Origin: a virus
Length of the DNA stretch: 64,000 bases
Direction: 5' to 3' (one strand)
Virus record (IMG/VR): IMGVR_UViG_3300023245_000013
Shown: positions 1 to 64,000 of the stretch, piece by piece
Numbering within the stretch: position 1 is the stretch's first letter
Layout: each line of letters begins with the position of its first letter
The notes under the pieces: model-generated
What the model was told of the DNA's origin: nothing
The model's input: only the letters and a program-made list of their open reading frames with translations
Databases searched by the model: none
Position numbers and translations under genes: made by a program

Positions 1-48
1 TTTTCTGAATTCTACCGTATATTGGAGGCACACTAAAAATGTCCCCTT

Positions 49-510
49 ATGTGGTTTAGAGAAATTTGGAAAGAAGACGAGCTTATAACATTAGACGCAC
101 AAAAGAATTCTATTAGTGCAGAGCTCGAAAATGCGCAGGAGTTTAGAATCGAACCCCACCACATCCAATTAGCATCAAGAATAGATATCACATTTGGAGC
201 AGACTACGACGTTTGCTACGAAGGTATATTCTGTACAGACGATAAGCGTCCGTTCGGAAATAAACCGTGGGACCAAGATATTGCAATAGAAATGGGAGAG
301 AAGACCCAGGAAGAGTTTTCAAAAATGGATTTAGAGGAATACAAAGCCTGGTACAAGGAGAATTATTTCCGAATGTATCGAGTATTTCAAGAGACGAAGA
401 TTGTGATGCAAATCGCATTAACAAACATGGCGTCTCCAATCAGATTTGGGACCACATACAAGAGAGGGTTAAATAGTAAAGTTTGGTCGGAAGTGCGCGA
501 CCCGTCATAG
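49..510 (+). CDS. hypothetical protein
   Basis: 153-aa ORF downstream of a CGTATA box at 16-21; no family recognised. Confidence 0.6.
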   Translation: MWFREIWKEDELITLDAQKNSISAELENAQEFRIEPHHIQLASRIDITFGADYDVCYEGIFCTDDKRPFGNKPWDQDIAIEMGEKTQEEFSKMDLEEYKAWYKENYFRMYRVFQETKIVMQIALTNMASPIRFGTTYKRGLNSKVWSEVRDPS

Positions 511-527
511 ATACAGAGTAGAGACTT

Positions 528-965
528 ATGGAAATAGATGATGCAGAATTAAAGAGTGCATGCGAACATTTGGGGGCGGACTTTGAAATACTTCGAGGAA
601 AGAAGTGTCCTTACTGCAAAGGCGAAACAAAATACGTGGATTCATCCCTTGTGTATGGTCGTAGTTATGGGATGATGTATTTATGCGAGCCCTGTGATGC
701 TTATGTTGGGGTTCACCATAAGACCTCAAAGGAGAGCTTAGGCAGTGTTGCCAAAGGAGAGCTTCGCAACTGGAGGAAGCAAGCCCACGCGGCTTTCGAC
801 CCCATTGCTTACGAGAGGAGAAAGAACTGGAACAGAAGAGAAGCCTACAGTTGGCTTAGAAAGAAAATGGGAATCCCCAAAGCATTGTGTCACATAGGCA
901 TGTTTTCTGTAAATAGATGCAAGAAGGTAATAGAAATTTGTAAAAAAACACCTTGGAATGAATAA
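528..965 (+). CDS. DUF3268-like zinc-finger protein
   Basis: CPYC...YLCEPCDAYVGVH...LRNWRKQAHAAFDP...CHIGMF pattern typical of the phage DUF3268 family. Confidence 0.7.
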   Translation: MEIDDAELKSACEHLGADFEILRGKKCPYCKGETKYVDSSLVYGRSYGMMYLCEPCDAYVGVHHKTSKESLGSVAKGELRNWRKQAHAAFDPIAYERRKNWNRREAYSWLRKKMGIPKALCHIGMFSVNRCKKVIEICKKTPWNE

Positions 966-1305
966 AATAATGGAGCTATGGGAGAAGTCAGGACTACTTA
1001 ACCATCTCAATGATTCGAAAAAAGTAGCATGCACAAGCAAGATGGAGGCGATGAAGAATTTTCTTCTATCTCCAGGCTATGAAAAAATGATTAAACAGGT
1101 GAAGTCGATAACAGTTAATCCTGCAATGGTGATGTTCCCAATCGTGCGACGGTTGTTCGACAAGGGCCAAGAGTTTGATTCAGCAAACCTGGTCAAAAAC
1201 TTTCTTGATTTTTGCGAAGAAAACCAGTTCAAAGCAAAATACGCAGCAGCGGAAGACCCAGAGCTTGAACTCACTTTTGATTTCTGCGATGAATACGCAG
1301 TATGA
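958..1305 (+). CDS. hypothetical protein
   Basis: 115-aa ORF coupled to both neighbours; N-terminus LWEKSGLLNHL resembles large-phage capsid leader segments (recalled). Confidence 0.6.
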   Translation: MNKIMELWEKSGLLNHLNDSKKVACTSKMEAMKNFLLSPGYEKMIKQVKSITVNPAMVMFPIVRRLFDKGQEFDSANLVKNFLDFCEENQFKAKYAAAEDPELELTFDFCDEYAV

Positions 1306-1751
1306 TGCCCCCAGTTAAAAAGTTTGTATCCGAATTTAAAAAGTTTGCTCTCAAAGCGAACTTCGTAGACATGGTCGTGGGAATCATAGTCGGAATGAAA
1401 TTCAGTGTCTTAATTAATTCTTTAGTCAAAGACATTATAATGCCTCCTTTCTCTTTGTTTACATCTTATGCAAATTTTGCTGATATGCAATTAACATTAA
1501 GGAATGAAACAAAACTAAATGGAGACGTCATAAAAGAAGCGGTGTCGATAAATTATGGACAGTTTATAGAGGTTGCAATTGACTTTTTAATTGTAGCTTT
1601 GGTAATGTATTTTGTAGTAAAAGGATATAACCTATATAAGGCTCGCCGAGAGGACCCAGACGACAAGACTGAGGAGACTCCAAAAGATATAGAATTACTC
1701 AAATCCATCGATGATGGTTTAAAGGAGCTCAACAATAACCTTACTAAATGA
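1302..1751 (+). CDS. mscL: large-conductance mechanosensitive channel MscL
   Basis: EFKKFALKANFVDMVVGIIVG, LVKDIIMPP, INYGQFIEVAIDFLIVA and C-terminal ELLKSIDD motifs. Confidence 0.9.
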   Translation: MMPPVKKFVSEFKKFALKANFVDMVVGIIVGMKFSVLINSLVKDIIMPPFSLFTSYANFADMQLTLRNETKLNGDVIKEAVSINYGQFIEVAIDFLIVALVMYFVVKGYNLYKARREDPDDKTEETPKDIELLKSIDDGLKELNNNLTK

Positions 1752-2830
1752 CGAAAATAAAACTCCAAAAGAAATTTTTAAAAGAATACCTGAACACATG
1801 CTCGCCTAGTGGGTTTGAAGTTCAGATGGGTGGACAGCAAGTGTGGGTAAAACACATTTCAGATTACGTGGATAATGTTTACCTGGACACATATGGAAGC
1901 GCCATAGCCGAAATGGGAGATATGGATTCCGATTACACAGTAATGATTGAGGCCCATGCTGACGAGATTGCTTGGTATGTTCAACAAGTTGACAGCCGAG
2001 GTTATCTTAAAGTGATTCGCAACGGAGGAAGCGATACTCAAATAGCCCCATCTATGCGAGTAGATGTATGGGGAACCAAAGGAAAAATTCAAGGAGTGTT
2101 CGGTCATCCAGCAATTCATGTAAAAGGGCGAGCGAAAGAATCGACATTGGAAAGCATCTTTGTGGACATCGGAGCAAAAAATAAGAAGGATGCCGAGAAA
2201 ATGGGAATCGAAGTAGGAACCATCATCACATTCCAAGCGGACTTCATGAGGCTCGGAAAAGATTACTTCACCGCAAAAGCTCTCGACAACAAGATTGGCG
2301 GATTTGCAATAGCGGAAGTCGCAAGACTCTTGAAGGAGAACAATGTGGAATTACCATTTAAGCTTTGTGTGGTGAACGCCGTACAAGAGGAGATTGGTTT
2401 GCGTGGAGCAGGTATGGTTGCGAAGCGAATAGAGCCCGATGTGGCGTTCGTAGTGGATGTTTGTCACGAAACCACGTCACCAGCATACAACTCGTCAAAA
2501 CAAGGCTTGTTTGAGGCTGGGCAAGGCGGTGTGTTGACTATCGCTCCAGCGGTTCAAAATAATCTTCTTAAAATGGTTCGAGAGGTTTGTGACAGCAACG
2601 CCATCCCGTATCAGTTAGCAGCGTCTTCTAACCACACTGGAACAGATACAGACGCAATTGCTTATGCTGGTGAAGGAACAGCATCTGTTCTAATGTCTTT
2701 CCCGCTAAAATACATGCACACAACAGTTGAGACTGTACATAAAGAAGATGTAAAAAGTGTTATCGCATCAATGTACGAGTTTTTAATTCAATTGAAAGCG
2801 GGCCACGACTTCAAATACAAGATGTCATAA
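1748..2830 (+). CDS. M42 family aminopeptidase
   Basis: EAHADEI, KALDNKIG, VQEEIGLRGA, VDVCH, GTDTD and YMHTTVE metal-binding motifs. Confidence 0.9.
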   Translation: MTKIKLQKKFLKEYLNTCSPSGFEVQMGGQQVWVKHISDYVDNVYLDTYGSAIAEMGDMDSDYTVMIEAHADEIAWYVQQVDSRGYLKVIRNGGSDTQIAPSMRVDVWGTKGKIQGVFGHPAIHVKGRAKESTLESIFVDIGAKNKKDAEKMGIEVGTIITFQADFMRLGKDYFTAKALDNKIGGFAIAEVARLLKENNVELPFKLCVVNAVQEEIGLRGAGMVAKRIEPDVAFVVDVCHETTSPAYNSSKQGLFEAGQGGVLTIAPAVQNNLLKMVREVCDSNAIPYQLAASSNHTGTDTDAIAYAGEGTASVLMSFPLKYMHTTVETVHKEDVKSVIASMYEFLIQLKAGHDFKYKMS

Positions 2831-3264
2831 TGGGAGATATAGAAAAATGTTTGACAGTTCAAATTTTCGGAGACACCGAGATTTCTGACTTAGATTTCGA
2901 AACCAGAGAGTCTCTCCCTGGCTGGAATGAGCCAGGCGCAGATTGCGTTTACTGTAAGCGTGAGATTCGCCTTGATAAAGATGGTGAGATTCTCAATAGA
3001 TACCTAACTGCAGGAGGGGCGTGGGTCTCTATTGAACAAATAGAAAAGCTTCTTGCTGACTTTAAATCCAAAGGAGCAACCCACGTAAAAATTGAACATC
3101 ATTCCGACCACAGTGGGTATATGTTTGACTATGGAGTGCTCCGATTATCTACTCAAGAGGATATTGCCACGGCAGATTTGCATGAAGAGAAGCATCAGCT
3201 TTCACGAAACGAATCCAGGATTAAACAATTAGAAAACGAATTGGCCATTCTAAAAGGAAAATAA
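2830..3264 (+). CDS. hypothetical protein
   Basis: 144-aa ORF, start overlaps upstream stop. Confidence 0.6.
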   Translation: MGDIEKCLTVQIFGDTEISDLDFETRESLPGWNEPGADCVYCKREIRLDKDGEILNRYLTAGGAWVSIEQIEKLLADFKSKGATHVKIEHHSDHSGYMFDYGVLRLSTQEDIATADLHEEKHQLSRNESRIKQLENELAILKGK

Positions 3265-3268
3265 GGAT

Positions 3269-3577
3269 ATGGGATTCAAAGTATACAAACGTCCGTGCAA
3301 AAACTGCTTGCTCACAAAAAACAGAATTGTCTCTCCAGAACGAGCTAGTGAAATCATTCAAACATGTGTAAAAGAGCAAACGTATTTCACTTGCCATAAA
3401 GACATGACAGGGGAAGGAAAAGAAGGGGTTTGTTGCAAAAAGTTCTACGATGACCTAGGGCACGTGAGTCAGATGATTAGAATTTCAGAACGTCTTAATA
3501 TGATTGAGATGGTGGACCAGCCAGATACAGAAAGGCTAATAACATGGGAAGAGATGGACGCTAACAAGAAAAGGTGA
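3269..3577 (+). CDS. hypothetical Cys-rich protein
   Basis: PCKNC, FTCHK and VCCKKF putative metal ligands. Confidence 0.6.
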   Translation: MGFKVYKRPCKNCLLTKNRIVSPERASEIIQTCVKEQTYFTCHKDMTGEGKEGVCCKKFYDDLGHVSQMIRISERLNMIEMVDQPDTERLITWEEMDANKKR

Positions 3578-3602
3578 AACTTTTTAAGCTGAGGCTCGTA
3601 TA
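3576..3602 (+). promoter_or_regulatory. phage promoter motif GWAAC-N16-CGTATA (representative of 17 copies)
   Basis: Exact 16-nt spacer in copies starting at 3576, 4957, 5948, 15243, 29181, 31116, 40304, 41551, 43061, 45297, 45878, 46484, 47724, 47797, 49670, 56064 and 59965; all lie upstream of + strand ORF starts. Confidence 0.85.
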
Positions 3603-3621
3603 TTGATAATAAATCAGTCTT

Positions 3622-4404
3622 ATGAGTTTATACAAAAAGTTTCAAAAGCGCATAGAAGATGAAATGAACCATCATTCAGATGCGCATGCGCATGACATAA
3701 TTGGTGTGTGGGGCACATTCATGAAAATGATGGGTGAGGCCAATTTCAATAAGATGCTCTCCTGTTACATGAAACCAGAACCAGGGCACTGGGAAAACTC
3801 AGAAGACGCATTTCAAGGCTTCCACAAAGGATTGCGCCAAGGAGATATTTTTAGCTGTTTTGTACGAACTAAAGAAGTTCCAGTTCCAGATGTGGAAGGG
3901 AAAAAGAAAGGAAGAACAAGAGCAGTCATTGACGAGCATATTGACGGCCACATCGAAAGCTTAATTTGGACAATGATTCACTTGGACCAAAACGACTCAT
4001 TTCAAAAAACCTTTAGGCTCTACTGGGACCTGCATCAACAAGAAGTTCCAATAGTGGACTTTGTTTTTGAGAGAAAATCAGATAAAGATTGGGATGATAA
4101 CTTCAACGGGTTAGTTGGAGTTAGGATTGAAGGCCAGGAGGAATTCTTGAGCAAAAAGCAGTTCGACGAGCTGTTCCCTAAGCTAGACACCATCTCGCTC
4201 AAGATTGAGCATGGAATCAAAAAATACAAATGGAACACTGGTCAAGAGGTGAAGCCTAAAGATGCAACCAACTATGCTGCGTTTGACTACCCACTTTACG
4301 AAGGAAGCAGAGACATAGGAGACATTATCTCTTGGGAATCGACAACCAACACCCCATTTAAATTCATTCAAACTATTGTTCTCCCTAAACCTCAGAAAGC
4401 ATAA
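3622..4404 (+). CDS. hypothetical protein
   Basis: 260-aa ORF behind promoter motif. Confidence 0.65.
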   Translation: MSLYKKFQKRIEDEMNHHSDAHAHDIIGVWGTFMKMMGEANFNKMLSCYMKPEPGHWENSEDAFQGFHKGLRQGDIFSCFVRTKEVPVPDVEGKKKGRTRAVIDEHIDGHIESLIWTMIHLDQNDSFQKTFRLYWDLHQQEVPIVDFVFERKSDKDWDDNFNGLVGVRIEGQEEFLSKKQFDELFPKLDTISLKIEHGIKKYKWNTGQEVKPKDATNYAAFDYPLYEGSRDIGDIISWESTTNTPFKFIQTIVLPKPQKA

Positions 4405-4955
4405 TGCGGATATTTTCAACAAAATGGTGGCGCGATAGGGCCCTGAAGAAAGTTCGCCCAGAGCGAAGCAAGTTGTTTTCCGATGGCTCCGTTATAAGAG
4501 CAACAAGAGGAGCGCCAAACAAAACTAAGAAGACCTGGATTCTAATCGTGGATAGAGTCGATAAGGACCAGTTGAGACTGTTAACGGATTACGGAATAAT
4601 CTGGTACAGAGTAGACGGAACGAGAGTAGTAGACCTCCCAGAAGGTGTAAAGACTGCTTGGAATTACATGTCTAACAATGACGTAAACGATTACGACCGA
4701 GAAAAGATTGTAGCAGAGCAACTTCAAGAAGCCAAAGGAGCCAACGGCTCAGACGTTTTGGAATTCGATATGTTTTGTATATTCCTTCCCGAACACCCTA
4801 AGTCTATCTATGCAGGATTTGCCTTAGAGGATGATTGCATGGGATTCCTAACGAAAATCAACATCACACGCCAGGCCCAGGATGAAAAATTAGCCTACTG
4901 GAAAAATCAGAAAGTGAGATATTTATTCACCACAGAGCATATCACAGAAGCCTAA
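4404..4955 (+). CDS. hypothetical protein
   Basis: 183-aa ORF, start overlaps upstream stop. Confidence 0.6.
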   Translation: MRIFSTKWWRDRALKKVRPERSKLFSDGSVIRATRGAPNKTKKTWILIVDRVDKDQLRLLTDYGIIWYRVDGTRVVDLPEGVKTAWNYMSNNDVNDYDREKIVAEQLQEAKGANGSDVLEFDMFCIFLPEHPKSIYAGFALEDDCMGFLTKINITRQAQDEKLAYWKNQKVRYLFTTEHITEA

Positions 4956-4985
4956 TGTAACCTTTTTAAATTCTCACCGTATACT

Positions 4986-5951
4986 GTGAATGAGCACTAT
5001 ATAAATATAATCATGGAAGAACAAGACTTAGCAGACCAATTAAAACCACAGTTGACGCCGTCTACCAAAGTGATAGACATTCCTTTACAAGTTTTTCTCA
5101 CAGAACACAATCTTCTTAATGATTTATTTTCGTTTGATGGAGGAATCGTTAAAGAGCAAGTGTATTTTGTAACTGGCTCCTCAGGGGCAGGCAAAACCAC
5201 ACTATTTACTCAACTACAATGTGAGCTTAAAAGCATGAAGTCCGCACAATATCAAAGAGAGTCTAGCGCAGGTAAAGTGCGCTCTCGTAATCAAAACATG
5301 GACTTCCATGCTAATGCTCATTTGGACGACGAGAGAAGCATTCCTACGCTTGTCTCTTTTTTGGAATTGACAAAAGAAAACAAAACAGAGTTCATCATTG
5401 TGGACTCACTTCAAACTGCTGCATCTGATATTCCAGGCGGAAAATTAGAGCGCGAAGTAGAGGCGGTTCGTATGCTTCTTAAATGGGCGAAAGAAACTGG
5501 GGGAACAGTGTTCGTTATTGGCATGGTAACCAAGGAAGAGGATTTTGCAGGTTCTCAAGAAGCAATGCAATTGGTTGATGCTCACTTGCACTTGACTTTC
5601 GATAAGAAAGCAAACGAACGCTACTTAGAATTCCAGCAAAAAAACCGAGATGGAGAGGTTTATAAGCGATTATACTACTCGTTCCGTGAAGACAGAAAAG
5701 GTGTCCAGTTTTGGTCACCCTCAGAATGGATGGTGCACAAACGAGGATATACTTTGGCTGATATGATTCAATCTGCAATGCAAGGCTACATTGATGCGTG
5801 GAGGAATCATGACAATTACGAGGATTTCAAGGCTGAAATGACTATTAGTCAAAACAAGCTAGTGAAAGAAGGGTTTGATAGCCAAGTTGAATACCAGTGT
5901 GGTTTGCTTATGATTTGTCAATCTTCAATGGAGACTCATTTTGGAATGTAA
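4986..5951 (+). CDS. RadA/Sms-like RecA-superfamily ATPase
   Basis: Walker A GSSGAGKTT, Walker B IIVDSLQT, GMVTKEEDFAGS and LVDAHLHL resemble the RadA/Sms ATPase core; no Zn finger or Lon-like domain. Confidence 0.7.
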   Translation: MNEHYINIIMEEQDLADQLKPQLTPSTKVIDIPLQVFLTEHNLLNDLFSFDGGIVKEQVYFVTGSSGAGKTTLFTQLQCELKSMKSAQYQRESSAGKVRSRNQNMDFHANAHLDDERSIPTLVSFLELTKENKTEFIIVDSLQTAASDIPGGKLEREVEAVRMLLKWAKETGGTVFVIGMVTKEEDFAGSQEAMQLVDAHLHLTFDKKANERYLEFQQKNRDGEVYKRLYYSFREDRKGVQFWSPSEWMVHKRGYTLADMIQSAMQGYIDAWRNHDNYEDFKAEMTISQNKLVKEGFDSQVEYQCGLLMICQSSMETHFGM

Positions 5952-5996
5952 CTTAATTCAATTTCTTGCGTATATTGAGCATTAAAAACAATAGCA

Positions 5997-6611
5997 ATGG
6001 GATGTGATATTCACATGTTTTCAGAGCGCAAGCCACAACGGCCAGCAATGGATGAAGACAAAGAAGTTTGGGAAAATTGTGACCTGTTCACGATGAATAA
6101 ATACTTCGAGAGAGATAACGAAGAAGGTGAAAGCCAGTTTAATGTTGTCGAGGTCTGCGGAGGAAGGAATTACGATTTGTTCGGAGTCTTGGCCAACGTC
6201 AGAAACGAAAGGGATAATAATTTTATATGCGAACCCAAAGGCATTCCTAGCGATTGTTGTGCGTACATCATGGAACAACAAGAGTATTGGGGCGGTGATG
6301 GTCATTCGCATTCCTGGTTAACTTTGGCAGAGCTAAAAGAATACAGAAAAAACCAGAAAGAGACTAAATACTCTGGGTTTATGTCGCCAGACGATGCAGC
6401 ACGAGTAGATGCGGGAGAAATGCCTAAATTTTGGTGGCACGGTGGAAACGCACCAAGCCAAATTTTTAGAAAGTGGGAATCTCAAAGAGATACTCTCAAA
6501 GGCCTGATTGAGGCGATGGAGCAAAGAAAAGAAGAAGTTTTTAGATACGATAATAGGTCAAATGAAAAAAAAGATTTGGAGTACCGAATTGTTTTCTGGT
6601 TTGACAACTAA
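5997..6611 (+). CDS. conserved phage hypothetical protein
   Basis: MGCDIH...RNYDLFGVLANVRN...GHSHSWLTLAEL...RIVFWFDN, a widespread phage family. Confidence 0.7.
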   Translation: MGCDIHMFSERKPQRPAMDEDKEVWENCDLFTMNKYFERDNEEGESQFNVVEVCGGRNYDLFGVLANVRNERDNNFICEPKGIPSDCCAYIMEQQEYWGGDGHSHSWLTLAELKEYRKNQKETKYSGFMSPDDAARVDAGEMPKFWWHGGNAPSQIFRKWESQRDTLKGLIEAMEQRKEEVFRYDNRSNEKKDLEYRIVFWFDN

Positions 6612-6622
6612 CATAAGCGAAC

Positions 6623-7249
6623 ATGAGTCAGTTTAAAAAAGGAATATTCGACCTCACACCAGAGCAAGAATCAATGTCAAAGATGTTTTACAATGGTAAA
6701 ATAATCAAATTCATCATCGTCCCATACTCTTCTTACAACGACCTAGAGAAGATGATTCCCATCACCAAGACGACATTCTTATTTCCAGAGAGAGAAATGA
6801 ATATGGAACAAATCAGAGGATTTGTATCTATGATTGTGGCTCAAGATACTCAAGAGGAAACAATCGTGTTCACTAAGGAACAGTCGATTATCTTAGATAT
6901 GATTGACGGCTGTGTGAGAGTCATGGACTACAAAGGGGAGCTTCACGATTGCCCTTGTAAGACAATGATGGCCAACATCCACACTATTCAGTATGACATT
7001 CTCCGAAACAAAGAGTTTGCTCCACCAGAAGGTTTTCGTGATTTAATGAGAGACGCCATCAACGTCCTAATTAAATCTGTCAATGACAAAAAGGAAGCTA
7101 AGGACCAATTTGAGATTGGTGAGTATAACTCACTCCAAATGAAGATTGAAAACATCGGGGAGCAGCTAATTAGAGTCAAACTCTTGGAAATGTTGAAAGA
7201 CGTTGGATATAAAGGGCAGACTACTCAAAACAAGATTGACTTTATCTAA
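6623..7249 (+). CDS. hypothetical protein
   Basis: 208-aa ORF. Confidence 0.6.
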   Translation: MSQFKKGIFDLTPEQESMSKMFYNGKIIKFIIVPYSSYNDLEKMIPITKTTFLFPEREMNMEQIRGFVSMIVAQDTQEETIVFTKEQSIILDMIDGCVRVMDYKGELHDCPCKTMMANIHTIQYDILRNKEFAPPEGFRDLMRDAINVLIKSVNDKKEAKDQFEIGEYNSLQMKIENIGEQLIRVKLLEMLKDVGYKGQTTQNKIDFI

Positions 7250-7267
7250 GCTGAAATAGACAGGCTA

Positions 7268-7295
7268 GAGGCGACTAAATAGAGGCGACTAAATA
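7268..7295 (+). repeat. 14-nt tandem duplication GAGGCGACTAAATA x2
   Basis: Direct read of intergenic sequence. Confidence 0.7.
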
Positions 7296-7312
7296 GGTTT
7301 TCGTGCCTATTT

Positions 7313-7714
7313 ATGGGAAACCAAATAGGCGTGAAATTAATCCGTTCCATAGTAAGAAGTGCTCTTTTTGAGAAATACGCAATTCATGAAAATGATGGGC
7401 AAGCCCATGTGTATGCGACAAACGACAAGGGTAAGTTTCCTTATGAAGGAAGGGAGGCGACACAGGTTCCTCAAGACGTAGACCCCGTAGCAGATTATCT
7501 GTGGGACTATGCTCAACTAGCTGACAATAAAGAGATTTATGAATTTCCAACAACGGAATTCAATCTCGGATTGAAAATCGAAAAACAGAGAAACCCAGAA
7601 TTTAACATCTTAGAAGTGGCCGACAAGGTGATTTCACAACTGAAAGGCAACCCTCAATTCTATTCTGAATTAAGGGAGAAATACCGCTTTGGCACAAAGC
7701 CAGTTCAGTGGTGA
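7313..7714 (+). CDS. hypothetical protein
   Basis: 133-aa ORF preceded by TATTTAT, a candidate late-promoter motif. Confidence 0.55.
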   Translation: MGNQIGVKLIRSIVRSALFEKYAIHENDGQAHVYATNDKGKFPYEGREATQVPQDVDPVADYLWDYAQLADNKEIYEFPTTEFNLGLKIEKQRNPEFNILEVADKVISQLKGNPQFYSELREKYRFGTKPVQW

Positions 7715-7734
7715 TAACTTTTAAAAAGGTGGTT

Positions 7735-7923
7735 ATGAAAATTATAACACGTAGTGTAAAGAAGATTGTTTTTGAAGCAACTGCAGACGAGCTAAGAAGA
7801 AGAGGTTTCGATTCTTTGTGGGATGAAATTCGAAAGAACTATCCTGAAAAAAAATTTGACCTTCATACAATTGAAGAAGAAGACAGCATTTATTTTGAAT
7901 TAAAGCCGTCACTGGTGGTATAG
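7735..7923 (+). CDS. hypothetical protein
   Basis: Short ORF; ATG at 7735 preferred over GTG at 7708. Confidence 0.5.
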   Translation: MKIITRSVKKIVFEATADELRRRGFDSLWDEIRKNYPEKKFDLHTIEEEDSIYFELKPSLVV

Positions 7924-7958
7924 TGAACTACCCACAAACGTAAAAACGATTTGTGGGC
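7924..7958 (-). mobile_element. IS200/IS605-like end remnant
   Basis: Reverse complement reads CCCACAAATCG...GTTTGTGGGTAGTTCAC: a hairpin followed by GGGTAGTTCAC, the same terminus as at 25931-25941. Confidence 0.45.
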
Positions 7959-8031
7959 ATCATGAATAAATTTGAATTTGTCCCATTTTATGTCTATTGT
8001 TGTACTACAATATAACAATAGACATAAAAAA

Positions 8032-10077
8032 ATGGCAGGACGAGCATTTTCTCAAGACCCTGATGACGATGAAAAAGGGATGGGCCCTTCTTTCACAGAG
8101 GGTTCCACGCAGGTATTAGAACATTTTGGTAGAGACCTAACGCTGCTAGCAGCAAAAGGAGAACTCGACCCTGTAATAGGGCGAGAAGAAGAAATCGACA
8201 TGATGGTCCAAATTCTCAACAAAAGAAAGAAGAATAACCCCATAATCGTAGGAGAGGCTGGAACAGGAAAAACAGCATTAGTCGAAGGGCTGGCTTTGCG
8301 AATCGTAAATCGCAAAACTGATAGATGGTTACTCAATAAAAGAATTATTGAATTAAATTTGTCCTCCTTGGTCGGAGGAACAAAGTACCGTGGCCAGTTC
8401 GAAGAGCGAATGAAGGCTATTATTGACGAAGCAGTAAAAAATGACGATGTTATCATATTTATTGATGAAATTCACAATCTCATGGGAGCTGGTGGTGCAT
8501 CTGGTTCAATGGATGCATCTCAAATCATTAAACCAGAGCTAGCTCGTGGTACAATGCGTGTTATTGGAGCAACAACTTTAGAGGAACACAAAAAAACAAT
8601 TGCTAATGACTCAGCGCTTGATAGAAGATTTCAGAAAGTCATGCTGTCGGTTCCAACTGCGAAGCAGACGGTTGAAATTCTAAAACAAATAAAGGAACGC
8701 TATGAAGATTATCACGGCGTATCATTTTCAGACGAAACATTAGAATTTATAGTTGAGCTGTCAGATAGATATATTAACTACAGGAATTTCCCAGATAAAG
8801 CAATAGATGTCTTAGATGAAGTCGGCTCAAAAGCAAAGCTTGGATTTAGAGAAATACCTAAAGACCTAAAAGATGCCGAAGAAGGTCTTCAAGAGATTGA
8901 ACAAGATAAGAAAAAAGCCGTAGCGAAGCAGCAATATGAAGTCGCAGCAAAACTTCGCGATAAAGAGCGAAGCACTAAGCAGAACATCCAGAATATGACT
9001 GAAAAATGGAAGCAGTCCTTAAAAGATGACAAACAACCTATCACAAAAAAAGACGTAGCAGCAATCATCGCATCCCACACAGGTATACCTGTGTCTAAGC
9101 TTACAGATAATGAAAGCAATAAGCTCTTGAAAATGCAAACATACCTTTCAGATAGAGTCATCGGACAGAAAGTAGCTATTGAAAAAATTTGTGAGGCAGT
9201 CCAAAGGTCTCGCGTAGGCATACAGGACCCAAACAAACCAATTGCATCTTTATTGTTTTTAGGTTCAACAGGAGTAGGTAAGACATACTTAAGCAAAATG
9301 CTAGCTGAGTACATGTTTGACCTCCCAGAGTCTTTCATTAGGTTTGATATGAGTGAATACATGGAGAAGATATCGGTCGCTAAGTTGATTGGGTCTCCCC
9401 CTGGTTACATTGGCCATGAAGACAAGGGTTTGTTGACTGAAAAAATTAAGAACCAACCTTACTCCATACTATTGTTTGATGAAATAGAGAAAGCGCATCC
9501 AGACGTATTCAATATTATGCTTCAAATTTTTGACGAAGGCAAACTGACGGATAATCATGGGCAAGAGATTAACTTTAAAAACACTGTCATCATTATGACA
9601 TCAAATATTGGAACTGATAAGCTGTTTAAGAATAAATCACTTGGATTTGCTGCAAAAGAAACAGAGCAAGAAGATATTGAGAAACTTATCATGGGAGAGC
9701 TTGGAAATTTTTTCAGACCAGAGCTAATCAACCGCATTGACGAGAAAATAATCTTCATGCCACTTACAAAGGACGAGATAATGGACATTGTTAGCTTGGA
9801 ACTACAAGTTGTTATAAGCAGAATTGAACAAAGAGGTTATAAGGTTAAAGTGTCAGACAGTGTGAAAGATTTCATAGCAGACGTAGGTTATGATAAGAAG
9901 TTTGGAGCAAGACCCCTTAAAAGAGCTATAACATCACATTTGGAGAACACTTTTGCGCAAGCTGTCCTCAAGGGCGAAATAAAAGAAGGAGCCTCAATAA
10001 CCTTCTCTTATAGAGAGAAAGATAAAAAGGTGTTTATCCAAAAAAGAAATACGAATGCTAAAAATAAAGCCGAATAA
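8032..10077 (+). CDS. ClpC/ClpA-like Hsp100 ATPase lacking the N-terminal Clp-N domain
   Basis: LDPVIGREEEI, GEAGTGKT, FIDEIH, UVR-like [41 protein letters not shown]; ATG 8032 preferred. Confidence 0.9.
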   Translation: MAGRAFSQDPDDDEKGMGPSFTEGSTQVLEHFGRDLTLLAAKGELDPVIGREEEIDMMVQILNKRKKNNPIIVGEAGTGKTALVEGLALRIVNRKTDRWLLNKRIIELNLSSLVGGTKYRGQFEERMKAIIDEAVKNDDVIIFIDEIHNLMGAGGASGSMDASQIIKPELARGTMRVIGATTLEEHKKTIANDSALDRRFQKVMLSVPTAKQTVEILKQIKERYEDYHGVSFSDETLEFIVELSDRYINYRNFPDKAIDVLDEVGSKAKLGFREIPKDLKDAEEGLQEIEQDKKKAVAKQQYEVAAKLRDKERSTKQNIQNMTEKWKQSLKDDKQPITKKDVAAIIASHTGIPVSKLTDNESNKLLKMQTYLSDRVIGQKVAIEKICEAVQRSRVGIQDPNKPIASLLFLGSTGVGKTYLSKMLAEYMFDLPESFIRFDMSEYMEKISVAKLIGSPPGYIGHEDKGLLTEKIKNQPYSILLFDEIEKAHPDVFNIMLQIFDEGKLTDNHGQEINFKNTVIIMTSNIGTDKLFKNKSLGFAAKETEQEDIEKLIMGELGNFFRPELINRIDEKIIFMPLTKDEIMDIVSLELQVVISRIEQRGYKVKVSDSVKDFIADVGYDKKFGARPLKRAITSHLENTFAQAVLKGEIKEGASITFSYREKDKKVFIQKRNTNAKNKAE

Positions 10078-10594
10078 CGTACTAGAGTTTGACGGGCAGA
10101 CAGTAAAGCTGGGTGGCGATGAGCTACCCAGCTTTTTACTGGCAAATCTATCAGAGAAAACATTTATCGACCCAGGAGTGACTGTAGCGGAGATAATGAA
10201 CTTAATGTTTCACATAAAGGACTTTATTGAAAATTATACTTGCGAGGATTACTATGTGGTGAACACCGTTTACTCCGCTATGGATATGTCTTTTTTTCAA
10301 GATGTTTCTAATATCACAGTCAGGAGAGAAATAGTTGTATCTCACGAAAATGAAGTAATAAATCCTTTTTTTGCAGACTTCACCCTCAAAGAAGGAGAAG
10401 AGCCTAGAAAGATGTTTCGAGACTTAACCTTAGATATAAACACGCGCTTTTCTATAAAGAACCACGACGGTGTCATTATTCTTTCAGACCTTAATCAGAG
10501 CTTTTCATTTTTAGAGTTGATAGTTTTCGTTTTCGATGAACTCTATTATACCGCAACGAGTAAGAGCGAAGATGCGACCCCAATAGAAATGTAA
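10055..10594 (+). CDS. hypothetical protein
   Basis: 179-aa ORF overlapping the clp stop. Confidence 0.55.
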   Translation: MLKIKPNNVLEFDGQTVKLGGDELPSFLLANLSEKTFIDPGVTVAEIMNLMFHIKDFIENYTCEDYYVVNTVYSAMDMSFFQDVSNITVRREIVVSHENEVINPFFADFTLKEGEEPRKMFRDLTLDINTRFSIKNHDGVIILSDLNQSFSFLELIVFVFDELYYTATSKSEDATPIEM

Positions 10595-11351
10595 ACACCA
10601 GACTCATAACCATCAACATTGTTGTTGGCAGATGGATAAAGTATCCTTTAAACAGTTCAAACGACTCGTGGCTATCGGCAGTTATTAGTAAGTAGTCAAA
10701 AGTCCCGTGATACATCATTCCTCCAAAAAAACCAATTAAGGGATAGAGAATCTTCCTAAACCCAGACTTAATGCTACCTACAGCAAAACCATAGCCCATA
10801 ATTAATCCTGCTATCATGTGTGAGGTGACTGAAAAAATACTACGTTGAGACATTAAATATTGAGTAGCAACATCTCCTTGAGCAGGAAGGAATCTCATGG
10901 CATAGGTAACATTTTCAAAAATTGCAAACCCCACAGCCACGCAACAACTATAAAACATGATTGCGAACAAAGAGTCCTTCTCTTTCCGTAGCTTGTGACG
11001 TCTAGGCAGTGAAGTAAGTTTAAAAGCTGCCCCCTTAATAATTTCTTCTAGCAAAGCAATTTGAATGAAAGCTAAACACACCCAACTCCACACGGTAGGA
11101 GAGTAGTTTACTTGCATTGTATTAAAATCAATCTCCACCAAATCTTTATTCACGAACATTAAGTCTTGAATATGTGGGAAAATAAACTGAATCATTTCTA
11201 CAAAAAAAATGGACACAAATCCGAAAAGGAGATATATGATAGATGATTTCCAGTTGATTAGTTTTCGACCAAAAAAGTAGATAAAACCCAAATAACTTAA
11301 CGCTGGGACAGTTGCTGCTAAAAACAAGTGTAGATTAGTATCTTCGAACAT
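10491..11351 (-). CDS. prsW: PrsW family intramembrane metalloprotease
   Basis: Multi-TM protein with ALLEEIIKG, AVGFAIFEN, HMIAG and HGTFD motifs. Confidence 0.8.
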   Translation of the reverse strand: MFEDTNLHLFLAATVPALSYLGFIYFFGRKLINWKSSIIYLLFGFVSIFFVEMIQFIFPHIQDLMFVNKDLVEIDFNTMQVNYSPTVWSWVCLAFIQIALLEEIIKGAAFKLTSLPRRHKLRKEKDSLFAIMFYSCCVAVGFAIFENVTYAMRFLPAQGDVATQYLMSQRSIFSVTSHMIAGLIMGYGFAVGSIKSGFRKILYPLIGFFGGMMYHGTFDYLLITADSHESFELFKGYFIHLPTTMLMVMSLVFTFLLGSHLRSYSLRYNRVHRKRKLSTLKMKSSD

Positions 11352-11354
11352 ACA

Positions 11355-11630
11355 TCAGTCTTGAAACTTTCTCAACTGAGCCACAAAAGCTTTTTCAACT
11401 TCTTTATCAACGCTTTCTGGAACAAACCCCTTGACAACGCCTGTCTTCTTTTTCCAATCATCGCCATCAATTTCAGACTCGTCTGTATAATAATCTAAAA
11501 TACTGTTGATAAGGCAAGCCATTTCAAGCATGCTTACTTCTCCCGATTCTTCTATTTGAAATTCCGTAGTCTGCGGAGTTTGTGGCGCATCAGGTGCGCT
11601 ATCTGGTTGTTCTTGCTTCTCGCTCATCAC
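11355..11630 (-). CDS. hypothetical acidic protein
   Basis: 91-aa ORF preceded by TATTTATA on its strand. Confidence 0.55.
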   Translation of the reverse strand: MMSEKQEQPDSAPDAPQTPQTTEFQIEESGEVSMLEMACLINSILDYYTDESEIDGDDWKKKTGVVKGFVPESVDKEVEKAFVAQLRKFQD

Positions 11631-11756
11631 TTTTCTTTTCTATAAATATGAATCTATAACGATAATATCTAAAGACTCATAAATTATTCCACCGCTGTAA
11701 TCTTTTAACCCTAATAGTCAGATAGTTATAAGAAAAGTATATTTTTTTTGCAATTA

Positions 11757-11790
11757 TGCTTGTGGTTTCCAAAAACATAATTATATTTGC
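11757..11790 (+). promoter_or_regulatory. Bacteroidota primary-sigma-type promoter
   Basis: TATATTTG (-7 box TAnnTTTG) with upstream TTG; precedes the ncRNA/Ro60 locus. Confidence 0.65.
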
Positions 11791-11894
11791 AGAGCGATTG
11801 AACGAGAGACGAGTTTCTAAAATTTGTCCCTATTTAATTTCACTGGTAGGAACAACGGTTCCGATTGCCATATTGAAATACAACTTAAGGTAAG

Positions 11895-11951
11895 AATGGT
11901 AAAGAGAGTTACTTCATTTCCACATTTAACAATTTTTTTCCAAAATATACC
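11895..11951 (+). ncRNA. GAGUUACUUC motif RNA copy 1 (degenerate)
   Basis: AGAGAGTTACTTC at 11903-11915, weak closing stem, ends ATATACC. Confidence 0.4.
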
Positions 11952-11968
11952 AAGAGTTTACGACTTTC

Positions 11969-12232
11969 AGAGTGTTGAGAGGTGTGAACGTTTTTGACGT
12001 TTCCTAGGGGTTACTTCAACTATAAACAAACAAGCAAACAGGCTTTTTTGGAATAGTCGAAAGACCGTTTCGAAAAGACCATAAACAGAAACCCAGACAC
12101 CAAGGATAGACTTGGATTTTCAGCCATTAATGAGCTGGTGACGGATTGGAACAGTACAATCACGATTACGGTAGACCGTATGACCGAAAGAGAAAGAACT
12201 TTCAACCTTATCACCCCCCTCTATTTTACCTC
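11969..12232 (+). ncRNA. GAGUUACUUC motif RNA copy 2 (long variable loop)
   Basis: AGTGTTGA-GAGG...GGGG-TTACTTC-(~195 nt)-CA-CCCCCCTC-TATTTTACC; GAGG/GGGG pair with CCCCCCTC. Confidence 0.65.
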
Positions 12233-12250
12233 GAACAGTTATTTGCCTTA

Positions 12251-12314
12251 CGGTGTTAAGGAGATGAGTTACTTCAACTACAAATAGAAAAACCACTCTC
12301 TCCAGGATTACCCG
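12251..12314 (+). ncRNA. GAGUUACUUC motif RNA copy 3 (candidate Y-like RNA)
   Basis: GGTGTTAA-GGAGATGAG-TTACTTC-loop-CA-CTCTCTCC-AGGATTACC directly upstream of the Ro60 gene. Confidence 0.7.
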
Positions 12315-12335
12315 ACCAAGGCATTATATTTTTCG

Positions 12336-12373
12336 AAAAAGCACCCTCTGCAAAGATGTGGTGCTTTTTTTTT
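12336..12373 (+). terminator. intrinsic terminator between the motif RNAs and Ro60
   Basis: AAAAAGCACC...GGTGCTTTTTTTTT. Confidence 0.6.
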
Positions 12374-12427
12374 ATGCGCCAAAAACAAAGAATTAATAGA
12401 ATAACAACAATTATAAACAACGACGAG

Positions 12428-13948
12428 ATGTCAAAATTTAACGAAAAATCAAAGGTAGAAATGACTACCAACAAAGCGGGAGGAGAGGCTTATAAGTCGA
12501 CTCCAGAGTTAGAGCTTGTGACGATTCTGTTGAACTCGTTTGTGTCTGATGACTTCTATTCGAAGGCAGGAGACCAAATAAAGGAGTTGACATCCGTTCT
12601 TAGCAAAGTGGACCCAGAGTTCGCAGCAAAGGCGGCTGTCTATGCCCGTAACGAGTTTGGAATGCGTTCTATCACCCACGTACTTGCGGGTGAAATCGCT
12701 AAGCACGCCTCAGGTAAGGCCTGGGCTAAAGAGTTTTACGCAGCTATTGTACGTCGTCCAGACGACATGACTGAGATTATGTCCTACTACTTCGGTAGAG
12801 AGGGTAAGAAAGCATCTTTGCCAAACGCGCTAAAGAAAGGTTTCAAGAAAGCTTTCGGAAAGTTCGATGCATACCAGCTTGCCAAGTACAGAGGAGACAA
12901 GAATGAAGTATCGCTTGTTGACGTTGTAAACTTGGTTCGTCCAAAAGGAACGGCTAGAAACGAGAAGGCACTTGCCGAGCTTGTTGCTGGAACCCTAAAG
13001 AGTGAAAACACTTTCGAGTCTAAGCTGTCCGCAGCTGGCCAGGGAGCGAAGACCTCTGAGGAGAAAGCCGCAAACAAAGCTGAGGCTTGGTCTGACTTGG
13101 TTATGTCAGGTAAGATTGGACAGTTTGCTCTTCTAAGAAACCTTAGAAACATCATCCAAGATGCTTCTGACGAGGTTCTTAACAAGGCATGCGAGCTGTT
13201 GACTACAGAGGCAAGAATTAAGAAGTCACTGATTCTTCCATTCAGATACATCACTGCACTCGACGAGATTACAGTGTTGACTGGAACAAAGTCTAAGAAA
13301 GTTCAAAGAGCGCTTAACACCGCCGTAGACCTAGCTTGTTCTAACATTCCAAAGTTTGATGGAAACACTGCAGTCGTAATTGACCTGTCAGGTTCTATGG
13401 ATTGCCCAATTGCTGGAGGTAAAACTTACAGGAATAAAGTGGCAGCTCTATTTGGAGCCATGATGGCCAAGGCTAGTGATGCTGATGTAATGTCGTTTGG
13501 AACACACGCAATGTACCTTCCAGTTAACGTGAATGACTCAGTAATGGGTATGGCAAACTGGATTGTTGATACAAACCAAGGCTACGGCAACGTTGGCAAG
13601 TACAGGGTTGGTCACGGAACGAACTTCCAAGACATCTTCGTTAAGATGAAGGCGAAATACGACCGTGTATTCATCTTCTCGGACATGCAAGCGTGGATGG
13701 AGTACAATACTCCAAAAACTCAGTTTGCAGCGTACAAGAAGAAGTACGGTGCTCAGGACTGTAAAGTTTACGAGTTCAACTTGGCTGCAAGCGGAAGCAT
13801 GCAGTTCCCAGAGAAGAACGTATTCGCGCTAAGAGGATTCTCTGAAAAGATTTTTGATGTCATTGACAATCTAGAAGTCGACAAAAGAGCGCTTATCAAC
13901 ACTATCAACAATTATGTTGATTTTGCTGAGCTTGCAACTAAGGAATAA
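12428..13948 (+). CDS. rsr: Ro60/Rsr TROVE-vWA RNA-binding protein
   Basis: NKAGGEAY, ARNEFGMRSI, YQLAKY, FALLRNLRNI, ILPFRYITA, vWA DLSGSM, GTNF and IFSDMQ; ATG 12428 preferred. Confidence 0.92.
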   Translation: MSKFNEKSKVEMTTNKAGGEAYKSTPELELVTILLNSFVSDDFYSKAGDQIKELTSVLSKVDPEFAAKAAVYARNEFGMRSITHVLAGEIAKHASGKAWAKEFYAAIVRRPDDMTEIMSYYFGREGKKASLPNALKKGFKKAFGKFDAYQLAKYRGDKNEVSLVDVVNLVRPKGTARNEKALAELVAGTLKSENTFESKLSAAGQGAKTSEEKAANKAEAWSDLVMSGKIGQFALLRNLRNIIQDASDEVLNKACELLTTEARIKKSLILPFRYITALDEITVLTGTKSKKVQRALNTAVDLACSNIPKFDGNTAVVIDLSGSMDCPIAGGKTYRNKVAALFGAMMAKASDADVMSFGTHAMYLPVNVNDSVMGMANWIVDTNQGYGNVGKYRVGHGTNFQDIFVKMKAKYDRVFIFSDMQAWMEYNTPKTQFAAYKKKYGAQDCKVYEFNLAASGSMQFPEKNVFALRGFSEKIFDVIDNLEVDKRALINTINNYVDFAELATKE

Positions 13949-14052
13949 GGGATAATAGTACTTGTGGCAAACGTGTATCCCCGAAAAACACATCGGTTCA
14001 CCTACGGGTGGATGCCAATCACTTAGGTCACACAAGGATTAAAAGCTTTTAG

Positions 14053-14086
14053 AAAACCCTGTCGATTAATTTTGGCAGGGTTTTCT
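14053..14086 (+). terminator. intrinsic terminator
   Basis: AAAACCCTGTC...GGCAGGGTTTT. Confidence 0.6.
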
Positions 14087-14119
14087 TTACTTTTACATCG
14101 ATGTAGAGTATTCTTCTTT

Positions 14120-14467
14120 ATGAGAAAAGGATATGTTTATCTAGTGCGACAAGGAGATACGGACCTATATAAAATAGGACACACATCTAACCACCCTAAA
14201 GCCAGGCTAGGAGAACTTCAAACTGGAAACCCAACCCAACTTCATCTAATAAACTACTATAGCACTTGTAATTACAAAGAGGTTGAGCAGTTGATGCATA
14301 TTTCAAAAACCGCCAATCATCATTGGAGAGAATGGTTTAGGTTTGACCTTTCAATAGAGGATGCTTTTTTAACTGAATGTAAAGAAAAAGAAGTTAGCGC
14401 CAACTTCTTAGTGGAGCGTAAAAAAGCCCAGTCGGATTGGGAAAAAACGCTTAGTAGAAAAATTTAA
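14120..14467 (+). CDS. GIY-YIG (T5orf172/MUG113-like) nuclease domain protein
   Basis: GYVYLV...YKIGHT...RLGELQTGNP...EWF. Confidence 0.8.
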   Translation: MRKGYVYLVRQGDTDLYKIGHTSNHPKARLGELQTGNPTQLHLINYYSTCNYKEVEQLMHISKTANHHWREWFRFDLSIEDAFLTECKEKEVSANFLVERKKAQSDWEKTLSRKI

Positions 14468-14916
14468 TCCACCTCTTCATCGTCCTGCGCATAATACTCG
14501 TCCTCATTAGGAGAGTCTGAATAATCATCGTGATATGTGTCAGCATCATCAAAGGTCGGCTTCCCTCCCCCAGGGTGCGAGTGGCCTCCATATGGCGGAT
14601 AATAACCTCCGCTAGGGTATTGAGCTTCGTGCTGGTAGTCATTTGATATTCCAGTTTGTTTATCCCTAAAAGCACCAATGCCTTTACCGCCAAGAACATA
14701 GAGTCCAAACGTACCTAAAGCCCATCTCAAGTTCTCAGACACCACAAGAAGTGTGTCTTTATCCTCTAGAGTATAATTCGTAATAGCACAAAATGCTAAA
14801 ATGACATTCAAGAGAAAAAAAACACCAAAGGAAACGAACAAGTAGATACGACCCTGGCTGTACTTTGTCCGCCCTTTACTGGTCTCAGTAAGCATGTCCT
14901 TTAGGATTCTGCTCAT
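14464..14916 (-). CDS. two-TM membrane protein with acidic tail (holin-like, unproven)
   Basis: Two hydrophobic segments followed by a Pro/Gly/Asp-rich C-terminus. Confidence 0.55.
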   Translation of the reverse strand: MSRILKDMLTETSKGRTKYSQGRIYLFVSFGVFFLLNVILAFCAITNYTLEDKDTLLVVSENLRWALGTFGLYVLGGKGIGAFRDKQTGISNDYQHEAQYPSGGYYPPYGGHSHPGGGKPTFDDADTYHDDYSDSPNEDEYYAQDDEEVD

Positions 14917-15182
14917 TTTTTATCTTGCGTTTTAAGCTTGTATGTAACCTTGTAATATGTGCTGTATAGCTGAGCAGCATTTAAAAACCACCAACCAACA
15001 GCTATTGCTGAGCCGCCTATTTTCCAACCAACACTTGGAAAATCTTTAATGCATGAGAAAATGGCATAAGTCACAAGTGCTGTAACAAGAACAAGTCTCC
15101 ATTTTTTAGACTTGCTCAAGAGTGTGAAGTCCCAGAAATCTTTTGTAAAAAGGTCTCGCCAGAATTGTTTAAAAGCTTTCAT
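14913..15182 (-). CDS. small membrane protein
   Basis: Two hydrophobic segments; coupled to the downstream gene. Confidence 0.55.
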   Translation of the reverse strand: MKAFKQFWRDLFTKDFWDFTLLSKSKKWRLVLVTALVTYAIFSCIKDFPSVGWKIGGSAIAVGWWFLNAAQLYSTYYKVTYKLKTQDKK

Positions 15183-15282
15183 GTATTTCGTTTTTAATAA
15201 ATAGCCTGTAAAGAAATAGTGGTTTCCAAACTATTGATTTATGTAACTTTTTTTATATATTACCGTATATATAAAAATCAAA

Positions 15283-15504
15283 ATGGAAAATCCAATTAAA
15301 GAAAACAGAATAATAAACGACAAAACATTTGCAAGACGACTTAAATCTCACTTACAAGAAACGAAAGCAAGCTGTGCAATGGGAGAAGAAGAAATTGAAT
15401 ATCTAAAAACAGTTGCGGAAAAACTATTAAGATATCAAATAGAAACTTCTCCGAAAGACGAGCAACAGTACCACTCAGACTGTGACGAAAAAACAAAATC
15501 TTAA
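15283..15504 (+). CDS. hypothetical protein
   Basis: Behind promoter motif at 15243. Confidence 0.6.
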   Translation: MENPIKENRIINDKTFARRLKSHLQETKASCAMGEEEIEYLKTVAEKLLRYQIETSPKDEQQYHSDCDEKTKS

Positions 15505-15558
15505 CTGTATCTTAGCATTTATTTTAAAGCTGCAATCAGCTAAAAACTTTTCCTCATT

Positions 15559-15768
15559 ATGAGAATAGAAAATATAAAAGAAGTTGAATCGGAAATAGAA
15601 AGATTTCTAAAAAGATTGAAAGAATTCAAAAAAAGTGATTCAAATAAACACCTTTTTGAAAAAAACCCCAAACATTCCTGGATTAGAGGAGACAAAACTT
15701 CTGGAGCCTTAAAAAGAGCGTCTTTAGACTTAACAAGGTCTTTATCTAAAATGAGAATCGATACCTAA
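15559..15768 (+). CDS. hypothetical protein
   Basis: 69-aa ORF, conserved-looking GALKRASLDLTRSL. Confidence 0.55.
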   Translation: MRIENIKEVESEIERFLKRLKEFKKSDSNKHLFEKNPKHSWIRGDKTSGALKRASLDLTRSLSKMRIDT

Positions 15769-15956
15769 CGCTGCATGACCAATAAAATTAAACAATTATT
15801 AATTGATTGTGCAAACTTCATACAGCCTTGGGATGATGGAGGCAATGAGGCTGAAAGATTAATAAAAAGAATAGACGAAGCCTTGAAGGAAGAGTAAAAT
15901 TACCAACAAACGCTATCTACCAGGAGCTCAAACCCTGGCAATGTGAATAAAATTAT

Positions 15957-16427
15957 ATGAAAAACTTAAGACCAATCATAGACATAGACATGGACCATTG
16001 TGCAGTTGATTTTGCGAAAGGTACATCAGAGTGGCGAAAAAGACATCCTGATGAACAGTTCCCACATTCACATTTGGATTTCTGGATTAATCTTGACCCT
16101 ATGTTTGGATTTATGGAGGCTTACGAAAAACTTAAAGACCACTACGACATTAAATTTCTGACAGCTCCTTCAATTCGAAACAATGCCTGTTGGACAGGAA
16201 AAGCAATGTGGGTCCAAAAACACTTTGGGGAATCATTTCTAAAAGAACTTACGATTACATCCTACAAAGGAAGACTCTCTGGAGCAGCGCTTGTTGATGA
16301 TGGAAACGAACACGGTCAGCCAGATTACGGTGGTGAACACATCCATTATGGCCACGATGAAAGATTTACAAACTGGAGTGACATAACATTACACCTACTA
16401 CAAAAAGCAAATGAGCGCAAAGAATAG
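15957..16427 (+). CDS. 5'(3')-deoxyribonucleotidase (NT5C/HAD family)
   Basis: IDIDMD, FWINLDPM, IKFLTAP, KAMWVQKHFG and LVDD motifs. Confidence 0.8.
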   Translation: MKNLRPIIDIDMDHCAVDFAKGTSEWRKRHPDEQFPHSHLDFWINLDPMFGFMEAYEKLKDHYDIKFLTAPSIRNNACWTGKAMWVQKHFGESFLKELTITSYKGRLSGAALVDDGNEHGQPDYGGEHIHYGHDERFTNWSDITLHLLQKANERKE

Positions 16428-16704
16428 ACCTAAATTCAAAGAGCTGGAATCAGCGTTGAATGAATTAAATCTCAAAACGGAGGCAACTACGGTTGTTGAT
16501 TTGAGGAAAAAAACCGCTGCGGCACTAGATGAAGCAGAAGCAAGCGCGAAAAACGACAAATCTTTCGCGGAAGTGTTAAAGAAAAACATAGTTCCTTTGG
16601 GGTTGATTGCAGGAGCAGTCGCTCTATACTCCCTAGATAAGAGTGGTGGTGGATGGTTGTTATTCTTCCTACTCCTTCACGGGGTAAGCAATTATGATTG
16701 GTAA
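16411..16704 (+). CDS. hypothetical membrane protein
   Basis: C-terminal hydrophobic segments ending GWLLFFLLLH. Confidence 0.55.
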   Translation: MSAKNRPKFKELESALNELNLKTEATTVVDLRKKTAAALDEAEASAKNDKSFAEVLKKNIVPLGLIAGAVALYSLDKSGGGWLLFFLLLHGVSNYDW

Positions 16705-16923
16705 AAAACAAAGACGCATTGCTGCCAGTATTGCAGCTTCCTTTGTCAGGTACTTGTTAGCGGACTAGGAGCAGACAACACTGACGAAAAGAGTCCGTTC
16801 CGAGTATAAAAAAAGAAGAGGAGTTGCAATAAATACAGAATTTGAGAGTAATGATGAAATCTCTGAAAACACAAAGGGAATGGACTTCTCAGGGCTGTCG
16901 GATGATTTATTTTCAAAAAAAGA

Positions 16924-16954
16924 TTGAAATAAGTGAAACTTTTTTATATCTTTG
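16924..16954 (+). promoter_or_regulatory. Bacteroidota-type promoter ahead of the pth2/tRNA cluster
   Basis: TATCTTTG at 16947-16954 with upstream TTG. Confidence 0.6.
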
Positions 16955-17063
16955 TCGTAGATTGTATTGAGAGCCAACTCTACAGCCTGACAAAATGACA
17001 TCTAATATCAGATGGCACGGAAGTTGAAGAAGTAGGTTCAGAAACAAACAAAAAATAAGAGTC

Positions 17064-17483
17064 ATGAAAAAAGCATTAGACAACCAGTAAGTACACCCTT
17101 CTACAGAGAAGAAAAACTTAAAGCTTTACATCGTCGTAAGACGAGACCTCGCTCCTGGAGCGCAGGCAACTCAAGGAATGCATTCATTCCACGTATTCAA
17201 TCAAGAATACACAGCCATTTATGAAAAATGGTTATCGAATCCATATTTAGGATTCTTATCAGTCAAAGACGAGCAAGAACTCATCGAGCTCCGAGACAAA
17301 CTCACGCAAAAAGGTATTAATTTCAGTTCCTTCCAGGAGCCTGACCTCGACAACCAGTTCACGTCTATTACCGTAGAACCAGGGAAAGAATCTGCCCGTT
17401 GGTTATCTAGTCTACCACTTGCTTTCAAAGAATTTACGAATCAACCAACTCTCAAGAGTTGTAATTGTAAAGAAGCCGCATGA
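17064..17483 (+). CDS. Pth2-like peptidyl-tRNA hydrolase with in-frame TAA at codon 9
   Basis: MKKALDNQ*VHPSTEKKNL-KLYIVVRRDLAPGAQATQGMH...VKDEQELIEL...FQEPDLDNQFTSI...LSSLPL; the Pth2 first strand lies upstream of the next ATG (17178), so only ATG 17064 covers the domain. Confidence 0.7.
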
Positions 17484-17504
17484 TGATGCAGGTTTCCATA
17501 TCAC

Positions 17505-17551
17505 GGTGCGAGAGCTTTTGGCTCATGGGACATTCGATTGTCCCCGCACCA
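17505..17551 (+). ncRNA. anticodon-less mini-tRNA, type A1
   Basis: GGTGCG/CGCACC acceptor, one hairpin GAGC/GCTC, T-like arm GGGAC-ATTCGATT-GTCCC. Confidence 0.65.
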
Positions 17552-17555
17552 CTAC

Positions 17556-17604
17556 GGCGGATGCATAAGCACCAGTTCAGGTTAAAGTCCTGAATCCGCC
17601 ACCA
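17556..17604 (+). ncRNA. anticodon-less mini-tRNA, type B1
   Basis: GGCGGAT/ATCCGCC acceptor plus ACCA, GCATAAGCAC linker, T-like arm TCAGG-TTAAAGT-CCTGA. Confidence 0.7.
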
Positions 17605-17678
17605 GACGGGATAGCTCAGCGGTTAGAGCACCAGGCCTTAAAAACCTGGGGACGAGAGTTCGAATCTTTCTCCTGTCA
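17605..17678 (+). tRNA. atypical tRNA with 9-nt anticodon loop CCUUAAAAA (UUA or UAA reading)
   Basis: Acceptor GACGGGA/TCCTGTC, canonical D arm, CCAGG/CCTGG stem, short variable loop, GTTCGAAT T loop. Confidence 0.8.
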
Positions 17679-17714
17679 CAACAAAAGTTCATTGACGTGT
17701 TGGAATTTAAAAAA

Positions 17715-17768
17715 GGCGTGAGAGTCCATTAGGGATTCGCGGGAGATTCGTTTCTTCCCACGCCACCA
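17715..17768 (+). ncRNA. anticodon-less mini-tRNA, type A2
   Basis: GGCGTG/CACGCC plus ACCA, hairpin GAGTCC/GGATTC, T-like arm GGGAG-ATTCGTTT-CTTCC. Confidence 0.7.
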
Positions 17769-17769
17769 C

Positions 17770-17815
17770 GGCCCCTGCATTAGCACTAGAGGAAGAGAAA
17801 GTCTTCCTGGGGCCT
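17770..17815 (+). ncRNA. anticodon-less mini-tRNA, type B2
   Basis: GGCCCC/GGGGCC, GCATTAGCACTAG linker, AGGAAG-AGAAAGT-CTTCCT. Confidence 0.65.
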
Positions 17816-17818
17816 CTT

Positions 17819-17898
17819 GGTGAGGTAGCTCAGTTGGTTCAGAGCACCAGGCTTTAAAACCCTGGAGGTCGAAGGTTCAAGTCCTTCCCTCACCACCA
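17819..17898 (+). tRNA. atypical tRNA with 9-nt anticodon loop CUUUAAAAC (UUA or UAA reading)
   Basis: GGTGAGG/CCTCACC plus ACCA, canonical D and T arms, CCAGG/CCTGG stem. Confidence 0.8.
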
Positions 17899-17899
17899 C

Positions 17900-17945
17900 G
17901 CCGCTTGCATTAGCACTAGAATAGGTGAGATTCCTGTTAGCGGCA
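17900..17945 (+). ncRNA. anticodon-less mini-tRNA, type B3
   Basis: GCCGCT/AGCGGC, GCATTAGCACTAG linker, AATAGG-TGAGATT-CCTGTT. Confidence 0.65.
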
Positions 17946-17948
17946 CTT

Positions 17949-18091
17949 CCTGGAGTAGCTCAGTTGGTTAGAGCACCACCCTGATAAATGAGGAAAAGGA
18001 TTGAAACGCAACCTGCGTGGCCACAAGGGTTGTGAAGTAGAGAATTGGAATCGAACGGTGGGGGTCGGGGGTTCGAGCCCTTCCTCCAGGA
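17949..18091 (+). tRNA. tRNA-Ile(GAU) with ~69-nt insertion at the 3' side of the anticodon loop
   Basis: CCTGGAG/CTCCAGG, D arm, CCACC-CTGATAA-[insert 17988-18056]-GGTGG, GGTTCGAGC T loop. Confidence 0.8.
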
Positions 18092-18097
18092 CAATTT

Positions 18098-18264
18098 CCT
18101 GCGATAGCTTAGATATGTTAAAGCACCACACTGATAATGTGGAAGACGAACCGAAAGGACTCAGTTCGGGATGCAAACACAAAAACTCACTTGCGTGGCC
18201 ACAAGAGTGAGTTAGTAGTTGATGTTGAAGAAATGATGGGGGGCAGAACCCTCTCGCGGGACCA
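18098..18264 (+). tRNA. tRNA-Ile(GAU) with ~89-nt insertion at the variable loop/T-stem junction
   Basis: CCTGCGA/TCGCGGG plus ACCA, CCACA-CTGATAA-TGTGG, insert ~18149-18237, non-canonical T loop GGCAGAA. Confidence 0.7.
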
Positions 18265-18324
18265 TTATAATGAGCAGTGAGATGCTTGGGGAGGCGCTGT
18301 TCTCATAAACAACTTCCCCCACAT

Positions 18325-18376
18325 GGCGTGAGAATCTGAAAGAAGATTCGCGTGAGATTCGTTTCTCCCCACGCCA
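18325..18376 (+). ncRNA. anticodon-less mini-tRNA, type A3
   Basis: GGCGTG/CACGCC, hairpin GAATCT/AGATTC, GTGAG-ATTCGTTT-CTCCC; clear paralogue of A2. Confidence 0.65.
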
Positions 18377-18433
18377 CAACATGGGCGGATTGCACCAAGA
18401 TTTTTAAGGAAATGTTCGAACGAGTACTTAAAA

Positions 18434-18508
18434 GGATGGAAGGCGCAAAACTAGATGGCTTAGCGGCCATAAGAAAAGTTGTAGGTTCGATTCCTATTCC
18501 GTTCACCA
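18434..18508 (+). tRNA. degenerate tRNA (UAG-containing 6-nt loop)
   Basis: GGATGGA/TCCGTTC plus ACCA, good T arm, poor D arm, ATGGC-TTAGCG-GCCAT. Confidence 0.5.
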
Positions 18509-18530
18509 AACAATAAAAAAAACGAAAGCT

Positions 18531-19043
18531 ATGGTAGAGACAAACAGAATTACACCCCAAGTGGTGATTGATGCTTTATGTGAGAGATTAAACCCGAAGC
18601 CTGGAGCGAGAATACTAGAACCATCTGCAGGCACAGGAGTATTGGCGGACGGGGTTCAAGAAAAATTCCAACAGTGTAAAATTGACTGTGTAGAACTTAA
18701 TCAAGAATGCCGAGTCACACTGAAAGAAAAAGAATATGAGTTGGTTGGCTCAGACTTCTTCCGATTCGAAGCCCAGACACCATATGATTACGTCATTGCC
18801 TGTCCTAACTTTCGAGACAATGTCGATTGCAAACACATCATGCACATGTATGACCAACTTGCACCAGGCGGAACAATCTCAAGCTTAACATCTCCTTTTT
18901 GGATGGTTGGAGAGACTTAACTGCACAAAGAATTCCGTGAGTGGCTTCAAGATAAGAACTACTCCGTGACAATGGTCCCAGATTATTCATTTGTTGAGGA
19001 TTACAAAACTGTACCCTCAGCTATAATCCGAATCAAGAAATGA
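18531..19043 (+). CDS. class I SAM-dependent (DNA adenine) methyltransferase with in-frame TAA at 18918-18920
   Basis: RILEPSAGTG, DCVELN, SDFF, VIACPNF; after the TAA the frame continues LHKEFREWL...DYSF...VPSAIIRIKK to TGA overlapping the next ATG. Confidence 0.65.
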
Positions 19044-19456
19044 AAAAGTTCAGACCAATTCAGTTCAGATGGAACGAAGCTTTAGGTGAAAAAAGTTGCC
19101 CGTATGCTTACAGATGGGTGTTCAATTTCTACTTATTTTCGTTCCGAGTTCACAACTTCATAAGAAGTGAACCAATCGCGCACCAGCATGACCATGCTTG
19201 GGATTTTATCACTTTCATACTGAAAGGAGGCTATTTAGACATAAGCCCAAATGGAATCGATAAGTTAAGACAAGGAAGCATTCGCTTTAGAAAAGCAGAA
19301 CATATACATAATGTAGTGCTTCCTAAAGATGTGTCTTGCTGGACATTTGTATTAGCGTTTAAGCCACGACGAAAATGGGGTTTTTGGATTAATGGAAAAT
19401 TGAAACGTCCATTAAAGTATTTTCATAAATATGGTCACTTGCCTTGCGAGGATTAA
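19040..19456 (+). CDS. cupin-like hypothetical protein
   Basis: HQHDHAWDFITFILKGGY...FRKAEHIHNV. Confidence 0.55.
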   Translation: MKKFRPIQFRWNEALGEKSCPYAYRWVFNFYLFSFRVHNFIRSEPIAHQHDHAWDFITFILKGGYLDISPNGIDKLRQGSIRFRKAEHIHNVVLPKDVSCWTFVLAFKPRRKWGFWINGKLKRPLKYFHKYGHLPCED

Positions 19457-20202
19457 AAACAAAAAAAATAATGGATTGGTTTAAAAAAGTAATGGATTAT
19501 AATGACAAGTTTGAGTGTGTGGATATTAATTTTGGCACCGAGTTGGGTGGTGAAATTAGTTTTGAAGTCCAATACTGGAATGGAGACAGAATGTCTTACA
19601 ACTTTGTACTGATGTACTACATGAGCCCAATGGCATCAAACTTCTTTGATATAATAGATGAGTTTTGTGAAAAAACAGATTTAATCTTCTCTGAGTATGG
19701 AGATGTGTTTAAAAAAATAGACCAATTAAATGCTAAAGAAGAATCAGCGCAAGAAATGGCAAGCAAAATATCAAAACAGACTTACATTGTAAAAGACACA
19801 GAGTTTAATCCAGAAAGAAATCCTTCGTGGATGAAATCCTTGTACAGTATCGGAGAATCTTTGTCCGTGGAAATATTCGAGTTAGAAAGTCCAGAGAAAT
19901 CAAAGTATGGTATACATATGTCAACAAACTGCAATGACGCCATTCCATGCTGCTCTTATTTTCCAACCATTGTATTGACGCATATTGATGAATCAAAAAC
20001 CATTGATGAAGAAATAGAGAGAACACTAGAATATGCGATATGGTACTTTAAAGAGAATCCAGGCATAATAGACTACATCTATGATAGAAAAAACAAAGAT
20101 AAAATCAACATAAAGTTAGCCAAACTAGAAAATTCTGTCCCAGGTAAGGTGAAAGAATTCATGACATTAAAAGAATGGTTGATAACTTCAAAACCTAGTT
20201 AG
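19444..20202 (+). CDS. hypothetical protein
   Basis: 252-aa ORF. Confidence 0.6.
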   Translation: MRGLKTKKIMDWFKKVMDYNDKFECVDINFGTELGGEISFEVQYWNGDRMSYNFVLMYYMSPMASNFFDIIDEFCEKTDLIFSEYGDVFKKIDQLNAKEESAQEMASKISKQTYIVKDTEFNPERNPSWMKSLYSIGESLSVEIFELESPEKSKYGIHMSTNCNDAIPCCSYFPTIVLTHIDESKTIDEEIERTLEYAIWYFKENPGIIDYIYDRKNKDKINIKLAKLENSVPGKVKEFMTLKEWLITSKPS

Positions 20203-20221
20203 TAACCACTATTTTAATGCT

Positions 20222-20425
20222 ATGGCTACTGTAGATAACACGAGATATTATATAGAATGGACTTCAAACTATACAGCTAAGCATCGCCCCAGGGTGGCTT
20301 GGACCAAATACTCTGGTCCATATTCCTCGTTACGAAGAGTTATGCAGGCTAAGAAAGATATTCTATCTTCACCGTATTGTGGAGACTGGCTGTATCGGAT
20401 AGCACATTACCACAAGGGGCGTTAG
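20222..20425 (+). CDS. hypothetical protein
   Basis: 67-aa ORF; stop overlaps the tRNA 5' end. Confidence 0.45.
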   Translation: MATVDNTRYYIEWTSNYTAKHRPRVAWTKYSGPYSSLRRVMQAKKDILSSPYCGDWLYRIAHYHKGR

Positions 20426-20487
20426 TTCAGAGGTAGAACATCAGGCTTTAACCCTGTACGTCAGGGGTTCGAACCCCCTACGCCCCT
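20416..20487 (+). tRNA. ochre suppressor tRNA (anticodon UUA)
   Basis: Canonical cloverleaf GGGGCGT/ACGCCCC, GTTC/GAAC D stem, TCAGG-CTTTAAC-CCTGT, AGGGG-TTCGAAC-CCCCT; anticodon TTA at 20448-20450. Confidence 0.85.
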
Positions 20488-20559
20488 CTTGAATTACAGA
20501 TAGAAAAAGGCCGCCCTTCGAACAGTTTTTATATTTGTAAAATTGATTACATTTGTAGA

Positions 20560-21249
20560 ATGCGAAACCCCACAAAGAAGTTTGAAAACGATAATATATC
20601 ATTTTATAGATACAGCTGGGGAAAACCAGTTGCTTTTCACTTAACTTACGAGTGCCACGGGTATTCTGATGATGAGAGACCCCAAATCCATATAGCATTC
20701 CTATTCTGGAGCCTGTTTTGGAGTATGCCCTGGTCACACAAGAGAAAGGATTACGGCGACTCAGAACAGTACGGCTGTTATTGGTATCAGGATGGTTGGC
20801 AGAGTCAGAGCTTTGTTATTCGTTACGGAAAGAAATCTAAATACATTAATATGCCCTGGAATCTCGACCACGTTCGCCACAGCATTAAACTGAAGGATGG
20901 AACATGGGTTCATTCAATAAAAGGCGACAAACAAGACTTTTATAAAGACGAATGGAAAGAGAAAATGTGGAGAACTAATATGCCGTATGTTGATAAGCAC
21001 ACTCCAAATGGAGAACTGAACGTGGTTAATGCCGATATATCCATCTCGGAGAGAGAATGGAGAATGAGATGGTTCAAACGAACAACTATGTTCAGCCAAG
21101 TGAGTCGTACAATTGACGTTGAATTCTCTTCAGAAGTAGGAAAGAGAAGAGGAAGCTGGAAAGGTGGAACCACTGGTTGTGGTGAAAGATTTGATAAACA
21201 CGAAACATGGAAGGACGGATTTGAGAGACTAACACAGAGAGTTTTTTAA
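20560..21249 (+). CDS. hypothetical protein
   Basis: 229-aa Trp-rich ORF. Confidence 0.6.
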   Translation: MRNPTKKFENDNISFYRYSWGKPVAFHLTYECHGYSDDERPQIHIAFLFWSLFWSMPWSHKRKDYGDSEQYGCYWYQDGWQSQSFVIRYGKKSKYINMPWNLDHVRHSIKLKDGTWVHSIKGDKQDFYKDEWKEKMWRTNMPYVDKHTPNGELNVVNADISISEREWRMRWFKRTTMFSQVSRTIDVEFSSEVGKRRGSWKGGTTGCGERFDKHETWKDGFERLTQRVF

Positions 21250-21304
21250 TGGACGATTTGACCCAAGTTCAAAGACCTGTTCTTGCAGCACTAAATTTAA
21301 AATT

Positions 21305-21550
21305 ATGAATAGAATTAAGCAATGTTTTTTATACAATGTTAGTTGCCGTTTTTCCTTACACTTTTGGGAGATAAGCAAATGGACTAGATTTAAAGATAAA
21401 AAATGTAAACAGATATACGAACAAGGATTTAGACGAGAGTGTAAGGTTTGCGATAAAAGCCAATATTTAGGAAAGCCAAAAAAGTATGACCCGACAGCTT
21501 ATGTTTGGTTAAACTCTAATGGCAACGCCCCTTGTATGGTGGCGTTGTGA
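21305..21550 (+). CDS. cassette ORF, Cys-rich hypothetical
   Basis: Start codon lies within the upstream attC half. Confidence 0.5.
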   Translation: MNRIKQCFLYNVSCRFSLHFWEISKWTRFKDKKCKQIYEQGFRRECKVCDKSQYLGKPKKYDPTAYVWLNSNGNAPCMVAL

Positions 21551-21615
21551 GGAACGAACTATGCACTATACAAAGTGCTGTGTGTAGTGCGGATTATTAA
21601 TTAAATAATATTGAA

Positions 21616-21798
21616 ATGGAAAGAAAGATAAATTGTAAATATAATAACAAAGGTGCTTGGTGTACCAATGAAAATATTAAACGCTCATTGTTTGGAATAG
21701 GCGCAAGATGTTGTAGTAAATTTTACGACAAAGAGTGTGACTTCCAAGAAATCAGAACCAAAAAATCTAAGCCACCGCCAAGACGTACAAAAGTGTAG
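21616..21798 (+). CDS. cassette ORF, Cys-rich hypothetical
   Basis: Fills cassette 2. Confidence 0.5.
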   Translation: MERKINCKYNNKGAWCTNENIKRSLFGIGARCCSKFYDKECDFQEIRTKKSKPPPRRTKV

Positions 21799-21929
21799 CA
21801 TTACACACAGCGTTAAATGTATGTTATCGGTTTTGTTTTTCACAAAACTGGAATATACATAGCGTTATGCTACGTGTTGAATTATTAAAGGATGATGTTT
21901 ATTTGAAACTATTTTTATATAAAGATACT

Positions 21930-22448
21930 ATGAGCGAAGATGTGAGAAAAATGATTGATAAAGTTAAGAACTTTAAGGAATTTGTAAATGAAAATCTTAA
22001 TAATTCCAAATATTTTCTAAGATGGACAAGCGATGCAGATGATGATACTAGACGTAATTTTAGTGGAAATATGCAAGCATGGTTTGAAACGGAGAAAGAT
22101 GCTATGGATGATTACAACGAGAGAGTTGGGGACGGTAAATATGTACCATATCCACCAAGAAAAGATGTTACAAATGGTATGTGGAATAGTGAACCCGAAT
22201 GGGGTTTATCAGGATATGGATTTGATGATGAAAAATCGTTCAATAAGGCTATTGAAGAAATTGAAGATATTTCTTGGCATCATAAAGATAGTCTACAACA
22301 AGAACTTGTAGTGTTTAAAAGTTCAAATTTTATACTTGGAGATGGATTTGATGGTGAAGATGTTTTTAAGGATGTAATTAATTATTACGATGTCGAACCT
22401 AATATGAATTATAGTGAAGTGATGAAAGAAATTAATAAACAGAGATAG
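21930..22448 (+). CDS. cassette ORF, hypothetical
   Basis: MSEDVRKMIDKVKNFKEFVNE N-terminal motif; fills cassette 3. Confidence 0.6.
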   Translation: MSEDVRKMIDKVKNFKEFVNENLNNSKYFLRWTSDADDDTRRNFSGNMQAWFETEKDAMDDYNERVGDGKYVPYPPRKDVTNGMWNSEPEWGLSGYGFDDEKSFNKAIEEIEDISWHHKDSLQQELVVFKSSNFILGDGFDGEDVFKDVINYYDVEPNMNYSEVMKEINKQR

Positions 22449-22651
22449 TCTTGAAAAATAAGGTGCGTTGGCAAAATTCTTTTTGTTTTTTATCACAAAT
22501 GTTAAATTGAAGAACTGAACTAAGGCATGGAGCATAACGTTAAATGTATGTTATCGGTTTTGTTTTTCACAAAACTGGAATATACATAGCGTTAGCACCA
22601 GTACGGTTTGTTTGTCAGAAATTTAATTTTGGAATATCTATATATAAAAGA

Positions 22652-23227
22652 ATGGAATTGAGAAAGTTTATAGTGACAACGATTAGAGAATATCTTAATG
22701 AGCAACTTATAGTAAATGATAATACTTGGTATCACGGTTCTAAAGAAAAATTCGATAAATTCAAGATAAAAAACGGAACTTTATTTGATATAAATTACAA
22801 ATCACCAATATTTTTAACATCAAATATTGAATTTGCTAAATACTATGCTGGTAATTATTCACCACATATTTACAAAATTCAAGTTTTAACTAATAATATT
22901 ATAGATTTTAGAAAGTTACCATCAACCTATGATTTATTAATGTATTATGAAAAAAGTAAAGTAAATGATAAAATTGGCGTAGAATATTATGTAATTGGTA
23001 AAAATCTTTTAGAATATATCGAGGATAAATTTCCTGATGATGACATTGATAGAAAGTATAATAATTTATTGGATGGTGATTATTCATCAATTGAGCAAAC
23101 TTGGGTATATGATTGGTTGAAACTTAATGGTTATGACGGAACATATATCATCGAAACAAAAGAATTAAATTTATTGATATTCGATGAAACTAAAATTAAA
23201 ATACTTTCAATCGAAGTACTTTCGTAG
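22652..23227 (+). CDS. cassette ORF, ADP-ribosyltransferase-like fold
   Basis: WYHGSKEKFDKF, IFLTSNIEFAKYYA, GYDG pattern of phage ART-like domains; ATG 22652. Confidence 0.5.
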   Translation: MELRKFIVTTIREYLNEQLIVNDNTWYHGSKEKFDKFKIKNGTLFDINYKSPIFLTSNIEFAKYYAGNYSPHIYKIQVLTNNIIDFRKLPSTYDLLMYYEKSKVNDKIGVEYYVIGKNLLEYIEDKFPDDDIDRKYNNLLDGDYSSIEQTWVYDWLKLNGYDGTYIIETKELNLLIFDETKIKILSIEVLS

Positions 23228-23286
23228 TATTGGTGCTAATGACTAGTATAAGAAACGTTGCGACTTGCAGCACTAAATTTAAAACT

Positions 23287-23487
23287 ATGAACCTAATTAA
23301 GCAATGTTATTTATACTTTGTTAGCAAACCGTTTGAGTACGGAGAGCTAAACGGTATAAAAGCAAGGAGAAATAAAATTACGAGAAATGTTTATATAAGG
23401 GTTTGGAAAAAAGGAGAGCAAGCCCACAAAGAAGACTTTTACCATATTTGCGGAGAAGGTAGAGAGGTGGATTTTAATGTTTGCTAA
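23287..23487 (+). CDS. cassette ORF, hypothetical
   Basis: MNLIKQCYLY start inside attC, paralleling MNRIKQCFLY at 21305. Confidence 0.45.
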   Translation: MNLIKQCYLYFVSKPFEYGELNGIKARRNKITRNVYIRVWKKGEQAHKEDFYHICGEGREVDFNVC

Positions 23488-23596
23488 TGCTTAGTATAAG
23501 TGGCGTTTTAATGCACTTTATACGTTGTTAGCATTAGCAGATGTAAAATTATCCCTTTTGAGCGTGGGATGCTCGTAAATATAAATTGAAACAAAA

Positions 23597-23803
23597 ATGA
23601 AAATCAAAGACGGGGGACAAACGGAAACACTGAAAACGAAGATTGAAACAATTCGTATCTATCATTCAACTGGTAGAAGGTCATTTGAACTATGGCTGAA
23701 TGAAGATAGTTTAAGTTACTTAACAATGGATGAATTGTTGGACTTGCGAGATGAAATAAATGTTGAACTACGAAAGGTTATTGATGGTGTGGTGGCTGGA
23801 TAA
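23597..23803 (+). CDS. cassette ORF, hypothetical
   Basis: Fills cassette 6. Confidence 0.55.
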   Translation: MKIKDGGQTETLKTKIETIRIYHSTGRRSFELWLNEDSLSYLTMDELLDLRDEINVELRKVIDGVVAG

Positions 23804-23989
23804 TTTTATTTCTGCTAACGTACATGTATAAGAAATGTTGCGTTTAGAAAGCACAGAATTAACGATTAGAAATAAAGTAAATTAATATTAACAGACCTTT
23901 GATATTGCACAATTTAGCAATGTTTTTTATACGGTGTTACCCACTTTTTAAAAAGCCGTGCGTGAGGTACGAGGGCAAATACATACAGA

Positions 23990-24508
23990 ATGGGAATAGA
24001 TAAAATTGGAAATAAAAACAACTCTTTTGAGAGTAAAAGCATTGAGTATAGTACACCTAAAACGATTGTACAACCTTTAATAAAAGAGTTTGCAATAACT
24101 ACTGATGTTTGTGCAAGTTCATTAAATCATAAATTACCAAAATACTGGACTAAAGAAGATAATTCTTTAAATAAAGATTGGATTGGTAATTGTTGGATGA
24201 ACCCTCCATTTGATAGAAATTTAAGTAAATGGGTTAAAAAAGCACATAACGAAGCGTTAATAAATGGTGGCACAAAAGTTTGCTTAATACCAGTAAGAAG
24301 TAATACAAAATGGTGGGCAGAAACTATGATTGATGCAGAAATACGTTTTATAAACGGTGAAGTAAATTTTAATGATGAACCACGAGGTTTATGGATGGGA
24401 ATGAGTATTATAATATTTGGCGAAAAAGCGAATAAAGGAACACATAACTTTATAGATTATAGAAGTATTAGAAAAAGAGAAAAAGAGTTGCTAAACATAC
24501 AGCCGTAA
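23990..24508 (+). CDS. phage Dam-like DNA N6-adenine methyltransferase
   Basis: YSTPK, TTDVCAS, WMNPPF, CLIPVRSNTKWW, IRFING. Confidence 0.8.
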   Translation: MGIDKIGNKNNSFESKSIEYSTPKTIVQPLIKEFAITTDVCASSLNHKLPKYWTKEDNSLNKDWIGNCWMNPPFDRNLSKWVKKAHNEALINGGTKVCLIPVRSNTKWWAETMIDAEIRFINGEVNFNDEPRGLWMGMSIIIFGEKANKGTHNFIDYRSIRKREKELLNIQP

Positions 24509-24711
24509 AGCTTGGCGGCTTTTTACATTGTGGGTAACGAATGGGTGTATGAGAAGGTTTGCTTAGATGAACTTTTAAATTACCACTGAACTTGATAGCA
24601 AACTTTATTATACACGTTGTTATGTGTGGGTGTGGTTAATTAAGGTAAAATGTTGATACGAAGAAATAAACAAAAATTTAAATTCTAAGTATTTATATAT
24701 AAAAGAAAACA

Positions 24712-25107
24712 ATGAAAGATTTGAGAGGATTTATTAAAACAACTATAAGAGAATTTTTGAATGAAGGTTTAGAAGATACATCTTGGACAAATAATGACAA
24801 CCAAACAGTTACGTTAGTTCAGATATTAGACCTTACAAAAAACATTAAAGTTCAAGAAATGGATACCAATAAACTAAAAAATATTGTATTAACTTGGGAC
24901 GGAAACACAGAAGAAATTGATAAAATAGAAAAATCCGACATACAATACCCAGTATTGATTTTGATGAATGATGATAAATCTATTAAATATATTCTTGATG
25001 GAAATCACAGGATTCAAAAATCAATTAGAAATAATTTACCAACAGTAAAATGTAAATTAATTAAATTTAGTAAATTACCTGATTGGGTTCAAAAAATATT
25101 GGGGTAA
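24712..25107 (+). CDS. ParB/Srx-like domain protein
   Basis: YPVLI...ILDGNHRIQK. Confidence 0.65.
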   Translation: MKDLRGFIKTTIREFLNEGLEDTSWTNNDNQTVTLVQILDLTKNIKVQEMDTNKLKNIVLTWDGNTEEIDKIEKSDIQYPVLILMNDDKSIKYILDGNHRIQKSIRNNLPTVKCKLIKFSKLPDWVQKILG

Positions 25108-25363
25108 ATTGTCTTTTAAATTTTTTAACCTAAATGTTGATTAGAACGATGAATGTAACACTTACACATAACAAGCGAATAAATTCAATACAGTGTACGG
25201 CATACACTAACAAACAACCAAGAAAATGAACAGACCAGTGAGTAAAGATATGAGAGAAATGATTGATAAAGTTAAGAACTTTAAGCAGTTTGTAAATGAG
25301 AATATTGGTGATAAAATTTTCACAAATGAAAAGTGGCGTTATACACAATACTACATTCGTGTT

Positions 25364-25681
25364 TTAATTATCTATATCTTCCCAACCTACCAACTGATTT
25401 AATTTAACCCCTATGGGTCTTAAACCGTGTGGTTCAGCATCTAATCCACTATCAAACGTATAACCTATTTTATAAACTGCATCGTGAAATTTCTTAATCA
25501 CATCATAACCTTTACGTTTATCTAATAAATTCAAATATTTATCTACAATTACCTTTAATTCTTTTGGTTGTTTTTCATAATATTCAAATAAATCATAATG
25601 TTGAATATTTTCATATTGTTCATTAAAAAACTCTATGATTGTAGTTTTAATGAAGTTCTTTAATTTTTTTTCTTGTTCCAT
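25364..25681 (-). CDS. cassette ORF, hypothetical (inverted)
   Basis: KLKNFIKTTIIEFFNEQ N-terminal motif. Confidence 0.6.
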   Translation of the reverse strand: MEQEKKLKNFIKTTIIEFFNEQYENIQHYDLFEYYEKQPKELKVIVDKYLNLLDKRKGYDVIKKFHDAVYKIGYTFDSGLDAEPHGLRPIGVKLNQLVGWEDIDN

Positions 25682-25759
25682 ATGATTTAGCGTGGGTGAG
25701 ATGTAAGCGTTTTTTATATATTTACAAATAAGTTCTTTTTCGTTGTTTGCATAAAATCA

Positions 25760-25941
25760 TAAGCGAAACAAAATATTAAGCTGTGGGTTGGGGCCAACTT
25801 CGCAGGATAAATAAAAAGGCGGTGAGGCGTTGCCAATGGGCAAGTCTACGAAACGCTGTAAATTCTGAATATGTATCTGCTCTTTGCATTTATATTTTTT
25901 TAGAAGCCCTTCCATCAGCTTGCTGTAGATGGGTAGTTCAC
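25760..25941 (+). mobile_element. IS200/IS605 (tnpB) right-end/omega-RNA-like remnant
   Basis: AATATTAAGCTGTGGGTTGG...GAAGCCC-hairpin-GGGTAGTTCAC; no tnpA or tnpB ORF. Confidence 0.5.
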
Positions 25942-26141
25942 ATATAAATATTCAGAATTAAAATTTTCACCGCACATTTTTAAAAAGTTTATTCTTTCTT
26001 CGTATCAAAATTCTACCTTAAATAACCGTACTGTGTATAACTAACAAGGTGTATAATAAAGTTTGCTATCAGCATTGTGCGTATGCACCGTTTTATTATT
26101 TGTTCCTTTCTTTTTTTTACGCTCATGCTCATATTAAAAGC

Positions 26142-27758
26142 ATGACTATCACATTGGATAAAAAGAAAAGAGAAGGCGAATTTTATACACCTCAAATATG
26201 GGTGGACGAAGCACATAGGCTGATTCAGGACAACTTGGGAAAAAACTGGAAACAAGAGTATGTGGTGTGGGACTGTGCTTCGGGCTTTATGAACCTTACC
26301 CAAGGATATGAATTTAAAGAATTGTATAGTTCAACTCTTCATAAAGCTGATATTGATAAGTGTGAAACAGTTTCAAATCAGCAAGCTTTTCAGTTTGACT
26401 TCCTTAATGATGACTCTGAAAAGCTAACGACTCAGTCGCCAGCTTTAAAACAAGCAATAAAAGATGACAAACCAATCGTCTTTTTAATAAATCCTCCATA
26501 CGCAACCGCTAACAATAAAGGAGCAACCTCAAGCCATAAATCAGGAACAGCCAAGACTTGGATTAATAATGAAATGCGAGAAAACGGTTGGGGAAAGTCA
26601 TCTCAACAGCTCTACGCTCAGTTTCTTTATCGCATCAATGCGATAAAAGAAGCATATGGTATTTCCAATGTTGTAATTGCCGTGTTTTCACCACCTCTTT
26701 TTTTAACTGGGTCAAGTTTTAAAACTTTTAGAGAAAGGATGTTTAAGAATTTTAGGGTCCAAGACGGTTTTTTGTTTCCAGCATCAGAATTCATGGAGGT
26801 AAAGTCAGACTGGGGAATAACCTTCACTTTGATGACCCCAGGATTAGATGAACGAACATCTTGGAGTTATGAAGTGATTGCAGACCCTCGCATCAAAGGA
26901 GTTCTTCCAAAACGTAAAGAATTATACAACACAGACCAAAGAGAAGCAGCATCTATCTGGGCAAGGGAAGAGACAAAAGGATTAAGGTCAAATAAAAACA
27001 TTCCTCAGTTCACAAGTGCATTAAAATGGAAAGTGGAAGGCAAAACAATGCGAGGAAGCCTTGTTGATGGAGCGATTGGATATTTTCTGAATGCATCAAA
27101 CAATATTTATGAAAACCCACAACAAGTAGCGCTATATAGCTGGGCTGCGTCAAAAGGAAACGGGTTCTCTATTATACCAGATAATCTAAAGAAGGTTTGT
27201 AGCTTGTTTGCGGCACGAAAGACTCACGTGGGACCGTATTCCACCTGGATTAACCAAAAAGACGAATACATGGCCCCAAACACCTCTGCTGAACTATGGA
27301 ATCAATACGCTGCAGACTCTTTAGTTTACTCTTTGTTCCATTCAGCGTCACATCAAAGTTCGATAGGCGGAATTGTTTTTAAAAAGCAGGAATATGATGT
27401 AAGAAACAGCTTTTTCTGGGGCGACCCATGTCTAATAGACATTGAACATAAACAAGACAGGTCAGCCACGATAATGAACAGTATGATTCAGAGCAATGTG
27501 AAACACATGTCTCAAGATGCAGTAGATGTGTTGGAGATAGCTAATAAAATGCTATATTGGAGCGGCCCAGAACGAATGGTTTATGCCAAAGCTCACCCAG
27601 AACTCCATTTGGACAGGTGGGATGCGGGTTATTCTCAACTAAAGGAGCATTGGAAAAAAGACAAGCCAGATTTATTTAAAAAACTAACGGTAGCCTATAA
27701 AATCCTTGAAGAAAAACTCAGATGGATGACTTATGAAGTTGGTTTCTTAGTTAAGTAA
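26142..27758 (+). CDS. large N6-adenine DNA methyltransferase (restriction-modification-like)
   Basis: GEFYTP, VVWDCASG, FDFLND, FLINPPY; ATG 26142. Confidence 0.75.
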   Translation: MTITLDKKKREGEFYTPQIWVDEAHRLIQDNLGKNWKQEYVVWDCASGFMNLTQGYEFKELYSSTLHKADIDKCETVSNQQAFQFDFLNDDSEKLTTQSPALKQAIKDDKPIVFLINPPYATANNKGATSSHKSGTAKTWINNEMRENGWGKSSQQLYAQFLYRINAIKEAYGISNVVIAVFSPPLFLTGSSFKTFRERMFKNFRVQDGFLFPASEFMEVKSDWGITFTLMTPGLDERTSWSYEVIADPRIKGVLPKRKELYNTDQREAASIWAREETKGLRSNKNIPQFTSALKWKVEGKTMRGSLVDGAIGYFLNASNNIYENPQQVALYSWAASKGNGFSIIPDNLKKVCSLFAARKTHVGPYSTWINQKDEYMAPNTSAELWNQYAADSLVYSLFHSASHQSSIGGIVFKKQEYDVRNSFFWGDPCLIDIEHKQDRSATIMNSMIQSNVKHMSQDAVDVLEIANKMLYWSGPERMVYAKAHPELHLDRWDAGYSQLKEHWKKDKPDLFKKLTVAYKILEEKLRWMTYEVGFLVK

Positions 27759-27776
27759 AAACATTGTATTTACAGC

Positions 27777-28190
27777 ATGATGTCAAATAGTAGCATAACA
27801 CCTTTTAAAGAGAGAGAACTCAATTACTCTCAGTCAGTCGACGTATATCGATGTTTAAATAGAAAAGGCACAGTTTTTAGCATTAAACAGAAAAGCCTGG
27901 TTGTGGCCCATGCGACTGAGCTAGAGATGAAAAACGTTAACTTTATTGTAAATCCAGCAGGAAAGAAAAAAGCTATAACGTCTAAAATTAAAAATGTGCA
28001 CGCCTTTATACGAGGAAAGATTGGGCGCCACGTTCAGGAAGAGGTTTTAATCTTATACCCTCTAGTTTACGACTCTTTTTCAGAAAAAGGTTTTATCATT
28101 GAAGGTGAAGAGGTTGGCTCAAGTCCAATGGTGACAATACGAACACATGGAATATACGCGATGAAGCCTTTGCAAAGCTTCCTTGCATAG
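27777..28190 (+). CDS. conserved phage hypothetical protein
   Basis: VDVYRCLN...FSI...VVAHA...KNVHAFIRG. Confidence 0.6.
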   Translation: MMSNSSITPFKERELNYSQSVDVYRCLNRKGTVFSIKQKSLVVAHATELEMKNVNFIVNPAGKKKAITSKIKNVHAFIRGKIGRHVQEEVLILYPLVYDSFSEKGFIIEGEEVGSSPMVTIRTHGIYAMKPLQSFLA

Positions 28191-28202
28191 AGAATACACC
28201 TG

Positions 28203-28559
28203 CTATTTGTACTCCTTTGCTTCGACAATTAAATCCCCAACAAGCTTTTCAGCCCTTATCTTGTTTCCGTGTTTATCGAAGTATATAACATAGGAAGACT
28301 TCTCAAGTGTTGAATATGTAATCCAAACTCCTACTCGAACTCCGTGCGAGAATTCTCCAACTCCAAGTATTTCTCCGCTTTTTCGGAACTCAACAAACTT
28401 TCCGTGAGCTCTTTCTTGACAATCAGCTGTTCCTTTAAATTTGACTTCACCACTTTCATAATAACTGAAACAGCTAAAAAGTGAGTCACATTCCAACTCC
28501 CCTTGAGCTGTAGTGGTGAGAGTACATAGTATAATAAGTAAAATTAATATCTTTTTCAT
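28203..28559 (-). CDS. secreted MORN-variant repeat protein
   Basis: Signal peptide; YYESGEVK, HGKFVEFRKSG, HGVRVGVWITY. Confidence 0.6.
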   Translation of the reverse strand: MKKILILLIILCTLTTTAQGELECDSLFSCFSYYESGEVKFKGTADCQERAHGKFVEFRKSGEILGVGEFSHGVRVGVWITYSTLEKSSYVIYFDKHGNKIRAEKLVGDLIVEAKEYK

Positions 28560-28742
28560 AATGTATGTTTTGTGCGATTACTCCAATAAATAGTTCATAA
28601 CATTAACTTAACATTGGAAACACAAATTTAACATAATAAAAAACAAACGCAAAGTAAAATGCTTTTTTCTGTATCTTTGGTAGCTAAACATGGGAATCAC
28701 GAAAAGCATAGACTTTAAAATTTAACGCTTAATAAGTATTTT

Positions 28743-29180
28743 TTGCAAAACACAAAAAGCATGACTTGGACAGATATAATTAACAAAGCCATTGATGAAG
28801 CTGAGAAAGGTGGACACAAAATAGACAGAACAAAAATACACTGGGGTCAGATGACTACTAACGGAGGCTATAACAGCTTAATCTTTAAGCATGAGTTCGC
28901 CGAAGCTATTTTTGGTAACGGAGAACATTATGATAGATTATTGGAAGTGGAAACACAGAACGCAGAAACAGCAGGAACAGAAATTGATTTTGATTTCCTG
29001 CCACTTCCAACTTGGAAAAAAATGCTTCAGCAGCTGGTAATTCAAGAAGAGCCTTTAGAGTGGTTGTCTAAAGCAATTGACAACAAGGCTAACCTGGAGA
29101 ACATAGGAAAAGGAGTCGTTGAGGGAACAAGAGATACCTCCGCAATCCGAGAGATGCTCAAAAAGCAATTCAACCAATAA
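28743..29180 (+). CDS. hypothetical protein
   Basis: Behind TATCTTTG at 28673. Confidence 0.6.
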   Translation: MQNTKSMTWTDIINKAIDEAEKGGHKIDRTKIHWGQMTTNGGYNSLIFKHEFAEAIFGNGEHYDRLLEVETQNAETAGTEIDFDFLPLPTWKKMLQQLVIQEEPLEWLSKAIDNKANLENIGKGVVEGTRDTSAIREMLKKQFNQ

Positions 29181-29215
29181 GAAACTTTTTCTTAATTTCT
29201 TCGTATATTCAAAAA

Positions 29216-29650
29216 ATGGGAACAAACTACTACGCAATCAGAATCGTGAGCAATGATGAAAAAGAGGTGCTCAAATCTCTTGTGGACCAAGAACGCTTAA
29301 AAGAGCTAAAAAAAGCTTTTTTTGATACGATAATCCACATTGGAAAGTCTTCTCATGGTTGGGAGTTTTGTTTCAACCACAATAATTGGATGCACTATGA
29401 TTCATTAGAGTCTCTGACAAAGTTTCTGTTGAATCATCAAATTTTAGACGAGTACGATACACCCATTACTGCAGATGATTTTTGGAAGCAGGTTAAAGCG
29501 AAACGAGGAGGCCTTACTGGTGATAAATATGCAGACCAGTGGGAAGAAATGCATCCAGAAATCTCAAAACCTTATTATATGGTGGATGGCACAAAGACTG
29601 ATAACAAGTGGTTTGGGTTGAGGTTTTCAACCTCAACAGAGTTTTCTTGA
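29216..29650 (+). CDS. conserved phage hypothetical protein
   Basis: MGTNYY...IHIGKSSHGWEF...ILDEYD...RFSTSTEFS. Confidence 0.65.
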   Translation: MGTNYYAIRIVSNDEKEVLKSLVDQERLKELKKAFFDTIIHIGKSSHGWEFCFNHNNWMHYDSLESLTKFLLNHQILDEYDTPITADDFWKQVKAKRGGLTGDKYADQWEEMHPEISKPYYMVDGTKTDNKWFGLRFSTSTEFS

Positions 29651-29704
29651 AACCCACATAAGGCTTATATCTAAAAAAAAAGAGAATCACTATACTTTTT
29701 TTAA

Positions 29705-30139
29705 ATGAACAAATTAATTAAATTATTTATGGCAATTTTTAGAATTGATTCAAATAAGTACGAAGGTAAAGTTGTTAATATTAGTGGAGACGGAGAAATT
29801 TACATCGATGGAGAACAAGTTCATGTTGGAGATAGCAAGCGGGTCGTGAATATTACTGTTGAAGGCGATGTAGAGCTGGTCCAAGGAGCCTTTGGAAATT
29901 TAAACGTCACAGGTAACTCAGGGCGAATAACCTCAGCAAGCGGAGACATTGAAGTAGGAGGAGATATTCGCGGAGACGTTCAAAGCGCTTCTGGTGATAT
30001 CGAAGTCGGAGGAAACATTGAAGGCAGCGTTAAAACAGCTTCTGGAGATGTTGATGTAAAAGGAGACATTGCTGGTTTGGTATCAACTAAAAGTGGAGAC
30101 ATTGATGCTAAGACAATTAGCGGAGGCATCAGTATGTAG
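29705..30139 (+). CDS. beta-helix repeat protein (DUF4097-like)
   Basis: Repeated TSASGDIEVGG units. Confidence 0.65.
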   Translation: MNKLIKLFMAIFRIDSNKYEGKVVNISGDGEIYIDGEQVHVGDSKRVVNITVEGDVELVQGAFGNLNVTGNSGRITSASGDIEVGGDIRGDVQSASGDIEVGGNIEGSVKTASGDVDVKGDIAGLVSTKSGDIDAKTISGGISM

Positions 30140-30235
30140 CTTTAACAGAAAGCATTAAATAGCCAGTAATACGGCAAAAAACAGCTGGTTTCAATATGGC
30201 TAGTTTTTGATTTTAGACCTGTATTTATTAATACA

Positions 30236-30493
30236 ATGAAAGGTCGAACAAACATAACCAGCGTAGATATTAAAATGTACAACTTACTTTTTGAAGCAGT
30301 AAGTGCACATCCAGGAACACTTGGAAAACTGATTCCCACTTTTCTAATAAATGAATCCATTTTCTTTTTTGAGAACGGTGAAGAGTATGAAAAGTGTGGC
30401 GCCCTCAAGAAGTTTTTTGACAAGCACCCAAGAAAACGCTTAATTATATCTAGAAAAGATTATCTAGATTTTGGATGGCAACTCATAGAATGA
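30236..30493 (+). CDS. hypothetical protein
   Basis: 85-aa ORF with EEYEKC motif. Confidence 0.55.
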   Translation: MKGRTNITSVDIKMYNLLFEAVSAHPGTLGKLIPTFLINESIFFFENGEEYEKCGALKKFFDKHPRKRLIISRKDYLDFGWQLIE

Positions 30494-30497
30494 ACAC

Positions 30498-31103
30498 ATG
30501 GAGATAGAGAATACAAAGTTTGAAGGAGTATACATTATAACACCTAAAGTTTTTAAAGATATACGAGGCTCATTTTTTGAATCATTCAATCACGAGAAGT
30601 TTGCATTAGCTACTGGAGCAGCCCCAGTGTTTATCCAAGATAACATATCTCACTCCACCAGAGGCACTCTAAGAGGGCTTCATTACCAGCTCCCACCACA
30701 TGCCCAAGCAAAGCTTGTTAGTGTAATACAGGGTAGCGTCACGGATTTTATCGTAGACTTGCGCCCATACTCAAAAACATTTACTCAGCACGCAGAGTTC
30801 GAATTGTCTGGAGACAATAAGAAACAGCTGTACATCCCCAAAGGATTTGCGCATGGTTTCTTTTGTTCATTAGATTGCATTATGCATTATAAAGTAGCAG
30901 GGAAGTACAACCCAAAAGTGGAGCGCACTTTAAGGTGGGATGAGCCCCAGTTTGGATTCAAGAATGCGGTCGAGTGCTGCGTAAACCCAGATGGTGTGAT
31001 TCAATCTTCGAAGGACCAAGTGGGAATAACCATGAAGGAATGTTTGGCGGAGATTAAAGAGATAGGTCGGGACCCAAAACAATTATCCATAGTAGAGTGG
31101 TAA
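30498..31103 (+). CDS. rfbC: dTDP-4-dehydrorhamnose 3,5-epimerase
   Basis: DIRGSFFESF, QDNISHS, LRGLHYQ, VDLRP, YIPKGFAHGF, SSKD. Confidence 0.92.
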   Translation: MEIENTKFEGVYIITPKVFKDIRGSFFESFNHEKFALATGAAPVFIQDNISHSTRGTLRGLHYQLPPHAQAKLVSVIQGSVTDFIVDLRPYSKTFTQHAEFELSGDNKKQLYIPKGFAHGFFCSLDCIMHYKVAGKYNPKVERTLRWDEPQFGFKNAVECCVNPDGVIQSSKDQVGITMKECLAEIKEIGRDPKQLSIVEW

Positions 31104-31176
31104 ACAACGTTAGTTGAAACTTTTTTATTAATTCATCGTATATTAAACCAAGGCTAATGAAAAAGTCTTTTTATTT

Positions 31177-33504
31177 ATGGATGAGTTATTAGCAAAAAGT
31201 ACTGGCGAAACCCTGATTGAGCACAGTCGAAAGGTTGCTGAGGTTGCGGAATATATTGCCGACTCAGTTATAGTTACCTCAGATACAGAAAAAAAACATT
31301 TTATATCAGTTATCCGCAAAGCGGCGCTTCTTCATGATATTGGAAAAGCCGAAACCGAGTTTCAAACTTTACTCCGAAACTCTTTAAATGGTAAATCCAC
31401 TAAAACAAAGAAAAAAGACATTATTTTTTCGCACAATGAAGTGGGATGGGCATTTGTAAGAATGTACATCAGCTTTGACTCAGAGGAGCTAAGACAAGTT
31501 GCTGAAGCAGTATACTGGCATCACGGCATTAACAATGTAATGGGCAAGCACACAGATGCGTCTATTCTTGAGTGGGTTCGGAAGAAGAAAGATAATTCTA
31601 TCGATAGAATGATTGAATTCGTCGAAGAATTATTTCCTGGCCAAGTCCTTGATAGGCCAAGAATAGCTGAAACATCAAGCCCTCATTACTATATTAGAGA
31701 TTTTAACGAGACGAGCGACCTCAACGTTGACAACACGATTATTCGCATGTGCGTGGTAAGAGCTGACCACTTAGTTAGTGAATTAGGAGATTTTACAGTT
31801 GATGAAATTAAAAAAACTATAAATGAACGACTGATTCAACAACACCGTTACGCTTTTACTAAATGCCCATATCCTGGACATGAAAAAAGATGGACACAAC
31901 AAGTTGCTTTAGCATCTAGGACGACCTCGTTTAAGACTGTTCAAATCAACGCCCCTGCTGGATACGGAAAAACACTTCTAGGTTTACTTTGGAGCACTGT
32001 CAACAATAAACGGCTTATTTGGGTGTGTCCAAGAAATGCTGTGGCACAATCAGTGTACCACAACATCTTAAGAGAGCTTAAAAATGCAGGAATTGAAACT
32101 TCAGTAGAATTATATTACGCTGGAAAACAACAGGCCTCAAATTCAGATTTAGGAATAAAGTTTTCAAGCGATATCATTGTAACCAACGTAGATAACTTTT
32201 TACGTCCGACAAAAGAGCATTGTAACGATATTGATTTATTAATGGTATCCGATGCAGATGTTGTATTTGATGAGTATCATGAGCTAGTGTCGGACGGGGC
32301 TTTACTGGCTGGTTTTATAAATCTAATGAAGGTAAGACATCAGATGACAAACGGACGCTCTTTACTGCTGTCCGCAACCCCACTTGATTTATCAGTTTAT
32401 TGGGATTCATTTGACAACTCAACAGCCCATTTGCCTGGAAAATTTGAACATGCTCCTGCTGTCCACAATAAATCATACAAACTCACTACAAAAGAGGGGC
32501 GTTCTAGAATATCTGAAAGTAAAAAAAGCCCTGTTCTTTTTATCTCTAATTCTATAGTTGAGTGTCAAAGAAATAAGCACAAACACAATGAAGATACTAT
32601 TTTGTTTCATGGAAAATTTGAGGACGACGACAATCAAGCGCGATTAAGCGTTATTCTTCAAAACTATGGAAAGCAATCCGACAGAAATATTGAAAAAGAA
32701 CACGTAATAGCGAGCCCAATAGCACAGGCATCTTTAGATGTTTCTTTTAGGCATTTGATTGAAAGTTGCCTGTCTCCAGAAGCTACTCTTCAAAGAGTAG
32801 GCCGTGTCGACAGGTGGGGAGATTATGATGACCAGTCTGAAATTCTAACATATCGAATCCCTTCAGATAATTCTGGACGAAGTGAGAATAGAGCCCGCGA
32901 AACAATGTACTCACGAGAACTGTCTGACTTATGGTTTAATTTTCTAACACAAAGTCAAGGGGAAACAACTTTAGATAACCTATATTCTTTGTATAATAAA
33001 CATTGTAAAGAAAATGAAGCCTTAAGAAGAATCTGGTTAAACACAAAATATCGACAAAGCCGCATGGATTTACATGAGAAAATTTATCCTAATAGGTTAA
33101 CGATTAAAAGTGAAAACTCGGAAGTCCATAAAATACAAGAAACTAGCTATAGAAGCAAAGGAAATGAAATCTTTTTTACTGCTAAAAAATGGGCAAAAAA
33201 AGAATGGACACAGCCTAAATCAACTCCTATTTATGATTCTATACCCGAAGACTTCCATGAAGACTCCAACGCACTAGCAAAAGTATTTAAGATAATTAAA
33301 CATCTTAACGATGAGCCAGATTGCGCTTTTGATTACACTAGATTTTTAAAAGTTCCAAAGCATAGCACAAATCTTGAATTATTGCGTATAATGGCGAAAT
33401 ACAAATCAATGCCGTATCCGAGGATGGATATGGAATATCATGACATTTACGGATATATTAAAAAAACTTTACTGGAAGAGTTTGACCAGCCAATTTACGA
33501 GTAA
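31177..33504 (+). CDS. cas3: Cas3 HD nuclease-helicase
   Basis: HD domain (EHS, LLHDIGK, HNE, WHHG, ADH), Walker A APAGYGKT, VFDEYH, LSAT, FHGKF, QASLDV, QRVGRVDR; next to a CRISPR array. Confidence 0.92.
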   Translation: MDELLAKSTGETLIEHSRKVAEVAEYIADSVIVTSDTEKKHFISVIRKAALLHDIGKAETEFQTLLRNSLNGKSTKTKKKDIIFSHNEVGWAFVRMYISFDSEELRQVAEAVYWHHGINNVMGKHTDASILEWVRKKKDNSIDRMIEFVEELFPGQVLDRPRIAETSSPHYYIRDFNETSDLNVDNTIIRMCVVRADHLVSELGDFTVDEIKKTINERLIQQHRYAFTKCPYPGHEKRWTQQVALASRTTSFKTVQINAPAGYGKTLLGLLWSTVNNKRLIWVCPRNAVAQSVYHNILRELKNAGIETSVELYYAGKQQASNSDLGIKFSSDIIVTNVDNFLRPTKEHCNDIDLLMVSDADVVFDEYHELVSDGALLAGFINLMKVRHQMTNGRSLLLSATPLDLSVYWDSFDNSTAHLPGKFEHAPAVHNKSYKLTTKEGRSRISESKKSPVLFISNSIVECQRNKHKHNEDTILFHGKFEDDDNQARLSVILQNYGKQSDRNIEKEHVIASPIAQASLDVSFRHLIESCLSPEATLQRVGRVDRWGDYDDQSEILTYRIPSDNSGRSENRARETMYSRELSDLWFNFLTQSQGETTLDNLYSLYNKHCKENEALRRIWLNTKYRQSRMDLHEKIYPNRLTIKSENSEVHKIQETSYRSKGNEIFFTAKKWAKKEWTQPKSTPIYDSIPEDFHEDSNALAKVFKIIKHLNDEPDCAFDYTRFLKVPKHSTNLELLRIMAKYKSMPYPRMDMEYHDIYGYIKKTLLEEFDQPIYE

Positions 33505-33546
33505 ACAATTCATAGAAATTACATATTAACCTTTAAACAGATTACC

Positions 33547-34629
33547 ATGAGCAAAGTAAAGTCAATTCTTTTTAAAATTGAAATTGAAGGCAATGGCGTT
33601 GTTAATTACGATAGCAATGAGCAACGGTTCCATATTGGAGAAAAATTCCCTTTCTTAAAATCATACCATAGCAACGTAATGTATGCAAAGAGAAACATTT
33701 ACAACGATGGAAAAGAGCCTCGTTACAAATTAGTTATTTCGCCTACCTGCATGAAGCATGCGATGTATGATAAAGTGTCTCAAACACCAAAGCTTACACA
33801 CAATAAAGATTTACTTTATGCAAACCTTGCCCATCCAGAAAGCATTCTTAATGGGCACTTGCATGCCATTAAAAACGATACGTTAAAAAGAAAAGGAGCC
33901 ATTACACTAGTAGCTGCCGAACAAACGTGCGATGCTCTTTCGCGTCTCGAATTCCATTCAAAGTCTGGTGAGAAAATCAGCTATGAAGCAGACGAAGAAA
34001 AAAGTGATAATTCTATCTACAAAAAAGAAACAATTGGGAAGATTAAGTATTCATCTCAAGGTGCTATAAACCTGAAAGAGCTTCAGTTTTACTCTTGTGA
34101 CGAAATCATGGGACGTTATGGTTTTAATCCCGACCATTTTGATTTATTCAAAAAGTACGCCGACATTCACTTTGGCTCATTTGATAATGAGCTTGGATTT
34201 TTCCAAATGAGAGGAAGTTCTGTAAACATTGCTGAGCGTGGATTCAAATTCACAGATGACCAGGTTCGTTTATTAGTTTCTGTATTTTTAGAAAAGCTTC
34301 TTACGTTGGACATCAGTCGAAGCAGTGCTTATGCACGCAAAGAGAAGCTGATGGTGAAACTGGTTTCCAATCCTTTGATTGACAGGTTTAACAGCGAAGA
34401 GGGTTGGGTCGAAATCAATTCAATAGAAAATATTCAAGCTCTGCAGTATGAAGTGTTTGAAGCATATACGGAAGATGTTACTGGAGATGCAAAAAAACTT
34501 CATGAAGAATTAAAGAAGTACGCGGAAGAAGAACGAGCAACTTTAAAAAAGAATAGCGTGGAAAAGAAAGCCAAAGCCGCAAAGCAAAAAGCAGAGAAAG
34601 TAAAGAAAACCGAAACCACCCCAGCATGA
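33547..34629 (+). CDS. cas7: Cas7 backbone subunit, Cas7fv (type I-F2)-like
   Basis: KSILFKIEIEGNGVVN, VISPTCMKH, KRKG, SIYKKETIG..Y...GAINLKELQFYSCD, ERGFKFTDDQV align with recalled Shewanella Cas7fv blocks. Confidence 0.75.
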   Translation: MSKVKSILFKIEIEGNGVVNYDSNEQRFHIGEKFPFLKSYHSNVMYAKRNIYNDGKEPRYKLVISPTCMKHAMYDKVSQTPKLTHNKDLLYANLAHPESILNGHLHAIKNDTLKRKGAITLVAAEQTCDALSRLEFHSKSGEKISYEADEEKSDNSIYKKETIGKIKYSSQGAINLKELQFYSCDEIMGRYGFNPDHFDLFKKYADIHFGSFDNELGFFQMRGSSVNIAERGFKFTDDQVRLLVSVFLEKLLTLDISRSSAYARKEKLMVKLVSNPLIDRFNSEEGWVEINSIENIQALQYEVFEAYTEDVTGDAKKLHEELKKYAEEERATLKKNSVEKKAKAAKQKAEKVKKTETTPA

Positions 34630-35507
34630 AAGAATTTATGGTTTTGAAGTTTAAAGATGCAGTTTTGTTTCGTAACCATAAAGACACGAAAGATAAATTG
34701 TTTCTTGGAAATAAAGACGCAGGTGAGATTCGAAAGGGGCTCCCTCAATTTGAGTCCTACTTAACACATCATCAGATTTCAAATGTCTTGCACGTGCTTT
34801 TTAATGAAAGACCAGTCCCTTTTTTTGGGGCCTGTGTCTATCAGAAGCAGGATAGATTGATTGAGAAGGCAAAAAACAGCTTCCTAAAGATTGAAGTGCC
34901 CACTTGGGTTACTAAAAAAGGGGATGTTCGAGAAATTAAAGAGATATGCCGCACAAGGAAAGCTTTTTGGAACTCAAACGCCAAAATAACAAACCTCACT
35001 TGGGATTTGATTGAAGCCTACCTAAAAGAGCATTATGGTGATTTCATCACAATGCTCATAGAGGCAACGGGCCACTCAAATATTAGAAAAGTTCCAGTAG
35101 AAGATGTGCCTGATATTTTTAAGCAATCTTTAAACTCAGCCTCTAAACAAGCTTTGCTCTCTCATTTTAGAGAACGTAAAGTTGGAAAAACGGGTGTCGT
35201 TAACTGGCTGAGAAATAAGACTCCTACTGATAAAAACGACCCTATGGAGATGGCTAAGGACTCTATCGCAAAAGGACTTATGCTGGTTGTTCCCAATGGC
35301 ATAGATAAAACGATTCGCTTGAGCGGAACCCTTATTGTGCCGCTTGATGAAGAAGACAAAGAAGTCCTTGAAAACTCAGCTGGTGTGGCAACTATATTGG
35401 ATGGAGGCTTGGTTTGGATTGAAAGAGTGGTATCGGGAAACAGGCTAAGCATTGAGGGTTATGATAGAGTAGGAGATATATCCACTAAACTTACAATAGA
35501 GTCATGA
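34626..35507 (+). CDS. cas5: Cas5-like subunit, Cas5fv-like
   Basis: Lies between cas7 and cas6; THHQISNVLHVL and RLSGTLIV...ENSAGV..LDGGLVWI resemble recalled Cas5fv. Confidence 0.6.
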   Translation: MKEFMVLKFKDAVLFRNHKDTKDKLFLGNKDAGEIRKGLPQFESYLTHHQISNVLHVLFNERPVPFFGACVYQKQDRLIEKAKNSFLKIEVPTWVTKKGDVREIKEICRTRKAFWNSNAKITNLTWDLIEAYLKEHYGDFITMLIEATGHSNIRKVPVEDVPDIFKQSLNSASKQALLSHFRERKVGKTGVVNWLRNKTPTDKNDPMEMAKDSIAKGLMLVVPNGIDKTIRLSGTLIVPLDEEDKEVLENSAGVATILDGGLVWIERVVSGNRLSIEGYDRVGDISTKLTIES

Positions 35508-36220
35508 GAATACAGTTAAAATTTAGCTCCGCAAAGGAGTTGGTTCCAAATAACCTTAAGCACGTTGTGAGTTACATTCATAAATGCTTAGGAAAAGATA
35601 ATCTCTATCACAATCAACCTTCTAACTATGTTATCTCTAGGATGATTGGAGGAACGATTACAGAAGGCGGAACATCCATTGAGTACGCTCATGGAGGCAG
35701 TTTGTTTATATCCTCTGGAGACGAGAGCTTTTTAAATAAACTTCTCGCAGGAGCAGGAGCAAATAAAGATTTTGGATTTGGAATGAAACTGACGGGCATT
35801 GAGTTCATCCAAGAAGACTTGTATGATGGTTTTACTGTTTTTAAAACCACTGAAACTGGCATTTTGCTAAAGAAAAAAAATGGAGGCCGTTATGAATTTC
35901 ACACCCTAAATGATGATGGGTTTGAAGAGGAGTTGTCTGAACAAACAAAAAGACGTTTGTCAAACATTGACAACACTTTAAAATTTGACGGCTTTAGAAT
36001 TGAAGTTCAGAAATCAAACCACAATAAGGTTAGAGATATTTTGATGAGTTCTTCTGGAGCCCCAAGTAAAACCAGTGTGAACAAAGCAAATGTATGCAGC
36101 GTTGTTGTACATTGCAACAAAAAGATTGCTCAAGCTATTCACGACTATGGTTTGGGACAATCTACAGGAATAGGGTTTGGAATGGTTATGGAGATTACAA
36201 ACTCAAAACTCTACATCTGA
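35504..36220 (+). CDS. cas6: Cas6 endoribonuclease
   Basis: G-rich C-terminal loop YGLGQSTGIGFG; YIHKCLG..N.YH resembles Bacteroidota Cas6. Confidence 0.85.
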   Translation: MRIQLKFSSAKELVPNNLKHVVSYIHKCLGKDNLYHNQPSNYVISRMIGGTITEGGTSIEYAHGGSLFISSGDESFLNKLLAGAGANKDFGFGMKLTGIEFIQEDLYDGFTVFKTTETGILLKKKNGGRYEFHTLNDDGFEEELSEQTKRRLSNIDNTLKFDGFRIEVQKSNHNKVRDILMSSSGAPSKTSVNKANVCSVVVHCNKKIAQAIHDYGLGQSTGIGFGMVMEITNSKLYI

Positions 36221-36306
36221 CTCCTTGTGCAAGCGCTCTTTGACGTCTTTTTTCCATCCAGTACATGTGGTTGTTGCTTGTTTATTAGCGCATTAGCCAC
36301 AGGTAC

Positions 36307-38318
36307 CCTGTTTATCATCTCATTCTGCAAGGGAATCACAACTCTTAGAATCAAGTTCGCCAACTTCAAACACCTGTTTATCATCTCATTCTGCAAGGGA
36401 ATCACAACGTGAACCTTTGATAATTAAAGCTTTGTGCACCTGTTTATCATCTCATTCTGCAAGGGAATCACAACATGCGCGGGTTATTTGGGTTGAGTGG
36501 TCCACCTGTTTATCATCTCATTCTGCAAGGGAATCACAACTTGGTTTGTTTTTTGCATTGTTTAAATAAACCTGTTTATCATCTCATTCTGCAAGGGAAT
36601 CACAACCTTTAGTCACAGCACCCAACATGAAATTGACCTGTTTATCATCTCATTCTGCAAGGGAATCACAACTTTAATGCGTTTATCATGAATTGGACTG
36701 CACCTGTTTATCATCTCATTCTGCAAGGGAATCACAACTGTATGTCTTTTTGGGTCAAGTTGAAGTAGCCTGTTTATCATCTCATTCTGCAAGGGAATCA
36801 CAACAGCGCAATGATATTTTGAATGCATACCGTCCCTGTTTATCATCTCATTCTGCAAGGGAATCACAACGATTGGTCTTGAAGACTAAGATTTAATCTA
36901 CCTGTTTATCATCTCATTCTGCAAGGGAATCACAACAAAAGGAACGTACTAAAGGAATTCGATTCCCCTGTTTATCATCTCATTCTGCAAGGGAATCACA
37001 ACTCGATTAGCGGAATTAGTTCCAAAAGCTTCCCTGTTTATCATCTCATTCTGCAAGGGAATCACAACAGACAAAAACCACCTCGAAACGAAGGTGAACC
37101 TGTTTATCATCTCATTCTGCAAGGGAATCACAACTACTCTCTTGCTTCCATTCGATGTTGCTTTGCCTGTTTATCATCTCATTCTGCAAGGGAATCACAA
37201 CTAATAGCTACACGCCCTTCTTATCCTTTGTCCTGTTTATCATCTCATTCTGCAAGGGAATCACAACTATATCTGCTTGCAAGCTCCCGACCTTTGCCTT
37301 GTTTATCATCTCATTCTGCAAGGGAATCACAACTCTTCCTCAAATCGGTATTCATTATAGTCTCCTGTTTATCATCTCATTCTGCAAGGGAATCACAACT
37401 GAACAGCAAAATTATTCAAGGCGATTGCCCCTGTTTATCATCTCATTCTGCAAGGGAATCACAACATAAAGGCTTTCTGATGTATCAATTCCCTCCTGTT
37501 TATCATCTCATTCTGCAAGGGAATCACAACATGGCAAGCAAATATGTTTCTGTTTTGGTACCTGTTTATCATCTCATTCTGCAAGGGAATCACAACACCA
37601 TCTTGGTAATTCTTTATTTGGCTGTGCCTGTTTATCATCTCATTCTGCAAGGGAATCACAACTGTTGGGTGCTGTGGCTAATCGTAATCCGCCTGTTTAT
37701 CATCTCATTCTGCAAGGGAATCACAACTACCTGCCATCTGTTTGAAATATTTTATCTCCTGTTTAAAACGGAATTTCTGCTGATTATTTTTTAGTTTAAG
37801 AAGGATGTCTTCGATTTGCTTTATATCTCTGAAATTCTTTGACTTTTGACAGCAGATTTTGGTGATTTCAGCAAGTGCAAGCCCTTTCAATGTGTTCTCT
37901 GTGTTTACAGCTGTTAAAAGATAATTTAGACGGTCGATTTCATTTTCCATTGTTGTTGTTTAATCTGAAATAGGCTGAAATTTATTCGAGATAAATTTTG
38001 TTTAGAGAATAATGCTCACCTGTTTATCATCTCATTCTGCAAGGGAATCACAACGGGATGCACGGGGCGCATTCAACTTTTAAACCTGTTTATCATCTCA
38101 TTCTGCAAGGGAATCACAACTTCGCCTAAGGTGGTTATTCCATCGTTAGACCTGTTTATCATCTCATTCTGCAAGGGAATCACAACAGCTTGTAGGTATT
38201 TGAAGTTGCTCCCTCCCCTGTTTATCATCTCATCCTGTAAGGGAATCACAACATTTTGCACTTCTTGGTTTGACATCATACCCCTGTTTATCACCTCATC
38301 CTGTAAAGGAATAATTTA
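36307..38318. CRISPR. CRISPR array: 27 repeats of 36 nt (CCTGTTTATCATCTCATTCTGCAAGGGAATCACAAC) plus one partial; spacers 29-31 nt
   Basis: 22 repeats 36307-37727, partial repeat 37758-37765, insertion, then 5 repeats 38019-38318 of which the last two are degenerate; transcription direction unresolved. Confidence 0.97.
37705..37950 (-). CDS. small ORF inserted in the CRISPR array
   Basis: ATG preceded by A-rich ATTAAACAACAACA; 81 aa, runs through a spacer into a repeat. Confidence 0.5.
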   Translation of the reverse strand: MENEIDRLNYLLTAVNTENTLKGLALAEITKICCQKSKNFRDIKQIEDILLKLKNNQQKFRFKQEIKYFKQMAGSCDSLAE

Positions 38319-38382
38319 CTACTATTTCACAATACACTAAAAATCAGTAAATTGTAAAATAATTTTTAAATATTTACATAAA

Positions 38383-38417
38383 AACTTGGAATAGATGCAA
38401 CTTATTGTATATCTTTG
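38383..38417 (+). promoter_or_regulatory. Bacteroidota-type promoter for the Ser/Arg/Trp tRNA operon
   Basis: TATCTTTG box with upstream TTG. Confidence 0.65.
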
Positions 38418-38520
38418 CGTCTCAATTATAGAACGAGAAAATATTTTTCCCAACTATATATTGACAACTAATTCCTTCTCGTCCCTGAGAAATAAAACTT
38501 GAAGGTAAAGAACAAAAACA

Positions 38521-38604
38521 ATGAAAACACTCCCAAACATAAATTGGTCGTCATCAAGATGGAGTTCTAGGAAAAACCTAGGGCCTGACCGAGTTATGCG
38601 TTAA
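38521..38604 (+). CDS. leader peptide MKTLPNINWSSSRWSSRKNLGPDRVMR
   Basis: A-rich upstream region; nine consecutive Trp/Ser/Arg codons at 38545-38571; followed by a terminator. Confidence 0.75.
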   Translation: MKTLPNINWSSSRWSSRKNLGPDRVMR

Positions 38605-38661
38605 TGTGAATTCATAAACGATATCAAGGAAAGCCCTAGGAGAAATCTTAGGGCTTTTTTT
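38567..38661 (+). promoter_or_regulatory. transcription attenuator (1:2, 2:3 and 3:4 helices)
   Basis: 1 CTAGG 38567-71; 2 CCTAGGGC 38577-84; 3 GCCCTAGG 38633-40; 4 CTTAGGGC 38647-54 followed by a T run. Confidence 0.75.
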
Positions 38662-38676
38662 GTGTCCAAAAAATAA

Positions 38677-38762
38677 GGAAGGTACCTCGCAAGTGGTGTG
38701 GAACAGGGCTTGAACCCCTGGGTGTCGTTTGCTCGGCAGGGGTTCGAACCCTCTATCTTCCT
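38677..38762 (+). tRNA. tRNA-Ser(UGA)
   Basis: CAGGG-CTTGAAC-CCCTG, long variable arm. Confidence 0.85.
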
Positions 38763-38794
38763 CAATACAGTTCTTTGACATGTTGGGTTTTTAT

Positions 38795-38882
38795 GGAAGT
38801 GACGCGAATGTTGTCATTGTCGCACCAGTCTTGAAAACTGGCTCACTTAATTGTGACGAGGGTTGGATTCCCTTCGCTTCCT
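38795..38882 (+). tRNA. tRNA-Ser(UGA)
   Basis: CCAGT-CTTGAAA-ACTGG, long variable arm. Confidence 0.85.
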
Positions 38883-38918
38883 CAAAGTCGTGACTCTCGA
38901 CTCAAACTAGAGCCATAT

Positions 38919-39008
38919 GGCGAGGTACTCAAATGGTAAAGAGGCCGCTTTGCTAAAGCGGTAGGGCAGTAAAATGTTACGTGGGTTCGACCCCCATCTT
39001 CGCCTCCA
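38919..39008 (+). tRNA. tRNA-Ser(GCU)
   Basis: CCGCT-TTGCTAA-AGCGG, encoded CCA. Confidence 0.9.
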
Positions 39009-39011
39009 TAT

Positions 39012-39096
39012 GGATAGATACTCAAATGGTAAAGAGGCTGTCTTGGAAAGGCAGTAGGCCCTTCGGGGTGCGAGAGTTCGAACCCCACTTCGTCCA
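39012..39096 (+). tRNA. tRNA-Ser(GGA), mismatched T stem
   Basis: CTGTC-TTGGAAA-GGCAG; T stem GAGAG/CCCAC has two mismatches. Confidence 0.7.
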
Positions 39097-39147
39097 CCCC
39101 TGGGCGGTTTTGTACTTTTTGAAGCTATGTATTAGAAATAATACACC

Positions 39148-39972
39148 ATGCCTAGAAAAGAAAAGAAGTTTCATTACATCTACAAAACCACTAATACCCT
39201 AACGGGTAGATATTATATTGGGATGCATTCCACCGATGTAGTTGAAGATGGATACCTGGGTTCAGGTAAGCGTCTTCGACGTTCTGTCAATAAGCATGGA
39301 GCTGAATGTCACTCCAGAGAGATACTTGAGTTTTGCAATTCTCGAAAGGAGTTGATTGATAAGGAAAAAGAGGTCGTGACATTGGAGGAAATTGCTAAGA
39401 ATGACTGTATGAATCTAATGCCAGGAGGCAGAGGGGGATTTATCAGTGATGAGCATCAGAGGCATAGGTCTATTTGTGCTGCTAAAGCAGCTAAGAAAAA
39501 AGCAGATGAAAACCCGAAGTTTAAAAAGAAATGGGAGGAAGCTAGGTTAAAAGGATTAAAAAAAGCCTACAAAGAGGGAAGAATACCAAACATTCAAGAC
39601 CATTATGATTGGTCAGGAAAAGAGCATACACCTGAGACAATTAAAAAGTTGAGAATAGTAAAGAAAGGAAAAGGAATTGGTAAATCTAATTCTCAATTTA
39701 ATACTTGCTGGATTAATAATGGAGTTGATTCTAAAAAAGTTAACAAACAGACTATTGAAGATTTCTTTAGTCAAGGGTGGGTAAAAGGTAGAAAGATGAA
39801 AGATGGGTTTAAAAACAAATTTAAGCTCTCACAGGAAGAAGTTAATAAAAGAAAAAACCTCATGTCTCATATTGATTTTAATAAAAGAGGTTGGGTGAAA
39901 CAAGCTTGCGAAGCTTTGAATATGAAGCCTGGGGGAGTTAAAAGATTTGTAAACACATATATAAGAAATTAA
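39148..39972 (+). CDS. GIY-YIG homing endonuclease
   Basis: HYIYKTTN...RYYIGMHST...GYLGSG, NUMOD3-like GKEHTPETIKKL; inside the tRNA cluster. Confidence 0.85.
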   Translation: MPRKEKKFHYIYKTTNTLTGRYYIGMHSTDVVEDGYLGSGKRLRRSVNKHGAECHSREILEFCNSRKELIDKEKEVVTLEEIAKNDCMNLMPGGRGGFISDEHQRHRSICAAKAAKKKADENPKFKKKWEEARLKGLKKAYKEGRIPNIQDHYDWSGKEHTPETIKKLRIVKKGKGIGKSNSQFNTCWINNGVDSKKVNKQTIEDFFSQGWVKGRKMKDGFKNKFKLSQEEVNKRKNLMSHIDFNKRGWVKQACEALNMKPGGVKRFVNTYIRN

Positions 39973-39974
39973 AT

Positions 39975-40048
39975 GGCTCCGTAATTCAATTGGACAGAAT
40001 ATCAGTTTTCTAAACTGAGGGTTCCGAGTTCGAATCTCGGCGGGGTCA
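39975..40048 (+). tRNA. tRNA-Arg(UCU)
   Basis: TCAGT-TTTCTAA-ACTGA, canonical arms. Confidence 0.9.
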
Positions 40049-40102
40049 CTTATGGTTTGTATCGACCAGGTCAGGATTAACCTGACCAAACAGATACGAT
40101 AC

Positions 40103-40185
40103 GCTGGTCCTACTTCATAGGTGAGAGAGACAGATTCCAACCCTGTCGCCTTCGGGATTTGTGGGTTCGACTCCTACGACCAGCG
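40103..40185 (+). tRNA. tRNA-Trp(CCA) with long variable arm
   Basis: GCTGGTC/GACCAGC, ACAGA-TTCCAAC-CCTGT, variable region CGCCTTCGGGATTT. Confidence 0.75.
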
Positions 40186-40211
40186 CTAAAATTACAACGT
40201 TAGAATTAATA

Positions 40212-40297
40212 CACGTCGGCTATTCATTGGTGAGACAGAGGGTCTCCAAAACCCTTGCCCGTAAGGGATGTGCAGATTCGACTTCTGCTCGGCGTGC
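40212..40297 (+). tRNA. tRNA-Trp(CCA) with long variable arm
   Basis: AGGGT-CTCCAAA-ACCCT, variable region TGCCCGTAAGGGATGT. Confidence 0.8.
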
Positions 40298-40339
40298 TTA
40301 TTTGAAACAAAACCCAATTGAATGCGTATATTTGCTTAC

Positions 40340-41341
40340 ATGAGAAAACTAGCAACCATTCGGAGAATAGAATCACTACATCCTATTAAAAAAGCTGACC
40401 GTATCGAACTTGCAAAAGTTGGTGGTTGGAGGTCAGTGGTCAAAAAAGGAGAATTCAATGTTGGCGACATGGTAGTTTATTGTGAGATAGATTCTTTATT
40501 GCCTGTGAAAGAAGAATTTGAGTTTCTTCGAAAATCTTGTTTTAGAGAATTGCCATATGGAGTTTCGGGGTTCCGATTAAGAACAATGAAACTTCGAGGT
40601 CAAATATCACAAGGCCTCATACTTCCTTTGTCAGTTCTTTCTTCAGGAGATTTTAAAATTGGAGAAGATGTAACTGAGCAGTTACAGATAATCAAGTACG
40701 ACCCACCTATTCCAAAAGAAATGATGGAAAGTGCAATTGGAGTTTTTCCGTCGTTTATTAAAAAGACAGAAGAGGAAAGAATTCAAAACTTAGATTCGGA
40801 GATAGAGCTTTTAAAGGGGCGAACTTTTTTCGTAACTGAAAAACTTAATGGACTCTCGATGACAGTTTTTCATAACGCAAACGAATTTGGCGTTTGTGGA
40901 AGAAACTATCAATATAAAAAACTTGAAAGCAATGCTTTGTGGTCTTCGGCGATAGAAGAAGGGCTAGAAGAGAAATTAAAAGCTTACGGTAAAAATATTG
41001 CTATTCAAGGCGAGTTGGTTGGGCCTGGAATCAGCGATAATCCATATGAGCTTGTGACAAAAGAATACCGAGTTTATAACATATTCAACATTGATGAATA
41101 CGCATACCTCTCGAAAAAAGATTGTCAAGAATTAGCCACTCAAATGAGCCTAAAGTTAGTTCCACTTGTCTCAGCGTCTATGGCATTGCCTGAATCTGTA
41201 GATGCCATCCTAGAAATGGCTGATGGACCAAGCCAGTTAAATCCAGAGACTCAGAAAGAAGGAGATGTTTGGGTAAGCGGCGATGGACAAGATAGAGTCT
41301 CTTTTAAAGTTATTTCGAATCATTTTTTATTGGAGGAATGA
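40340..41341 (+). CDS. ATP-dependent RNA ligase, DRB0094/Rnl2-like family
   Basis: RKLATIRRI, ADRIELA, VYCEIDSLLP, LRGQISQGL, motif I TEKLNG, IQGELVG, KEG, SFKVIS. Confidence 0.9.
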   Translation: MRKLATIRRIESLHPIKKADRIELAKVGGWRSVVKKGEFNVGDMVVYCEIDSLLPVKEEFEFLRKSCFRELPYGVSGFRLRTMKLRGQISQGLILPLSVLSSGDFKIGEDVTEQLQIIKYDPPIPKEMMESAIGVFPSFIKKTEEERIQNLDSEIELLKGRTFFVTEKLNGLSMTVFHNANEFGVCGRNYQYKKLESNALWSSAIEEGLEEKLKAYGKNIAIQGELVGPGISDNPYELVTKEYRVYNIFNIDEYAYLSKKDCQELATQMSLKLVPLVSASMALPESVDAILEMADGPSQLNPETQKEGDVWVSGDGQDRVSFKVISNHFLLEE

Positions 41342-41360
41342 TTTTCGTATATTTACATTT

Positions 41361-41432
41361 GGCCCCGTAGCTCAGTGGAAGAGCAATTCCCTTCTAAGGA
41401 ATCGGTCCCAGGTTCGAATCCTGGCGGGGTCA
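41361..41432 (+). tRNA. tRNA-Arg(UCU)
   Basis: ATTCC-CTTCTAA-GGAAT. Confidence 0.9.
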
Positions 41433-41608
41433 CTAAATGCAAGAATGGAGATTTATCTCCTGAGACGCCTAATGCTTTACACACCCTGGGTTCCTAGCCC
41501 AGGCAATGTGGTGCTAGTAAAGCTTCTTGTGTTTTTTAAAGACAGCAAATGAAACTTTTTTCGAAAAGCTCCGTATAATAGTAATATAAACAAAAACAAA
41601 TAACGCTT

Positions 41609-42019
41609 ATGAAATCTTACGCATCTATTATCATTGTATTTATTTCAATGTTTTTTCTGCCCTCTGCTTTTGCAGCAGAACCCGTCTATAACGACGAAGA
41701 ATCCATTGCCGTGTATGAACCCGTCGTTACAATCACTGCTCTAGGAGGAAATGAATATCAAGTTAAGATTGAGGTCTGGCTGCCAAAAAACACCACAGGA
41801 GGCGTTGTTTCTAATACTGTCAATGGTGACACACGCTCTATTGACATCGATATTGTTGGAGGAGTACCTATCAACGGGCCTCATCTTGAAACTTATAGTT
41901 TAGTTGTTACACGCCTTTCAGGGGAAAACGAAATACTTACAGAAGTTTTTGAGTTAACACAAGGTAAGCCTAAGAAGAAGAAAGGGCAGACTGTTGTGGT
42001 TTATTCAGGTGTAATTTAA
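41609..42019 (+). CDS. secreted hypothetical protein
   Basis: Signal peptide ending AFA; behind promoter motif at 41551. Confidence 0.6.
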   Translation: MKSYASIIIVFISMFFLPSAFAAEPVYNDEESIAVYEPVVTITALGGNEYQVKIEVWLPKNTTGGVVSNTVNGDTRSIDIDIVGGVPINGPHLETYSLVVTRLSGENEILTEVFELTQGKPKKKKGQTVVVYSGVI

Positions 42020-42020
42020 A

Positions 42021-42127
42021 AATACTTGGAATGTAGGCTTGGAAGCAGCCATCATCTAAAGAGTAGCGACGTGAGGTGTTAAAGGGACCATCTGAGAGCT
42101 TTTAGCGTAATAGCACACCGAGTATTT
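42021..42127 (+). ncRNA. 23S rRNA L11-binding domain (H42-H44) mimic with internal insertion
   Basis: ATGTAGGCTTGGAAGCAGCCATCATCTAAAGAG...AGCGTAATAGCACAC closed by AATACTTGG/CCGAGTATT; no flanking rRNA sequence. Confidence 0.8.
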
Positions 42128-42582
42128 TTGGTATTATTTTAACTGGCACTGAAAAGCCCATAACGGATGACAACTCCAAGGGTAGTTCCATCGAAAGATG
42201 GCGGTGTAGCGGGTGGAGATACAGTGACTCCGTAAAGAAATGGCACGATAGCTATGCGCCTCAGTTAAAGACCTTGTGTCGTCCTCTGCTCTGTTCCTCG
42301 GAACAGCAAGACGGTCCCGCTGGACAGAAGGCCTCTGATTCCAGCCGCTGACATTTAAGAAACGGGCCCTAATAAATATCCCCACAGGAGGCTAGTGTGT
42401 CGTCGCATGAATAGAAGTGGGTAGTGCCACAGAGATGGGTAGTTGATGCCGTATCACGAAATCAGACAGGAACGATTCCCTGACAACAAGCGTAGCTCTA
42501 ACCCTATTGTGGGGACATCTTAAAAGCAAGGCTCCTTCGGGAATGTGGAAGCATAAGTTCTTGTATTTGTTGGGTGAGATTT

Positions 42583-42666
42583 GGCCAGGTGGCAGAATGG
42601 ATATTGCGCCAACCTCCTAAGTTGGTGTCCGAAAGGCACTTGTGGGTTCGAATCCCTCCTTGGTCA
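42583..42666 (+). tRNA. tRNA-Arg(CCU) with long variable arm
   Basis: CCAAC-CTCCTAA-GTTGG, variable region TGTCCGAAAGGCACT. Confidence 0.8.
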
Positions 42667-42686
42667 CAAAAATTTTACCGTTTTGA

Positions 42687-42989
42687 ATGGAATACATAAT
42701 ACCTTTTCAAATAGTGCACATCAAAAGCAGGAGCTTCATTCATGAATATAAAAATCCGCCTGAATTAAGCGACCTGACTCCTGGAGATGTATTTTTGATA
42801 GAATCACAGTTGTCATCTATTGGGCCTCATAGTTTGCATCCTATAGTTTTTATGGGTGGAGTTAAGACTCGTTCTATAACGCGCTCAGGATTTAAACTTA
42901 CCACTTTCAAATATAAATTTCTAGGCACAGCAAGAGTAGAGGTTGGAAACATGATAATGACAAACATATATCTGGAGACATGGCCATAA
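42687..42989 (+). CDS. hypothetical protein
   Basis: 100-aa ORF. Confidence 0.4.
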   Translation: MEYIIPFQIVHIKSRSFIHEYKNPPELSDLTPGDVFLIESQLSSIGPHSLHPIVFMGGVKTRSITRSGFKLTTFKYKFLGTARVEVGNMIMTNIYLETWP

Positions 42990-43202
42990 TCGGAGCTACT
43001 TATAATAAAACGATTTGGAAGACTTCCCATATTGCGAGGATTACCCTGGCTGCGACGAGTGAAACTTTTTAAAGTTTTATACGTATATTACAAATAAAAA
43101 CTCCATGCCAAAGTTAAGATGGTTCATTCCCTTGGGGAATACAAAACTCATGTAACGAGCTGTGGTCGGAAGAAACCGACTGCGGCTGTAACCACATGAG
43201 TC

Positions 43203-43460
43203 ATGAAAAACACGAAGAGGGCGTATCGACGCAACAAGAAACGAGTGAAGTTCGAAAAGCGGCTTAACGACTGGTTCTCTCACTGGGGTGATACTCCCTG
43301 GAAGTACGAGAACATCGAGAAAGCTCGCTTGGGAGAAGACTGGACCTTTCTGCGCACTACTTGGAAATCATGCAGTTGTGATGGGTGTTCACCTAATTAT
43401 AAGCGGCCACCGAAGCCTAAAACCCAAAAAGAGATATGGGACGAATTATACGACTGCTGA
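43203..43460 (+). CDS. basic Zn-finger-like hypothetical protein
   Basis: RAYRR...WKSCSCDGC. Confidence 0.55.
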   Translation: MKNTKRAYRRNKKRVKFEKRLNDWFSHWGDTPWKYENIEKARLGEDWTFLRTTWKSCSCDGCSPNYKRPPKPKTQKEIWDELYDC

Positions 43461-43567
43461 TTGTAGCAGTTGTCCTAATAACAATGTCAGGCTGCGCGTC
43501 GAAGGAAAGATGCGCAGCGTATGACGATATTCATCTGCAAGAGTAACATTTGCGTCTATTTATAGGC

Positions 43568-43930
43568 ATGAATAAGCTTAGAAGTCAAATACGCAAGGCG
43601 CTACTGGAAATTGAATTTCCTAGCCAGGATTACTCTCAAGAGAATGAGTCTATGGGTACGCCAGTCATGATTGAGACTGAACCTCTTAAGGCGTTCTTGG
43701 ACCAAGAAGGAATTTTTGGCATGGAGTCAGAACTTATATCCATACTAGAGAAGCAGCCTACTCCAGAGGTTAAGTCAGCTTTGGAATCAGAGATTAAATT
43801 TAAACAATCCAACAAACAAGTTGAAACACTTTCCGTTGAGGAAATGTTAAACTTGTATTTGGAGTTGAATAATCTTCAACAATACTTTGGCGATATAATA
43901 TCTTTTGCACACAACAGCTACAACGTATAG
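43568..43930 (+). CDS. hypothetical protein
   Basis: MNKLRSQIRKALLE N-terminal motif; upstream TATTTATA. Confidence 0.6.
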   Translation: MNKLRSQIRKALLEIEFPSQDYSQENESMGTPVMIETEPLKAFLDQEGIFGMESELISILEKQPTPEVKSALESEIKFKQSNKQVETLSVEEMLNLYLELNNLQQYFGDIISFAHNSYNV

Positions 43931-43933
43931 CTT

Positions 43934-45055
43934 ATGAAAGAGATATCATTAGACCGTTCATTCAATCTTCCACACTACAATCGTTTAGACGAAAAAAGAA
44001 TGGAAGGACTAAGAAAAATAGTACGAAAGACACTTTTAGAAATCTCTTCGACTGAGTGCGATGGGTGTGCTTATTTTGATATGGATTCTATTTTAAAATA
44101 TGTAGAATTTGAGTATCCTCTATATTCAATTTTAGAAAAATGGAAAACTGCTAAACTTGTTTTTATTAGCCCTAAACAGTACATTTACAAAATTGCAAGC
44201 GGCTTTGGAGGCCTTAGTTATGATGATGCTATGGGACCAGCTGAGCTTGATGATAGAAAAAAAGTAAAGACGTATGCTGAGGCAATGAAACAAGGAGATA
44301 AGTTTCCTATTGGATTTTACACAAAAGGAAAAAGCAATCAAGAAGGACGACATAGAGCTATAGCAGCCATGTTGCTTGGGGCTAAATTAATCCCTGTCAT
44401 TGAAAAAGTTGATTTATCTGATAAAGATGTTTCTTTTTTAATAGAAAAATGGAAAAACATGGAGTTCGAAGAGCTTAATCAGCTTTTTATCAAAATGGGT
44501 TTTGATGAAGGCATTTCCAGTCTAGGATATAACTCTCTTAAAAGGAGAGTTGCGAATAAAAAGAAAGAGAAAGGTATTGACTTACATGAATCTTCAATGG
44601 ATTTTAGAACTTTTATTCACAAAGCAATTCACAGTGTAATTCATGGACGAGTTAAGAAAACTCACATGGTTATCGCTATGATAGAGGTTCATGACCCTAA
44701 AGAAGTGAACAAGCTAATAAAAGCCGCAAGAGAAGCCATGAGAGGCATGGGTGTCAAAGTTCCGTTCAAATGGAAGTTTCCACAAGGGTATCACATGACT
44801 GTTAAACTTGGTCAATTGCCTTTAGGCATTAAAATGCGTGGCGATGTAAACAAGGACATAGAGCTTAGCGTTGAAACACTAGGGATTAGCGATGACGCAA
44901 TTGCTTTTGGGGTAAAGGGGTACTTTAGTAAAAATGAAATCCAACATATAACGCTTAGATTTAAAGACGTGCCAAGCGCATCTAATAGTATTGAAAACTG
45001 GATTCCCCTGGCAAGTCCTTTTTCAGTAATAGGAACAGTAAAACAATTAACTTAA
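43934..45055 (+). CDS. ParB-like domain fused to 2H-phosphoesterase-like domain
   Basis: QEGRHRAIAA (ParB/Srx); C-terminal YHMTV and QHITL HxT pair. Confidence 0.6.
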   Translation: MKEISLDRSFNLPHYNRLDEKRMEGLRKIVRKTLLEISSTECDGCAYFDMDSILKYVEFEYPLYSILEKWKTAKLVFISPKQYIYKIASGFGGLSYDDAMGPAELDDRKKVKTYAEAMKQGDKFPIGFYTKGKSNQEGRHRAIAAMLLGAKLIPVIEKVDLSDKDVSFLIEKWKNMEFEELNQLFIKMGFDEGISSLGYNSLKRRVANKKKEKGIDLHESSMDFRTFIHKAIHSVIHGRVKKTHMVIAMIEVHDPKEVNKLIKAAREAMRGMGVKVPFKWKFPQGYHMTVKLGQLPLGIKMRGDVNKDIELSVETLGISDDAIAFGVKGYFSKNEIQHITLRFKDVPSASNSIENWIPLASPFSVIGTVKQLT

Positions 45056-45057
45056 TC

Positions 45058-45300
45058 ATGCACGACGGAAAACTAGACCACTCAAAAGACAATGAGGAGG
45101 TGACAGCAAGGTTCACTTTATCTCAAGAAGACCGAGAAGGTTTTCAAAAAATAAACTGTGACGGATGTTGCACAGGCATCAAGGTAAACGTAGACTCCTT
45201 CAATGCTCCCAAAGAGATGGTTAACCTTCTCACCACAGCTCAGCTAGTAAGAGCAATAGAGGAGCTTGTCGAATACCGTAACAGCGGACTTCGAGAGTAA
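45058..45300 (+). CDS. hypothetical protein
   Basis: 80-aa ORF. Confidence 0.5.
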   Translation: MHDGKLDHSKDNEEVTARFTLSQEDREGFQKINCDGCCTGIKVNVDSFNAPKEMVNLLTTAQLVRAIEELVEYRNSGLRE

Positions 45301-45329
45301 CCTTCTCCTACAATACCCGTATATAGGGC

Positions 45330-45881
45330 ATGAGTTATACAGAAATTTACAAGTTTAAGAAAGATGGTGACGCTGAGGAAATCGGCGAAGTCAAAAATGC
45401 TTTCAGAGGAGCTATGGCCATCTGGACCCATTTAGAAAAGAAATATCTCCCCAAGTTTATTCCAGAATGGGCGAAATCTATAGGCGAAGACCTAACTAAA
45501 GACTACTCTAGAATATCCTCAATGAAACAAGAGGACATGAAAGAGGTATGGGATATTATCAAACACCCATACATCACCGATACCCACAAGATAGCTATGA
45601 ACTCCACTTTCGACAATGTCGTTGTGAAGCGAGAGAATCTAGAGAAGCTAGTTTTGGCGTTCCGTGAGTTTGAGTTTGAAACATCGCTCAAAGAACAAGC
45701 AGATTTAATAGAGGAGGCTCTCAAAGATGACCCAGACCTGCTTGGATTGGGCTGGAATCAAACTTCTGTCAATGGAGACACTTGGGCAAACTCTGGTGAG
45801 TATAACGAGGAAACAGAGGAACATGCTTCTTATAATCTATTAAAAGAGAAGAAGCATTGGTTCATGTTTGACGACATGTAA
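45330..45881 (+). CDS. hypothetical protein
   Basis: Behind promoter motif at 45297. Confidence 0.65.
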   Translation: MSYTEIYKFKKDGDAEEIGEVKNAFRGAMAIWTHLEKKYLPKFIPEWAKSIGEDLTKDYSRISSMKQEDMKEVWDIIKHPYITDTHKIAMNSTFDNVVVKRENLEKLVLAFREFEFETSLKEQADLIEEALKDDPDLLGLGWNQTSVNGDTWANSGEYNEETEEHASYNLLKEKKHWFMFDDM

Positions 45882-45914
45882 CCAAAAAGTAGTATATTCG
45901 TATACTAAATTATA

Positions 45915-46121
45915 ATGTCACTGTCACGCAAATATGGCCGCAACGGCAAAACTTACCACGTAACTTTCTCTCCTGGAACAGATTCCACCGATAGAAAGAA
46001 CTGGAAGTTTTGGGATAACATCGTAAATGGTGTTGTGCAGGAGGATTATGCTGATACAAAATTGTTTAAGGATGTATTGGCTCAACCTCCCATAGAGACT
46101 ATTTTGGAGGCCAGCGTTTAA
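45915..46121 (+). CDS. hypothetical protein
   Basis: Behind promoter motif at 45878. Confidence 0.55.
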   Translation: MSLSRKYGRNGKTYHVTFSPGTDSTDRKNWKFWDNIVNGVVQEDYADTKLFKDVLAQPPIETILEASV

Positions 46122-46216
46122 ACGTTGGGAGCTAGAAGCGTTTGCTAATAAGAAGGGAATGACCCAAGAGCAATACCGCGAAGCAATTATTGGTCTAGAG
46201 GCAAAACGAGCTAATT

Positions 46217-46471
46217 ATGGCAAGAAAAAGAACGTTTGAAACCTGGTCTAAAAGCGAACAGTATAAAACTTTACTGAACTGCATTCAATTCGCAGCAGGC
46301 GAAGTTACAGACAACGCCTCTATTTTAAATAAGTTCAAAGACCACAAGCTTTTTCGTCTTGCCGCGCAGCACAATAAACACGTGCGCCACAAAGATTTCG
46401 AAATATTAAAAACTATTACTGTATTCGAGCTGGTCCAAAACATTATTTCTTCAGAGCTTAAAGAGTCGTAA
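46217..46471 (+). CDS. hypothetical protein
   Basis: 84-aa ORF. Confidence 0.5.
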   Translation: MARKRTFETWSKSEQYKTLLNCIQFAAGEVTDNASILNKFKDHKLFRLAAQHNKHVRHKDFEILKTITVFELVQNIISSELKES

Positions 46472-46665
46472 CCTTTCATAGTCGTAACCTTTCATAGTAA
46501 ACACCGTATATTACACTATGAACAGCATTGATAAACGTCATATTAAAATGGAAATTCAATACGGAATTATGGCAGCAGTCGGCTTAGAAAAAACAGACCC
46601 GACTTCTTCATGTCAAGCAAAGGAATCGGAGATGCCAGATTGGTGTCCCATTAAAGAAGAAGAAG

Positions 46666-47283
46666 ATGAAAGATAGACTCCAAAACCACAAGCGAGACAA
46701 CCCAGGACACGCAACTCCACTAACGCCGAGAAACATCATCCCTTGGGAGAGACTATTAAGAGACGCAAGAAGCATTTCACTCAGAGCGCACTTCATGCAA
46801 GACTGGAGCGGCTGGAACTACCAAGTTCATCTAGACCGAGTTGATGATGCAATCTGTGATTTCGGATTCGGAGACAAAACCATACCTGGCTACAGACGAA
46901 GAGTCGCAGCAATCTTTCATGATATGATTGAGGATTGTGGTTGGACCTACAATGATATTGTTGAGTTTGTCAACTCAACAATCGGAAGCTCATGGGGAGA
47001 CCCGAAAGTGATTGCAGACATATGCTACGCTTTGACTGATGAAAAAGGTCGCAACCGAAAAGAGAGAAAACCAGATAAGCTTTATGATGAAATGGCTATC
47101 GAACGAGATTACATCGTTGGAAAAAACGCTGACCGTATTGTCAACCGAGAACGCGCTGGAAAAGCGTCCCTTTACAACAAAGAATATCCTGAGTACAGGG
47201 CCAAGCTTTACACGAAAGGTCACTGCGATAATATGTGGACCTACATGGACGAGCTACATAGCTTTACTCCGCTGGTGGTGTAG
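46666..47283 (+). CDS. HD-domain (p)ppGpp hydrolase-like protein (Mesh1/SAH-like)
   Basis: YQVHLDRV, AAIFHDMIEDC, ALTDEKGRNRKERK, KNADRIVN. Confidence 0.75.
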   Translation: MKDRLQNHKRDNPGHATPLTPRNIIPWERLLRDARSISLRAHFMQDWSGWNYQVHLDRVDDAICDFGFGDKTIPGYRRRVAAIFHDMIEDCGWTYNDIVEFVNSTIGSSWGDPKVIADICYALTDEKGRNRKERKPDKLYDEMAIERDYIVGKNADRIVNRERAGKASLYNKEYPEYRAKLYTKGHCDNMWTYMDELHSFTPLVV

Positions 47284-47390
47284 TACATTGCTCCAAATAT
47301 AGCTATAAAAAGTATTTCACAAGCCCCGTTTTTTGGGGCTTTGTGCTTATTTATAATTGAAGAAACGTTCTTTGATTAATATTAATAGCT

Positions 47391-47705
47391 ATGGAAAAAA
47401 TGCAGAAAATGTATAGTCCACAAATGTTTCAATATGAGGCATTTGACGAGAGTCCTTTTTTGGGAATCCGCGAAATTAAAAAAGGCGATATCTTTTACGA
47501 ATGTGAAAGAGGCGTCAATGTTAAACTGGAAGCATTAAGCGACGCCAGGAAAACAGGAAGCGGGTGGCTCTGTAAAGTTAAAACAAACGAAAAAATTATG
47601 ACAATTTACAGCTCAACAACTAATATGTACGGGCCGAGTTTATATAGAATTCCGTACTATCTTACAACGAACGAAAAAAACCAACACGGATTTATCGTAG
47701 AATAA
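47391..47705 (+). CDS. hypothetical protein
   Basis: 104-aa ORF. Confidence 0.5.
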   Translation: MEKMQKMYSPQMFQYEAFDESPFLGIREIKKGDIFYECERGVNVKLEALSDARKTGSGWLCKVKTNEKIMTIYSSTTNMYGPSLYRIPYYLTTNEKNQHGFIVE

Positions 47706-47859
47706 GGAAAAATAAATATTTATGTAACCAAATTGCCTGTCCACCGTATACTGGTGTGACAGGCAATTTGCGTTTAAGACCTTTTTGCCGAACATTGTAA
47801 CCTTTTAATTTTGTATTCGTATATTTAAACCGTAACGCATTTAACGAAATAAATAAATC

Positions 47860-48573
47860 ATGGCAGAAAAGAGAAAATTGAGCTGGTTTGAATCCACTCT
47901 AATAAAAACGGGTCTTGCAAAATTAAGCGACCAAACTGTTCTCGGCGATAAAGCGCCGACGGGTATAGTGGAGCCAATTCCATCAGCGTCAACATTCCCT
48001 GCAGCAGATGGCGAAGTAAAAGGGATAGTTGACTCTGAGATTAGAAAAACACTCGATGAAGAGCTTTTAAACTTTAACAACACCGACCCTCGAACTAAAG
48101 GAATCGACTTTTTTGAATTCAAAGAGGGACTAAAAATTGCTACTGGCGCAACAGCTGAATCAAGGGCTGCAAATGCTTTTAAAACTGCTCAGGCGTATTC
48201 AGGTGGATTGCTCACTAAAGAGCGTTTGTTGAGCACTGCAAAATTGTATCGAGAAATCATTGAAGGAGAAGCTGATGGCTTTGAAGCTCATGTGAAAAAC
48301 TTGATTGGAGAAACAGTTGGACAACAAGAGAACGAAGCTCGTGAACTTGAGGAACAAAACAAATCAATCAGCAGCCAAATCGACGCGCTCAACACTGAAA
48401 AAAATAAGAACATTGAGCGATTAAACACTTTGAAAGGTGAAATCTTCACTGGACGTCGTAACATCGACCAAAAAGCAGCAAACTTTGAATCAACTCTGCT
48501 CGTCCTTGTAAACGAGCACAAACTAGCTGTTGAAGCAGTTGAATCACTACAAGATGCGGCTGCATCTGTTTAA
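47860..48573 (+). CDS. coiled-coil hypothetical protein
   Basis: First gene of the operon behind promoter motifs at 47724 and 47797. Confidence 0.65.
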   Translation: MAEKRKLSWFESTLIKTGLAKLSDQTVLGDKAPTGIVEPIPSASTFPAADGEVKGIVDSEIRKTLDEELLNFNNTDPRTKGIDFFEFKEGLKIATGATAESRAANAFKTAQAYSGGLLTKERLLSTAKLYREIIEGEADGFEAHVKNLIGETVGQQENEARELEEQNKSISSQIDALNTEKNKNIERLNTLKGEIFTGRRNIDQKAANFESTLLVLVNEHKLAVEAVESLQDAAASV

Positions 48574-48592
48574 CCACTAAAACCCGAAACAG

Positions 48593-49666
48593 ATGTTAGG
48601 AGAAGAAAATTACGAAGAAAGAAAAAAGTCGTTCTGGAAAAAACCAGAAGGGATAGGAGCGATAATTTTACTAGCAATAGGTGCCGTTGCTGCGGCGTTT
48701 TCAGCCTCAGCGATTATTGCTTTTGTGTCAAGCATTCTGGCCTCAGTGGTCGGAATTGTGGTTCTAGGATTCATTGCGGCTTTAATTATCTTCGCATGGA
48801 GAGATGAAAGATTAAAAACTTCCATCCGATACGTTATGAAGTCTTGGATGAAAAACCTTGCGGGAGCAGTTGGTGTGAAAACCAACCCGATAGCTATTCT
48901 TGAAGGCTACGTTGATGACCTTAAAAAGAAGAGAATAAAAATGGTTAAAGGGCGCAAGGTTATGATGCGTCAGATTTCCAATGTTGAAGGAAAGCGGCAA
49001 AAGCGCTCAGAGGAGTACGAAGAGTATAAAAGCTTAGCACTAGCGGCTCGAAAAAGAGGTGATAAAACTCTAGAAGGTAGAAATGCTGGAAGAGCTATAC
49101 AACTTGAGACTATAATCCAGAAGTACCAGGCGATGGTAGACAAGATGTCATTTTTGCTGAAAGTCATTAAGAGAATGGAGAAAGCCAGTGACACGATGAT
49201 TTCAGAAATTTCATTCAAGGTTGGACTTAAGAAAGAGGAGTACGAAATGATGAAGACTTCTCACGGAGTTATATCTGATGCATGGGCCATTGTTAAGGGC
49301 GGGACATCACAGAAGCAGCTTTATGACGAAGCTTGGGATTATGTCACTGAACAAACTGAGTTCCGAGTTATGGATATGGAGAACATGCTTCACGGAATGC
49401 AAGACTTCATGGATAATGTAGACCTTAAAAACGAAGCCTCTTTGGAAAAAGGCTTAATTAAACTTGACGAGTGGGAGAAGAGTTTAAACAACTCATTTGA
49501 TGAAGGATTCGACTTTTTAAATGCCACTGACAAGCCTGTCGAGTTCGCTAAGGCGCAACGAGAAAGCAAAGAGAGCGGTAGAGAAAAAGTGAAAATGCAA
49601 GCGCAAACACAATCTGCATCTAGCGAAGCTTCATCAGGAGGAAGCGGGAGTAAGTATTTTAACTAA
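48593..49666 (+). CDS. membrane-anchored PspA/IM30-like coiled-coil protein
   Basis: Two N-terminal TMs, then PIAILEGYVDDL and a long coiled coil. Confidence 0.55.
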   Translation: MLGEENYEERKKSFWKKPEGIGAIILLAIGAVAAAFSASAIIAFVSSILASVVGIVVLGFIAALIIFAWRDERLKTSIRYVMKSWMKNLAGAVGVKTNPIAILEGYVDDLKKKRIKMVKGRKVMMRQISNVEGKRQKRSEEYEEYKSLALAARKRGDKTLEGRNAGRAIQLETIIQKYQAMVDKMSFLLKVIKRMEKASDTMISEISFKVGLKKEEYEMMKTSHGVISDAWAIVKGGTSQKQLYDEAWDYVTEQTEFRVMDMENMLHGMQDFMDNVDLKNEASLEKGLIKLDEWEKSLNNSFDEGFDFLNATDKPVEFAKAQRESKESGREKVKMQAQTQSASSEASSGGSGSKYFN

Positions 49667-49757
49667 ATCGAAACCTTTACCGTTCATGCACGTATATTAA
49701 AGCATATTCAAACAATCATAAACCGCGCATAAGTGCACAATTTTAAAATCGAAAATC

Positions 49758-51374
49758 ATGGCAGTACAAGTCAGTAAAGGGCGTATCACGTCAATCCTCT
49801 TAGTGATTGCACTAATAGGGGGTCTCTACTTCGCATATAGCAATGGCTATATTGGACAAGGAGGAGACAATATTGTCGTCGCAGGAGACGACGAAACACA
49901 GATTTTAGAGCCAATGGCTCCAGTGTCTGAGGATGGAACTCAAGTGTTCCGAATTGGAGTTGTAACGTGGCCTGGCTACCTTGCAGCACAATACTGGAAC
50001 AACGGATTTTCTCCTAACTCTGGCTCAAGGTTCCGTTCAAACTATGGCTTTGATGTCCAGTTTGTTCTTCTTGAAGACCAATTAGCATCTCGTTCAGCTC
50101 TTATTGGGGATGAAGTGGACTTGCTCTGGTCAACAGTGGAAAGTTTTCCTGCGGAAGCGGCAGGACTAGCTAAGTCAGGAGTAGAGTATGTATGGCAATC
50201 AGATTTCTCACGTGGTGGAGATGCCTGTGTGGTTCGAACGGATGCTGGAATTAATTCAGCCCAGGACTTACGAGGAAAAACGATAGCCTACTCAGAGAGA
50301 ACACCATCACACGCATTTTTGATGTATGTATTAGAAGCAGGAGGACTGACATTGGATGACATCGTCCCAGCACCATGCCCAAGTGCTTTAGATGCAGCTC
50401 AAGTATTTAATTCAGGACAAGCGGATGCCGCAATTGTATGGGCACCAGACAACTTCAACTGTGTTGAGACAATCAACGCTAAGATGAAGGACTCAAATGC
50501 AGCAAGAGTGTTGATGGATACAAAAACCGCAACACATATTATCGCCGATGGATTCCTTGTGAAGAAAAGCTTTAAAGATGCAAACTTCGAAAACCTTGTA
50601 AACCTTTTCGAAGGATGGGCAATGGGAGCAGCTGAACTTCAAACCTCAGATGAAGCACGTCAAAAAGGAGCGCAAATTCTTGTAGACAATCTTGAAGGGT
50701 TTGTTACTTACGAAGATGCCTACGCTTCACTTAGCGATGTATACTACACATCAATAGCGGACAACGTTAACTTCTTTGGCCTTAACCGAGCATATGAAAA
50801 TGTAACCGCACAAGAGCTGTACGATGAAACTGGAAAACGATTTGTAAAATCAGGAGTGATTGCTTCATTCCCGAATTGGGGGCAGGTTTCTGACCGAAGC
50901 ATCGTCCAGGAAGTTGCTAAACGTATGGAGGAAAAAGGATTAATGAATAAGCCAGGTTATGTTGCTGAAAACACAGTGATTGAAAATGCGCCTTCACCAA
51001 CCTTTGCCAACACAGAGACTGTGGCAGCAATATCCTCTAAAGCACTTCAAGTGTACTTTAAAACAGGAAGCTCAAACCTAGATTTCAATGCAAAAAATTA
51101 CATTAAATCTGAATTTGGAACAGTTGCCCGAACAAACATGGGAGCGACCATTCGAATTGTAGGAAACACTGATGCACAAGGCTCGTCAATGATTAACGAG
51201 CGCCTTTCAAAGGAACGTGCCGAGTCAGTTAAAGACTATATGGTTACAGCGTGGAGCATCGACCCAAACAGAATAGTAGCTGTTGGCAATGGTCCAAAGA
51301 AAGCTGTTAAAGCAGGAGCTCAAGGAGCTAACCAGGCTTACAGAACGGTTGACTTCGAATTGATTACCCAGTAA
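49758..51374 (+). CDS. ABC substrate-binding (NMT1/SsuA-like) protein fused to OmpA-C domain
   Basis: VTWPGY, QSDFSRGGDA, DLRGKTIA, AAIVWAPD; C-terminal VYFKTGSS, VGNTDAQG..NERLSKERAESV, YRTVDF. Confidence 0.8.
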   Translation: MAVQVSKGRITSILLVIALIGGLYFAYSNGYIGQGGDNIVVAGDDETQILEPMAPVSEDGTQVFRIGVVTWPGYLAAQYWNNGFSPNSGSRFRSNYGFDVQFVLLEDQLASRSALIGDEVDLLWSTVESFPAEAAGLAKSGVEYVWQSDFSRGGDACVVRTDAGINSAQDLRGKTIAYSERTPSHAFLMYVLEAGGLTLDDIVPAPCPSALDAAQVFNSGQADAAIVWAPDNFNCVETINAKMKDSNAARVLMDTKTATHIIADGFLVKKSFKDANFENLVNLFEGWAMGAAELQTSDEARQKGAQILVDNLEGFVTYEDAYASLSDVYYTSIADNVNFFGLNRAYENVTAQELYDETGKRFVKSGVIASFPNWGQVSDRSIVQEVAKRMEEKGLMNKPGYVAENTVIENAPSPTFANTETVAAISSKALQVYFKTGSSNLDFNAKNYIKSEFGTVARTNMGATIRIVGNTDAQGSSMINERLSKERAESVKDYMVTAWSIDPNRIVAVGNGPKKAVKAGAQGANQAYRTVDFELITQ

Positions 51375-51461
51375 GGGAAAATAGTTCATAAACAAACTGC
51401 AAAGGGCGCAGAGGCTGAGTAGAAACACCAGAACTGCGCCCTTTTTATATCCAGTCACACC

Positions 51462-52295
51462 ATGAAAATATTCACTACAAAACACATCTGGAAGATAAAG
51501 GCTCAGTTGACAAAGCGAGAGAAAACCTTCATAGGATTCTTAGGGTTGCTTGTAATATTAGCAGGATGGTACCTACTAACTGAGTTCGGTGGAATACCAG
51601 AACAAATTCTTCCAAAGCCGCTAGATGTGCTAGGCGCATTTGACGGACTTATTGACCCTGAAGCAACAAGACAGAAAGGCTTATTGGAACACATCGAGAA
51701 AAGTCTTGTAAGGAACTTTTTAGGGTTTCTTGAGGCCGCAATCATCGCTATCCCATTAGGCTTCTTAATCGCTCTTAAATCACCTATAAGAGCAATTTTT
51801 GAAAAGTACATCCAGTCTGCTCGTTACTTACCAATTGCGGCATTGATTGCTCTCTTTATTATCTGGTTTGGAATCGGAGAGACAATGAAGATTCAATTTC
51901 TTGCATGTGGCATAATTGTTTACTTGCTTCCTGCGATGATTGCTAGAGTAGACGAAGTCAAAAAAATGTATGAGAACACAGCTAGAACACTTAATGCTTC
52001 TGAGTGGGAAATATTTAAAACAATCTATTTGCCAAAAGGCTTAGGGCTGGTATTTACGGATATCATCAATCTTACAGCAATTTCATGGACCTACATCATC
52101 ATTGCTGAGAACATTAATTCAGCGCAAGGCGGAGTTGGAGTGCTGTGTTGGCAAATGGCTCGACAGAGCGAATACGCAAGTGTATTCGCGGTGTTGTTTG
52201 TTATTTTCTTAATTGGATTCCTTCAGGATAAAATTCTAACTCTAATTGATAGAAAAATATTCCCTTGGAAGCATCAAAACAAATCTAACAAATGA
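51462..52295 (+). CDS. ABC transporter permease (SsuC/TauC-like)
   Basis: [28 protein letters not shown]-like loop, SWTYIIIAE. Confidence 0.85.
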
Positions 52296-53134
52296 GCAAT
52301 ATCTTAGAACTAAGAAACGTGTGCAAGTCATACGACAGCGGCGAGGTCAAAATCATTGAGAATCTGGATTTGGTCGTTCCTAAAAAAGAAAAAGGAAACC
52401 TGATTGTTATCCTGGGACCATCTGGTTGCGGAAAGAGTACACTTCTACGATTCATATCGGGACTAGATATTCCTACCTCTGGAACTGTAATGGTGAACGG
52501 AAAGCCAGCACAAGACAAGTCAAATAAAGTTGGACAAGTTTTTCAAAAGTATAGTTCATACGACTGGTATTCTGTGTTGAGAAATGTTCAACTGGGATTG
52601 GAGTATCGAAATAATGCTTTCATGGAGAGCCCGTTGCGGTTCGTAAAAGAAAGGCTTGGCAAATCAAGCGAAACCTATTTAAGCAAAGCTGAACGAAACA
52701 GGCAGGCTTTGGAGATTATTGAAAAGGTTGGACTTAAAGGTCATGAAAACAAATTTGCTCAGTATCCGCTTTTGAGTGGTGGTCAACTTCAGCGTGTTGC
52801 AATTGCCCGAAGCATCTTGGCGAACCCAAGCATCATGTTAATGGATGAGCCGTTTGGAGCCCTTGATGTTAAGACTCGTAACCAGATGCAACAACTGACG
52901 TTAAACCTATTTTATGAATACAAACCGACAATCCTTTTTATTACGCACGACATCCGCGAAGCTGTTTATTTGGCGGATGAAATCTATGTCATGGGGAACG
53001 CTCCTGCTAAGTTTGTGAAAAAAATTGATGTCACAGCTGAAATAGGATATGAACGACCAGTAGAGATTAAACAGTCAAAGAAATTCTACGACGTTTATAA
53101 CCTAGTTTATGATATCATGATGTCGATGGAGTAA
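52292..53134 (+). CDS. ABC transporter ATP-binding protein (TauB/SsuB-like)
   Basis: [32 protein letters not shown]. Confidence 0.92.
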
Positions 53135-53290
53135 GCCACCCTTAAAGCTTGTAAGATTTAGGCTCGTGTTTTTAAAGTAAAAAAACAAGACCATGATTTT
53201 CTACTGAAAAAACACAAGCCAAAAAGCCTCGTAATTAATTACGAGGCTTTTGTTGTTTTTATCATTATAATCCTTAGTTTTGTTATAGAA

Positions 53291-53953
53291 ATGAGAGAAA
53301 AAGCAAGTTTAGGCTCAATAATTAAAGAAAACTGGAAGTTGACTCTTCATAAGCTTTGGGTAGCCAGGTACATGTGGAAGGTTTGTCGGGCTCTAATGAA
53401 AAGAGCATGGAGACATGATTTTTCTAAATACTCAAAACACGAGGCACCTTACTTTGCTAAAGCGAGCTCTTTAAAGAAACTCAAGTATGGCACAGAAGAT
53501 TATAAAAAGAACTTAGAGTCAATTCAACCAGCTCTTGAACATCATTACAAGAACAATTCTCATCATCCACAGCACTACGCTAAAGGAATAATGACAATGT
53601 CAATACTTGATTGGTGTGAAATGCTTTGTGATTGGAAAGCAGCAACAAGAAGAACAAAATCAGGAAGCATAAAAGTCTCTTTGGAAGAGGGTCAAGAAAG
53701 ATATAAATACTCTAATGAGACCAAGAGTAAATTTTCTGACTTTCTTCGTGAAGTAGGCATCTGGAAACCATCTTATAATGTTTACAGAAAACCTAAAGGA
53801 GAAGGCGAATACGATTATACAATGATTCCTGATGATGCAGGATGGATTTACGAGCAGTGTGAAAAAGAATGTGAAATGATATTCTCATCAGAGAGTGAGA
53901 AACAAGTTAGAAGATATTTTGAAGCAGTCTCAGAACGAGCTATAAAACAATGA
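53291..53953 (+). CDS. DUF5662-like HD-related protein
   Basis: RHDFSKYS..E, ALEHHYKNNSHHPQHY, EMLCDWKAA. Confidence 0.65.
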   Translation: MREKASLGSIIKENWKLTLHKLWVARYMWKVCRALMKRAWRHDFSKYSKHEAPYFAKASSLKKLKYGTEDYKKNLESIQPALEHHYKNNSHHPQHYAKGIMTMSILDWCEMLCDWKAATRRTKSGSIKVSLEEGQERYKYSNETKSKFSDFLREVGIWKPSYNVYRKPKGEGEYDYTMIPDDAGWIYEQCEKECEMIFSSESEKQVRRYFEAVSERAIKQ

Positions 53954-54540
53954 GTAAACATAGACCATCAAACAATTTAACAGTGTTAGACCAGGATAAC
54001 TTTATCCTTGACGGTACACTTGTGGTTATTGACCAGTTAACTGGCGAACATAAAGACGCCAAACTTGACGAAAACAGCGTCAAGCAAACTGTTTTTGAAT
54101 ACAAGAGAACAATGATAGACCGAGGCCTTGCTTTTGGTGTCTTGGAAAAAAGCATGATTGCAGACAAGGAAGACGAAATAAGCGCTCAAGAGCTTTTGAA
54201 TGTCAATGACTTCGAAATAAAGCTTGCTCAAGACTGGGAGGAAGAAGAACTTAATGAAGACGATATCGCTTTCCAAATTATGGACATGATGTATGACGCT
54301 GAGGGAAGGAGGGTTGTTGGACGAATCCATCTTTTAGATACTCCTCAAGGTTTAATTGCTAGAGAAAACATAAGCAAAGGATTAAAGTGCTATATCAGCT
54401 CTAGCGGAGTAGAAGATGTAGTGACCAGAGATAAATCAGTACCACTAGAAGTAGATTTTGCGTTTTTACACAAACTGCAATCCTTTAAAGAGGGGTGGAA
54501 ATTATCTTTCATTGGACGTGGCGGAAAATATGGATTCTAA
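53950..54540 (+). CDS. hypothetical protein
   Basis: 196-aa ORF; RIHLLDTPQG resembles prohead-protease-like phage proteins (weak). Confidence 0.55.
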   Translation: MSKHRPSNNLTVLDQDNFILDGTLVVIDQLTGEHKDAKLDENSVKQTVFEYKRTMIDRGLAFGVLEKSMIADKEDEISAQELLNVNDFEIKLAQDWEEEELNEDDIAFQIMDMMYDAEGRRVVGRIHLLDTPQGLIARENISKGLKCYISSSGVEDVVTRDKSVPLEVDFAFLHKLQSFKEGWKLSFIGRGGKYGF

Positions 54541-54586
54541 TGGTGGAATTTAGGGCAAACAAAAGCATAACACAACACAGTAAAAA

Positions 54587-56014
54587 ATGGACGAAAAAAA
54601 ACAAACTCCACCAGCCTCTAGAGCTGATGAGTTAAGAGATGCAACTTTGGAATACTTTACGTCTCACGCAACTAAGACTAATACAGAGTTTAGAGAAGAG
54701 GATTTATTGGTGACACTAACCAATGAATATGAGCTAAATATGTTTATAGAACTCAAAAAAAGAACAGAAAAAACAAGAGGCAATAAGTTTAAAATAACAA
54801 ACATCACGCCGATTGAGCAGAGTTCAATTACGGACTACTGTTTTTCTCTAGCCACAAAAGACCATGACCAAGGCGGGCGAAAACTAAAGCAGAAGGAGCT
54901 TTATTTAGGAGATAGAATGGGTGCGTATAGAGTTGATTTTTCTGACGGAAGCTTTATGTGTTTTTCAAAATGGATGATTGGAGAAGGAAAAACTAAATGC
55001 TTAGAAGGTGTTTATGTAGCCACAAAAGAGACTTGGTTGAACTTTTTCGAAATCCTCTCTGAGGAGAATAAGAGAATCACCAGGCCTAAGAAAGGAGTCT
55101 TCCGTATTCGAGGTGGAGCTGGAGGGGAGCTTGAATATGAAAGAGTTAAGGAGTTAAAAGAGACACCAGTTGTCCACCCATCGACCTCAATTTTAAAAGA
55201 TGACATGGAATTCTTTTACAGCAACGTAACCATGTTTACGAAGTTCAATCAGCCAGGGACCAGAAAAGTAATGCTTGTCGGGCCTCCTGGAACAGGAAAG
55301 TCGTCCATTTCTATGCGCTTAGCCACAAGTCTAAGTAAAGAAAAATGTGTTGTTTTCTCCACAGACTTATCAGCAGTTGCGTATCATTTAGACAGATGCG
55401 CAAAGTATAAAATGTCAACATTTGTCATCTTGGAAGACGCAGAATCAACTTTAAGAGATGCTACATCTTCTATCTTAAATTTCTTAGATGGAATAGACCA
55501 GCCAATCAACAAAAGTGGAGCATACATTGTAATGACAACTAATCACCCAGACCGAATTGAGCCTAGAATTCTAAAGCGCCCAGGAAGAGTGGATAAAATA
55601 ATTCACTTTGGAGCTTTAAAAGGAATGGACGCATTGCTGTGTGCTGACATATACTTTGAAGACATCATCTTTTTCAAAGAGATGTCTAAAAAAGAAAAAG
55701 ACACCCTTCGAGAAGAGCTTCTACCAGTTGTTCACAACAAAGGTGAAGGAATGACAGGCGCAGAGATTAAGCAACTATCAGAAGCCACAATAGCTTACGC
55801 AGTGTCTAATCAAATTGAGAAAATCACTGTAAAAATTATAAGCGAGGTAAAAGAAAAGCTCTCAGAAGACCTTAAGAATGTCTATGAGCTAGCAGAGGAA
55901 GAAGGATTAGGTAAGTCAAGTTCTGGGAAACCAGTTTTCCATCCAAAATACAAAAAGGAACAAGAAAAACAATCCTTTGATTTTGACCCGTTAAGAAAGC
56001 AGGAAAGCTTCTAA
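54587..56014 (+). CDS. AAA+ ATPase
   Basis: GPPGTGKS, ILEDAES, LNFLDGID, MTTNHPDRIEPRILKRPGRVD, TGAEI. Confidence 0.88.
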   Translation: MDEKKQTPPASRADELRDATLEYFTSHATKTNTEFREEDLLVTLTNEYELNMFIELKKRTEKTRGNKFKITNITPIEQSSITDYCFSLATKDHDQGGRKLKQKELYLGDRMGAYRVDFSDGSFMCFSKWMIGEGKTKCLEGVYVATKETWLNFFEILSEENKRITRPKKGVFRIRGGAGGELEYERVKELKETPVVHPSTSILKDDMEFFYSNVTMFTKFNQPGTRKVMLVGPPGTGKSSISMRLATSLSKEKCVVFSTDLSAVAYHLDRCAKYKMSTFVILEDAESTLRDATSSILNFLDGIDQPINKSGAYIVMTTNHPDRIEPRILKRPGRVDKIIHFGALKGMDALLCADIYFEDIIFFKEMSKKEKDTLREELLPVVHNKGEGMTGAEIKQLSEATIAYAVSNQIEKITVKIISEVKEKLSEDLKNVYELAEEEGLGKSSSGKPVFHPKYKKEQEKQSFDFDPLRKQESF

Positions 56015-56136
56015 AACAGCTCAATACAAAAAGGCAACTTTCCTCAAAGTTGCCTTTTTTTTTGTAACCTTTTGACAAAGTGCTCGTATATTAAAAGAAA
56101 ACATTCAGAAACGCAGAACCTAAAAACAAAAGAATC

Positions 56137-58818
56137 TTGAATAACGAACAATTTTCCCCAGGGGCACATGATACGCTTGCAAGAGCACAGCGTCAAGCAA
56201 TGTCATTCTCTCACAAACAAGTTGAGCCAATACACGTTTTACGTGCTATACTGGTTGAACAAGATAATTTGGTTGCAATTATCCTAGATAAAGTAAACGA
56301 AGACAGCGGTAAGACATATACCATCGAAGAGATGAACACGTTGTCAAAGACTTTCTTAGAGAACACCAAAGTTGTTCAGTACGAAGGTCGTCCAGAGATG
56401 TCTGAGGTGATGAATCAACTTCTGGTAATAGCAATTGGGTTTGGAGAAAACGAACAAGGTGGAGAACAACTCTGCCAACCAAAACACTTGCTTCGAGCAT
56501 TTTTCCGTGTGAACTCCACTGCCACAAATGTACTTATCTCGATGGATATCGAAGAGAAGCACCTCGATTCAGCGCTTGAAGATATTCAAGGTGAGAATGA
56601 ATTCATCGCAGAAGGAGGAGAAAGCAAAACTCCCAACTTGGATGCATACGCCGTCAACTTAAACGAACGTGCGGAGCAAAACAAGCTTGACCCAGTTATT
56701 GGGCGAGACACGGAAATGCGTCGTGCCCTTCACATCCTTTCAAAACGCACCAAGAACAATCCAATTTTGATTGGAGAGGCAGGAGTTGGTAAAACAGCTA
56801 TTGTTGAAGGATTGGCACAAAGAATATTTAGCGGAGATGTCCCAGTCAATATGAAAGGGTGCACTTTGTTCTCTCTTGACATGGCTTCTCTAATTGCAGG
56901 GGCTTCATTTAAAGGAGAATTTGAACAACGTCTTAAAGGTGTTATCAAAGAAGTTGAGGACTCTAACAAAGAGTTCATTTTGTTCATTGACGAGATTCAC
57001 ACAATCTTGGACGCAGGTTCAGGTGGTGGAGCTTTGAGTGCAGGAGAGCTTTTGAAGCCCGCTTTGGCTCGTGGAGAAATGGCAACGGTTGGAGCAACAA
57101 CTCTGAACGAGTACCAGAAACACATCGAGAAAGATTCAGCTTTGGAGCGTAGATTTCAAAAAGTAATGGTCGAAGAACCAACTCCTGGAACAACAGTTGC
57201 AATATTACGCGGTCTTCAAAGTAGGTATGAAAACTTTCACAAGGTTCAGTTTTCAGATGATGCCTTGATTGCGGCAGTGAAGATGTCGGACAGATACATT
57301 ACCGATAGAAACCTTCCAGACAAAGCAATCGACCTGATTGATGAAGCTGCATCTAAAATTCGTTTGGAGATTAACTCCAAGCCAGAAGTGCTGGATGAAG
57401 TTGACAGAGAAATCACACAAATTCGAATTGAGCTCGCAGCAATGGGCTCAGATTCAAATGCATCTGAGAAGCGCAAGCGAGAGATGCTCGACAAATTGTC
57501 TGAGCTAATTGAGACGCAAGAAGATTTGAATGCGAAGTGGCTTCGTGAAAAGAAGTACATTGACGAGATTCAAGAACTCAAGCGAGCCCAAGAAGAATTG
57601 TCTTTCCAGGCGGAGCAGTTCACAAAGAACTCAGACCTTGAAGGAGCTGCAAAGCTCCTTCACGGTGAGTTGCCAGAGAACGAAAAGCAACAAGCAGTAG
57701 CTAGAGAGAAACTGATTGAGATTCAATCTCACCACAAGCTTCTAAAAGAAGTTGTGACTGAGTTAGAGATTGCAGAAGTTGTTTCGGCTTGGACTGGAAT
57801 TCCAGTCTCGAAAATGACAAAGAGTGATAATGAGAAACTTCTTTACATTGAAGATGAATTGCAAAAGCGAGTTATCGGACAAATAGAGGCTGTATCAGAA
57901 GTTGCGAAGTCAATCCGAGTGAATCGTGTCCCAGGTATTGGTGACCCAAAGAAGCCTATTGGTTCATTTCTATTCTTGGGAACAACGGGAGTTGGAAAAA
58001 CAGAGTTGGCAAAAGCGCTTGCTGAGTACCTATTTGATGACGAAACTCACATGATTCGAATTGACATGTCTGAGTACCAAGAGAAGCACACTGTTTCTCG
58101 ACTTGTAGGTTCGCCTCCAGGGTATATTGGATATGACGAAGGAGGTCAATTGACGGAGCCAGTCCGAAAGCGCCCATACAATGTTGTGTTGTTGGACGAG
58201 ATTGAGAAGGCTCACCCAGATGTGTTGAACGTGCTTCTGCAGGTTCTAGACGATGGACGTCTAACAGACAACAAAGGACGATTGGTGAACTTTAAGAACA
58301 CCATCATCATCATGACTTCAAACATTGGGTCCAGAGTTATCCAAGATGAATTCGAGGATTCAGGAAACGTAATAACGCCAGAGCTTGTCAAAGCAATCAA
58401 CGAGGACGTTATGGAAGAACTCAAGCAAACAATGCGCCCTGAGCTTCTTAACCGACTTGACGAGGTTGTTATTTTCAACCCGCTCGACCAAACCGCAATT
58501 AACCAGATTGTTGAATTGCAACTCAAATCTTTCAGAAAGAACATGGAAGAGGAAGAGTACGAGTTGAACTGGACCGCAGAGGCAGTGGAGTTGCTTGGAA
58601 TAAAAGGCTACGACCCACAGTTTGGAGCGAGACCAGTTAAAAGAGCGATTACGGAACTTGTCCGTGAGCCATTGAGTTTTGAGATTCTAGGCGGTAACGT
58701 TGGGAAGAAAACACCAATCCTTATCGGAAGAAAAGGAGAAGAGTTGTCTTTCAAAAACGAGAAGACTTTGAAGCCTAAGAAAGAGGTGAAAGAAATAAAA
58801 ACAGAAGTAGAAGCATGA
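56137..58818 (+). CDS. clpB: chaperone ClpB
   Basis: Clp-N repeats, [15 protein letters not shown]-domain [11 protein letters not shown]...[33 protein letters not shown]; TTG start. Confidence 0.92.
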
Positions 58819-59666
58819 GAATCTACGTAACAGACTTTGCAGGGAACGCCCACTTTAAAGGTGGCGGTGGAACGCAGATAGATACATCAAAAGAAGAGTT
58901 CGCCACACAGGTGAACTCTCTTTTGGATTCAGGTAAGGCCACAGTAAAACCTTCTCTGTATCCTTTTTGCAAGTACATCATCGTTCCTAATTTCACAACT
59001 GCGAAGCCTGGCACGGTTGAAATAACTCAAGACAATCAGAAGTATCTCCGTTGCGCCTGGAAGGCTAGACGAGAAGGAGAGCTTCCGTTCCTGTCTAAAA
59101 ATCTTTTGTTGCCACACAACTACAAACTGCCCACAGCCACTCATTTGGTTGTTATCGTTTACAGTCGTGAGCAATTAGAGAAAGAAGAGTCTGATTTTGA
59201 GACTGGAGAAACTGTCGCATCTGACTTTGGAGTGGTTGCCATCCAGGCAAACATGTATCCAGACGTAGAGCTAATGACTCCAGCCACAATGATTCGAAAC
59301 GCAATGGGCAAAGAGCTCGGAGGCAATGGAGAAGACATCGTGCAGGAGTACATTTTGGAGTCAGAAAAGTTCTGGGCCACTCACGCATCTGCAATGCTTC
59401 AAAAGCAACACCCAGAGTACATCGATAGATTTCAAGGTTCTGCTGAACAATTAGCAGAGGACATTGGAAATTTAAGGTATGATGCCTTATCGGAGTTCCT
59501 AGGCAAGCTTAGCACAAAGCTCAAGACGGATGCTAAAGCAGATGCCAAAGCAGGAAAGAAACTGCTGTCGGAGTTTCTTTCCAGAATGGGTGACGACATA
59601 AATAACGCAAAGTTTCAGAGCGATTCGGCATGGTTGATTAGTGAGCCACACATGAACCAAAAGTAA
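58815..59666 (+). CDS. DUF3228-like protein with C-terminal extension
   Basis: FCKYIIVPNFT, ARREGELPFL, IVYSREQL, MTPATMIRNAMGKELGGNG. Confidence 0.7.
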   Translation: MRIYVTDFAGNAHFKGGGGTQIDTSKEEFATQVNSLLDSGKATVKPSLYPFCKYIIVPNFTTAKPGTVEITQDNQKYLRCAWKARREGELPFLSKNLLLPHNYKLPTATHLVVIVYSREQLEKEESDFETGETVASDFGVVAIQANMYPDVELMTPATMIRNAMGKELGGNGEDIVQEYILESEKFWATHASAMLQKQHPEYIDRFQGSAEQLAEDIGNLRYDALSEFLGKLSTKLKTDAKADAKAGKKLLSEFLSRMGDDINNAKFQSDSAWLISEPHMNQK

Positions 59667-59678
59667 TATACTGTAACA

Positions 59679-59966
59679 ATGGATATCGATAAAAGCAAGC
59701 TTACCTTCACGGGCAGCATGAACTACATACTTCAAATTTTCTCTGAGAAGGATTCAGAGCAAGTAATTGTTGACCAATATCAACCTCGAAAGAATAAGGT
59801 CTGGACTGGCGAGATGACGAAAGAGGAATTAAAACCTCAAGTCGAAGAAACTATTGAGAGAATGAAGATAGCAATGATGCATCTTCAGGAGTATCTAGAC
59901 GGGAAGCGAGAAACAGTGTACTACTGGGAGTTCAAAGATGAGCAGCACACCCCTAAAGGTGAATGA
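59679..59966 (+). CDS. hypothetical protein
   Basis: 95-aa ORF. Confidence 0.55.
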   Translation: MDIDKSKLTFTGSMNYILQIFSEKDSEQVIVDQYQPRKNKVWTGEMTKEELKPQVEETIERMKIAMMHLQEYLDGKRETVYYWEFKDEQHTPKGE

Positions 59967-59998
59967 AACCTTATTTATAATCCTACGTATATTTAAGC

Positions 59999-60412
59999 AT
60001 GGAAAACTACACTCAAGAAGAAGCTCAAAACATCCTGAACCAGATTAGTTTCGCACCATCTGGAATCCAAATGCACGAAACAGGAAAACCTCAGTTCGAG
60101 ATACAGAAGACAGACGACATATTCTTGCTGAGATGTAGATTCTGGAGACCAGACACTTTAACTGGGGAAATGGGCACTGGCTTTGGCCGAGACTACACAG
60201 CTCCACTAGATACTAGCGAAAAAGGCTTAGTGATGACAGCGTGGCTTGCTTTCGAGCAAATCGTTAAGCATGAGATGATGGAGTCCTTTTTATATAAAGG
60301 AGTTCGCTTATTTAATCCACACAAATCACTAGAAGAACTTGCATATCCAGAGACAATACCAGACAAAAAGCGCTCGTGGTTCAAGAGACAGCTTAGGAAA
60401 ATCTCCGAATAA
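59999..60412 (+). CDS. hypothetical protein
   Basis: Behind promoter motif at 59965. Confidence 0.6.
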   Translation: MENYTQEEAQNILNQISFAPSGIQMHETGKPQFEIQKTDDIFLLRCRFWRPDTLTGEMGTGFGRDYTAPLDTSEKGLVMTAWLAFEQIVKHEMMESFLYKGVRLFNPHKSLEELAYPETIPDKKRSWFKRQLRKISE

Positions 60413-60539
60413 ACAGTTTACTTTACCCCTAAAATGAAGCACTTTTTACCAAAGACATATTTTTTTGAAAAAAACTTTTACTTTTAAAATGCTAACTATC
60501 ATTGAATTACATAATAAATTGAAAATAAACGAGAAAAAA

Positions 60540-60572
60540 CTTGTGAGTTCTAAGTAATCTTTCTATTTTTGC
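60540..60572 (+). promoter_or_regulatory. Bacteroidota-type promoter for the Pro/Asp/Ala/Tyr tRNA operon
   Basis: TATTTTTG box with upstream TTG. Confidence 0.6.
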
Positions 60573-60634
60573 CTCGTATTTATTACCAAGAGCAACTCTT
60601 TTGAGAAGCACTTTTAAAAAACAAAACACATTCA

Positions 60635-60760
60635 ATGTTCAACTTTACAGACATAGCGATTTCAAACCAACCGATGCCGATGGCAGCGACTGGCTGTGCG
60701 CCCGATTATAGCGGGAGCAAGCAGAATGACCTGGTTATGTCTAAACTGAACAACAGTTGA
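60635..60760 (+). CDS. leader peptide MFNFTDIAISNQPMPMAATGCAPDYSGSKQNDLVMSKLNNS
   Basis: A-rich upstream region; contains the antiterminator segment; followed by a terminator. Confidence 0.7.
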   Translation: MFNFTDIAISNQPMPMAATGCAPDYSGSKQNDLVMSKLNNS

Positions 60761-60831
60761 TGTAGAGACATAAACCATTAGGGAAAACCCCCAGGTCATT
60801 CAATCAAACGAATGACCTGGGGGTTTTTTTT
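60724..60831 (+). promoter_or_regulatory. transcription attenuator
   Basis: Terminator CCCCCAGGTCATTC/GAATGACCTGGGGG plus T8; leader GAATGACCTGG (60724-34) duplicates the 3' arm. Confidence 0.8.
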
Positions 60832-60877
60832 GTTTCTGGACTCAACGGAGCCAGAAGATTAATTGAAATATTAATAT

Positions 60878-60951
60878 CGGGAGGAAGTGCAGTCAGGTAG
60901 CACGGGGCATTTGGGATGCTCAGGTCGAGGGTTCAAATCCCTCTCTCCCGA
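60878..60951 (+). tRNA. tRNA-Pro(UGG)
   Basis: GGGCA-TTTGGGA-TGCTC. Confidence 0.9.
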
Positions 60952-61104
60952 CACAAAGTGTTAGTTTACAAGAGTTTCTAGTAAATGTCCACACGAGTAG
61001 GAGTTTTTGAAAACAATAAGAGTTCTTTGACATATTGATAATAAAGTTAATTAAAAAACCCAAGATATTACACCGATGTAATCGTCATAATATCTTGGGA
61101 AAAT

Positions 61105-61178
61105 GGTGGCGCATCATATTGGCGCATGTTGCCTCCCTGTCACGGAGGAGATTGAGGATTCGAATTCCTTCGTCACCG
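61105..61178 (+). tRNA. tRNA-Asp(GUC) copy 1
   Basis: CCTCC-CTGTCAC-GGAGG. Confidence 0.8.
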
Positions 61179-61208
61179 CTTTGGTGCATTAAAGTACCAC
61201 AATTTATT

Positions 61209-61330
61209 ATGGGGAGGAATAATTAATACTTTTTCGCTTTTTACCTGGCAACAGTGTTGATAGAAAGAGTTACTTCGAAAATTAGTATCATAAACTATAA
61301 TTGCAGATTAAGACCTGCCCTCCCCACCAT
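61209..61330 (+). ncRNA. GAGUUACUUC motif RNA copy 4, circularly permuted
   Basis: 3' half (CTTTTTC..TTACCTG), GCAA loop, 5' half (CAGTGTTGATAGAAAGAGTTACTTC), enclosed by GGGGAGG/CCTCCCC. Confidence 0.65.
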
Positions 61331-61341
61331 ATTTAAAAATT

Positions 61342-61409
61342 TTCAGTGTTGAAAGAAGAGTTACTTCGTTATAGGAACATAAAATCACTCTTCTTAGAAT
61401 TACCTGAAA
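61342..61409 (+). ncRNA. GAGUUACUUC motif RNA copy 5
   Basis: TTCAGTGTTGA-AAGAAGAG-TTACTTC-loop-CA-CTCTTCTT-AGAATTACCTGAA. Confidence 0.75.
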
Positions 61410-61413
61410 AAAT

Positions 61414-61487
61414 GGTGGCGCATCATATTGGCGCATGTTGCCTCCCTGTCACGGAGGAGATTGAGGATTCGAATTCCTTCGCTACCG
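61414..61487 (+). tRNA. tRNA-Asp(GUC) copy 2
   Basis: Near-identical to 61105-61178. Confidence 0.8.
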
Positions 61488-61534
61488 CCCTTGGTCATTT
61501 ACGCTTATGACCTTAATAAACAAAAAAACGACAC

Positions 61535-61610
61535 GGTGTGGAGGTGTTGATGGTAACATTTGTCCCTGTCACGGATGAGATTGTGGGTTCGACTCCCATG
61601 CACACCGCCA
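61535..61610 (+). tRNA. tRNA-Asp(GUC)
   Basis: TGTCC-CTGTCAC-GGATG, encoded CCA. Confidence 0.8.
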
Positions 61611-61734
61611 ATTCAATCTTAGGTGCCTTAGGTAGCCGAGTCGCTTCGTCAGCGAAAAAGGACTCACTGAGATGTAGGCGCATTGAGCGTCGCATTAAAG
61701 GCTTGGGGATGACGCCCTGAGATTGATTGTTTAT

Positions 61735-61809
61735 GGGGTTGAAGCATGTGCTGGCTAATGCATCTGTCTGGCAGACAGAAGACCGTGGGTTCAATTCCCA
61801 TCTTCTCCA
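61735..61809 (+). tRNA. tRNA-Ala(GGC), weak acceptor stem
   Basis: TCTGT-CTGGCAG-ACAGA; two U-U mismatches in the acceptor stem. Confidence 0.7.
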
Positions 61810-61902
61810 CAATAAAAGATTAAAGAAAACAGGATATGCGACGAGCGTCTGGTGGGTATTCCCCTCATCAGGTTAAGCCGTTGGGGAACATGTCCTGCTA
61901 AT

Positions 61903-61977
61903 GGGGATGTAGCTCAATTGGCTGAGCGGCTGCCTTGCACGTAGCGTCGTATGTGGGTTCGAGTCCCATCATCTCCA
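61903..61977 (+). tRNA. tRNA-Ala(UGC)
   Basis: GGGGATG/CATCTCC, GCTGC-CTTGCAC-GTAGC. Confidence 0.9.
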
Positions 61978-61980
61978 CAA

Positions 61981-62069
61981 ATTCCAAAACGGTTCGAATC
62001 CGTTGCAGAGAGAAGGCCTCTACTCTGCCCAGTTGTTCGCGACATGCTGGTCCTTGGTTGGTGAGGAAT
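61981..62069 (+). ncRNA. permuted tRNA-like element
   Basis: T arm AACGG-TTCGAAT-CCGTT precedes a loop-closed GCAGAG/CTCTGC stem; enclosed by ATTCC/GGAAT. Confidence 0.45.
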
Positions 62070-62081
62070 CAATTTTTAAAT

Positions 62082-62171
62082 GGGAGTGAGGCAACTATCG
62101 GTTGTGTTGTGCCAGGTTGTAACCCTGGTCCCTCTGGGTAAACGTTGGGGGTTCGAGTCCCTCCACTCTCA
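62082..62171 (+). tRNA. tRNA-Tyr(GUA)
   Basis: CCAGG-TTGTAAC-CCTGG. Confidence 0.85.
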
Positions 62172-62235
62172 CATGGCAGTCATGCCACTTTCTTCGGAAG
62201 TAACCTCAATAGGGGTTGTGAAAAATGACTATTAT

Positions 62236-62326
62236 GGAAGTGAGGTCGACTATCGGTTGTGTCGCACTAGACTGTAAATCTAGTCCCTTTGGGTAAACAA
62301 TGGGGGTTCGAGCCCCTCCGCTTCCA
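62236..62326 (+). tRNA. tRNA-Tyr(GUA)
   Basis: CTAGA-CTGTAAA-TCTAG. Confidence 0.9.
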
Positions 62327-62459
62327 CTTTGATTTCATAAACAAAAGTAACAGTTATGAAATCTTTGTTACTTTTGTAGTCTATTTATAGTAAATTAAAA
62401 ACTTGTGAGTAGAAAAGGAAAGGTTGACCTACAGTCAGTAAGTGATTTTAAAGTCATAG

Positions 62460-62684
62460 AACCAGGTTCAGAAGAAAGAAATCCCAGCTGTTATTAAAAA
62501 TATTGAAGCAAAAGACTTGATTCAAGCTGTAGTTGCAGTCAGAGATTGTAGCAACTCAGCAGCAAGAAGATTGATTTCAGAAGGAGGTGTTCAGGTGGAA
62601 GGAGGTGCGGTAACTGAAAACGGCCCAGTAGAGTCGGGTCAGGTTGTCAAAGTTGGCAAAAGAGAATTCGTTAAGATTTTATAA
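62460..62684 (+). pseudogene. S4 RNA-binding domain resembling the TyrRS C-terminus (no clean start)
   Basis: VQKKEIP...SNSAARRLISEGGVQVEG...VVKVGKREFVKI; in-frame TAG at 62457; upstream GTG 62405 is in another frame. Confidence 0.6.
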
Positions 62685-62687
62685 GTA

Positions 62688-63322
62688 TCAACCCCTCTGA
62701 TTTATTGACCTAATAAGAGCTGTAGAAACACCATTTATTGATTGAATTTGACTCGGAGTTCTTTGGCTTTTAGATTGAATACCAGATATTGGAGCTATTT
62801 CTTGACTATCGGTATAATAAACTTTCAATGCACAACCACGACTTGCAATTGCAATTGGTGTTCCCACAACAGAAGAGACTTCTATGTCAAATCCAAAATC
62901 TGCCTGGTCACCATCTGCCCAAGATAAGCCAGACAAGTCGTTGGGGCCTCCGAGTGTGCCGCCGTAGTAATCGTTCCCACCAACAAAAGTGTTTGTGTAA
63001 AGTATGTTTGAGTATGCTGTTCCATTATACAGGCGAATATTATAAGTTGCCTCTTCATTGGCTCCAGTGGAGCCAGCTGTCCCAATCGCATTAGATGACG
63101 TGCTTCCCGTTAAAACTAATTCTACGCCGTCTATGGTGGCGCCTTCTGGAATCTGAGAGGAATCAAAACAGTTATACCAAGTATTCCGTCTATTAGCTGA
63201 TACAGTAAAGGCAACAGAAGAACCCGCTTGATTTCTGTGTAAACGGATTGCTTGACCCCAAGAACTTGACCTCCCAGGCACAAAATTTGAAAGAGGTCCC
63301 AAAGTTAATGTCTCAGCCATGA
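62688..63322 (-). CDS. hypothetical, probably virion-associated beta-rich protein
   Basis: MAETLTLGP start; G/S/T-rich with IPEGATIDGVEL. Confidence 0.55.
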
Positions 63323-63870
63323 TGGGTATATTTAGGCATGTGATACTCCTTATGGTTAAAGTAATCATTCTGAGGAGGGTTCACATGCAGTGTTTCAAAC
63401 TCTACATTTTTAAACTTATGCTCATTCCAGTCTCTAGGAAGATTGTTCCACCAAGTCACTTTAGCTTGGTCATTGCATATTTTAGGAATCAATTTTTTAA
63501 AACTACTTGCCTTTGCATCAAGGTATGTATCAAAAAACACTCCATCATAAGCCTCAAGAAGCTCTCTATTCTCCCACCAACACCCAGTAATGATTTTAAC
63601 ATTTTCTCTATTATCTGCCCATTCTTCCAATAATGGAATTACTTCTGAATGAATCTCACATATAGTATGCGATTTAATGTGGTGCTGTTGTATAAAATTA
63701 GCTGATATTCCCATGCCAAATCCCATTTCTATTATATCACCTCCGTCTTGACAAACAAAATTTGCCACATGCTGCATGATAGGAGACTCCCATTCATGCA
63801 TAACAATGTTGCCTCCTTCAGTTTGAATGCTCTCTTTGTTAAATAATATTTTTGAGTCTTTATAAATCAT
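63313..63870 (-). CDS. GAMT/Rmt2-like SAM-dependent methyltransferase
   Basis: MHEWESPIM, IIEMGFGMGISA, HTICEIH, YDGVFFDTY. Confidence 0.75.
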   Translation of the reverse strand: MIYKDSKILFNKESIQTEGGNIVMHEWESPIMQHVANFVCQDGGDIIEMGFGMGISANFIQQHHIKSHTICEIHSEVIPLLEEWADNRENVKIITGCWWENRELLEAYDGVFFDTYLDAKASSFKKLIPKICNDQAKVTWWNNLPRDWNEHKFKNVEFETLHVNPPQNDYFNHKEYHMPKYTHHG

Positions 63871-64000
63871 GAAATAACAAAATAATCATGGCTTGGGTTA
63901 AAATAGATACTATAATAAGCGCTTCTGCCAGAAGAAAAGTCCTCTATAAAATGTCCAACCGCCCTAACAACGGCCCCAGATGTTGTTGGTGGAGCAAATG

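What the first reader, a model, noticed from the sequence alone, without database searches (positions are those of the whole stretch)
11895..13948. Ro60 preceded by three copies of a structured GUGUUGA/GAGUUACUUC/UUACC RNA and a terminator
Seen: the consensus is GUGUUGA-stem-UUACUUC-variable-CA-stem'-NNNNUUACC, with compensatory stems (GGAGAUGAG/CUCUCUCC; GAGG..GGGG/CCCCCCUC; AAGAAGAG/CUCUUCUU) and a variable loop of ~18 to ~195 nt. Established: bacterial Ro60 genes lie next to Y RNAs. These copies lack an obvious tRNA-like T loop, so they differ from tRNA-mimic YrlA. A terminator separates them from rsr, which raises the possibility of Ro60-dependent autoregulation (inference).
Basis: partly seen in the sequence, partly recalled or inferred. 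Interest (0 to 1): 0.78.

Follow-up and report, generated by a model that had tools for sequence, protein, structure and literature searches.

The report
Phage Ro60 gene with Y-RNA array
A giant uncultured phage carries the RNA-binding ring protein Ro60 behind a set of small partner RNAs ("Y RNAs") of an uncatalogued type; none has the usual tRNA look-alike part, and one carries a new 195-base folded domain in its place.

Summary
Window 12428-13948 encodes a Ro60 protein (TROVE + Ro60 vWA domains). Upstream on the same strand lie three units with an exact GUUACUUC, followed by an intrinsic terminator.

- Unit A (11970-12232) and unit B (12244-12323) are well-supported structured RNAs.
- Unit C (11882-11958) is weak.

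These RNAs belong to a large family with a two-helix "handle". It lies upstream of this Ro60 branch, on the same strand, in 72 of 80 related phage loci and in at least 31 of 80 bacterial loci. Helix covariation is strong. In relatives the same handle carries a YrlA-like tRNA mimic. They are therefore very probably Ro60-bound Y RNAs.

No Rfam family matches any unit here, and none has a tRNA-like head. Unit A instead carries a clade-specific 195-nt multi-hairpin head.

Ro60-dependent autoregulation has no support. The terminator recurs in 55 of 89 loci, and I saw no competing alternative structure.

This is a new variant of a known kind. The scan has noted this locus on near-identical DNA and this handle family in other phages.

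The parts
11831..11862 (+). Candidate promoter box (TAATTTCA at 11835-11842) and a conserved small hairpin GGAAC-AACG-GUUCC (11849-11862), just upstream of the RNA array. Tentative.
   Evidence: Read from the sequences. The hairpin is kept with changed pairs in relatives (GAAAAC/GUUUUC in L007 and L010, AGAAC/GUUCU in L012). The promoter reading is inference only; the sigma-70 scan found nothing here.
11882..11958 (+). Unit C: a weak or degenerate Y-like unit with exact GUUACUUC (11908-11915).
   Evidence: Model R1 scores 18.4 bits, E 0.074 over the whole window. It is conserved only in the two closest relatives, with one compensatory pair. Column-shuffle z is -1.3, not significant.
11970..12232 (+). 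Unit A: a long Y-like RNA. The handle is GAG-U-GUUGA-GAGG[hairpin]GGGG-UUACUUC ... CA-CCCC-CCUC-UAUUUUAC-CUC. It encloses a 195-nt multi-hairpin head with the invariant core GACGGAUUGGAAMAGUACARUCA.
   Evidence: An alignment of 6 relatives gives 45 consensus pairs, 16 with compensatory changes. Column-shuffle z is -20, 0 of 200 shuffles as good. No Rfam match. The head was not found in 80 more distant loci by nhmmer, nor elsewhere in the window. R1 does not span this unit.
12244..12323 (+). Unit B: a short Y-like RNA. It has a basal stem UGCCU/AGGCA, an outer stem, the UGUUAA/AGGAUUAC internal loop, the inner stem GGAGAUGAG/CUCUCUCC, then UUACUUC and an A-rich loop ending in CA.
   Evidence: R1 scores 29.2 bits, E 2.5e-4 over the whole window, with a model built without the window clade. 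Six relatives give 13 pairs, 6 compensatory. Column-shuffle z is -17.
12336..12373 (+). Intrinsic terminator between the RNA array and the Ro60 gene.
   Evidence: 10-nt perfectly complementary arms with a 14-nt loop (pair I8), then T9. Terminators with different stem sequences sit at the same place in all 9 window-clade relatives with enough upstream flank and in 55 of 89 loci overall.
12428..13948 (+). rsr, the phage Ro60 gene (506 aa; TROVE ring plus Ro60-type vWA domain).
   Evidence: Pfam TROVE 1.3e-25 and vWA_Ro60 4.7e-08. There are 3722 homologues at E<=1e-20. The closest solved structure is Thermus phage phiLo Ro60 (9KOP/9L5Y, E 1.8e-22), then X. laevis Ro60 1YVP.
61248..61304 (+). Unit D: a degenerate Y-like unit with GUGUUGA and GUUACUUCGAA but a truncated inner stem, in the tRNA array.
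   Evidence: Only a partial R1 hit at 61264-61298, 11.3 bits, E 3.3. Sequence read.
61340..61410 (+). Unit E: the best Y-like unit of the window (CAG-UGUUGA-AAGAAGAG-UUACUUCG...CA-CUCUUCUU-AGAAUUAC-CUG). It lies 49 kb from the Ro60 gene, between two copies of a tRNA-Asp-like gene.
   Evidence: R1 scores 47.2 bits, E 1.8e-8; the same hit appears in the whole-contig search. Sequence read.

Best explanation
Units A, B and E, and less surely C and D, are phage-encoded Y RNAs, the non-coding partners of the Ro60 protein encoded at 12428-13948.

Shown:
- Each RNA is closed by a conserved 'handle'. This is an outer helix, an asymmetric internal loop (5' UGUUGA/UGUUAA, 3' AnnAUUAC), and an inner helix ending in G-C and U-A pairs. 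A strictly conserved single-stranded UACUUC follows.
- The part above the handle varies. It is an A-rich loop of about 19 nt in B and E, and a 195-nt multi-hairpin domain in A.

Inferred:
- The handle is the Ro60-docking module, and the variable head is the effector-binding module. The head would tether Ro60 to another factor, or gate its RNA channel, as described for Yrn1/YrlA and for phiLo Yrl1/2.
- C, A and B are transcribed as one unit that ends at the terminator 12336-12373.
- Ro60 is made either from read-through or from an unrecognised promoter in the 54-nt AT-rich spacer.
- Units D and E are made and processed with the tRNA array.
For: 1. Exact GTTACTTC occurs 153 times on the Ro60 strand in the 116 kb upstream of 80 related phage Ro60 genes (72 of 80 loci). 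It occurs once on the opposite strand there and 10 times in the other 233 kb.
2. Model R1 was built only from distant loci. It finds E (47.2 bits), B (29.2) and C (18.4) in the window. It finds 120 hits in 79 loci, all on the Ro60 strand.
3. Covariation on those hits: 480 cells with changes on both sides, against 217+-13 in shuffles. The covariation score is 0.52 against 0.19, and against at most 0.36 for slid partners.
4. In relatives the same handle encloses a T-arm/D-arm domain that hits Rfam YrlA at 31-45 bits, E 1e-6 to 2e-3.
5. The handle also lies upstream of Ro60 in 31 of 80 bacterial genome loci, all 42 hits on the Ro60 strand. These include cultured Hymenobacter glacieicola. It is also present in the published 635-kb phage LR745206.1 at 66 bits.
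6. A scan that started from the RNA pattern found 83 viral places. Of these, 39 have Ro60 in the flank, and 32 have it downstream on the same strand (median 413 nt).
7. Units A and B are structured: z -20 and -17, with 16 of 45 and 6 of 13 compensatory pairs.
8. Published work shows that bacterial and phage Y RNAs are encoded next to Ro60 and are modular (PMC4201824, 10.1101/312249, PMC12135203).
Against: - No binding data exist for this handle.
- None of the experimentally validated Y RNAs was shown here to share the handle. The phiLo locus gives no R1 hit.
- The GNCGAA/CGAA motif used to define bacterial Y RNAs is absent from A, B and C, which read UUCAAC or UUCAUU.
- Rfam YrlA and metazoan Y_RNA give no hit in the window.
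- Units D and E are 49 kb from rsr. In the pattern-first scan, 25 true units had no Ro60 in the fetched flank, so linkage is not obligatory.
- Unit A is not recognised by the model.
- Unit C is statistically weak.
- The contig is only about 64% complete, so a tRNA-like Y RNA elsewhere in the genome cannot be excluded.
Confidence: 0.8

Rival explanations
1. The units are a cis-acting leader. Ro60 binds its own upstream Y-like elements and controls read-through of the terminator 12336-12373.
For: The terminator sits only 54 nt before the start codon, and I recognised no promoter in the spacer. A terminator at this place recurs in 55 of 89 loci.
Against: By eye and in the repeat scan I saw no pairing between unit B and the terminator arms; the terminator is a self-contained hairpin. 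No dedicated fold of that stretch was run. 34 of 89 loci have no such terminator. The same RNAs occur as free-standing genes in tRNA arrays (unit E) and downstream of Ro60 in some loci, which fits trans-acting RNAs. Terminators after RNA genes are the default.
Confidence: 0.07
2. The handle RNAs work mainly with a partner other than Ro60, for example a tRNA-processing or tRNA-binding factor. Their position next to rsr would then be secondary.
For: Units D and E sit in a tRNA array between tRNA-like genes. True tRNA genes are interleaved with units in relatives L136, L198 and L212. 25 units were found without Ro60 in the fetched flank, and 2 of 5 such records showed no Ro60 at all.
Against: Those two records are 15-18% complete fragments, and the other three do encode a Ro60. 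The strand-specific enrichment next to Ro60 holds in phages and in bacteria of several phyla. The handle sits where the Ro60-binding stem of YrlA sits.
Confidence: 0.08
3. The repeats are not functional RNAs. They would be chance repeats, remnants of mobile DNA, or parts of small protein genes (gene callers placed an 81-aa ORF over the region in L004).
For: A gene was called over units A/B in L004/L005. Mechanical ORFs overlap the region on the minus strand: 12020-12214 and 12274-12474.
Against: Helices are kept by compensatory changes while the primary sequence diverges. Alignment A4 shows gaps of varied length concentrated at hairpins (gap lengths were not tallied). The motif is strand-specific across 160 loci.
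Confidence: 0.02

Closest known systems
YrlA / YrlB Y RNAs of bacterial and mycobacteriophage Rsr (Ro60) loci (Chen et al. 2014, PMC4201824; Rfam RF02553; YrlA structure, 10.1101/312249)
   Same: They are encoded within 0.6 kb of Ro60 on the same strand, with several per locus. They are closed by a stem formed from the 5' and 3' ends with an internal loop, and they have a modular build of docking stem plus variable head. In related phages the same handle carries a YrlA-like T/D-arm domain. Short units B and E resemble the 'long hairpin with small loop' type (YrlB, Yrn2).
   Different: There is no tRNA-like domain in any unit of this window, although Chen et al. found at least one per species. 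There is no Rfam hit, and relatives reach only 31-45 bits against the gathering score of 69. The signature is UACUUC plus a UGUUGA/UAGUGA loop, not GNCGAAN0-1G; CGAA is absent from A, B and C. One unit has a 195-nt non-tRNA head, so the whole RNA is about 263 nt, against 80-130 nt for characterised Y RNAs.
Thermus phage phiLo Ro60 with Yrl1 and Yrl2 (PMC12135203; PDB 9KOP, 9L5Y)
   Same: A phage-encoded Ro60, the closest solved relative of this protein (E 1.8e-22), with Y-like RNAs just upstream of the gene. Binding was shown by gel shift, and a ternary complex forms with host PNPase. This phage, like phiLo, has no PNPase of its own in the sequence held.
   Different: The proteins are only about 24% identical. 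The phiLo upstream region has no match to the handle model, and its RNAs were picked by the CGAA motif.
Deinococcus radiodurans Rsr-Yrn1-PNPase complex (RYPER), as described in PMC4201824 and 10.1101/312249
   Same: It is the functional model used here: the docking stem holds Ro60, and the head contacts an effector (the KH/S1 domains of PNPase).
   Different: No sequence relation was shown. The effector for the heads of this phage is unknown.

Membership tests
Ro60 / TROVE protein family | TROVE (HEAT-repeat ring) domain followed by a Ro60-type vWA domain, both above the Pfam cut-offs | tested here: met
   TROVE 91 bits (cut-off 23) and vWA_Ro60 33.6 bits (cut-off 27.7). PDB relatives are phiLo Ro60 and X. 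laevis Ro60.
Y RNA (functional class: Ro60-bound ncRNA) | Encoded close to the Ro60 gene (within about 2 kb) | tested here: met
   Units C, A and B lie 105-546 nt upstream on the same strand. Units D and E do not; they are 49 kb away.
Y RNA (functional class: Ro60-bound ncRNA) | Long stem formed by the 5' and 3' ends, interrupted by an internal loop or bulge, supported by covariation | tested here: met
   Family level. Unit A. Unit B. Shuffle controls. Unit C is not significant.
Y RNA (functional class: Ro60-bound ncRNA) | GNCGAAN0-1G / CGAA motif near the 5' side (Chen 2014; used for phiLo) | tested here: not met
   A and B read UUCAAC, and C reads UUCAUU. Only D has CUUCGAA. In seed alignment A2 the base after UUACUUC is G at the 70% conservation level. 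UACUUC is invariant in the 45-unit seed.
Y RNA (functional class: Ro60-bound ncRNA) | Physical association with Ro60 | not testable with these tools
   Only genomic linkage is available.
YrlA (Rfam RF02553) | Score at or above the gathering threshold of 69 bits | tested here: not met
   No hit in the window at gathering, nor at E<=10 in 11600-12450. Relatives with tRNA-like heads reach 31-45 bits.
YrlA (Rfam RF02553) | tRNA-like effector domain with T arm and D arm | tested here: not met
   No T-loop, no ARAGORN call and no Rfam tRNA hit in 11600-12450. Unit A carries other hairpins.
Metazoan Y RNA (Rfam RF00019) | Match to the covariance model | tested here: not met
   No hit at E<=10 in the window region, nor in a relative's three units.
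   E scores 47.2 bits (E 1.8e-8) and B 29.2 bits (E 2.5e-4). C is borderline at 18.4 bits (E 0.074), D is partial, and A is not spanned.
   All five units have G-UUACUUC. A, B, D and E have UGUUGA/UGUUAA, where relatives have UAGUGA. The U-A closing pair covaries: GAUACUUC goes with CUC.
Intrinsic (Rho-independent) terminator | G+C-containing hairpin directly followed by a U run | tested here: met
   Arms of 10 nt, 100% complementary, then T9; folding energy -9.4 kcal/mol in my scan. The consensus scanner missed it because its loop is 14 nt.

The most novel reading that the evidence does not exclude
The handle is a general display platform. In this phage clade the tRNA mimic has been swapped for a 195-nt structured domain of a kind not yet described (unit A head, invariant core GACGGAUUGGAAMAGUACARUCA). 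That domain would recruit a different partner to Ro60, or act as a decoy for it. Phage Ro60 particles would then be retargeted by exchanging RNA heads. A second, unrelated long head of 200-240 nt in about 25 other jumbo-phage loci would be another example.
Probability: 0.4. Interest if true: 0.65.

Novelty: new variant of a known kind. Interest (0 to 1): 0.5.

Why it matters
Ro60 with Y RNAs is a conserved RNA-surveillance particle and a human autoantigen. Its bacterial and phage versions are known mainly through tRNA-mimic YrlA RNAs.

This locus belongs to a large, uncatalogued Y-RNA family in huge phages and in Bacteroidota, Verrucomicrobiota and other bacteria. The docking module carries a different signature (UACUUC with a UAGUGA/UGUUGA loop), and Rfam misses every member tested here.

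The phage studied here shows that the tRNA mimic is dispensable. All its units are either minimal or carry a different large folded head. That gives a direct handle on the question of what the heads do.

A cultured carrier (Hymenobacter glacieicola) and simple in vitro binding assays make the inference testable.

Tried and rejected
1. Metagenome scan with GGATTGGAANAGTACA, the core of the unit A head. The stricter 19-base core found nothing in viral contigs.
2. blastn of the locus against GenBank phages: no match.
3. Rfam on the window: only noise. Rfam Y_RNA (metazoan) also gave nothing on a relative's units. From memory, human Y RNAs contain GGUAGUGAGUUAUCUC-like strings that resemble the UAGUGA...GUUACUUC boxes. 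That remains an untested recollection and is not supported by the Rfam model.
4. Model R1 with filters off does not span unit A, so A rests on the six-sequence alignment.
5. nhmmer with the unit A head against 80 distant loci, and blastn against the rest of the window: nothing. The head is clade-specific.
6. phiLo: a TTACTTCG upstream of its Ro60 lies inside a small ORF fragment, and there is no handle. I treat it as chance.
7. RtcB and PNPase (RNase PH domain) were not found in the 141-kb contig. The contig is about 64% complete, so this is weak evidence.
8. Single-sequence folding of B and C is not better than shuffles (z -0.7 and -0.3). Support comes from comparison, not from energy.
9. I looked for a promoter between the terminator and rsr. 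None was recognised (and reading), which does not show that none exists.
Full report
**What is there**

The window is part of a 141-kb IMG/VR virus record estimated at 64% complete. It carries many tRNA genes.

The ORF 12356-13948 encodes a Ro60 protein: Pfam TROVE at 91 bits and the Ro60-type vWA domain at 33.6 bits. The likely start is ATG 12428. From there the protein begins MSKFN like the family consensus, and the earlier ATG lies inside a terminator.

The closest solved relatives are Thermus phage phiLo Ro60 (9KOP/9L5Y, E 1.8e-22) and Xenopus Ro60 (1YVP). The nearest sequences are metagenomic at up to 92% identity. The nearest GenBank phage is the unannotated 635-kb uncultured phage LR745206.1 at 50%.

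**Checking the observation**

Exact GTTACTTC occurs at 11908, 12010 and 12268 on the + strand.

- Unit B (12244-12323) has the quoted stem GGAGAUGAG/CUCUCUCC, a 5' UGUUAA box, a 3' AUUACC box and a loop of about 19 nt.
- Unit A (11970-12232) has GAGG..GGGG/CCCC-CCUC, a UGUUGA box, a UUUUACC box and a head of about 195 nt.
- The terminator is real: 10-nt perfect arms at 12336-12345 and 12360-12369, followed by T9.
It belongs to unit E at 61340-61410, in a tRNA array 49 kb away.
- The third unit that does precede Ro60, unit C (11882-11958), has the exact motif but only a loose version of the handle.

**Comparative evidence**

I fetched close relatives of the Ro60 (64-92% identity), 80 viral loci at 43-52% identity and 80 bacterial genome loci.

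In the 80 viral loci, exact GTTACTTC occurs 153 times on the Ro60 strand within 1.5 kb upstream (72 of 80 loci). It occurs once on the other strand there and 10 times in the remaining 233 kb.

I aligned 45 short units from these distant loci, leaving out the window clade. RNAalifold found the inner helix with 6 of 7 pairs compensated. One of these is the pair between the first U of GUUACUUC and the A of the 3' CAC; GAUACUUC goes with CUC. The single-stranded signature is therefore UACUUC.

A covariance model, R1, with both helices found 120 hits in 79 loci, all on the Ro60 strand and nearly all upstream. On the resulting alignment:

- 77% of cells pair, against 56% in shuffles.
- 480 cells have changes on both sides, against 217+-13 in shuffles.
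- The covariation score is 0.52, against 0.19 for shuffles and at most 0.36 for slid partners.

That alignment is fitted to the structure, which inflates the numbers somewhat. The unfitted MAFFT alignment already showed the inner helix.

**The window's units against that model**

| Unit | R1 score | E-value |
|---|---|---|
| E | 47.2 bits | 1.8e-8 |
| B | 29.2 bits | 2.5e-4 |
| C | 18.4 bits | 0.074 |
| D (61248-61304) | partial, 11 bits | 3.3 |
| A | not spanned | - |

No further units exist in the rest of the contig.

Unit A is not spanned because a hairpin is inserted in its inner helix and its head is 195 nt long. Its case rests on the alignment of six relatives:

- 45 consensus pairs, 16 with compensatory changes.
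- Handle helices kept, including a G-C/U-A swap at the first pair of the upper inner helix.
- Column-shuffle z of -20.

Unit B has 13 pairs, 6 of them compensated, and z -17. Its extra basal stem UGCCU/AGGCA becomes ACCU/AGGU in L007. Unit C is conserved only in the two closest relatives and is not better than shuffles (z -1.3).

**Why these are Y RNAs**

In more distant relatives the same handle encloses a canonical T-arm/D-arm domain. That domain hits Rfam YrlA at 31-45 bits, E 1e-6 to 2e-3, below the gathering score of 69. The handle therefore sits where the Ro60-binding stem of YrlA sits.

Published work describes Y RNAs as a Ro60-docking stem plus an effector-binding head, encoded next to Ro60 in bacteria and phages (PMC4201824; 10.1101/312249). 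It also shows direct binding for phage phiLo (PMC12135203).

The handle also occurs upstream of Ro60 in at least 31 of 80 bacterial loci. These are mostly Saprospiraceae and other Bacteroidota, with Verrucomicrobiota and others, and include cultured Hymenobacter glacieicola. All 42 hits are on the Ro60 strand. LR745206.1 carries a unit at 66 bits.

A scan that began from the RNA pattern found 83 viral places:

- 39 had Ro60 in the fetched flank, 32 of them downstream on the same strand, at a median of 413 nt.
- Of the other 44, 25 hold model-significant units and about 19 look like chance matches.
- Three of five such records encode a more divergent Ro60 elsewhere. The other two are 15-18% fragments.

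Linkage is therefore strong but not obligatory, as units D and E in this window also show.

**What is unusual here**

No unit in the window has a tRNA-like head. ARAGORN and Rfam tRNA/YrlA find nothing in 11600-12450, even at E<=10. Chen et al. found at least one tRNA-like Y RNA in each species.

The CGAA motif used to recognise bacterial and phiLo Y RNAs is absent from A, B and C, while UACUUC is invariant in the 45-unit seed alignment.

The head of unit A is a set of hairpins. Some are variable and compensated. One is invariant: GACGGAUUGGAAMAGUACARUCA. A purine-rich single strand follows. It is conserved in the clade whose Ro60 is at least 69% identical. It was not found in more distant loci, in viral contigs, elsewhere in the window or in Rfam.

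By a crude classification of the 76 distant viral loci in which units were found:

- 30 have a tRNA-like head.
- 25 have a different long head (200-240 nt) without a T loop. Rfam matched nothing in the seven of these that I tested.
- 21 have neither.

Swapping heads on a constant handle therefore looks like a family trait.

**The terminator and autoregulation**

A hairpin plus T run lies within 160 nt of the Ro60 start in 55 of 89 loci, a median of 30 nt before it. The stem sequences differ between loci, and all 9 window-clade relatives with enough upstream flank have one.

That fits an RNA transcription unit that ends before rsr. By eye I saw no alternative pairing that would link a Y unit to the terminator; I did not run a dedicated fold of that stretch. 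I recognised no promoter in the 54-nt spacer, so read-through may well set the Ro60 level. Nothing points to Ro60 controlling it.

**Surroundings**

Upstream on the other strand lie a PrsW-type protease and a small ORF. Further up on the + strand is a ClpB-like AAA+ protein. Downstream is a T5orf172/MUG113-domain protein.

No RtcB or PNPase was found in the contig. An effector such as PNPase would therefore have to come from the host, as proposed for phiLo.

**Novelty**

I found no paper in the searchable library that describes this handle or non-tRNA heads in phage Y RNAs. The jumbo-phage survey mentions only a TROVE protein with a tRNA-like partner.

Earlier notes of this scan record the same locus on near-identical DNA, and the same handle family in other phages and bacteria. 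My own tests agree with them.

**Verdict**

This is a genuine Ro60/Y-RNA locus of an uncatalogued family, a new variant of a known kind. The absence of any tRNA mimic and the presence of a new 195-nt head are its most interesting points.

Noticed in passing
window 61105-61178 and 61404-61477: Two near-identical copies of a tRNA-Asp(GUC)-like gene with an odd D-arm region flank Y-like units D and E. Rfam tRNA scores the first at 35.8 bits, and ARAGORN calls neither. A GGGGAGG/CCCUCCCC pairing (61211-61217 with 61320-61327) also brackets unit D.
   Followed up: partly
window 11831-11862: A conserved box (TAATTTCA, reminiscent of the Bacteroidota -7 element TAnnTTTG) and a small hairpin GGAAC-AACG-GUUCC lie upstream of the RNA array. 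The hairpin is kept with compensatory changes in L007, L010 and L012. Together with the Saprospiraceae relatives of the Ro60, this hints at a Bacteroidota host.
   Followed up: partly
window 13949-14095: The 3' region of the Ro60 gene folds much better than shuffles (-45 kcal/mol, z -4.3). It includes a strong terminator at 14051-14086 and two small hairpins before it.
   Followed up: no
L134, L138, L143, L146, L156, L164, L188 (about 1150-1460 in each): About 25 related jumbo-phage loci carry a second type of long Y-like RNA. It has a GCAAACAUAGCGAUAG...GAUACUUCGA handle around a head of 200-240 nt, with no T loop and no Rfam match. It is unrelated in sequence to the head of unit A.
   Followed up: partly
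L365 1633-1774 (Hymenobacter glacieicola); L327, L340, L355 and others: Handle RNAs sit directly upstream of Ro60 in bacterial genomes, including a cultured isolate and contigs of 140-430 kb. The family is therefore not phage-only, and a culturable test organism exists.
   Followed up: partly
L136 1019-1093, L212 944-1017, L198 671-742: Ordinary tRNA genes are interleaved with Y-like units upstream of Ro60 in relatives. This suggests joint transcription and processing with tRNAs.
   Followed up: no
window 20560-21249: This ORF matches Pfam Acb3 (CBASS inhibitor) at 118 bits.
   Followed up: no
L012 664-720: In the relative whose Ro60 is 64% identical, the upstream region keeps a CAGUGUUGA box but has no GUUACUUC. 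It may be a decayed or divergent unit.
   Followed up: no

What the first reader, a model, noticed from the sequence alone, without database searches (positions are those of the whole stretch)
17064..20487. Ochre-suppressor tRNA next to two genes interrupted by in-frame TAA
Seen: a canonical tRNA with anticodon UUA (20416-20487). The Pth2-like gene has TAA at codon 9 (17088-90) upstream of its first conserved strand. The methyltransferase has TAA at 18918-20 followed by 41 in-frame codons that look like the family C-terminus. Many ordinary genes here also end in TAA, so this is not genome-wide recoding. Inference: conditional readthrough, so that peptidyl-tRNA hydrolase is made only when termination at UAA is leaky (suppressor active or release factors limited), forming a translation-state sensor.
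Basis: partly seen in the sequence, partly recalled or inferred. Interest (0 to 1): 0.82.

Follow-up and report, generated by a model that had tools for sequence, protein, structure and literature searches.

The report
Ochre suppressor tRNA gates phage genes
A salt-lake phage that uses the normal genetic code keeps a deliberate UAA stop inside two of its genes, next to its own UAA-reading tRNA, so these two enzymes are most likely made only while that tRNA overrides the stop; this is the rare UAA form of a widespread phage switch that I found in no paper.

Summary
tRNA(UUA) lies at 20416-20488. TAA is codon 9 of a PTH2-fold gene and codon 130 of a small methyltransferase (MTase) gene. TAA also ends 99 of 178 ORFs in the genome, so the code is not reassigned.

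These are not recent mutations. Every diverged relative in which the site lies on the contig keeps TAA at both positions. The 40 codons after the MTase TAA are under purifying selection, although synonymous sites are saturated. Contigs from four runs (2017-2019) are identical at both stops. Two relatives whose contigs reach far enough also carry tRNA(UUA).

More distant phages show the same layout with TAG and tRNA(CUA). 38 of 41 PTH2-like loci have a 1-9 codon leader followed by a stop, the nearby suppressor tRNA is always cognate, and the gated genes end in a different stop codon. Cultured Bxz1, XacN1 and pT24 have this layout too.

Best reading: translation gated by the phage's own suppressor tRNA. 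The "translation-state sensor" purpose is plausible but untested, and nothing here is experimental.

This scan has already noted the module on other DNA (e1-933198, e1-5364104, and e1-5362904, which is this phage in another assembly). I found no published description.

The parts
17064..17087 (+). Eight-codon leader (MKKALDNQ) of the PTH2-like gene, starting at the conserved ATG
   Evidence: Five relatives keep MKKxLD(H/N)Q, with synonymous Leu codon changes (TTA, CTT, CTC), so the leader is read in this frame.
17088..17090 (+). In-frame TAA gate, codon 9 of the PTH2-like gene (context CAG TAA GTA)
   Evidence: Present in the window and in L001, L002, L006, L009 and L011. Identical in contigs of four runs from 2017-2019.
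17091..17486 (+). PTH2-fold domain, ending in TGA TGA
   Evidence: Pfam PF01981 E 1.2e-6. Profile against PDB 2zv3 E 2.2e-10. AF2 model pLDDT 86 with strand 1 at residues 20-26. The top 14 Foldseek PDB hits are all PTH2. The terminator is TGA in all five TAA-gated lineages.
18531..18917 (+). N-terminal 129 codons of a small SAM-dependent amino-methyltransferase (motif I EPSAGTG, motif IV ACPNF)
   Evidence: Weak Pfam MTase hits. AF2 model pLDDT 92.9. The best PDB matches are N6-adenine DNA MTase catalytic domains (M.TaqI, M.BseCI, CamA) at TMq 0.75-0.80.
18918..18920 (+). In-frame TAA gate, codon 130 of the MTase gene
   Evidence: TAA sits at the same codon in 7 relatives at 65-86% identity. 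Distant full-length homologues have T, D, E or P there.
18921..19043 (+). Forty-codon C-terminal part of the MTase plus the TGA that overlaps the next gene's ATG (ATGA)
   Evidence: It stays open and in frame in all relatives whose contig covers it. pN is 0.04-0.25 against pS 0.18-0.93, the same as in the N-terminal part. It forms a helix and strands 6 and 7 of the Rossmann fold in the model.
20416..20488 (+). tRNA with anticodon UUA (20448-20450), an ochre suppressor; class I shape, no encoded CCA
   Evidence: ARAGORN and Rfam 66.2 bits. L009:2511-2585 and L010:502-573 carry tRNAs with the same loop CTTTAAC and D stem GTTC/GAAC, but compensatory changes in the acceptor, anticodon and T stems.

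Best explanation
This is a suppressor-tRNA-gated pair of genes.

Ribosomes start the PTH2-like gene at ATG 17064 and the MTase gene at ATG 18531. They meet an in-frame UAA at codon 9 and codon 130 respectively. They make the full-length, foldable protein only when the phage's own tRNA(UUA) (20416-20488, same strand) wins against the release factors and inserts an amino acid. Otherwise they release an 8-residue peptide, or a 129-residue MTase fragment that lacks strands 6 and 7.

The amount of both enzymes is therefore tied to the activity of that tRNA relative to termination. The inserted residue probably does not matter, because both stops sit at positions that tolerate any residue: a disordered leader, and a position that is T, D, E or P in homologues.

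Shown here: the anatomy, conservation of the stops, purifying selection on the sequence after the stop, and the cognate match between gate codon and tRNA anticodon across many phages.

Inferred: that this tRNA is the decoder, and that read-through is partial. UAA also ends most phage genes, and ochre suppressors are weak in E. coli by established genetics.

The purpose is also inferred. My preferred reading is a dosage link or feedback between suppressor or termination activity and two translation-related enzymes, in the manner of RF2 autoregulation.
For: 1. Seven diverged relatives keep TAA at MTase codon 130, and six of them keep 40 open, conserved codons ending in TGA (ATGA overlap); the seventh contig, L006, ends inside the extension.
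2. pS is 0.4-0.9 (saturated) against pN 0.04-0.25 in the extension, the same as upstream.
3. No conserved start codon follows the TAA. The next codon is CTG, GTG or GTA, and the internal Met is not conserved.
4. The PTH2-like gene keeps MKKxLDxQ-TAA-V in five relatives, with no start codon before strand 1.
5. Both models show that the parts after, or spared by, the alternative start are integral to the fold.
6. tRNA(UUA) shows stem covariation and an invariant loop in three lineages.
7. The gate codon and the neighbouring suppressor anticodon always agree: TAA with UUA in the window, L009 and L010, and TAG with CUA in L027, L050, L132, L133, L134-L156, pT24, Bxz1, LR756501 and LR756500.
8. As a control, 79 of 80 IMG/VR MTase loci have no suppressor tRNA, and the single locus that has one (L050) also has in-frame TAG in both genes. 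One further locus (L054, cut contig) has an in-frame TAG without a tRNA seen.
9. MTase gates arose at three or more different codons (10, 17, 130).
10. Gated genes end in a non-cognate stop: 5 of 5 TAA-gated genes end in TGA, and 27 of 29 TAG-gated genes end in TAA or TGA. The two that end in TAG are the ungated exceptions.
11. No conserved RNA structure follows either TAA, so a trans-acting decoder is needed.
12. These loci are not globally recoded.
Against: Nothing here is experimental. I have no RNA, charging or proteomic data.

TAA ends 99 of 178 ORFs, and there is no excess of back-up stops after TAA (median 11 codons to the next stop). Efficient ochre suppression would therefore be costly, and the yield of full-length protein may be only a few percent.

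The tRNA has a T-T mismatch at the top of the anticodon stem. Its discriminator differs between lineages (U, A, U), so its amino-acid identity is unclear.

In L001, L002, L006, L008 and L011 the contigs are too short to show whether the tRNA is present, so co-occurrence within the TAA clade rests on three lineages.

The PTH2-like protein lacks the canonical GKGK and DAGxT motifs, so what the gate controls is uncertain.
Confidence: 0.72

Rival explanations
1. Neutral tolerance. Because a suppressor tRNA happens to be present, nonsense mutations to the cognate stop at harmless positions are nearly neutral and have drifted to fixation. The stops would have no regulatory role, and this would be an early step toward code reassignment.
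For: Both stops lie at positions that tolerate any residue. Borges et al. (bioRxiv 10.1101/2021.08.26.457843) propose gradual accumulation of recoded stops in phages that carry suppressors.
Against: Only 2 of about 178 genes carry an in-frame TAA. The same two gene families are hit repeatedly, at different codons and with different stop types, in distant clades. TAA is retained although synonymous sites around it are saturated, whereas drift would often revert it to a sense codon. In the PTH2-like gene the stop is always within the first 2-10 codons.
Confidence: 0.1
2. No read-through occurs. The 8-codon ORF would be a regulatory upstream mini-ORF, and the PTH2-like protein would start by termination-reinitiation or at a non-canonical codon just after the stop. 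The MTase would be made as two separate polypeptides that assemble.
For: The codon after the stop is GTG or ATT in some lineages. Bxz1 gp154 is annotated as starting at the GTG directly after ATG-TAG. Two-codon mini-ORFs have a known link to peptidyl-tRNA drop-off and Pth (lambda bar minigenes, established knowledge).
Against: The codon after the stop is GTA, ACC or CTG in many lineages, and these are not start codons. Reinitiation does not explain why a cognate suppressor tRNA is nearly always adjacent. It also does not explain why the gate codon type tracks the anticodon, or why the terminators avoid the gate codon. The leader is always in frame with the domain.
Confidence: 0.1
3. Broken genes or sequence errors: recent nonsense mutations or assembly artefacts in a metagenome-assembled phage.
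For: The genome is a metagenomic contig, estimated 64% complete.
Against: The sequence is identical in contigs of four runs over three years. It is conserved in relatives from other samples, with purifying selection after the stop.
Confidence: 0.02
4. Genome-wide or block-wise reassignment of TAA to a sense codon.
For: A tRNA(UUA) is present.
Against: TAA is the commonest terminator (99 of 178). Code-11 coding density is 0.91 for the genome. Reading TAA as sense gains no more than reading TAG as sense. A survey of 10,754 jumbo phages found none with TAA recoded (PMC13037316).
Confidence: 0.01

Closest known systems
Autoregulation of release factor 2 (prfB) through an in-frame UGA (established knowledge)
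   Same: An early in-frame stop inside a translation-related gene makes the yield of full-length product depend on how well termination competes at that stop. This is a built-in sensor of termination activity.
   Different: prfB escapes by a +1 frameshift and needs no special tRNA. Here the frame is unchanged and a dedicated, co-encoded cognate suppressor tRNA is the likely decoder. The sign of any feedback is unknown.
Stop-codon-recoded phages with phage-encoded suppressor tRNAs (TAG to Gln 'code 15', TGA to Trp 'code 4'; crAss-like, Lak; bioRxiv 10.1101/2021.08.26.457843, PMC9523058)
   Same: A phage-encoded tRNA reads a stop codon inside phage genes. A timing or regulatory role has been proposed.
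   Different: In those phages hundreds of genes are recoded and the stop is abandoned as a terminator. Here only two genes carry the stop, the same codon ends most other genes, and the codon is TAA. Large surveys did not find TAA recoded (PMC13037316).
bldA tRNA-Leu(UAA) and rare TTA codons in Streptomyces (established knowledge)
   Same: A single tRNA acts as a trans-acting translational regulator of the few genes that contain its codon.
   Different: bldA reads a rare sense codon and belongs to the cell. Here the codon is the main stop codon, and the tRNA and its targets sit together in a phage.
E. coli ochre suppressors supG/supL (tRNA-Lys with anticodon UUU changed to UUA; established genetics)
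   Same: A class I tRNA with a UUA anticodon. The L009 orthologue is 79% identical to E. coli tRNA-Lys, its best E. coli match.
   Different: Those are laboratory mutants of an essential tRNA. This is a natural, conserved gene. The Lys identity of the window's copy is not established: its discriminator is U, and its nearest neighbours are other suppressors.
Amber-gated PTH2-like genes with tRNA(CUA) in other phages
   Same: The same gene family and the same layout: an ATG, 1-8 codons, a stop, then the domain, with a cognate suppressor tRNA within about 3 kb and terminators that avoid the gate codon.
   Different: The window's clade uses TAA and UUA instead of TAG and CUA. It has a longer conserved leader, and it also gates the neighbouring MTase late in the gene, at codon 130.

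Membership tests
Functional nonsense-suppressor tRNA | Canonical cloverleaf with a 7-nt anticodon loop, U33, and an anticodon complementary to a stop codon | tested here: met
   ARAGORN and Rfam. The loop is C-U-UUA-A-C.
Functional nonsense-suppressor tRNA | Evolutionary maintenance: stems co-vary while the anticodon loop stays fixed | tested here: met
   Three lineages differ in the acceptor, anticodon and T stems through compensatory changes, and the loop CTTTAAC is invariant. Only three sequences were available.
Functional nonsense-suppressor tRNA | Expressed, CCA-tailed, aminoacylated, and able to insert an amino acid at the stop | not testable with these tools
   No run that holds the sequence is on record as RNA. 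No CCA is encoded. Amino-acid identity is unresolved.
Programmed stop-codon read-through | The in-frame stop is conserved at the same codon in diverged homologues | tested here: met
Programmed stop-codon read-through | The sequence after the stop is under protein-level purifying selection in the same frame | tested here: met
   pN is far below pS in the 40-codon extension. The extension aligns with full-length homologues and is part of the fold.
Programmed stop-codon read-through | A read-through product is detected | not testable with these tools
   No proteomic or ribosome-profiling data were available.
Stop-codon reassignment (alternative genetic code) | The codon is no longer used as a terminator, and coding density rises when it is read as sense | tested here: not met
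   TAA ends 99 of 178 ORFs. Density does not rise specifically.
PTH2 peptidyl-tRNA hydrolase (PF01981) | Sequence-profile match above the curated cutoff, and the PTH2 fold | tested here: met
   29.1 bits against cutoff 23. PDB profile E 2.2e-10. Foldseek TMt 0.70-0.76 to 2zv3, 3erj, 1xty and 1q7s.
PTH2 peptidyl-tRNA hydrolase (PF01981) | Canonical active-site motifs (Lys in GKGK; Asp and Thr in DAGxT, as I recall from work on archaeal Pth2) | tested here: not met
   In the alignment to 2zv3, the phage family has PG--AQ in place of GMGKGK, and EPD in place of DAGHT. It has its own invariant H40, E92, P93, D94 and T100. I therefore call it PTH2-like and treat its activity as unproven.
N6-adenine / amino-methyltransferase (class I SAM MTase, gamma-type catalytic domain) | Motif I (ExxxGxG), motif IV (D/N/S)PP(Y/F), and the seven-stranded fold | tested here: inconclusive
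   The fold and motif I are met. Motif IV reads ACPNF, AAPPF or ASPPF, so the first residue is not D or N. There is no target-recognition domain, and the substrate (DNA, RNA or protein) is unknown.
prfB-type autoregulatory recoding | The gene product itself acts on the recoding event, closing a feedback loop | not tested
   Whether the PTH2-like enzyme or the MTase acts on the suppressor tRNA, the release factors or the products of suppression is unknown.

The most novel reading that the evidence does not exclude
Many standard-code phages may carry a self-contained translational sensor. A dedicated suppressor tRNA competes with the host release factors at a stop placed in the first codons of a PTH2-like gene, and in this clade also inside an amino-methyltransferase gene. 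These enzymes would then be dosed according to the termination or tRNA state of the infected cell, and would feed back on it.

The window would be the UAA version of this sensor. Because UAA is read by both RF1 and RF2, it would report on total termination capacity.

This reading would also explain the orphan suppressor tRNAs of cultured jumbo phages such as XacN1, whose authors found no target for them (PMC5852040).
Probability: 0.3. Interest if true: 0.9.

Novelty: new variant of a known kind. Interest (0 to 1): 0.8.

Why it matters
Suppressor tRNAs keep turning up in phages that use the standard code, and their targets have been a puzzle. The XacN1 paper states that no target could be found (PMC5852040), and the phiKp24 paper leaves the role of its tRNA-Sup-TTA open (PMC8386662).

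Here the targets are identified by conservation: a PTH2-like gene, and in this clade a methyltransferase gene, each carrying the cognate stop. The window shows that this works even with UAA, the commonest terminator and the one stop codon that phage surveys never found recoded.

If the gating is real, it is a natural example of a tRNA used as a gene-specific translational regulator through a stop codon. It is also a compact part for synthetic biology. The module is present in the cultured phages Bxz1, XacN1 and pT24, and its gate is also in CM1, so it can be tested directly at the bench.

It also matters for annotation. These genes are routinely truncated or given wrong start sites in the databases: 101-aa and 129-aa calls here, BPT24_235 in pT24, and ORF364 in XacN1.

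Tried and rejected
- A codon-usage log-odds scan for stop-separated ORF pairs was not discriminating. It gave no TAA excess and missed the MTase.
- I tested for back-up stops after TAA terminators and found no enrichment.
- Comparing naive ORF length under alternative codes is confounded by AT content.
- The first IMG/VR scan, with the single MTase protein, found nothing. Alignment A4 was too diverse for locus scans. The genome-contig scan with A5 found no relative.
- The contig of P0032 (an uninterrupted PTH2-like gene followed by a 166-aa gene) gave no DNA, so that control could not be read.
- No RNA holder is listed among the public runs, so I could not look at expression.
- The 141-kb contig contains no RF-1 domain gene, but it is only about 64% complete.
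- There is no conserved RNA structure downstream of either TAA (consensus -2.6 and -1.3 kcal/mol, no covariation).
- The amino-acid identity of the tRNA is inconclusive. L009's copy best matches E. coli tRNA-Lys. The window's copy has discriminator U and is nearest to other suppressors, then to His and Gly tRNAs.
- Promoter and terminator consensus scans were no better than shuffles for promoters, so the single-operon idea stays unproven.
- I considered and rejected an initiator-like tRNA starting translation at the stop codon. The tRNA lacks the three G-C pairs in the anticodon stem, and its 1-72 pair is a normal G-C. The MTase stops are also internal.
- I considered and rejected a frameshift or bypass, because the downstream domain is in the zero frame.

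Full report
SETTING

The window is the reverse complement of positions 869-64868 of a 141-kb virus contig from a salt-lake metagenome. Its GC content is 39%. All 15 ARAGORN tRNA genes of the contig lie in the window. It has no close relative among deposited phage genomes.

A tRNA with the loop C-U-UUA-A-C lies at 20416-20488 and scores 66.2 bits with the Rfam tRNA model.

The PTH2-like gene reads ATG(17064)-MKKALDNQ-TAA(17088-90)-VHPSTEKKNLKLYIVVRRDL... and ends TGA TGA. Pfam PF01981 matches residues 19-110. No ATG, GTG or TTG lies between the TAA and the first strand.

The MTase gene (ATG 18531) has TAA at codon 130. It then runs for 40 more codons to a TGA that overlaps the ATG of the next gene.

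TAA ends 99 of 178 ORF calls in the genome. A genome-wide search for stop-interrupted genes that fill otherwise empty DNA returns only these two strong TAA cases. Contigs from four public runs of 2017, 2018 and 2019 cover both stops without a single difference, so these are not assembly errors.

THE STOPS ARE CONSERVED AND THE SEQUENCE AFTER THEM IS TRANSLATED

A protein search with the read-through MTase found homologues at 65-98% identity. Six of these seven are called at 129 residues, and the seventh (146 aa, a longer N-terminal call) stops at the same codon. More distant homologues (43-49% identity) are 172-190 residues long and cover the extension.

I fetched the DNA of the closer relatives. 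All seven have TAA at the same codon. Where the contig covers it, 40 open, conserved codons follow, ending in TGA inside ATGA.

Pairwise Nei-Gojobori counts give pS 0.4-0.9 for most pairs, which is saturated. In the extension pN is only 0.04-0.25, the same as in the N-terminal part.

The codon after the TAA is CTG, GTG or GTA, and the one internal Met is not conserved. A separately initiated C-terminal peptide is therefore unlikely.

The AF2 model (pLDDT 92.9) places a helix and strands 6 and 7 of the Rossmann fold in the extension. The 129-residue product would lack these elements of the fold.

For the PTH2-like gene, five relatives keep MKKxLD(H/N)Q-TAA-V. Their Leu codon changes are synonymous, and none has a start codon before strand 1. 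In the model (pLDDT 86) residues 1-19 are disordered and strand 1 is residues 20-26. The first standard start codon, Met39, falls inside helix 1.

THE tRNA IS MAINTAINED AND TRAVELS WITH THE GATED GENES

The two relatives whose contigs reach far enough, L009 and L010, carry a tRNA(UUA) within 1-2.5 kb of the gated genes. The three tRNAs share the loop CTTTAAC and the D stem, but differ by compensatory changes in the other stems. L009's copy is 79% identical to E. coli tRNA-Lys, its best E. coli match. This fits a supG-like origin, but the identity of the window's copy is unresolved.

THE SAME LAYOUT RECURS WITH TAG AND tRNA(CUA)

Scans of metagenome and IMG/VR contigs, and of deposited phages, turned up the following:
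- L027: PTH2-like MTH-TAG-..., an uninterrupted MTase, and tRNA(CUA).
- L024, L036 and L047: TAG at MTase codon 10, with tRNA(CUA) in L024.
- L050: TAG at PTH2 codon 3 and at MTase codon 17, with tRNA(CUA) between them.
- L130, L132 and L133, which are syntenic relatives with the Ro60 gene: MK-TAG, plus tRNA(CUA) in L132 and L133; L130 ends before that region.
- 24 IMG/VR loci found with the PTH2-like profile: 20 have an M-x(1-5)-TAG leader that gates the domain, and 19 of those have tRNA(CUA) within 6 kb.
- Huge phages LR756501, LR756500 and LR756504.
- Cultured phages. Tenacibaculum pT24 has MK-TAG and an annotated tRNA-Sup 2.6 kb upstream, and its CDS start is annotated downstream of strand 1. 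Mycobacterium phage Bxz1 gp154 has ATG-TAG-GTG and tRNA(CUA) 656 nt downstream.
- XacN1, Xoo-sp13 and Stenotrophomonas CM1 have MK(K)-TAG in front of a fusion protein with a C-terminal PTH2-like domain. CM1 has no later ATG.

In all, 38 of 41 loci have a 1-9 codon leader followed by an in-frame stop. The base after the stop is always a purine. By established genetics of context effects, a 3' purine favours suppression. A cognate suppressor tRNA is seen within 3.3 kb in 30 loci.

These loci are not globally recoded.

As a control, 79 of 80 IMG/VR loci of the wider MTase family have no suppressor tRNA. The one that has a suppressor, L050, has in-frame TAG in both genes. One further locus (L054) has an in-frame TAG, but its contig is cut.

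The gated genes avoid the gate codon as their terminator. All five TAA-gated genes end in TGA. Of the TAG-gated genes, 27 of 29 end in TAA or TGA, and the two that end in TAG are the ungated exceptions.

No conserved RNA structure follows either TAA.

WHAT IT MOST LIKELY IS

This is translation gated by the phage's own cognate suppressor tRNA. I put 0.9 on the stops being conserved and translated through, about 0.7 on the phage tRNA being the decoder, and about 0.3 on the circuit acting as a sensor or feedback on termination or tRNA state.

The neutral-tolerance rival does not explain three things: the repeated, independent hits in the same two gene families, the early position of the stop in the PTH2-like gene, or the retention of TAA at saturated divergence. 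The reinitiation rival does not explain the cognate tRNA or the choice of terminator.

WHAT THE GATED PROTEINS ARE

The first has the PTH2 fold. It replaces the canonical GKGK and DAGxT motifs by its own invariant H, EPD and T residues, so its hydrolase activity on (peptidyl-)tRNA is an inference.

The second is a minimal amino-methyltransferase domain, closest to the catalytic domains of M.TaqI, M.BseCI and CamA. It has an unusual motif IV and no recognition domain. Its closer relatives often sit in phage tRNA islands. Its substrate is unknown.

LITERATURE

Phage surveys report TAG and TGA recoding only (bioRxiv 10.1101/2021.08.26.457843). One survey states that no jumbo phage recodes TAA (PMC13037316). 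The XacN1 paper could not identify targets for its two tRNA(CUA) genes (PMC5852040). The phiKp24 paper notes an unexplained tRNA-Sup-TTA (PMC8386662). My searches of the held library found no description of a stop-gated PTH2 gene.

EARLIER NOTES OF THIS SCAN

I consulted these after my own analysis. They describe the same module in at least 47 other genomes. These include an ochre case (e1-5364104) and this same phage in another assembly (e1-5362904).

A later check of e1-933198 kept the observation but priced the bold "self-contained switch" reading at 20 in 100. Its reasons were that nothing is experimental and that a strong stop-reader should be costly. I share that caution. The cost argument is stronger here, because TAA is the main terminator.

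What this report adds:
- the selection analysis on the MTase extension;
- the three independent MTase gate positions;
- the terminator-avoidance rule;
- the population check over three years;
- the absence of a cis RNA structure;
- the divergence of the active-site motifs;
- the link to the published XacN1 puzzle.

Noticed in passing
window 17605-17679 and 17819-17898: Two tRNAs called Leu(UAA) have a class I shape with no long variable arm, and a mismatched 31-39 pair (C-A, C-C), so the loop could be read as 9 nt. Orthologues in L001 and L002 keep the UUAAAA core. The second tRNA is about 80% identical to Enterococcus phage tRNA-Phe. They may read UUA/UUG with a non-Leu body.
   Followed up: partly
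window 17949-18091 and 18100-18270; L009:822-963; L010:756-898; L001:3853-3993: tRNA-Ile(GAU)-like genes carry insertions of about 69 nt after the anticodon. Each insertion contains a hairpin with the conserved loop TGCGTGGCCACAAG. The same insert motif recurs in the relatives (ARAGORN intron mode).
   Followed up: partly
L009:564-638: A tRNA with an 8-nt anticodon loop (ARAGORN reports the anticodon as 'gcaa') lies between the PTH2-like gene and the MTase gene of a relative.
   Followed up: no
L164 (XacN1 243741-244595); L158 (Xoo-sp13); L165 (Stenotrophomonas CM1): In XacN1-like jumbo phages the PTH2-like domain is the C-terminus of a roughly 280-aa fusion protein preceded by MK(K)-TAG. The XacN1 paper reports two tRNA(CUA) genes with no known target. 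This gene is a candidate target.
   Followed up: partly
L150:6001-6309 and 7507-7598: A GC-rich (60%) giant-phage locus has an uninterrupted PTH2-like gene next to a 92-nt class II tRNA with anticodon UUA. This is a suppressor with no gate seen in the PTH2-like gene.
   Followed up: no
L012 (22 tRNAs); L025:1693-2227 (six tRNA-Leu in a row): Ungated homologues of the small MTase (43-51% identity) sit inside dense phage tRNA arrays. This hints that the enzyme acts on tRNA.
   Followed up: no
L161:8001-8315 (LR756501); L143:5261-5359: The 735-kb phage's PTH2-like gene has a second in-frame stop inside the domain (QEFP*IYEQW). L143 has a second, partial PTH2-like copy preceded by M-TAG.
   Followed up: no
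None is in the region studied.
   Followed up: no
window 20250: This is the only polymorphism seen in 3.7 kb across four runs: A>G in three of them, inside the 67-aa ORF upstream of the suppressor tRNA.
   Followed up: no

Follow-up and report, generated by a model that had tools for sequence, protein, structure and literature searches.

Conserved anticodon-less mini-tRNA genes beside a peptidyl-tRNA hydrolase gene in a large salt-lake phage, and their possible role at the tRNA acceptor end

Phage tRNA genes are commonly taken to help with codon usage or to replace tRNAs that host defences have cut. Synthetic acceptor-T minihelices and microhelices serve as substrates of RNase P, of the CCA-adding enzyme and of some synthetases (reviewed in PMC9976931). 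Plant mitochondrial t-elements have a tRNA-derived fold with a non-canonical cloverleaf; they lie at mRNA ends, where RNase P and RNase Z cleave them, and the small RNAs that result can accumulate (Forner et al. 2007, PMC1920247). The tRNA array of phage T4 contains two stable RNAs that are not tRNAs, RNAC and RNAD (PMC3014915). RNAC carries a canonical T arm, CCGGG-UUCGAAU-CCCGG, adjoining its 3' end, and a PTH2 gene is absent from the T4 tRNA cluster. A full-text literature search turned up no phage for which anticodon-less mini-tRNA genes had been described. Here we analysed a 64-kb stretch of DNA (hereafter the window) from a large salt-lake phage, in which six genes of about 50 bases each correspond to just the upper, amino-acid-accepting half of a tRNA.

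All features of the window given below lie on the plus strand, and loci from other phages are designated by L numbers. The first-pass annotation had proposed six elements of two types, A and B, lacking an anticodon arm. All six were located exactly, and in each the anticodon arm is indeed missing: every element folds alone as an acceptor stem, a small hairpin and a T-like arm, in which the acceptor and T-like stems, of 6 bp each, are stacked and only 14-20 nt separate the acceptor stem from the T-like arm. A1 (17505..17554, sub-family alpha) has the acceptor GGUGCG, a 5-bp hairpin, and a 6-bp T-like stem with loop UUCGAU and tail ACUA; its fold reaches a z-score of -5.15 against shuffled sequences, it scores 69 bits with model R1, and its orthologues lie immediately 3' of PTH2 at five of five loci. 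A2 (17715..17768, sub-family beta) has the acceptor GGCGUG, a 6-bp variable hairpin, the T-like loop UUCGUU and the tail ACCA (z = -4.04; R1, 78 bits), and orthologues were found among the relatives. A3 (18325..18379, also beta) has one U-C mismatch in its T-like stem and the tail ACAA (z = -3.46; R1, 73.8 bits), with orthologues in L130, L133, L135 and L138. B1 (17556..17604) combines the acceptor GGCGGA, the linker UGCAUAAGCACCAG, a 6-bp stem with a 7-nt loop and the tail ACCA (z = -4.09; model R2, 67 bits). B2 (17770..17818; acceptor GGCCCC, linker UGCAUUAGCACUAG, tail UCUU) and B3 (17900..17948; acceptor GCCGCU, the same linker as B2, tail ACUU) gave z-scores of -2.86 and -2.11 and R2 scores of 69 and 68.5 bits, respectively. 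Encoded CCA is no constant trait of the families: of the six elements, just A2 and B1 encode ACCA; the tails are ACCA, ACUA, ACAA, ACUU or UCUU, an N73-C74-N-N form common to most ordinary tRNA genes of this phage.

The mini-tRNA genes (minis) and tRNA genes of the array are arranged head-to-tail with 0-2 nt between them. B1 leads without a gap into tRNA1 (17605..17679), which has a 9-nt anticodon loop, CCUUAAAAA, and matches the Rfam tRNA model at 59 bits with loop insertions. B2 likewise runs directly into tRNA2 (17819..17898; 9-nt anticodon loop CUUUAAAAC, encoded CCA, 68.8 bits), and B3 abuts a tRNA-Ile(GAU) gene (17949..18091; 49.9 bits) that is conserved in relatives and whose anticodon loop is followed by a 70-nt insert. 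The A-B-tRNA repeat proposed earlier stands for two units but does not extend to the whole array, B3 and its tRNA-Ile having no A partner and A3 being solitary. Between tRNA1 and A2 lies a conserved spacer (17680..17714; motif GTTCATTGAC(G/A)T(G/A)TTGGAAT at five loci) that may be a promoter or a processing signal; the spacer shows no match to the sigma-70 consensus. Further along, another gene resembling tRNA-Ile(GAU), its variable/T region carrying an insert (18098..18270), is recognised by reading the sequence and by a partial 21-bit Rfam match. A suggested seventh mini (18288..18323) is a true hairpin of 7 bp with an 18-nt loop and the tail CACA (z = -2.37), and its stem covaries among the window, L130, L133 and L135, but it lacks a T arm, and conservation does not extend to its anticodon-like loop. 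The array closes with a tRNA-like RNA of about 125 nt (18385..18510) that has a 7-bp acceptor, a long internal hairpin, a canonical T arm with loop UUCGAUU and the tail ACCA; it has a partial 23-bit Rfam tRNA match and is conserved in L130 and L135 with acceptor covariation.

Two protein genes border the RNA cluster. On the left, a gene for a PTH2-like peptidyl-tRNA hydrolase (17064..17483) contains an in-frame TAA at 17088-17090; read from 17091, the ORF matches Pfam PF01981 at 29.4 bits (cut-off 23) over profile positions 1-103, and the TAA together with both flanking peptides is conserved in five phages. On the right, a small SAM-methyltransferase gene (18531..19043), with weak Pfam matches to the MTS and Methyltransf families, has an in-frame TAA at 18918-18920, and syntenic 129-aa gene calls are present in L130, L131 and L135. 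Genome-wide stop-codon recoding is unsupported by ORF statistics. Neither a CCA-adding enzyme nor SmpB (PF01668) was found in 141 kb of phage sequence, which is about 64% complete. A Ro60 gene lies 3.5 kb upstream, in the same conserved neighbourhood.

The prediction that standard tRNA finders would miss the minis proved right: none of the six was detected by ARAGORN or by Rfam cmscan, even at E<=10. Compared with the tRNA family RF00005, the acceptor/T stack is preserved in 24 copies, with 6+6 bp instead of the canonical 7+5, and the discriminator and CCA-type end are present in the N73-C74 form, while the anticodon arm with its 7-nt loop is absent and scores stay below the gathering cut-off. 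A strict geometric scan of the plus strand of the window, requiring G1 and a 12-bp acceptor plus T stack free of mismatches, with no more than one G-U in either stem, gave seven matches, five of which are these elements within 440 nt; shuffled sequence gave 0-1 matches. In the 141 kb, minis of both types were confined to the PTH2-adjacent cluster, and the other two tRNA clusters of the window have none. A reading of the minis as tRNA-Sec was rejected on score.

Outside the clade, R1 and R2 gave no significant match, including in the mycobacteriophages Myrna and Bxz1, so that families A and B are clade-specific while the architecture is not. An INPHARED DNA search with the 2-kb region as query returned ordinary tRNA matches only, and INPHARED searches with the neighbouring 252-aa ORF (19444-20199) and a Cas3-like gene returned nothing, as did IMG/VR single-protein scans with the PTH2 and methyltransferase queries; PDB sequence searches with the same two proteins gave nothing informative. 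A terminase search led only to fragments of this phage itself, at 100% identity, and the mini cluster was on none of them. The exact B-linker pattern had at least 118 matches in IMG/VR, none with a B fold, which are therefore chance matches; the A-beta core pattern had no match in IMG/VR and one in JGI metagenomes (L138). Antisense targets of the B linker within the window were not above chance. The stretch is present in 20 salt-lake sequencing runs, all DNA, and phage contigs from four runs showed zero differences from the window, so population variation gives no evidence.

The compensatory changes reported between copies are borne out, pairing being kept with double changes, and they now extend to homologues in five related phages. 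Within the window, the three type A copies are 96% paired with six pairs altered on both sides, and the three type B copies 100% paired with eight such pairs, against 36-61% in slid controls. With relatives included, 97.2% of cells are paired in type A (14 copies, double-sided change in 10 of 18 pairs) and 99.3% in type B (10 distinct copies, 8 of 15 pairs), against 37-63% in slid controls; such counts overstate independent events, as they come from paralogues and close orthologues in alignments fitted to the model. B1 has a mean identity of 96.7% over five phages and B2 of 97.3% over three. For the coding sequence of PTH2 the figure is 81.8%, with about 70% at third positions, and for the real tRNAs it is 80-89%. 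Both families are kept in five related metagenome phages, at the same site between the PTH2-like and small methyltransferase genes. The B2-tRNA2-B3 block is missing in L130 and L135, indicating that part of the set is dispensable.

The minis descend from tRNA genes that lost their anticodon arm. The route is illustrated by the tRNA1 orthologues without an anticodon arm in L132 (1430-1481) and L135 (1488-1539), in which only this arm is lost and the D stem is still paired through a C-G to U-A change. Such clear descent by deletion is what decaying, functionless tRNA pseudogenes would also show, but 97-99% pairing with many compensatory changes, and conservation above both the neighbouring coding sequence and the real tRNAs across five phages, contradict decay and make this explanation scarcely credible. 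The pairing (97% for A, 99% for B) and the identity of B1 and B2 above that of PTH2 indicate selected RNAs. We conclude that the minis are structured, tRNA-derived RNAs under purifying selection in at least five related phages.

Selection is not limited to the stems. Loops, linker and discriminator are as conserved as the stems, pointing to a specific partner; in the window copies the 14-nt B linker is nearly invariant, with two variable positions, and each B sub-family retains its own acceptor stem and discriminator. A linker that stays constant while stems covary could be a binding site, with the minis as scaffolds or cofactors for the Ro60/Y-RNA machinery, the methyltransferase or an RNA repair enzyme. 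The Ro60 gene upstream fits this idea, as does the fact that bacterial Y RNAs mimic tRNA and that mycobacteriophages encoding Ro60 exist (PMC4201824). However, the best match to the YrlA model (RF02553) reaches 22.3 bits against a cut-off of 69 and covers B1 plus half a tRNA, the Ro-binding stem is absent, and the minis are open at the acceptor end while YrlA is open on the anticodon side, so that we regard such a scaffold as very improbable. The acceptor identities and discriminators, distinct and conserved per sub-family, would also suit dedicated amino-acid carriers for non-ribosomal aminoacyl transfer, invisible to the ribosome by design. Non-proteinogenic tRNA-Gly, which serves Fem transferases, is a precedent for such carriers, but no transferase gene was recognised near the cluster and the idea appears far-fetched.

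The position of the minis raises the question of whether they work in cis. They could be processing or insulation elements like t-elements, providing sites for RNase P and a 3' nuclease and preventing misfolding of the odd tRNAs with the PTH2 and methyltransferase mRNAs, the released minis having no function of their own. The outer copies do show a tRNA-like fold without a full cloverleaf at an mRNA end: A-alpha starts 22 nt past the PTH2 stop codon, and directly ahead of the methyltransferase gene comes either the last A-beta or the 125-nt element (in L133, about 24 nt separate the end of the last A-beta from the methyltransferase start). In L135, a plain hairpin with an identical ACUU tail replaces B3 ahead of tRNA-Ile, helix 2 of type A is free to evolve while it stays paired, and t-elements are documented RNase P/Z signals. 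Yet the inner copies are bordered by other RNAs only, the real tRNAs already supply such sites, and up to two tandem minis precede a tRNA. Moreover, B1 and B2 are conserved in sequence above the tRNAs, including loops and the 14-nt linker, which a structural signal would not need, and the window's other two tRNA clusters do without minis. A purely cis-acting role is therefore somewhat unlikely, in our judgement.

We tentatively favour the view that the six elements may be functional genes for tRNA mimics that work through the acceptor end and, lacking an anticodon, take no part in decoding. The array would be transcribed as one precursor, host RNase P would cleave the 5' end of each mini, and host 3' trimming and the CCA-adding enzyme would complete the 3' ends, yielding stable RNAs, about 45-50 nt long, whose acceptor ends resemble those of tRNA. 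These could serve as abundant competing or sacrificial substrates for enzymes acting on tRNA 3' ends, putatively host defence toxins of the MenT, ToxSAS/CapRel, HEPN and TacT kinds, or synthetases, and the adjacent PTH2-like hydrolase might clear acylated or peptidylated mini ends. Acceptor-end toxins are documented (PMC10435456), and the PTH2 of jumbo phages has been proposed to be part of tRNA conflict (PMC7824862). Decoys or PTH2-linked substrates are what we infer as a best guess. The T-like loops are non-canonical, with A58 missing in A-beta, UUC missing in B and no D-loop GG, so recognition by RNase P and the CCA enzyme is an assumption; likewise charging is uncertain, as neither G3-U70 nor any other known anticodon-independent identity set was recognised in the minis. 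Should PTH2 by itself be able to repair real tRNAs, the need for a decoy would not be obvious.

The adjacency to PTH2, which the first-pass annotation had linked to function, is not a local accident, as ACCA-ending minihelices or mini-tRNAs also follow PTH2 in phages of independent lineages, Myrna (L140:2837-2963) and Bxz1 (L141:2862-3062). In Myrna, the PTH gene is followed by a 12-bp minihelix with ACCA, a 55-nt mini-tRNA with ACCA, a second minihelix and a CUA suppressor tRNA; in Bxz1, several tRNA-like RNAs with ACCA ends come after PTH. GenBank lists these elements as tRNA-Ser or leaves them unannotated, and Myrna gene 85 is a merged false tRNA. In several IMG/VR phages, 9-nt-loop tRNAs, tRNAs with a capped anticodon arm and minihelices flank PTH2. 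If the class is defined as an acceptor plus T RNA that has no decoding loop and immediately adjoins a phage PF01981 gene, often accompanied by a 9-nt-loop or suppressor tRNA, it comprises the window, its five close relatives, Myrna, Bxz1 and the IMG/VR loci L137, L146-L149 and L151, and such RNAs are absent beside PTH2 in L139, L142, L144 and L150.

This recurrence bears on a further possibility, that the minis are codon-independent peptide acceptors forming with PTH2 a tag-less functional analogue of tmRNA. A charged mini would enter the empty A site of a ribosome that has stalled, take over the nascent chain and drop off, and PTH2 would free the peptide, a use conceivable for non-stop ribosomes made by suppressor tRNAs or host nucleases. 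Aminoacyl minihelices can serve as 50S A-site substrates in vitro. The architecture resembles the tRNA-like domain of tmRNA, the minis stand constantly beside PTH2 and suppressor-type or 9-nt-loop tRNAs in distant phages, and the PTH2 gene requires UAA read-through in five of five relatives. Against this, no SmpB-like gene was found in the 141 kb of phage sequence, G3-U70 for AlaRS is absent and charging is putative, and EF-Tu delivery without decoding is normally very inefficient, which makes such rescue quite improbable. More generally, PTH2, anticodon-less mimics and tRNAs with 9-nt or suppressor loops could constitute one widespread phage module acting on tRNA acceptor ends and not in decoding, through tag-less tmRNA-like rescue or through sacrificial-substrate defence against 3'-end toxins. 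We consider this generalisation rather unlikely. PTH2 genes may just happen to sit in tRNA arrays, where tRNA derivatives arise, and the adjacency would then be functionally meaningless. If true, the module would span from salt-lake jumbo phages to culturable mycobacteriophages.

Altogether, this phage maintains tRNA genes that are unable to decode and that are conserved more tightly than its decoding tRNAs, next to a peptidyl-tRNA hydrolase gene whose reading frame requires stop-codon read-through. These features point towards a level of phage-host conflict, or of control over translation, that works at the tRNA acceptor end. Structurally analogous RNAs follow PTH in Myrna and Bxz1; both phages can be grown on Mycobacterium smegmatis, which makes the question accessible to bench work. 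In practical terms, mini genes are invisible to tRNA finders and are unannotated or misannotated in GenBank.

Several known systems resemble the minis in part. Like the tRNA-like domain of tmRNA, they have an acceptor stem, a T arm and a reduced D region and no anticodon arm, but they differ in having neither an mRNA-like domain nor G3-U70 and in being about 50 nt long compared with about 360 nt. An identification as tmRNA was rejected: position 3-70 is C-G, U-A or U-G, SmpB is lacking from the sequence searched, and ARAGORN finds no tmRNA. With YrlA and other bacterial Y RNAs (RF02553; PMC4201824) they share tRNA mimicry and occurrence in Ro60-encoding phages, but YrlA has a closed acceptor end, an open anticodon side and a Ro-binding stem. 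As with RNAC and RNAD of T4, they are found inside a phage tRNA array, but these two RNAs are 139 and 119 nt long, fold otherwise and show no sequence relation to the minis. The Myrna and Bxz1 elements likewise end in ACCA and lie directly 3' of a PTH2-type gene and before a suppressor-type tRNA, yet have no sequence similarity to A and B (13-14 bits with R1 and R2). Synthetic minihelices possess the same 12-bp acceptor/T stack, discriminator and CCA-type tail but are laboratory constructs, whereas the minis are encoded in nature and carry an additional hairpin (A) or a conserved 14-nt linker (B). Finally, while t-elements are single cis signals beside mRNAs, the minis are at least six tandem genes inside a tRNA array, falling into two sequence-conserved families and tied to PTH2.

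The phage is a myovirus, as large terminase and tail sheath genes were found, and its DNA is present in ~20 salt-lake metagenome runs with no difference in the contigs compared. The window corresponds to bases 869-64868, read on the minus strand, of a virus record of 141,051 bases (G+C 38.7%), which follows the standard code overall. Ro60/TROVE, a Cas3-like helicase, two ClpB-like ATPases, an RNA ligase and the CBASS inhibitor Acb3 are encoded in the window. ARAGORN detected fifteen tRNAs, grouped in three clusters, and a solitary ochre-suppressor tRNA at 20416. The first cluster, that of the mini-tRNA elements, occupies all of the 1,048 nt that separate a PTH2-like gene (17064-17483) from a small methyltransferase gene (18531-19043).

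Sequence reading confirmed the six elements where the first-pass annotation had placed them, namely three of type A (A1 17505-17554, A2 17715-17768, A3 18325-18379) and three of type B (B1 17556-17604, B2 17770-17818, B3 17900-17948). Each folds alone into a 6-bp acceptor stem, a middle piece (a short hairpin in type A, a 3-bp mini-hairpin within a 14-nt linker in type B) and a 6-bp T-like stem stacked immediately upon the 3' strand of the acceptor, which makes the acceptor/T stack 12 bp long, as in a tRNA (7+5). The anticodon arm is absent from all six folds, whose z-scores range from -2.1 to -5.2 against dinucleotide shuffles. Within the local set of three copies each, type A shows 96% pairing and has six pairs in which both partners differ, and type B shows 100% pairing and has eight such pairs, its linker UGCAU(U/A)AGCAC(U/C)AG being nearly invariant; sliding the partner columns as a control lowers pairing to 36-61%. 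Strict geometric criteria, applied to the full window, picked out seven plus-strand candidates, five of them these elements, all within 440 nt, and shuffled sequence gave 0-1. As had been anticipated, standard tRNA finders miss the elements, since ARAGORN and Rfam report none of the six, even at E<=10.

No close homologue was found in INPHARED, and every match of the terminase search was an identical fragment of this phage. Relatives of the PTH2-like protein occur in metagenome contigs (identity 65-82%), of which four distinct types were readable (L130/L131, L132, L133/L134 and L135). All four keep the order PTH2, RNA cluster (0.9-1.1 kb), methyltransferase; L130 additionally carries Ro60, and L131 carries Acb3 and an ochre-suppressor tRNA. 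Covariance models built from type A (R1) and type B (R2) copies recovered 2-3 type A copies (E 1e-12 to 1e-18) and 1-3 type B copies per related locus, and on the 141,051-base record only the known three of each. A pattern scan of JGI metagenomes added a sixth locus, L138. According to these searches and the locus comparison, the sequence families A and B are restricted to the salt-lake clade, while their architecture and neighbourhood occur beyond it. Covariation among homologues, on which the first-pass annotation depended, is present in the pooled alignments: 14 type A copies are 97.2% paired with both sides changed in 10 of 18 pairs, and 10 distinct type B copies 99.3% paired with both sides changed in 8 of 15, counts that overstate independent events because paralogues were pooled with close orthologues and the alignments had been fitted to R1 and R2.

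Mean pairwise nucleotide identity among loci is 81.8% for the PTH2 coding sequence (~70% at third positions), 75.9% for the 5' part of the methyltransferase gene, 89% for tRNA1 (17605-17679) and 80% for tRNA2 (17819-17898). It reaches 96.7% for B1 (acceptor GGCGGA, tail ACCA) and 97.3% for B2 (GGCCCC, UCUU), and is 87% for both B3 (GCCGC, ACUU) and A-alpha (GGUGCG), always the first element 3' of PTH2. A-beta (GGCGUG), of which each locus has one or two copies, shows 79-84%, and its differences cluster in helix 2, which covaries. B1 and B2, loops and tails included, are under tighter constraint than the adjoining decoding-type tRNAs, which excludes simple pseudogenes and leaves pseudogenes as an explanation scarcely credible. 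The same conservation argues for a specific partner over a purely structural signal. Processing and insulation signals similar to t-elements (PMC1920247) would fit the position of the mini-tRNAs and the free evolution of helix 2, but B1 and B2 are conserved in sequence, the mini-tRNAs lie in tandem beside real tRNAs and the window's other two tRNA clusters have none, so that we consider such a role rather unlikely.

At L132:1430-1481 and L135:1488-1539, the orthologue of tRNA1 has lost the anticodon arm alone, leaving a 52-nt mini-tRNA with acceptor, D and T arms, and the D stem stays paired between the two loci through a C-G to U-A change. This indicates that mini-tRNAs originate by deletion from tRNA genes and that the arm is dispensable for whatever tRNA1 does. 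The B linker resembles a reduced D arm with a GCACCAG/GCACUAG stretch after it; in neighbouring tRNAs, this stretch connects the D stem to the anticodon stem. Elements are separated from each other and from tRNAs by 0-2 nt, and their 3' tails are ACCA, ACUA, ACAA, ACUU or UCUU. They share this N73-C74-N-N form with 11 of the 15 ordinary tRNA genes of the phage, only one of which encodes the full CCA. Such varied tails mean that an encoded CCA is no family trait. The earlier interpretation is supported in part, in that selected tRNA-derived mimics linked to PTH2 are borne out by covariation and the loci. The elements seem suited to the host maturation that tRNAs undergo, by RNase P, 3' trimming and CCA addition; no gene for a CCA-adding enzyme was found within the 141,051-base partial genome record. 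Judged by sequence comparison, the six are non-decoding RNAs that derive from tRNAs, are under selection, have acceptor ends like those of tRNAs and are tied to PTH2.

The cluster contains other unusual features. tRNA1 and tRNA2 have 9-nt anticodon loops, CCUUAAAAA and CUUUAAAAC. Both tRNA-Ile(GAU) genes hold long inserts at different positions (17985-18060 and 18150-18245), which share a hairpin whose loop GCGUGGCCACA contains the 8-nt palindrome GUGGCCAC; kept in all related loci with at most 1-2 loop letters changed, this hairpin may serve as a kissing loop or as a site at the DNA level. A ~125-nt tRNA-like RNA (18385-18510) has a 7-bp acceptor, a canonical T arm (loop UUCGAUU), a long internal hairpin and an ACCA tail; it is kept in L130 and L135 with acceptor covariation, missing in L133 and of another form in L138. 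The spacer at 17680-17714 holds a motif, GTTCATTGAC(G/A)T(G/A)TTGGAAT, kept in five phages ahead of the first A-beta; it does not match the sigma-70 consensus and is a possible promoter, of phage or Bacteroidota type, or a possible processing signal. At 18255-18290, ahead of a seventh hairpin (18288-18323), the stretch CCAUUAUAAUGAGCAGUGAGAUGCUUG, which includes a small AGCA/UGCU hairpin, is kept in the window, L130, L133 and L135.

When reading begins at 17091, the PTH2-like gene scores higher than the Pfam PTH2 cut-off, the match covering profile positions 1-103. Its sole start codon, at 17064, precedes an in-frame TAA at codon 9 (MKKALDNQ*VHPS...KLYIVVRRDL), kept with the peptides on either side in all five related phages (window 17064-17483; upstream of the called PTH2 genes in L130, L132, L133 and L135). 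As no alternative start codon follows the TAA, expression is predicted to require UAA read-through. The methyltransferase frame also crosses an in-frame TAA (18918-18920), and gene calls in the relatives are likewise 129 aa. The ochre-suppressor tRNA (anticodon UUA, 20416-20488) lies 1.4 kb downstream of the methyltransferase gene, and L131 has one too.

A tblastn search of INPHARED located PTH2-type genes in 218 phage records, of which 206 belong to mycobacteriophages. Directly after the PTH gene (gp84) of Myrna come a 12-bp minihelix ending in ACCA, a 55-nt mini-tRNA (acceptor, hairpin, T arm with loop UUCGAGU) also ending in ACCA, a second minihelix and a CUA suppressor tRNA. Myrna gene 85 (L140:2848-2927), "tRNA-Ser" in GenBank, is most of the first minihelix fused with the 55-nt anticodon-less mini-tRNA and no real tRNA; ARAGORN and Rfam leave it uncalled. 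In Bxz1, several tRNA-like RNAs ending in ACCA follow the PTH gene, including a 58-nt mini-tRNA with a canonical T arm, and a CUA tRNA comes next. Ten IMG/VR and three metagenome or INPHARED loci with PTH2 homologues were also examined. In six of the 13 (L137, L146-L149, L151), which belong to unrelated IMG/VR phages, a tRNA with a 9-nt loop NNUAA(U/C)GNN adjoins PTH2, preceded in five by a tRNA with a lengthened or capped anticodon arm (L149 has a tetraloop there). Minihelices occur at L137:4874-4904 and L151:1445-1476, L143 has a CUA suppressor and an 8-nt-loop tRNA, and downstream of PTH2 L136 has two ordinary tRNA-Cys genes (~340 nt) and L145 a CUA suppressor tRNA (~300 nt). Nothing of this kind lies next to PTH2 in four of the 13 (L139, L142, L144, L150). 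The closest INPHARED PTH2 homologue (L139:2987-3315, 49.5% identity), from a 735-kb uncultured phage (LR756501.1), lacks an adjoining mini-tRNA and contains in-frame TAG codons, which together with two CUA tRNAs 2 kb downstream are consistent with TAG recoding in this megaphage.

That PTH2, mimics and suppressor-type tRNAs occur together would be accounted for if the mini-tRNAs were codon-independent peptide acceptors coupled to PTH2 for ribosome rescue; however, an SmpB-like partner was not found in the 141,051-base partial genome record, and we judge this role improbable. A protein-binding scaffold, for instance for Ro60, has a slightly lower probability still, the YrlA score being far under the cut-off, and aminoacyl carriers in non-ribosomal transfer are very improbable. 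Our leading explanation, tentatively held, is that mini-tRNAs are competing or sacrificial substrates for enzymes acting on tRNA 3' ends. They would be processed to stable RNAs of ~45-50 nt and work via the acceptor end; candidate targets would be defence toxins that act on the acceptor end, of which PMC10435456 lists MenT, ToxSAS/CapRel, HEPN and TacT/ItaT among others, and PTH2 would remove acylated ends. We rank competing substrate first, followed by processing signal, ribosome rescue, scaffold, carrier and pseudogene. Mini-tRNA function is open to testing in culturable mycobacteriophages.

A full-text literature search returned no description of anticodon-less mini-tRNA genes in phages. 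Reviews of jumbo-phage RNA systems name PTH2 and Ro60 and not such mini RNAs (PMC7824862), and in a large survey of structured RNAs from viruses, "tRNA-like" candidates come up only in general terms (PMC10690425). The nearest described RNAs are plant mitochondrial t-elements, laboratory minihelices, the tRNA-like domain of tmRNA, YrlA, and T4 RNAC and RNAD, tRNA-cluster RNAs whose roles are still unknown (PMC3014915); the 3' end of RNAC carries a canonical T arm. In none of these cases do stand-alone ~50-nt mini-tRNA genes make up a family in a phage tRNA array by PTH2. The mini-tRNAs belong to a known kind, that of tRNA mimics, of which they would be a new form.
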